Shown here piece after piece: positions 1 through 3,380 of a stretch of DNA of 3,380 bases. The notes under the pieces are model-generated. The model made no database searches and was not told the origin of the DNA. It was given only the letters and a program-made list of their open reading frames with translations. The translations under genes were made by a program, and so were the position numbers. The stretch lies in IMG/VR virus record IMGVR_UViG_2695420687_000016; one strand, 5' to 3'. This stretch comes from a virus (Duplodnaviria > Heunggongvirae > Uroviricota > Caudoviricetes). Numbering within the stretch: the stretch's first letter is position 1; each line of letters starts with the position of its first letter.

Positions 1-237
1 ATGCCAGAGATCAAATCGACGGCGCTGCCACAGGTTCAGACCGGCATTCCTGCGACGCTCTCATATGATTTACTCGCCAGACGCCCGGATCTACAAGCCA
101 TGCGCTGGTATGTTCAGGCATCGCTAAATCAGGTAGATGCAGCACGTGCACTGTTCTATCCGANCTTNGANANNAAANNGTNTTACAATATGATCTACGA
201 AGAAATCCGTAAAAAGAAAGCACAAAACGCATCATAG
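1..237 (+). pseudogene. Fragment of an outer-membrane efflux factor (TolC/NodT/OprM family). OMF-like sequence occupies nt 1-162; the in-frame tail (183-237) does not resemble the family.
   Basis: Translation ...LSYDLLARRPDLQAMRWYVQASLNQVDAARALFYP matches the conserved internal OMF motif (compare OprM/CusC LLxRRPDIxxAEhxLxAAxAxIGxAxAAFFP), which normally sits about 180 aa before the C-terminus. Here the frame ends 25 codons later after ambiguous bases (164-182) with the unrelated tail YNMIYEEIRKKKAQNAS. Family assignment is from memory. Confidence 0.6.
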
Positions 238-278
238 CTCACCAAACAACTAGTCACCAGTTAAGACACCGCAAAATT

Positions 279-315
279 TACCCATAGGTATTTACTTTTT
301 AAATACCTATGGGTA
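279..315. repeat. Perfect 16-bp inverted repeat (tacccataggtattta / taaatacctatgggta) with a 5-nt spacer, followed by T-rich tatccttcttttcat. Candidate + strand intrinsic terminator or protein-binding palindrome.
   Basis: Direct reverse-complement check of 279-294 against 300-315 is perfect. T-rich run at 316-328 on the + strand; A-rich run at 272-276 upstream. Confidence 0.6.
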
Positions 316-501
316 TCCTTCTTTTCATACCAACCCACCCCGCCCCACAGAATGCAGGGCAATACTTCGAGTTACCAGGCAGTGGTCAGGGGTTAAGTAG
401 CCAGCCCGAGGCGTAAGAACATGACGGCAGGGTTCAACTTTAATAACTATGCAGCAGGTTTTTGTTCCGCTACCCCGGCGTTAAGGGGAAATGAGGTCAG
501 C

Positions 502-657
502 ATGGATACTATCGATCTTGGCAACAGCGAATCTCTGGTATGTGGCGTGTTCCCCAACCAGGACGGTACGTTCACCGCAATGACGTATACCAAAAGCAAA
601 ACGTTTAAAACCGAAAATGGTGCCCGTCGCTGGCTGGAAAGAAACTCAGGTGAGTGA
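502..657 (+). CDS. ydfA: Small prophage protein YdfA-like (51 aa), first ORF of the dicB operon.
   Basis: ATG at 502 preceded by GAGG (493-496) at 5 nt; 51 codons, same length as K-12 Qin YdfA; positioned before ydfB-ydfC-dicF-dicB. An alternative upstream ATG at 421 would give 78 aa. Confidence 0.65.
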   Translation: MDTIDLGNSESLVCGVFPNQDGTFTAMTYTKSKTFKTENGARRWLERNSGE

Positions 658-658
658 T

Positions 659-787
659 ATGGATTTTGACACAATCATGGAAAAGGCTTACGAAGAATAC
701 TTCGAAGGCCTTGCCGAAGGCGAAGAAGCTCACAGCTTCAACGAATTTAAACAGGTGCTTTCCAGTTCGGCAAAATCTAACGGCTGA
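659..787 (+). CDS. ydfB: Small acidic prophage protein YdfB-like (42 aa), translationally coupled to ydfA.
   Basis: ATG at 659 lies 1 nt after the ydfA stop (TGA 655-657); AGGTGAG Shine-Dalgarno just upstream; 42 aa (MDFDTIMEKAYEEYFEGLAEGEEAHSFNEFKQVLSSSAKSNG), same length as K-12 YdfB. Below the 60-aa cutoff of the ORF track, found by hand translation. Confidence 0.6.
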   Translation: MDFDTIMEKAYEEYFEGLAEGEEAHSFNEFKQVLSSSAKSNG

Positions 788-816
788 TAAGCGAAACAGC
801 ACCGCGAGGAATCAGT

Positions 817-1035
817 ATGCAGAAACGAGAACCCGTCATCATCGCGCCAGACTATACCGATGATGAACTTTATGAGTGGATGCGCCAGAAAATTAATGCA
901 GCGCAGGATCTGAAATGGGCTAATGAAGCCAGAGCTAAGCAGGCTGAAAATCTGTCCGCTCTGGAGCAGGATATCACCAATCTGGAAAAAGCAGCGGCAT
1001 TAAGCATTGCCAGAATGATTACATACCCGCGTTAA
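817..1035 (+). CDS. ydfC: Small prophage protein YdfC-like (72 aa), predicted helical/coiled-coil.
   Basis: ATG at 817 preceded by GAGGA at 8 nt; 72 aa, same length as K-12 YdfC; sequence (…KINAAQDLKWANEARAKQAENLSALEQDITNLEKAAALSIARM) is heptad-like. Confidence 0.7.
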   Translation: MQKREPVIIAPDYTDDELYEWMRQKINAAQDLKWANEARAKQAENLSALEQDITNLEKAAALSIARMITYPR

Positions 1036-1375
1036 TAGCTAACCAACGAAGCTAAGGTTGGTAATTAAGGAGTTCTCCACGGGTGAGGTGGAGTGCGTGT
1101 GCCGGACACGGGTGAGCATCCGGCACTGACAGTTTACTGAAAGGATATTTCCCTGAAAAGTCAGACCATAACGCGAAAGCGCACGGCGAGGTAGCTGGTT
1201 CATAGATAGCCTGTCGTTAAATTTTCGTCGACCGTGCGCTTCCGGTTGTGGCACTCCGCGAAATGGCGCGGCGGTAAGTATGGCGGGGTTATTCCTTCCC
1301 CGTTGAGGACACCGGGTTGTCAGGTTGACCATACGCTTAAGTGACAACCCCGCTGCAACGCCCTCTGTTATCAAT
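1036..1375 (+). promoter_or_regulatory. About 340-nt untranslated, GC-rich, hairpin-dense leader between ydfC and dicF; presumed precursor/processing region of the dicF transcript.
   Basis: No credible + strand ORF. Perfect stems at 1099-1106/1119-1126 (gtgccgga/tccggcac), 1177-1186/1232-1241 (aagcgcacgg/ccgtgcgctt) and 1314-1322/1342-1350 (gggttgtca/tgacaaccc). DicF is known to be excised from a polycistronic transcript. Confidence 0.5.
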
Positions 1376-1433
1376 TTTCTGGTGACGTTTGGCGGTATCA
1401 GTTTTACTCCGTGACTGCTCTGCCGCCCTTTTT
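1376..1433 (+). ncRNA. dicF: DicF small regulatory RNA (about 53 nt plus U-tail), the ftsZ-targeting antisense sRNA of the Qin-type dicB operon.
   Basis: Sequence tttctggtgacgtttggcggtatcagttttactccgtgactgctctgccgccc followed by ttttt matches the DicF RNA as I recall it (Rfam DicF family); located immediately upstream of dicB as in K-12. Confidence 0.85.
1391..1433 (+). terminator. Intrinsic terminator forming the 3' end of DicF: GGCGG/CCGCC closing stem with inner stem-loop, then a T5 run.
   Basis: ggcgg (1391-1395) pairs with ccgcc (1423-1427); ttttt at 1429-1433. Confidence 0.6.
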
Positions 1434-1437
1434 AAAG

Positions 1438-1585
1438 TGAATTTTGTGATGTGGTGAATGCGGCTGAGCGCACGCGGAACAGTTAAAACCAAAAACAGTG
1501 TTATGGGTGGATTCTCTGTATCCGGCGTTAATTGTTAACTGGTTAACGTCACCTGGAGGCACCAGGCACCGCATCACAAAATTCA
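1438..1585 (+). promoter_or_regulatory. Long-range inverted repeat able to form a 19-bp RNA duplex (one G-U) bracketing the dicF-dicB spacer; candidate RNase III processing helix or translational control element for dicB.
   Basis: Arm 1438-1456 tgaattttgtgatgtggtg against arm 1567-1585 caccgcatcacaaaattca (reverse complement tgaattttgtgatgcggtg), 18 of 19 identical. The right arm ends 6 nt before the dicB Shine-Dalgarno GAGGA (1591-1595). Confidence 0.5.
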
Positions 1586-1602
1586 TTGTTGAGGACGCGA
1601 TA

Positions 1603-1791
1603 ATGGAAACGTTATTACCAAACGTTAATACGTCTGAAGGTTGTTTTGAAATTGGTGTCACTATCAGCAATCAGATATTTACTGAAGATGCCATTAATAA
1701 AAGAAAACACGAACAGGAACTGCTAAATAAAATATGCATTGTTTCGATGCTGGCCCGTTTACGTCTGATGCAAACAGGATGCAGGCAATGA
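1603..1791 (+). CDS. dicB: Cell-division inhibitor DicB (62 aa). In K-12 it acts through MinC/ZipA and also blocks ManYZ-dependent phage DNA entry.
   Basis: ATG at 1603 with GAGGA 7 nt upstream; product METLLPNVNTSEGCFEIGVTISNQIFTEDAINKRKHEQELLNKICIVSMLARLRLMQTGCRQ is very close to K-12 DicB as I remember it (MKTLLPNVNTSEGCFEIGVTISNPVFTEDAINKRK...), same length. The longer listed ORF 1498..1791 is an in-frame upstream extension with no better start signal. Confidence 0.85.
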   Translation: METLLPNVNTSEGCFEIGVTISNQIFTEDAINKRKHEQELLNKICIVSMLARLRLMQTGCRQ

Positions 1792-1979
1792 ATACGGCAT
1801 TTGTACTCGTTCTGACTGTTTTGTTTGTTTCTGGTGAACCGATTGATCTTGTTATTGACATACATGACTCAATGGAAGAATGCATGACTGCCGCGGCAGA
1901 GCAAAAAATTCCCGGGAACTGTTATCCTGTCGACAAAGTTATTCGCATGAACAATAACGAAATCCCGGCAGGCCTTTAA
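1788..1979 (+). CDS. ydfD: YdfD-like small membrane protein (63 aa; K-12 YdfD is a lysis-inducing protein), translationally coupled to dicB.
   Basis: ATG 1788-1790 overlaps the dicB stop TGA 1789-1791 (ATGA); 63 aa, same length as K-12 YdfD; N-terminal hydrophobic helix TAFVLVLTVLFVSG. The listed ORF 1734..1979 is an in-frame extension. Confidence 0.7.
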   Translation: MNTAFVLVLTVLFVSGEPIDLVIDIHDSMEECMTAAAEQKIPGNCYPVDKVIRMNNNEIPAGL

Positions 1980-2071
1980 AACAGCCCCATAATAAATATC
2001 CGGCTTTATTTTTATATGTCAGCAATGGCAGGGATTTGTTCACCCTTAAATCTGTAATGAGGTAAAACAAA

Positions 2072-2653
2072 ATGAGTAAAGTCTTTATTTGCGCCGCCAT
2101 TCCGGACGAACAGGCAACAGCAGAAGGCGCTAAACCTGTGGCCACTGCCATTGAAGCAGGCGACGAACGCCGGGCAAGAGCCAAATTTAGCTGGTTATTT
2201 CTGGAACAATACCCGGAAGCCCAGGACTGTGCTTATAAATTTCTTGTCTGCGAGGATAAACCCGGCATGGCCCGCCCTGCTCTCGATTCCTGGGATTCCG
2301 AATATATGCAGGAAAACCGCTGGAATGAGGAGTCGGCTTCCTTTGTTCCGGTCGACCCTGAACCGGATACAGAAACTGTTAACTTTAATCAGTTATCTGA
2401 AGACAAGCGGGCTGCTGTCCTTGTCAGGTTCGGTACACATGAAAATATCACCGTGGATATGGTCATCAATGCAAGCGGGCTTCTCGGCGATGACGAGATG
2501 ACGACTTTTGATGGACACCTCACTGAAGCAATTATCAGGACTAAAGAAATTAACGCCATGTATCCTGAGCNNCNNNCTGNGTACATCNNCCCGCTGCCAA
2601 AGGCGTTGACGCCGAGCAATCCGCGCTGGATAATGAGTAGACCATCTCACTGA
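2072..2653 (+). CDS. Hypothetical acidic protein (193 aa; about 32 Asp/Glu against 15 Lys/Arg in the first 165 residues), no family recognised; occupies the ydfE position downstream of ydfD.
   Basis: ATG at 2072 immediately after an in-frame stop, GAGG 9 nt upstream; long ORF with protein-like composition. The C-terminal region crosses ambiguous bases (2571-2588), so the last 30 or so residues are uncertain. Confidence 0.6.
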   Translation: MSKVFICAAIPDEQATAEGAKPVATAIEAGDERRARAKFSWLFLEQYPEAQDCAYKFLVCEDKPGMARPALDSWDSEYMQENRWNEESASFVPVDPEPDTETVNFNQLSEDKRAAVLVRFGTHENITVDMVINASGLLGDDEMTTFDGHLTEAIIRTKEINAMYPEXXXXYIXPLPKALTPSNPRWIMSRPSH

Positions 2654-2684
2654 TTGACATATCACGTTCAGGGCGCATATTCAG

Positions 2685-3380
2685 ATGTCCATATATAAAA
2701 TTCCTCTCCCGCTCAATATTCTGGAAGCAGCGCAAGACCGTATCACCTGGACACTCAATACCCTGCCTCGCGTATGCGTGTCTTTTTCTGGCGGTAAAGA
2801 TTCTGGTTTAATGCTCCATCTGACCGCGGAACTGGCGAGAAAACTCAATAAAAAAATTTATATTTTATTCATCGATTGGGAAGCGCAGTTTACCTACACC
2901 ATCGACTATGTCCAGTCTCTACGGAAACAATATGCCGACGTCACTGAAGCGTTTTACTGGGTAGCGCTGCCATTAACAACGCAAAATTCGCTTTCCCAAT
3001 ATCAACCAGAATGGCAATGTTGGGAACCGGGTATTGAATGGGTGCGTCAGCCACCAAAAGACGCAATAACCGATCCTGAATTTTTCTCGTTTTATCAACC
3101 CGGAATGACCTTCGAACAATTCGTGCGTGAATTTGCCGATTGGTTTTCGCAAAAACGTCCGGCAGCGATGATGATCGGCATCCGCGCTGATGAGTCCTAT
3201 AACCGTTTTGTCGCCATCGCCAGTTTAAATAAACAGCGTTTTGCCGACGATAAGCCCTGGACTACTGCTGCGCCAGGCGGACACAGTTGGTACGTTTACC
3301 CCATCTACGACTGGAAAGTTTACCTGGTGCAAATAGTACGCCTGCCTGCTGGAATAGCTCGGTCGCTTCGATGGTGGTAG
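2685..3380 (+). CDS. PP-loop ATP-pyrophosphatase / PAPS-reductase-like protein (YbdN/IbrA-like, DUF3440-type), 231 aa as read; likely truncated or disrupted near its 3' end compared with the roughly 400-aa family.
   Basis: Canonical PP-loop motif SFSGGKDS (SGGKDS encoded at nt 2787-2804); downstream family-like blocks (IDWEAQF, MIGIRADES, PIYDWK). ORF ends at TAG 3378-3380 with a tail (VYLVQIVRLPAGIARSLRWW) that does not resemble what normally follows the DW motif. Confidence 0.75.
   Translation: MSIYKIPLPLNILEAAQDRITWTLNTLPRVCVSFSGGKDSGLMLHLTAELARKLNKKIYILFIDWEAQFTYTIDYVQSLRKQYADVTEAFYWVALPLTTQNSLSQYQPEWQCWEPGIEWVRQPPKDAITDPEFFSFYQPGMTFEQFVREFADWFSQKRPAAMMIGIRADESYNRFVAIASLNKQRFADDKPWTTAAPGGHSWYVYPIYDWKVYLVQIVRLPAGIARSLRWW

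What the first reader, a model, noticed from the sequence alone, without database searches (positions are those of the whole stretch)
502..1035. Three tightly coupled micro-proteins (51, 42 and 72 aa) of unknown function lead the dicF-dicB toxin operon
ydfA and ydfB are separated by 1 nt and ydfC follows after 29 nt, each with its own Shine-Dalgarno. All are very small; YdfB is acidic and YdfC is coiled-coil-like. They are co-transcribed with two known host-targeting effectors (DicF, DicB), which makes them candidates for further host-interaction, regulatory or antidote-like roles that have not, to my knowledge, been assigned.
Basis: partly seen in the sequence, partly recalled or inferred. 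Interest (0 to 1): 0.45.

Follow-up and report, generated by a model that had tools for sequence, protein, structure and literature searches.

The report
Known unknown small genes ydfA, ydfB, ydfC
These are the already catalogued prophage genes ydfA, ydfB and ydfC: real, conserved small-protein genes at the start of a phage early operon, still without a known function, and showing no sign of being antidotes to the neighbouring toxins.

Summary
ydfA (502-657), ydfB (659-787) and ydfC (817-1035) sit 1 nt and 29 nt apart, each with a Shine-Dalgarno match, upstream of dicF, dicB and ydfD. They are the annotated E. coli K-12 Qin genes b1571-b1573, which the literature still calls function unknown as late as 2024.

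What I added:
- **Real genes.** The ORFs are intact in about 98% of 180-230 related loci. Pooled dN/dS is 0.16, 0.31 and 0.26, as low as or lower than dicB (0.42) and ydfD (0.31).
- **Two separable modules.**
  - YdfA is a small three-strand-plus-helix domain that is also found in Rac as YdaF. It is always closely followed or preceded by an interchangeable small partner gene.
  - YdfC is a conserved N-terminal peptide followed by one long coiled-coil helix. It belongs to a broad family, phrog_1744. In distant members, the gene is the first ORF after a CI-type repressor, in prophages that lack dicF and dicB.
- **No link to the toxins.** Variation in ydfABC does not track variation in dicB or ydfD. 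Published induction data show the three genes neither cause toxicity nor relieve it.

The most likely role is immediate-early, protein-binding accessory factors; this is inferred, not shown. Verdict: already known, modest interest.

The parts
279..315 (.). 16-bp-arm inverted repeat just downstream of the repressor gene end (stop at 235-237). It is either the repressor gene's terminator or an operator overlapping the early-left promoter (possible -35 TTTACT and -10 TATCCT by eye).
   Evidence: Listed as terminator-like. Its position matches the Rac TTGACA/TATAGT promoter region in the alignment. The promoter assignment is inference.
326..491 (+). Conserved non-coding leader between the promoter region and the first early-left gene. 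Only its last ~45 nt, including the ydfA SD, are shared with K-12 Qin.
   Evidence: A leader hit was found in 235 of 243 loci, though in about 84 of them only the last ~38 nt match; the near-full-length copies (75 distinct sequence variants) are nearly invariant. It precedes ydfA, an alternative 118-aa module, ydfC directly, or Rac ydaG. No Rfam hit. No folding signal (z=+1.3) and no compensatory pairs.
502..657 (+). ydfA, 51 aa, DUF1391. Predicted three-strand-plus-helix mini-domain.
   Evidence: Pfam PF07151 E=8.8e-28 and phrog_751 E=1.8e-36. AlphaFold pLDDT 78, strands 15-18, 24-27, 32-35, helix 38-49. dN/dS 0.16 over 59 alleles. SD -8.1 kcal/mol.
659..787 (+). ydfB, 42 aa, acidic. Starts 1 nt after the ydfA stop, which suggests translational coupling.
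   Evidence: phrog_2061 E=2.5e-26, no Pfam family. 18 invariant residues in positions 1-29, variable tail. dN/dS 0.31. The 1-nt gap is kept in 179/182 loci. pI 4.2.
817..1035 (+). ydfC, 72 aa. Conserved N-terminal peptide (MQKREPVIIAPDYTDDELYEWM) followed by one long amphipathic helix (15-69).
   Evidence: phrog_1744 E=1.6e-39, no Pfam family. AlphaFold pLDDT 88. dN/dS 0.26 within the 72-aa class; codons 26-72 reach 0.64 between classes. 95 clusters of relatives in the exhaustive HMM search.
1377..1428 (+). dicF small RNA with its intrinsic terminator. In K-12, ydfABC-dicF was the longest transcript detected.
   Evidence: Rfam RF00039, 76.7 bits, E=1.9e-16. Literature.
1603..1791 (+). dicB, 62 aa cell-division inhibitor.
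   Evidence: Pfam PF05358 E=4.3e-39 and NCBIfam NF049927.
1788..1979 (+). ydfD, 63 aa lysis protein (DUF1482). Its start overlaps the dicB stop.
   Evidence: Pfam PF07358 E=1.4e-22. Named a lysis protein in the K-12 annotation.
2072..2570 (+). 5' part of the large early-left exonuclease gene (ydfE/exoO type). It is cut off at the N-rich joint at 2571-2588.
   Evidence: phrog_2082 'exonuclease' E=4.8e-88, residues 1-168 of an 823-position profile. Full-length ~820-aa genes are annotated.

Best explanation
ydfA, ydfB and ydfC are genuine small-protein genes. They form the promoter-proximal part of the early-left (PL-type, dicBp) operon in Qin/CP-933P/Tritos-type lambdoid (pro)phages. They are transcribed as soon as the CI/DicA-type repressor is relieved, and they lie upstream of the dicF terminator, so they should be expressed more readily than dicB.

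They are not one unit with the toxins. They are two portable modules:
1. **ydfA plus a partner gene.** YdfA is a 51-aa three-strand-plus-helix domain. Its partner is interchangeable and always close-packed with it: YdfB here, a 125-aa protein in mEp460-type phages, and the UBA-like YdaG in Rac.
2. **ydfC.** This is a member of the broad family phrog_1744. In distant members the gene is the first ORF downstream of the repressor gene, in prophages without dicF or dicB.

Inferred mechanism, not shown: these are non-toxic, protein-binding immediate-early accessory factors.
- YdfC probably forms a coiled-coil oligomer that presents its invariant N-terminal peptide (MxKxEPxIIAxG...ELxxWMxxK) to a conserved partner, while its helix surface evolves quickly.
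- YdfA probably forms a complex with the small protein encoded next to it.
- Their targets would lie in the lysis-lysogeny decision or in host take-over, not in DicB, DicF or YdfD.
For: **Shown here**
- ORFs are intact in about 98% of loci and the spacing is fixed.
- dN/dS is 0.16, 0.31 and 0.26, against 0.42 for dicB and 0.31 for ydfD. Out-of-frame controls give 0.8-4.5. Variable sites are most frequent at third codon positions.
- SD strengths are above the window background.
- The block occurs in phage genome records such as Tritos, between the CI gene and dicF-dicB-ydfD-exonuclease-xis-int.
- 3965 of 5426 complete E. coli genomes carry part of it and 2311 carry the whole block, with up to 8 places per genome.
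- Modularity: 181 loci have ydfA-ydfB-ydfC and 45 have ydfC without ydfA/ydfB. ydfA-ydfB without ydfC occurs in O157. YdfA occurs with alternative adjacent partners.
- YdaG matches the UBA-like domain family UBA_4 above Pfam's cut-off.
- The YdfC family has 95 cluster representatives, all tested members match phrog_1744, and none has a significant Pfam match.
- Remote YdfC relatives are the first ORF after an S24/HTH CI-like repressor in SfIV, Kati, L245, L247 and L249.

**From the literature**
- The promoter is repressed by DicA. ydfABC transcripts appear in stationary phase and ydfABC-dicF was the longest species detected.
- ydfA mRNA is inducible.
- The operon without dicF and dicB is non-toxic.
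Against: - No direct evidence of translation was found. The operon is repressed under the conditions used for published ribosome profiling, and no paper in the library reports the proteins.
- No binding partner is known, and a YdfA-YdfB complex could not be modelled.
- The first ~18 codons of ydfC also have very low synonymous divergence (pS 0.05). Part of the N-terminal conservation within E. coli could therefore reflect recombination or an RNA/DNA-level constraint. Against that, the motif persists in relatives that are only 24-65% identical to one another.
- The dN/dS values are pooled pairwise values over mosaic, non-independent alleles.
- The only reported phenotypes are weak hits in an over-expression screen for oxidant tolerance.
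Confidence: 0.6

Rival explanations
1. Antidote or modulator: one or more of YdfA, YdfB and YdfC tempers DicB, DicF or YdfD toxicity, like an antitoxin.
For: They share an operon and lie upstream of the toxic products. They are small and acidic. An antidote relation does exist inside this operon, since DicB is reported to prevent YdfD lysis.
Against: - With ydfABC intact, induction is still 'extremely toxic', and deleting dicB and dicF alone removes the toxicity.
- There is no co-variation with dicB or ydfD (Mantel r -0.01 to 0.26). Identical YdfC is paired with DicB alleles only 63% identical to the window's.
- dicB occurs without ydfB and ydfC.
- YdfC and YdfA relatives occur without dicB.
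- No PADLOC hit.
Confidence: 0.07
2. Specific lysis-lysogeny regulator. YdfC (or YdfA-YdfB) would be the functional counterpart of a lambda PL-operon regulator in these phages, whose annotated early-left operon has no N gene. Examples would be a CIII-like protector of the CII-equivalent, or a factor or leader-RNA partner that lets transcription read through the dicF terminator to reach exonuclease, xis and int.
For: - The position is promoter-proximal and upstream of the only strong terminator.
- The same position is conserved for distant YdfC relatives.
- No N-like gene is annotated in the Tritos early-left operon.
- In K-12 no transcript extending past dicF was detected, yet an intact phage must express xis and int.
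- Like CIII (my own knowledge), YdfC is a small protein built on an amphipathic helix.
- A highly conserved leader precedes these genes.
Against:
- No arginine-rich N-terminus of the kind N proteins have; all three proteins are acidic.
- The leader shows no structure signal. It is absent from K-12 Qin and occurs without ydfA.
- YdfA and YdfC are separable, so neither is obligatory for the other.
Confidence: 0.15
3. Host take-over or anti-defence factors, such as a restriction-alleviation, RecBCD-inhibiting or DNA-mimic function. This would resemble lambda Ral or Gam, which also sit in the early-left operon.
For: Early-left operons of lambdoid phages typically carry such small accessory genes (established knowledge). 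YdfB is strongly acidic (-7.4 over 42 aa). This operon has a RecE-like exonuclease but no annotated Gam. The YdfC helix evolves quickly (dN/dS 0.64, dN about equal to dS over codons 37-72), as expected in an arms race.
Against: No similarity to any known anti-defence protein in Pfam, PHROGs, PADLOC or the PDB. Expression of ydfABC without dicB did not change lambda-vir plating, although that assay does not test anti-defence. At 42 aa, YdfB is very short for a DNA mimic.
Confidence: 0.13
4. The proteins do not matter. The ORFs would be kept only as a translated 5' segment that protects the transcript from Rho or RNases so that DicF can be made.
For: DicF is processed from the ydfABC-dicF transcript, and RNase E and RNase III affect stability of the ydfA part. 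Synonymous divergence at the 5' end of ydfC is unusually low.
Against: dN/dS is well below 1 while out-of-frame controls are about 1 or more. Specific residues are invariant. Both families are conserved in loci without dicF (Rac ydaF, SfIV-type ydfC). mEp460-type loci have ydfA but neither ydfB nor ydfC.
Confidence: 0.05

Closest known systems
E. coli K-12 Qin prophage ydfA (b1571), ydfB (b1572), ydfC (b1573)
   Same: Same genes, same order and same spacing. Protein identity to K-12 is 96%, 93% and 100%. The downstream dicF-dicB-ydfD layout is the same.
   Different: The window comes from a different Qin-like prophage. It has a 139-aa CI-like repressor upstream instead of DicA, a ~165-nt conserved leader that K-12 lacks, and more divergent DicB (87%) and YdfD (73%). 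All five proteins are identical to IMG/VR locus L020.
Rac prophage ydaG-ydaF, upstream of the kilS small RNA and kilR
   Same: YdaF is a DUF1391 protein 82% identical to YdfA in the alignment. [quoted passage not shown] That is the same overall layout as Qin.
   Different: The partner (YdaG, UBA-like) lies upstream of the YdfA-type gene and is unrelated to YdfB. There is no YdfC. sieB is inserted on the opposite strand.
phrog_1744 family, including an unannotated ORF in Shigella phage SfIV and CDS0003 of phage Kati
   Same: Same architecture as YdfC: the N-terminal MxKxEPxIIAxG motif, ELxxWMxxK, then a long helix. Identity to the window's YdfC is 39-41%. The gene lies on the same strand as the CI-type repressor gene and directly downstream of it.
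   Different: These prophages have no ydfA/ydfB, dicF or dicB. Some members carry extra C-terminal domains of unknown function (130-193 aa). Many have a D/G-P-x-x-H/L tail motif that E. coli YdfC lacks.
Small accessory proteins of the phage lambda PL operon (N, Ral, CIII, Kil, Gam)
   Same: Works-like comparison only: small proteins made early from the repressor-controlled leftward promoter that act by binding host or phage proteins (established knowledge). DicB is the functional analogue of Kil.
   Different: No sequence relation was found (for CIII; Pfam and PHROGs name none). There is no arginine-rich motif as in N. No activity has been tested.
AP2/ERF-type and UPF0339 (YegP)-type three-strand-plus-helix mini-domains
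   Same: The YdfA model superposes on the AP2 domains 7et4_A and 2gcc_A at 1.3-1.5 A over 37 residues with 27% identity. It also matches UPF0339 and dsRBD folds.

Membership tests
Pfam DUF1391 (PF07151), for YdfA | Match to the family HMM above the curated gathering score | tested here: met
   96.2 bits against a cut-off of 27.3, E=8.8e-28, full-length match. All 18 aligned relatives match.
PHROG families 751 (YdfA), 2061 (YdfB), 1744 (YdfC) | Significant HMM match over the whole protein | tested here: met
   E=1.8e-36, 2.5e-26 and 1.6e-39. All three families are labelled 'unknown function'.
Toxin-antitoxin-like antidote of DicB/YdfD/DicF | Neutralises the toxin when co-expressed | not testable with these tools
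   Published data argue against it. The Plac-driven operon with ydfABC intact is lethal, and toxicity is removed only by deleting dicB and dicF.
Toxin-antitoxin-like antidote of DicB/YdfD/DicF | Obligate co-occurrence and cognate co-variation with the toxin gene | tested here: not met
   Mantel r between ydfA/B/C and dicB/ydfD is -0.01 to 0.26, against 0.86 for ydfA-ydfB and 0.59 for dicB-ydfD. dicB occurs without ydfB/ydfC, and YdfC or YdfA relatives occur without dicB.
Lambda N-type antiterminator | First gene of the PL operon, upstream of the first terminator | tested here: met
   ydfA, or ydfC in SfIV-type phages, is the first ORF after the repressor gene and lies upstream of the dicF terminator.
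Lambda N-type antiterminator | N-terminal arginine-rich RNA-binding motif; a basic, disordered protein | tested here: not met
   pI is 5.2, 4.2 and 5.0, and no Arg-rich N-terminus is present. Both modelled proteins are folded. No Pfam match to any N family.
Lambda CIII (FtsH inhibitor) | Sequence homology to the CIII amphipathic-helix core | tested here: not met
Lambda CIII (FtsH inhibitor) | Inhibits FtsH and stabilises the CII-type activator | not testable with these tools
   Needs a proteolysis assay or a lysogenisation assay.
Coiled-coil protein, for YdfC | Long helix with a heptad pattern of hydrophobic a/d residues | tested here: met
   Helix 15-69 at pLDDT 88-98. 11 of 15 a/d positions are hydrophobic in the best register. 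The profile matches only natural and designed coiled coils in the PDB. The oligomeric state was not tested.
AP2/ERF-like DNA-binding fold, for YdfA | Significant structural match plus basic DNA-contact residues on the sheet | tested here: inconclusive
EF-hand, for YdfB | Canonical DxDxDG...E calcium-binding loop | tested here: not met
   Only a weak local match to EF-hand 4 of CHP1/p22 (E=0.3-0.5). Loop positions 1 and 6 are Leu and Glu rather than Asp and Gly (by inspection).
Known anti-phage defence proteins (PADLOC) | HMM match to a defence-system component | tested here: not met
   No hits at E<=1 for any of the three proteins or their extended ORFs.

The most novel reading that the evidence does not exclude
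The dark genes next to the early-left promoter, possibly together with the conserved ~165-nt leader, could be the missing early regulators of a large group of enterobacterial lambdoid phages whose annotated early-left operon has no N gene. In this reading:
- YdfC (phrog_1744) would use its invariant N-terminal peptide to dock on a host machine such as RNA polymerase/Nus factors or FtsH. That would control read-through of the dicF terminator or stability of the CII-equivalent.
- YdfA, with its swappable adjacent partner, would act as a small nucleic-acid- or protein-binding adaptor.

If so, this would be a new kind of immediate-early switch component rather than accessory cargo.
Probability: 0.07. 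Interest if true: 0.7.

Novelty: already known. Interest (0 to 1): 0.3.

Why it matters
ydfA, ydfB and ydfC are among the uncharacterized K-12 genes listed in the 2024 y-ome paper. Copies of at least part of the block are present in about three quarters of complete E. coli genomes, with up to eight places per genome, so a function would be widely relevant.

The practical value of this analysis is redirection:
- The three genes should not be studied as appendages of DicB and DicF. They are two separate immediate-early modules of the lambdoid early-left operon.
- YdfC belongs to a much wider family that sits next to CI-type repressor genes.
- YdfA always comes with a small, close-packed partner gene.

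This gives concrete experiments, but it does not overturn anything known.

Tried and rejected
- **PDB sequence searches.**
  - YdfA gave only a 19-residue local match to the lambda/phage 21 head decoration protein (E 0.023). I judged it chance, though it may explain the mis-annotation in some phage records.
  - YdfB gave only non-significant EF-hand-like matches.
  - YdfC gave only coiled coils.
- **PADLOC and NCBIfam.** Nothing useful.
- YdfC against lambda CIII and YdfA against an AP2 domain were both negative.
- **Locating remote YdfC relatives.** tblastn with P0343 in the phage collection found nothing. P0303 in IMG/VR found nothing. The 31-sequence alignment was too diverse for locus scanning. 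P0310 did work.
- **The 78-aa and 56-aa extended ORFs.** Rejected as the true genes.
- **The conserved leader as a structured RNA.** No Rfam hit, z=+1.3 and no covariation. As a boxA-like site, the only resemblance lies in the leader's variable segment (by eye), so I rejected that too.
- **A name coincidence.** The 'ydfA' in an IbfA abortive-infection paper appears from its context to be an unrelated plasmid gene.
- **Positional alternatives to ydfA/ydfB.** The 125-aa, 99/118-aa and zinc-ribbon ORFs are all of unknown function, so they gave no hint by analogy.
Full report
**1. What is in the window**

Positions 180-2570 are the early-left region of a Qin-like lambdoid prophage. In order it contains:
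- the last codons of a CI-like repressor gene;
- an inverted repeat at 279-315;
- a conserved leader;
- ydfA (502-657), ydfB (659-787) and ydfC (817-1035);
- a 340-nt untranslated stretch;
- dicF (1377-1428; Rfam 76.7 bits);
- dicB (1603-1791) and ydfD (1788-1979);
- the 5' part of the large exonuclease gene.

The K-12 annotation shows the same order. Relative to K-12, the window's proteins are 96% (YdfA), 93% (YdfB) and 100% (YdfC) identical, while DicB and YdfD are 87% and 73% identical. All five proteins are identical to IMG/VR locus L020.

The two ends of the window do not belong to the prophage. Positions 1-163 are an internal piece of mdtP. Positions ~2626-3320 are a ybdN-like gene only 82% identical to E. 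coli ybdN. The joints at 164-181 and 2571-2588 are N-rich, and no E. coli genome holds 80% of the window in one place. The window is therefore a chimeric or concatenated sequence. This does not affect the finding.

**2. Checking the observation**

Coordinates, lengths and gaps (1 nt and 29 nt) are exactly as reported.
- Anti-SD pairing is -8.1, -3.9 and -5.9 kcal/mol, against a mean of -2.1 for all ATGs in the window.
- YdfB has pI 4.2 and net charge -7.4.
- YdfC is predicted as a short unstructured N-terminus plus a single helix over 15-69 at high confidence. It has a hydrophobic heptad register and matches only coiled coils in the PDB.
- The longer ORFs listed mechanically (78 aa from ATG421, 56 aa from ATG617) are not the genes. 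The in-frame upstream ATG is missing in about 40% of loci. K-12 has different upstream sequence. ATG617 has no SD.

**3. Are they real genes?**

I collected 243 loci from E. coli genomes, phage records, IMG/VR and GTDB genomes.
- The three ORFs are full-length with a start codon in 191/194, 179/183 and 227/229 loci.
- The 1-nt and 29-nt gaps are kept in 179/182 and 175/182 loci.
- Pooled Nei-Gojobori dN/dS over distinct alleles is 0.16 (ydfA), 0.31 (ydfB) and 0.26 (ydfC, 72-aa class). The experimentally validated neighbours give 0.42 (dicB) and 0.31 (ydfD).
- The same alignments read out of frame give 0.8-4.5.
- Variable sites are most frequent at third codon positions.

These behave as protein-coding genes.

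Caveats: the values are pooled over non-independent mosaic alleles, and I found no direct evidence of translation. Transcripts are documented. The promoter between dicA and ydfA is derepressed 22-fold without DicA. ydfABC and ydfABC-dicF RNAs appear in stationary phase, and no longer species was detected. ydfA mRNA is induced by an ionic liquid.

**4. What is already known**

The genes are annotated in K-12.
[quoted passage not shown] - The 2024 y-ome paper lists all three as uncharacterized.
- Full-text searches found no functional study. They found only over-expression screen hits for oxidant tolerance and an artificial evolution of a YdfC-GFP fusion in yeast.
- None of the papers retrieved describes an individual deletion of the three genes.

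- With ydfABC intact, induction of the operon from Plac is lethal. Deleting dicF and dicB alone restores normal growth and morphology.
- The same dicF/dicB-deleted operon no longer protects against lambda-vir.

At native stoichiometry ydfABC are therefore neither toxic, nor antidotes, nor lambda-exclusion factors.

**5. Two separable modules, not one unit with the toxins**

- Among ydfC-anchored loci, 181 have ydfA-ydfB-ydfC and 45 have ydfC without ydfA/ydfB. In those 45, another module (a 99/118-aa ORF overlapping a 68-aa zinc-ribbon ORF on the other strand) or the leader itself precedes ydfC.
- ydfA-ydfB without ydfC occurs in O157:H7.
- mEp460-type phages have ydfA followed, with overlapping stop and start, by an unrelated 125-aa protein, and then dicB.
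- Rac has ydaG then ydaF. YdaF is DUF1391 and 82% identical to YdfA in the alignment. The pair sits right after racR, followed by the small RNA kilS and the FtsZ inhibitor kilR. Locus L100 combines a ydaG-like gene, ydfA and the 125-aa gene.
- So the YdfA-type gene is the constant element. It is always close-packed with an interchangeable small neighbour (overlapping, or 1 or 10 nt away). One of these, YdaG, matches the UBA-like protein-interaction domain above Pfam's cut-off.
- Distance correlations between alleles confirm two linkage blocks. They are ydfA-ydfB 0.86, ydfA/B-ydfC about 0.6 and dicB-ydfD 0.59. Between ydfABC and dicB/ydfD they are only -0.01 to 0.26.

**6. YdfC belongs to a broad family tied to the repressor-proximal position**

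- The word-indexed search found only Escherichia proteins.
- An exhaustive HMM search with a YdfC profile found 95 cluster representatives (E<=1e-3), 65-193 aa long.
- All those tested match phrog_1744, 'unknown function', and none has a significant Pfam match.
- The shared pattern is MxKxEPxIIAxG, then [ST][ND][DE]ELxxWMxxK, then a long helix with conserved L32, I53 and L56. Some members carry additional C-terminal domains of unknown function.
- In Shigella phage SfIV (where the ORF is not annotated), phage Kati, and IMG/VR loci L245, L247 and L249, the YdfC-like gene is the first ORF downstream of, and on the same strand as, an S24/HTH CI-type repressor. These prophages have no dicF or dicB.
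- Within E. coli, codons 1-25 have dN/dS 0.32 with very low dS, while codons 26-72 reach 0.64, with dN about equal to dS over codons 37-72. This indicates a constrained N-terminal motif and a fast-evolving helix surface. The low dS at the 5' end may partly reflect recombination at the module boundary.

**7. YdfA and YdfB**

- YdfA is modelled as three strands (15-18, 24-27, 32-35) and a helix (38-49), with pLDDT 78.
- YdfB has 18 invariant residues in positions 1-29 and a variable tail. From sequence it looks like an acidic helix-loop-helix; this is inference, as it was not modelled. Its EF-hand-like match is not significant and the loop is not canonical.
- The known range of the YdfA family is Escherichia, Shigella and Salmonella. 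A Cronobacter phage shows a DNA-level match spanning parts of the ydfA-ydfB region. The hits in Collinsella, Veillonella and Nanosynbacter MAGs look like mis-binned contigs.

**8. Most likely mechanism**

Shown:
- The genes are real and constrained, and they sit next to the early-left promoter.
- They are two portable modules, independent of the toxins.
- Published data show they are non-toxic at native expression levels.

Inferred:
- They act by binding other proteins at the immediate-early stage.
- YdfC would be a coiled-coil oligomer displaying a conserved docking peptide.
- YdfA would form a complex with the protein encoded next to it.
- Targets would lie in the lysis-lysogeny decision or in host take-over.

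Among specific versions, I give about 0.15 to a regulatory role (CIII-like protection of the CII-equivalent, or help in reading through the dicF terminator). I give about 0.13 to an anti-defence or take-over role, 0.07 to the antidote idea, and 0.05 to the view that the proteins are irrelevant and only translation of the leader matters.

**9. Novelty and score**

The feature, and the statement that its function is unknown, are already in the literature, so this is 'already known'. The points I did not find in the papers I read are modest:
- the breadth and repressor-proximal position of the YdfC family;
- the partner-swapping of YdfA;
- the lack of co-variation with dicB and ydfD;
- the quantitative evidence of constraint.

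A specialist would not be surprised. The open question becomes somewhat more testable. Interest 0.3.

Noticed in passing
window 1-181 and 2571-3380: The window is chimeric. Positions 1-163 are an internal fragment of mdtP (100% to one E. coli strain, about 90% to others). Positions ~2626-3320 are a ybdN-like PAPS-reductase gene only 82% identical to E. coli ybdN. The joints at 164-181 and 2571-2588 are N-rich. No E. coli genome holds 80% of the window in one place.
   Followed up: yes
window 326-491: A ~165-nt non-coding leader lies between the promoter region and whichever first early-left gene follows (ydfA, an alternative module, ydfC, or Rac ydaG). Its near-full-length copies (75 distinct variants) are nearly invariant; about 84 of the 235 loci with a hit match only the last ~38 nt. 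K-12 Qin keeps only its last ~45 nt. It has no Rfam hit, no folding signal and no covariation. It may be a linear RNA motif or a module-boundary recombination sequence.
   Followed up: partly
window 279-315: A perfect 16-bp-arm inverted repeat (TACCCATAGGTATTTA...TAAATACCTATGGGTA) followed by a T-rich run lies just after the repressor gene. It could be that gene's terminator, or an operator overlapping the early-left promoter.
   Followed up: partly
window 1426-1635: The stretch between dicF and dicB matches the Salmonella small-RNA family STnc100 over its full length, but below the gathering score (38.7 against 47 bits, E=3.7e-6).
   Followed up: no
window 1234-1344 and the equivalent stretch in L006, L092, L099, L100: The stretch upstream of dicF is conserved across prophage types that differ upstream. 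It shows up as the same pseudo-ORF ('VRFRLW..AKWRGGKYGGVIPSPLRTP.CQVDHTLK'). It is probably part of the DicF precursor or processing region rather than a gene.
   Followed up: no
L004 7823-7957 (-), K-12 Rac ydaG: The uncharacterized 44-aa YdaG matches the UBA-like domain family UBA_4 above Pfam's gathering score (24.1 against 21.8 bits, E=3e-5). A UBA-like fold in a phage micro-protein is unusual, and I found no mention of it in the papers searched.
   Followed up: partly
phage records ON470583, ON470580, PV340562 and others (hits H18-H20, H39-H42): 'Head-DNA stabilization protein D' appears among the annotations under the ydfA-containing match in several phage records, and in H39, H40 and H42 it is the only annotation under a match lying within ydfA. 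It probably stems from a 19-residue local similarity to the lambda/phage 21 decoration protein (E=0.023). This looks like a mis-annotation.
   Followed up: partly
L243 6001-6198 (+), Shigella phage SfIV, record positions 28106-28303: An unannotated 66-codon YdfC-family ORF lies directly downstream of the CI-like gene gp37. It partly overlaps the annotated opposite-strand gp36.
   Followed up: partly
L253, L258, L263 at the match position (+0 to +158): A different 52-aa ORF (MDKQEPKIIG.GSSNEELIEETVSEILQKH...) shares only the first ~20 residues with the YdfC family, in the same repressor-proximal position in L253 and L258. This suggests the N-terminal motif, or the DNA encoding it, is itself modular.
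   Followed up: no
loci lacking ydfA/ydfB, about -430 to -70 relative to ydfC (for example L044, L061, L126): In place of ydfA-ydfB there is a 99/118-aa ORF (phrog_21318). It completely overlaps a 66-68-aa CxxC...CxxC zinc-ribbon ORF on the opposite strand. I did not resolve which of the two is the real gene.
   Followed up: partly
L088, L090, L098, L101 (GTDB MAGs labelled Collinsella, Veillonella, Nanosynbacter, Bacillota): Their YdfA matches are 84-100% identical to the E. coli protein, in short contigs. They are almost certainly Escherichia prophage contigs mis-binned into unrelated MAGs.
   Followed up: no

Follow-up and report, generated by a model that had tools for sequence, protein, structure and literature searches.

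A dicF-dicB module in lambdoid prophage DNA within a patchwork viral assembly

Results

Gene content of the locus

The window, i.e. the whole 3,380-nt stretch of DNA that was analysed (IMG/VR record IMGVR_UViG_2695420687_000016), contains the small RNA gene dicF followed by dicB, and both genes are located inside a complete early-left operon of the dicBF type, the gene order of which equals that of the Qin prophage of Escherichia coli K-12 and of other prophages. The features of this operon are listed below.

279..315 (+): perfect 16-bp inverted repeat with two operator-like 12-mers, TACCCATAGGTA at 279-290 and its complement at 304-315
502..657 (+): ydfA (DUF1391), 51 aa; Pfam PF07151, 96.2 bits; 49/51 residues identical to K-12 YdfA
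659..787 (+): ydfB, 42 aa; 39/42 residues identical to K-12 YdfB; phrog_2061
817..1035 (+): ydfC, 72 aa; 72/72 residues identical to K-12 YdfC; phrog_1744
1036..1375 (+): untranslated, G+C-rich, structured stretch, 340 nt; 331/340 bases identical to K-12
1376..1428 (+): dicF small RNA, 53 nt; Rfam DicF match with structure line
1429..1602 (+): dicF-dicB spacer and dicB leader, 174 nt; 173/174 bases identical to K-12
1603..1791 (+): dicB, 62-aa cell-division inhibitor, allele WP_000449200.1; full-length Pfam and NCBIfam matches
1788..1979 (+): ydfD (DUF1482), 63 aa; Pfam PF07358, 79.7 bits; 46/63 residues identical to K-12 YdfD
2072..2570 (+): prophage exonuclease (RecE/ExoVIII type), first 166 codons; phrog_2082, profile positions 1-166 of 823

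An initial annotation had assigned positions 1376-1791 to a dicF-dicB division-inhibition and phage-exclusion module, and these limits proved exact, running from the 5' end of dicF to the stop codon of dicB. Downstream of dicB, the start codon of ydfD overlaps the dicB stop codon (ATGA), an arrangement given which ydfD is possibly translationally coupled to dicB. The ydfD gene, whose K-12 counterpart is annotated as 'lysis protein' in NC_000913, has diverged from K-12 much more than dicB. Strain DCE7 has an exonuclease gene of 2472 nt, with which the 5' part in the window agrees at 496 of 499 positions; this part ends at an artefactual junction, with divergence from the DCE7 gene starting within the N-bearing positions 2571-2589. 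For two minus-strand ORFs overlapping this region (1404-1670, 88 aa; 1337-1492, 51 aa), no gene is annotated at the corresponding position in the K-12, DCE7 and CAU16175 loci.

The dicF small RNA

Scanning both strands of the window against Rfam revealed a match to the DicF family (RF00039) at 1377-1428 on the plus strand, which covers model positions 1-52 of 52 and scores 76.7 bits (E = 1.9e-16) against a gathering score of 48. Comparison of 1376-1428 with K-12 dicF (b1574, taken from NC_000913) showed identity at all 53 bases, those of the single-stranded 5' part as well as those of the 3' hairpin. The Rfam structure line, the predicted fold and the sequence place the arms of the terminator hairpin at 1391-1397 and 1421-1427 and its inner stem at 1399-1402 and 1414-1417, and the T-run TTTTT at 1429-1433 follows directly 3' of the hairpin, giving the form of an intrinsic terminator. 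Synteny with K-12 dicF is likewise maintained, and the DicF precursor region is identical to that of K-12 at 135 of 137 positions. The Rfam scan that had been proposed as a check of the initial annotation was thus positive, and its statement that dicF is present and intact is borne out by family score and K-12 identity alike.

The dicB gene and its allele

The dicB open reading frame is intact, with 62 codons starting at an ATG at 1603 and a stop codon at 1789-1791, and is preceded by a Shine-Dalgarno sequence (GAGGA, 1591-1595) located 7 nt 5' of the ATG. The encoded peptide matched Pfam PF05358 from end to end (positions 1-62 of 62) with 132.5 bits (E = 4.3e-39; cut-off 27) and NCBIfam NF049927 with 132.6 bits (cut-off 100), in agreement with the earlier statement that dicB, too, is present and intact. 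Both genes show the similarity to K-12 Qin dicF and dicB on which the initial annotation had made its claim depend, and the identity of dicF and dicB at 1376-1791 is confirmed, far beyond chance.

DicB shares 54 of 62 residues (87.1%) with its K-12 homologue and differs by K2E, P24Q, V25I, Q36H, R38Q, P57Q, K58T and A61R. The substitutions named in the initial annotation (K2E, P24Q, V25I, P57Q, K58T, A61R) were all correct, and Q36H and R38Q are additional. An allele with eight substitutions in 62 residues, three of them clustered in the C-terminal heptad and five (Q24, I25, Q38, T58 and R61) rare among or unique within the natural alleles compared, could have drifted to a different activity or lost its activity, for example by no longer binding MinC or by acting on another membrane target, and the module would then neither inhibit division nor exclude lambda-type phages. 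A sequence search of the PDB with DicB gave no hits at E up to 1 and neither a structure nor a mutational map was found, so that the substitutions could not be mapped on a structure. However, the open reading frame is of full length, its HMM score reaches the level of typical family members, and all eight differing positions also vary among the natural alleles, a set of roughly 15 alleles out of about 90 related loci. The conserved blocks TLLPNVNTSEGCFEIGV, FTEDAINKRK and SMLARLR are retained. Moreover, the exact dicB DNA (189/189 nt; named dicB in RefSeq, WP_000449200.1) is found in eight complete E. coli genomes, and an identical protein occurs in Escherichia albertii NBRC 107761 and in six IMG/VR prophage contigs, a degree of conservation that does not suggest decay. 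We therefore consider a drifted or inactive DicB very improbable and retain the reading of a DicB of the K-12 kind.

DicB and its small neighbours matched none of the PADLOC defence-system models; separately, the unrelated PAPS-reductase-like fragment near the right end of the window gave, on its own, weak matches to BrxP and DndC.

Assembly integrity of the window

Beyond the operon, the window is an assembly patchwork in which prophage DNA is confined to 180-2570. The remaining parts are:

1-163: fragment of the chromosomal efflux gene mdtP
2590-2633: ptsP fragment, 44 nt
about 2626-3319: ybdN-like PAPS reductase gene
3319-3378: gdhA fragment

At the left join (164-182), the sequence is a consensus of mdtP and the 3' end of a repressor gene, with N placed exactly where the two disagree, and Ns of the same pattern break up the exonuclease sequence at 2571-2589. 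These N-bearing joins are spurious overlap merges made by the assembler. A search for the left junction, leading from mdtP into the repressor 3' end, returned no match in 185,579 species-representative genomes, as would be expected if the junction were an artefact of this assembly alone. The sister record IMGVR_UViG_2695420564_000009 (L014) aligns with window positions 180-3380 over 3201 bases, of which 3200 are identical, and shares the Ns at 2571-2589. Three apparent coding features were accordingly discarded as readings across chimeric joins, namely a 193-aa ORF at 2072-2653, a 78-aa ORF at 1-237 and the end of the ORF at 2685-3380. The earlier view of the window as prophage accessory DNA therefore holds for 180-2570 and fails for the rest, which consists of unrelated chromosomal fragments and artefactual joins. 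Due to the spurious joins, genomic context is not readable from this window, which as a chimera is unsuited to inferring it.

Probable control region and repressor

The motif TACCCAYAGGTA occurs within the inverted repeat at 279-290 and 304-315 and in three more copies between the cro-like and cI-like genes of the sister record, amounting to five sites in 4278 bases where 0.31 are expected; none of 200 shuffled sequences reached five. The regions of L014 with operator-like motifs are 645-722 and 1177-1213. A simple terminator scan also flags the repeat at 279-315 as terminator-like; it is probably an OL/PL-type control region, the equivalent of dicBp, rather than or besides a terminator. A weak candidate promoter was read from the sequence by eye, with TTTACT at 291-296 as putative -35 and TATCCT at 314-319 as putative -10 hexamer; these match the consensus at 8 of 12 positions and thus fall below the limit of nine consensus positions used in our promoter scan.

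The window retains only the last 18 codons of the repressor gene (183-236), the remainder being replaced by the mdtP fragment at the artefactual join, and the sister record holds on its left side a complete 139-aa cI/DicA-like repressor gene at 716-1135 together with the cro-like gene. Upstream of 464, in the operator/promoter part, no alignment with K-12 was obtained, which points to a different immunity type.

Untranslated stretches flanking dicF

The untranslated parts on either side of dicF are 97.4% (1036-1375) and 99.4% (1429-1602) identical to K-12, and the spacer contains the hairpin CCTGG-AGGCA-CCAGG. In K-12, transcription starts upstream of ydfA, and DicF is generated as a 190-nt precursor by RNase III and as a 53-nt form by RNase E (PMC10448788). 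By length and homology with K-12, the 5' end of the corresponding precursor would lie near position 1239, which the predicted MFE fold assigns to the 3' arm of a long hairpin (z-score -2.77).

Measured over 25 distinct operon sequences, mean pairwise differences of 1.4% for 1036-1375 and 1.5% for 1429-1602 are the lowest in the operon, compared with 2.6-9.0% for the ORFs (dicB 4.4%, ydfD 9.0%). This low variation suggests a constraint at the RNA level that extends beyond DicF itself. Positions 1426-1635 also resemble the Rfam family STnc100 (RF02076), with 38.7 bits (E = 3.7e-6) against a gathering score of 47. A first scan of eight other dicB loci, K-12 included, gave a similar match 3' of DicF in each of them, and most loci of a second set gave one as well; these matches scored 31-39 bits, and one in phage P1 scored 33.4 bits. 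As every locus remains below the curated threshold, membership of the spacer in STnc100 was rejected and the match is kept as a resemblance only. That the flanking stretches carry functional RNAs of their own, notably an STnc100/PasD-related RNA directly 3' of DicF, and that the locus would thereby form a cluster of three or more regulators, is a tentative and rather doubtful proposal; if true, it would apply to every dicBF operon, that of K-12 included, and would not be peculiar to this window.

Two hairpins at 1078-1128 carry GGGTGAG in their loops, and an HK022 put-like antiterminator was considered as an explanation both for them and for transcription past the DicF terminator. It was rejected for lack of similarity to HK022: a comparison of 1036-1440 with the HK022 genome returned nothing beyond chance 23-mers (E = 6.5), and neither of the two GGGTGAG occurrences of HK022 is located in its early region.

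Pieces of these stretches recur elsewhere. Phage vB_EcoP_phi367 carries the two-hairpin GGGTGAG piece (61-73 nt, within 1065-1137) with 90-95% identity, 5' of a gene for PAPS reductase. The piece at 1256-1352 is present in both P1 and P7 with 78-82% identity and overlaps the beginning of the 'dicF-like region' annotated in P1. At three further loci, an isrK and C4 antisense RNA module of the P1 immI/antirepressor type is located between the STnc100-like element and dicB (L059 1400-1875, L056 1394-1878, L021 1458-1878), and DicF was detected 5' of the STnc100-like element in L059 and L056 only.

Prevalence, DicF variants and mosaic structure

Of 5426 complete E. coli genomes, 4731 contain a match to positions 1040-1800 (761 nt) and 4188 contain one to dicB when this gene is searched by itself, so that similar DNA is carried by about four in five of them, with a median of two such places per matching genome. 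For the entire stretch 1040-1800, identity did not exceed 97.6% in any of the 5426 genomes.

Comparison along the operon revealed two parts of different affinity. From 464 to about 1490 the sequence is Qin-like, with 95-100% identity to K-12, whereas the part between about 1570 and 2570 agrees with the DCE7/CAU16175 prophage at 99-100% and with K-12 at only 75-89%; the similarity switches between 1491 and 1569, inside the dicF-dicB spacer. The locus of E. albertii NBRC 107761 is 98.7% identical from 1078 onwards. Prophages carrying the identical dicB encode a variant DicF with a different inner stem-loop, which scores below the RF00039 threshold of 48:

L002 6338-6387: variant DicF
L003 4777-4826: variant DicF
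L007 2777-2826: variant DicF

With Rfam scores of 41-43.5 bits, these variants are missed by annotation, and no dicF is annotated in the RefSeq records L002 and L003.

The window thus combines a DicF of the canonical form with a DicB allele that is in the minority. Among the loci fetched, the exact dicF, its upstream sequence and this dicB allele occur together in the sister record only. The switch at 1491-1569 may reflect either natural lambdoid mosaicism or a switch made by the assembler between two resident prophages. Were the latter the case, the genes would be real and the module an assembly chimera, to which two co-resident dicBF prophages would have contributed a K-12-type left half (464 to about 1490) and a right half of the DCE7/E. 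albertii type (about 1570 to 2570), merged in a near-identical spacer. Several observations fit such a merge, namely the at least four spurious joins between unlinked loci in the window, the median of two such places in matching E. coli genomes, the position of the switch inside a stretch that is 98-99% identical between the prophage types, the restriction of the combination to the sister record and the ceiling of 97.6% identity for the full-length segment. However, unlike the spurious joins, the switch shows neither Ns nor irregularities, and a different genome (L016) carries the same kind of combination, with a canonical-type DicF (A10G) and an identical DicB. Mosaicism of this sort is, moreover, normal in lambdoid phages. 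On balance, we regard an assembly-made module as improbable, and both genes are intact in either case.

Proposed mechanism

With its observed sequence identity, family memberships, intact ORF and RNA, synteny and operator repeats, the stretch 180-2570 is assigned with high confidence to the early-left (PL-type) dicBF operon of a Qin-like lambdoid prophage, of which it represents a piece. By homology with K-12, each biochemical step could then proceed as follows. A cI/DicA-type repressor bound to the paired operators at 279-315 would keep the operon switched off, and derepression would yield a single polycistronic RNA, in which RNase III would cut the long upstream duplex near 1239 and RNase E would trim the product to the 53-nt DicF ending at its own intrinsic terminator. 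Together with Hfq, DicF would pair with ftsZ mRNA near the ribosome-binding site and repress its translation, as expected of an RNA identical in sequence to that of K-12 (PMC6832061, PMC10448788), and manX, pykA and xylR would be its other mRNA targets. Read-through past the DicF terminator would permit translation of DicB, which would bind MinC and bring it to the septal ring via ZipA, dissolving the Z ring, and which would also, via MinC, block the sugar-uptake system ManYZ and with it the entry of lambda-type phage DNA.

For the Qin prophage of K-12, DicF has been reported to repress ftsZ, and DicB to block division in a MinC/ZipA-dependent manner and to inhibit phage entry that depends on ManYZ (PMC6832061, PMC10448788); the functions assigned by the initial annotation are those published for K-12 and would hold here by analogy. 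DicB-MinC binding with the ZipA-dependent division block, and the inhibition of ManYZ, have been described for the K-12 allele only (PMC6832061), and we infer from this literature that the present allele would likewise block division and phage entry.

The dicF-dicB module is a textbook one and the allele is catalogued, so both are already known. The value of the analysis is mostly one of annotation, in that 180-2570 can be labelled as lambdoid prophage DNA with a conditionally toxic division-inhibitor pair, which in K-12 additionally confers exclusion of ManYZ-dependent phages. A further outcome concerns the DicF variant that accompanies this dicB allele, which is common and escapes annotation.

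Comparison with known systems

Among the closest known relatives is the dicBF operon of K-12 Qin (ydfABC-dicF-dicB-ydfDE), with which the window shares gene order and spacing, the complete dicF sequence and an identical YdfC protein, while its dicB agrees in length, start context and ATGA overlap with ydfD. In contrast, DicB differs at 8 of 62 and YdfD at 17 of 63 residues, and the downstream ydfE of Qin is interrupted by IS2, whereas the 5' part of the exonuclease gene in the window is of the intact DCE7 type.

With regard to the spacer, its 174 nt align to the whole model of the STnc100/PasD family, a group of small RNAs from prophages (RF02076; E = 3.7e-6), and the consensus stem CCGGG...CCCGG of that family compares with CCUGG...CCAGG in the spacer, with changes on both sides. 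In Stx phages, canonical STnc100 belongs to the late region, where it follows stx2, and not to the early-left operon (PMC12370729).

The right half of the operon finds its nearest counterpart in the prophage of DCE7 and CAU16175, located next to yccA, where dicB is identical at 189 of 189 nt in both strains; in DCE7, ydfD agrees at 190 of 192 nt and the 5' part of the exonuclease gene shows the near-identity given above. The dicBF-type operon of E. albertii NBRC 107761 encodes the identical DicB protein. All of these prophages carry the DicF variant with the altered inner stem-loop, whereas the DicF of the window is canonical.

Follow-up and report, generated by a model that had tools for sequence, protein, structure and literature searches.

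A conserved long-range RNA helix between DicF and dicB closes a putative relative of the STnc100/PasD RNAs

Introduction

Among the inhibitors of cell division that prophages encode in Escherichia coli, DicF and DicB have been studied best. They are encoded next to each other, and the question arises of how their ratio is set from one transcript. In the 3,380-nt stretch of viral DNA analysed here (the window; IMG/VR record IMGVR_UViG_2695420687_000016), a sequence-only reading had noted that the dicF-dicB spacer is enclosed by two nearly complementary segments. The RNA duplex that they would form was proposed to be a substrate of RNase III, which might release DicF from the polycistronic RNA and set the output of DicB. 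We have examined what this duplex is, whether it is conserved, what it encloses, and which of these roles can be ascribed to it.

Results and Discussion

The window contains a Qin-type dicBF operon

The list of open reading frames, the layout of the K-12 locus and the Rfam matches together identify the window as a Qin-type dicBF operon. The genes ydfA, ydfB and ydfC end at position 1035, and dicB (1603-1791) is followed by ydfD. DicF, in its 53-nt form with the terminator hairpin, is located at 1377-1433 of the + strand. Its match to RF00039 (1377-1428) scores 76.7 bits against a gathering score of 48 and the terminator hairpin is present, with the U-tract at 1429-1433, so that both features expected of the family identify it as DicF. 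On the same strand, dicB encodes a protein of 62 aa that matches phrog_1251 (E = 4e-40), and it is preceded by the Shine-Dalgarno (SD) sequence GAGGA at 1591-1595 with the ATG at 1603-1605. E. coli genomes contain a 100% identical stretch annotated as dicB, the region is carried by 4631 of 5426 complete genomes, and over 1376-1620 the window is about 99% identical to E. coli K-12.

A 21-bp helix spans the dicF-dicB spacer

The near-perfect complementarity noted from the sequence was recovered by a repeat finder, which placed two arms of 19 nt at 1438-1456 and 1567-1585, 110 nt apart and 95% complementary. The sole position that is not a Watson-Crick pair, T1452·G1571, becomes a U·G pair in RNA of the + strand. 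When G·U pairs are allowed, the duplex grows to 21 continuous base pairs between 1436-1456 and 1567-1587 on the + strand, the added pairs being G1437·U1586 and A1436-U1587. This helix, here termed P1, comprises 19 Watson-Crick and 2 G·U pairs and, with one irregularity, can be extended to about 28 bp by weak pairing of the DicF U-tract with the dicB SD. P1 thus has the length of an RNase III site, for which we required double-stranded RNA with few interruptions over some two helical turns, or at least around 20 bp. In the whole window it is the longest helix of Watson-Crick and G·U pairs with a span of at most 260 nt; the longest such helix in 200 dinucleotide-preserving shuffles measured 11-19 bp, and 21 bp were reached in none of them. 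Folding of 1376-1610 with RNAfold, which had been suggested as a check, gave P1 in both the minimum free energy (MFE) and the centroid structure, with a z-score of -4.49 and none of 200 shuffles being as stable.

The placement of the helix just past the DicF terminator and just ahead of the dicB SD also agrees with what had been described. The left 19-nt arm begins 5 nt past the U-tract of DicF, and only read-through transcripts contain P1. The right arm at 1585 ends 6 nt from the SD, and the extended helix, ending at 1587, 3 nt from it. The inner end of the stem is formed by GGUG (1453-1456), which is invariant throughout the family described below.

The arms of P1 covary as + strand RNA

Homologues were gathered by pattern scans of contigs (one genome per species) and of IMG/VR, which gave more than 200 loci. 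If chance hits in GC-rich phyla are set aside, nearly all of these were in Enterobacterales. In an alignment of 20 diverse sequences with long closing stems (A2), 97.1% of the cells were paired, compared to 27-48% when the partners were slid, and the covariation score was 0.315 as opposed to 0.166 after shuffling (0 of 500 shuffles). RNAalifold applied to A2 yielded the inner part of P1, the hairpins P2 (1460-1475), P3 (1524-1550) and P4 (1552-1566), and a helix of 3 bp that encloses a variable region. Of P1, no more than the inner 10 bp were obtained in this way, as the Rac-type copies have a bulged A that puts the alignment out of register. An alignment of 12 in-register sequences (A3) was made to test the full 21-bp helix, and here 11 of the 21 pairs had changed on both sides while 96% of the cells were paired.

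The same picture emerged from a duplex-based count of 40 unique arm pairs, where most positions showed 2-6 types of pair. For example, position 1447 was occupied by U-A in 20 and by C-G in 12 cases, position 1449 by A-U in 27, G-C in 5 and U-A in 5 cases, and position 1438 by U-A in 21, C-G in 8 and G-C in 2 cases. Duplexes of a left arm with its own right arm averaged -30.3 kcal/mol, as compared to -19.1 kcal/mol for left arms combined with right arms of other lineages. The arm sequences diverge completely between genera with pairing kept. Within E. coli, arm polymorphisms are mostly transitions that preserve the pair (C-G, U·G and U-A at 1452:1571; G-C and G·U at 1453:1570), and one copy carries a double compensatory change at 1447:1576. 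The covariation across dicF-dicB loci that would be expected of a selected helix is therefore present.

The covariance model scored the + strand with 172.5 bits and the - strand with 32.3 bits. This strand asymmetry, together with the frequent G·U pairs, indicates that selection acts on the RNA of the + strand, in keeping with the original view of the repeat as an RNA structure. Over the whole family (alignment A4, 134 distinct sequences), 93.6% of the cells were paired against approximately 42% with slid partners and double changes were seen in 39 of 43 pairs, although these family-wide counts lean towards the model structure because the alignment was fitted to the model. Pairs of P2 flip from CG to GC between the subtypes. 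Altogether, these results confirm that P1 is a real and conserved helix.

The enclosed 110 nt fold into a multi-hairpin RNA

The 110 nt between the arms form a multi-hairpin RNA with the elements P2, P2b, P3 and P4, for which P1 serves as the closing stem; the closed module measures about 150 nt overall. The motif GGUGAAU (1453-1459) spans the inner end of P1 and an AAU linker that leads into P2. Linker and hairpin together occupy 1457-1475, P2 being formed by 1460-1464 and 1470-1475 with A1472 bulged and a UGAGC loop, as judged from RNAalifold and the pair counts. By the same approaches, P2b consists of 3 bp (1476-1478 with 1521-1523) around a region that is variable in length and sequence; one of its pairs is CG in 6, AU in 5 and UG in 1 sequence, and the length that it encloses varies among homologues without keeping to multiples of three. 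P3 (1524-1550) has 9 bp (1524-1532 with 1542-1550) and the loop UGUUAACUG, and 4 of its 9 pairs have changed on both sides. P4 (1552-1566), also given by RNAalifold, reads CCUGG-AGGCA-CCAGG, lies within the family signature CACCNGGAGGCACCNGGCACC and abuts the 3' arm of P1 with zero unpaired bases in between. In the middle of its stem, 10 of 20 sequences have a U-A pair and the other 10 a G-C pair. All of these elements are on the + strand.

The palindrome that had been noted in the loop, cgttaa (1526-1531)-N11-ttaacg (1543-1548) with GTTAAC at 1534-1539 and 1542-1547, is present in full. It coincides with P3, in which GTTAAC is kept in the loop while the stem covaries. The description of the enclosed segment as a plain spacer between dicF and dicB, on the other hand, has to be revised, since it is instead a conserved multi-helix structure, akin to STnc100 as set out below, with the palindrome as one of its covarying hairpins.

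With respect to coding potential, a 27-codon ORF (1458-1541) opens at the ATG inside GGUGAAUGCGG; it is not conserved in type-A copies and broken by indels. A 97-codon ORF (1498-1791) is in frame with dicB and is not kept across module variants. Going by its title, Cam et al. 1988 (cited in PMC5069750) reports an in-phase internal start for the translation of DicB and hence a longer reading frame, to which this ORF may correspond. ARAGORN found no tRNA-like gene in the window.

The module resembles the prophage RNA family STnc100/PasD

In a permissive Rfam scan, the STnc100 family (RF02076) matched 1426-1635 over its full model with 38.7 bits and E = 4e-7, and the closing helix of the STnc100 consensus falls exactly on the two arms of the repeat. 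The consensus fold is found as well, namely the GGUG/CACC end of the closing helix, the 5' hairpin after AAU, the variable middle and the abutting CCNGG-AGGCA-CCNGG hairpin at the 3' side. However, the gathering score of RF02076 is 47, which the window does not reach; the scores of canonical STnc100 copies are 70-88 bits, and L017 from Pseudescherichia, a relative with a long stem, just passes with 47.8 bits. No Rho-independent terminator was found in the window 3' of the fold, where the SD and ATG of dicB lie 4-16 nt past P1, so that the layout is not that of a stand-alone small RNA. The module can therefore not be assigned formally to STnc100, because its score is below the cut-off and the 3' terminator of the family is absent. 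The low score is also the reason why the module is missed by current annotation. Two other Rfam matches, to tsr32 (E = 1.4) and ftsZ-DE (E = 4.3), were weak and were treated as noise.

Likenesses to STnc100/PasD extend from the GGUG/CACC closing end through the GGUGAAU linker, a first hairpin at the matching place and the variable middle to the CACCNGGAGGCACCNGGCACC terminal hairpin, and both are prophage-borne with many copies per genome. In contrast, P2 in the window reads GCGGC.../...GCACGC instead of CCCCC/GGGGG, P3 has the conserved UGUUAACUG loop, and the closing stem measures 21 bp instead of 6-9. Unlike STnc100/PasD, the module has no terminator of its own at the 3' side and is placed within an operon, between the terminator of a small RNA and the ribosome-binding site of a gene. 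Judged by sequence and predicted fold, the module is a divergent relative of STnc100/PasD.

In EHEC EDL933, 11 copies of STnc100 are annotated and mostly well expressed, none of them beside the DicF copies of that strain (PMC5331693). A 2026 preprint that relates STnc100 to PasD, a small RNA of EPEC, makes no mention of DicF, dicB or kil (bioRxiv 10.64898/2026.05.13.724894). Copies of STnc100 and PasD are abundant RNAs in EHEC and EPEC (PMC5331693; bioRxiv 10.64898/2026.05.13.724894). The module of the dicBF operon could offer a handle on this very abundant family, as it represents one member in a tractable operon with a defined processing enzyme. Matches to the phages P7 and D6 also led us to consider the c4 antisense RNA of P1/P7. 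This candidate was rejected: the P7 copy is located in the ban/tRNA operon before terB and not in immI, and Rfam gives STnc100 rather than C4.

Long closing stems are confined to copies upstream of small ORFs

A distant BLAST search against phage genomes returned about 17 records that match only 1423-1587 of the window, with neither DicF nor dicB. Among these are Rac-type and Stx phages, in which the unit precedes kil by about 20 nt, one Klebsiella phage, and the P1-like phages P7 and D6. The P7 copy belongs to the ban operon, where it has tRNA genes on one side and terB on the other. In about 86 of 108 genome copies the closing stem has 6-9 bp. Stems of 14-28 bp occur, among these 108 copies, only in a sub-type that has the GCGGCU..GCGCACGC hairpin as P2 and the UGUUAACUG loop in P3 and that is located directly upstream of an ORF. 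Long-stem copies precede DicB, Kil or several unrelated small proteins of 40-96 aa, so that no single protein family goes with the module. A terminator-like hairpin with a T-run within 120 nt downstream was seen in 32 of 87 short-stem copies and in none of 8 long-stem copies, the latter being a small number. Modules linked to dicB are 110, 118, 124, 126, 127 or 131 nt long.

Two cryptic prophages of K-12 share a three-part order: DicF, module and dicB in Qin, and KilS, module and kilR in Rac. KilS (b4833) is a DicF-like terminator RNA (PMC8175672). In an arrangement paralogous to that of the window, it is followed by the module, here with a closing helix of approximately 22-28 bp that has one bulged A, by an SD and, about 20 nt on, by the ATG of an inhibitor of FtsZ. 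The two loci differ in that the downstream protein is Kil (phrog_294) and not DicB. No mapped RNase III site was found for the KilS-kilR module of Rac in the literature examined. A kilR-sieB peak reported by Gordon 2017 at 1418510 was considered as support for this copy and dismissed, as the position lies just 5' of KilS, outside the module. In the K-12 Rac copy (L127, approximately 947-1203, minus strand), the CACCNGGAGGCACCNGGCACC signature of P4, which does not vary elsewhere, has a G changed to A.

Several further arrangements were encountered. In one of them a type-B copy with a stem of only 9 bp is found directly upstream of a DicF/KilS-like sequence (…CACCACAAC tttatgctgtgtgtagtcctggcgg…), an order opposite to that in the window (loci L007, L128 and L130, with about 25 more from phages of E. 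coli). Short-stem modules also form tandem arrays of up to four or five units, some of them abutting, on chromosomes of Pantoea and Superficieibacter and on one Pantoea plasmid (L090 6386-7031; L112 4123-4768 and 5810-5938; L104; L055; L057; L035). In Citrobacter braakii and Pantoea, some modules end 3-4 nt before a tRNA gene (L111, module 4618-4744 and tRNA-Met 4749-4824; L124, module 4792-4897 and tRNA-Met 4901-4975), and the P7 copy (L001) is inside the tRNA/ban operon of the phage. This suggests that such modules are co-transcribed with the tRNAs, and the arrays and tRNA adjacency together might be a sign of tRNA-like processing or of a binding partner in common. Lastly, sequences from phages of unrelated hosts, MT713136 (Aeromonas phage AP1, 249916-250152) and PP818812 (Actinobacillus phage), are 98% and 87% identical, respectively, to the dicF-dicB region of E. 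coli, possibly as a result of contamination or chimeric assembly.

RNase III processing of the read-through transcript

In K-12, DicF owes its 5' end to RNase E, and a 72-nt form with an RNase III-dependent 3' end derives from the full-length read-through dicBF mRNA (Faubladier 1990, as summarised in PMC5069750 and PMC9438474). A review lists the intergenic regions of dicA-dicF-dicB among the classical RNase III substrates (PMC2777011). Counted from 1377, the 72-nt form would end at 1448 (1377+71), inside the left arm and 8 pairs from the inner end of P1, a position obtained by arithmetic from the size of the product and not from a mapped site. The proposal that the helix is an RNase III substrate that releases DicF from read-through RNA had therefore in essence already been made for this locus. 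The window shares the locus with the K-12 site of Faubladier 1990, and the 72-nt end lies at the position equivalent to 1448; the accounts of that site consulted here give the size of the product and describe neither a 21-bp long-range helix nor a conserved structured RNA. The RNase III step itself is thus old knowledge, and our additions to it are modest: P1 as the closing stem of an unannotated STnc100-like RNA, the palindrome as a hairpin of this RNA, and the corresponding layout at kilR in Rac.

A comparison of RNA-seq data from wild-type and rnc mutant cells lists a peak 'dicF-dicB' at MG1655 position 1649470, with 26 reads in the rnc mutant and 0 in the wild type, which is flagged as known (PMC5371410 Table S1). 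Via K-12 coordinates, this position converts to about 1464 in the window, between the two arms. The support that it gives is weak, because the table (Gordon 2017) is noisy, with very many low-count sites, and has a resolution of tens of nucleotides. If the enzyme cuts after 1448, the rule of 2-nt 3' overhangs leads us to infer a partner cut after about 1576, which would place the 5' end of the dicB mRNA near 1577.

Duplexes that are cut by the host RNase III between early cistrons, and that define the ends of the neighbouring RNAs, are well established in phages, examples being R1.1 and others in T7 and the N-leader and sib in lambda. These signals of T7 and lambda are simple irregular hairpins, whereas the helix in the window is a long-range stem around a conserved four-hairpin domain that exists alone elsewhere.

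The region upstream of DicF deserves mention as well. The spacer between ydfC and dicF (1036-1376) is strongly structured (z = -3.47), and its helices 1177-1186/1232-1241, 1167-1172/1245-1250 and 1088-1096/1251-1259 stack around position 1240 or so. A 190-nt form of DicF has been reported to be RNase III-dependent (PMC10448788). Its 5' end would be expected at about 1240 (1429-190+1), at the helix stack of the spacer. DicF thus seems to have a long-range RNase III helix on either side.

A model for the role of P1 and its alternatives

We consider it probable that P1 represents the lengthened closing stem of an STnc100-like module, which is cut by RNase III and thereby separates DicF from the dicB mRNA. 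In this model, transcripts stopped by the terminator give the 53-nt DicF, and in RNA that reads through, P1 forms once 1567-1587 have been transcribed. In the sub-group of the family that resides in early-left prophage operons, before dicB, kil or other small genes, the stem is lengthened from 6-9 to 14-28 bp, which would make it an RNase III substrate. Cleavage at about 1448/1449 and, presumably, at about 1576/1577 would follow. Combined with 5' trimming by RNase E, the former cut would produce the 72-nt DicF reported for the K-12 allele and part the upstream ydfABC-DicF RNA from the dicB-ydfD mRNA, which would be detached with a leader of about 26 nt. The core of the module would be freed with a stem of approximately 8 bp, the length that is found in free-standing family members. 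One observation stands against this model: the weak K-12 data suggest that the module is depleted in the wild type relative to the rnc mutant, which is unexpected for a stable excised RNA.

Two alternatives also involve cleavage by RNase III. The longer P1 might chiefly allow RNase III to free the core (approximately 1449-1576) as an independent RNA that acts in trans or binds a protein, with the 72-nt DicF and the 5' end of dicB as by-products; this is compatible with our model and shifts only its emphasis. A cut at 1448/1449 leaves a stem of 8 bp, as is typical of the family, the core motifs GGUGAAU and CACCNGGAGGCACCNGGCACC hardly vary from genus to genus, the STnc100/PasD copies of EHEC and EPEC are abundant, as cited above, and terminator-like sites accompany some short-stem but no long-stem copies. 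However, the last association rests on 8 long-stem copies, no RNA of such a size from the dicF-dicB spacer was found in the literature examined, and the K-12 spacer was covered in the rnc mutant and not in the wild type, which suggests that the excised piece is unstable there. We therefore regard this reading as possible, though rather doubtful. The same reserve applies to its generalisation, by which the STnc100/PasD sub-group, with its stem lengthened to about 21-28 bp, would be an excision cassette for RNase III in early operons that turns one transcript into DicF or KilS, a free core RNA with a stem of approximately 8 bp and a dicB or kil mRNA. If it were true, RNase III activity would set the ratio of the three products and the core would have a function of its own; the interest of the present finding would be higher should the excised core prove to be a functional RNA. 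DicB and Kil are toxic, and tight control of both is plausible. This speaks for the other alternative, in which the helix and pairing of the SD with the U-tract of DicF hold DicB down, and cleavage either activates translation or exposes a 5'-monophosphate that speeds decay. In the dicB, kil and Lelliottia (L016) copies, the base of the helix is indeed only 1-10 nt from the SD. The MFE structure pairs GAGG (1591-1594) with the U-tract, and the probability that the SD is unpaired is 0.16 in the read-through RNA compared to 0.60 without the U-tract. These pairs are weak, however (U·G and A-U), and in the partition function the SD is still mostly paired after the presumed cut at 1577 (0.21, against 0.16 before it), so that no clear unmasking is seen. 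As accessibility is alike before and after the cut, the idea that the helix tunes the output of DicB lacks computational support. Moreover, Klebsiella-type copies have the SD 20-50 nt from the helix. Such control of translation or stability is in our view unlikely.

The remaining alternatives do not involve RNA processing at all. The occurrence of the helix-plus-loop unit in varied flanks (dicB, kil, terB in P7 and other ORFs) could be taken to mean that the arms are the inverted repeats at the ends of a small mobile element, or else a protein-binding palindrome. Yet many pairs are G·U on the + strand, where the opposite strand or a cruciform of the DNA would have A·C, the model score is asymmetric between the strands, and the arms diverge between genera and still pair, which is not the behaviour of a site recognised by a protein or transposase. 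Also, no direct repeat as in miniature inverted-repeat elements flanks the unit (...tttttaa before, gttgagg after). An element at the DNA level is thus very improbable. Still harder to credit is that the conservation stems from the 97-codon ORF (1498-1791) or from a minus-strand ORF (1404-1670), the repeat being fortuitous. Both ORFs do exist in the window, and the in-phase start in the title of Cam et al. 1988 can be counted in favour, but the lengths of dicB-linked modules (110-131 nt) do not differ by multiples of three, the module precedes unrelated ORFs, and pair-preserving substitutions dominate. The mobile-element, coding and chance readings are accordingly rejected on the grounds of conserved G·U pairs and no target duplication, of non-triplet lengths, and of a 21-bp helix in 0 of 200 shuffles, respectively.

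Other features of the window

Runs of ambiguous bases are present at 1-237, 164-182 and 2571-2588. In the first ORF, what looks like the N-terminal part of an outer-membrane efflux-type protein is joined across such Ns to the C-terminus of another protein, which we take to be DicA-like. The left end of the window may therefore reflect a rearrangement or an assembly join. Between the 3' end of dicA and ydfA, a perfect 16-bp palindrome with a 5-nt loop (279-294/300-315; cccataggtatttac ttttt …) is longer than any other hairpin of the window that consists of Watson-Crick pairs alone. It could be a terminator or an operator.
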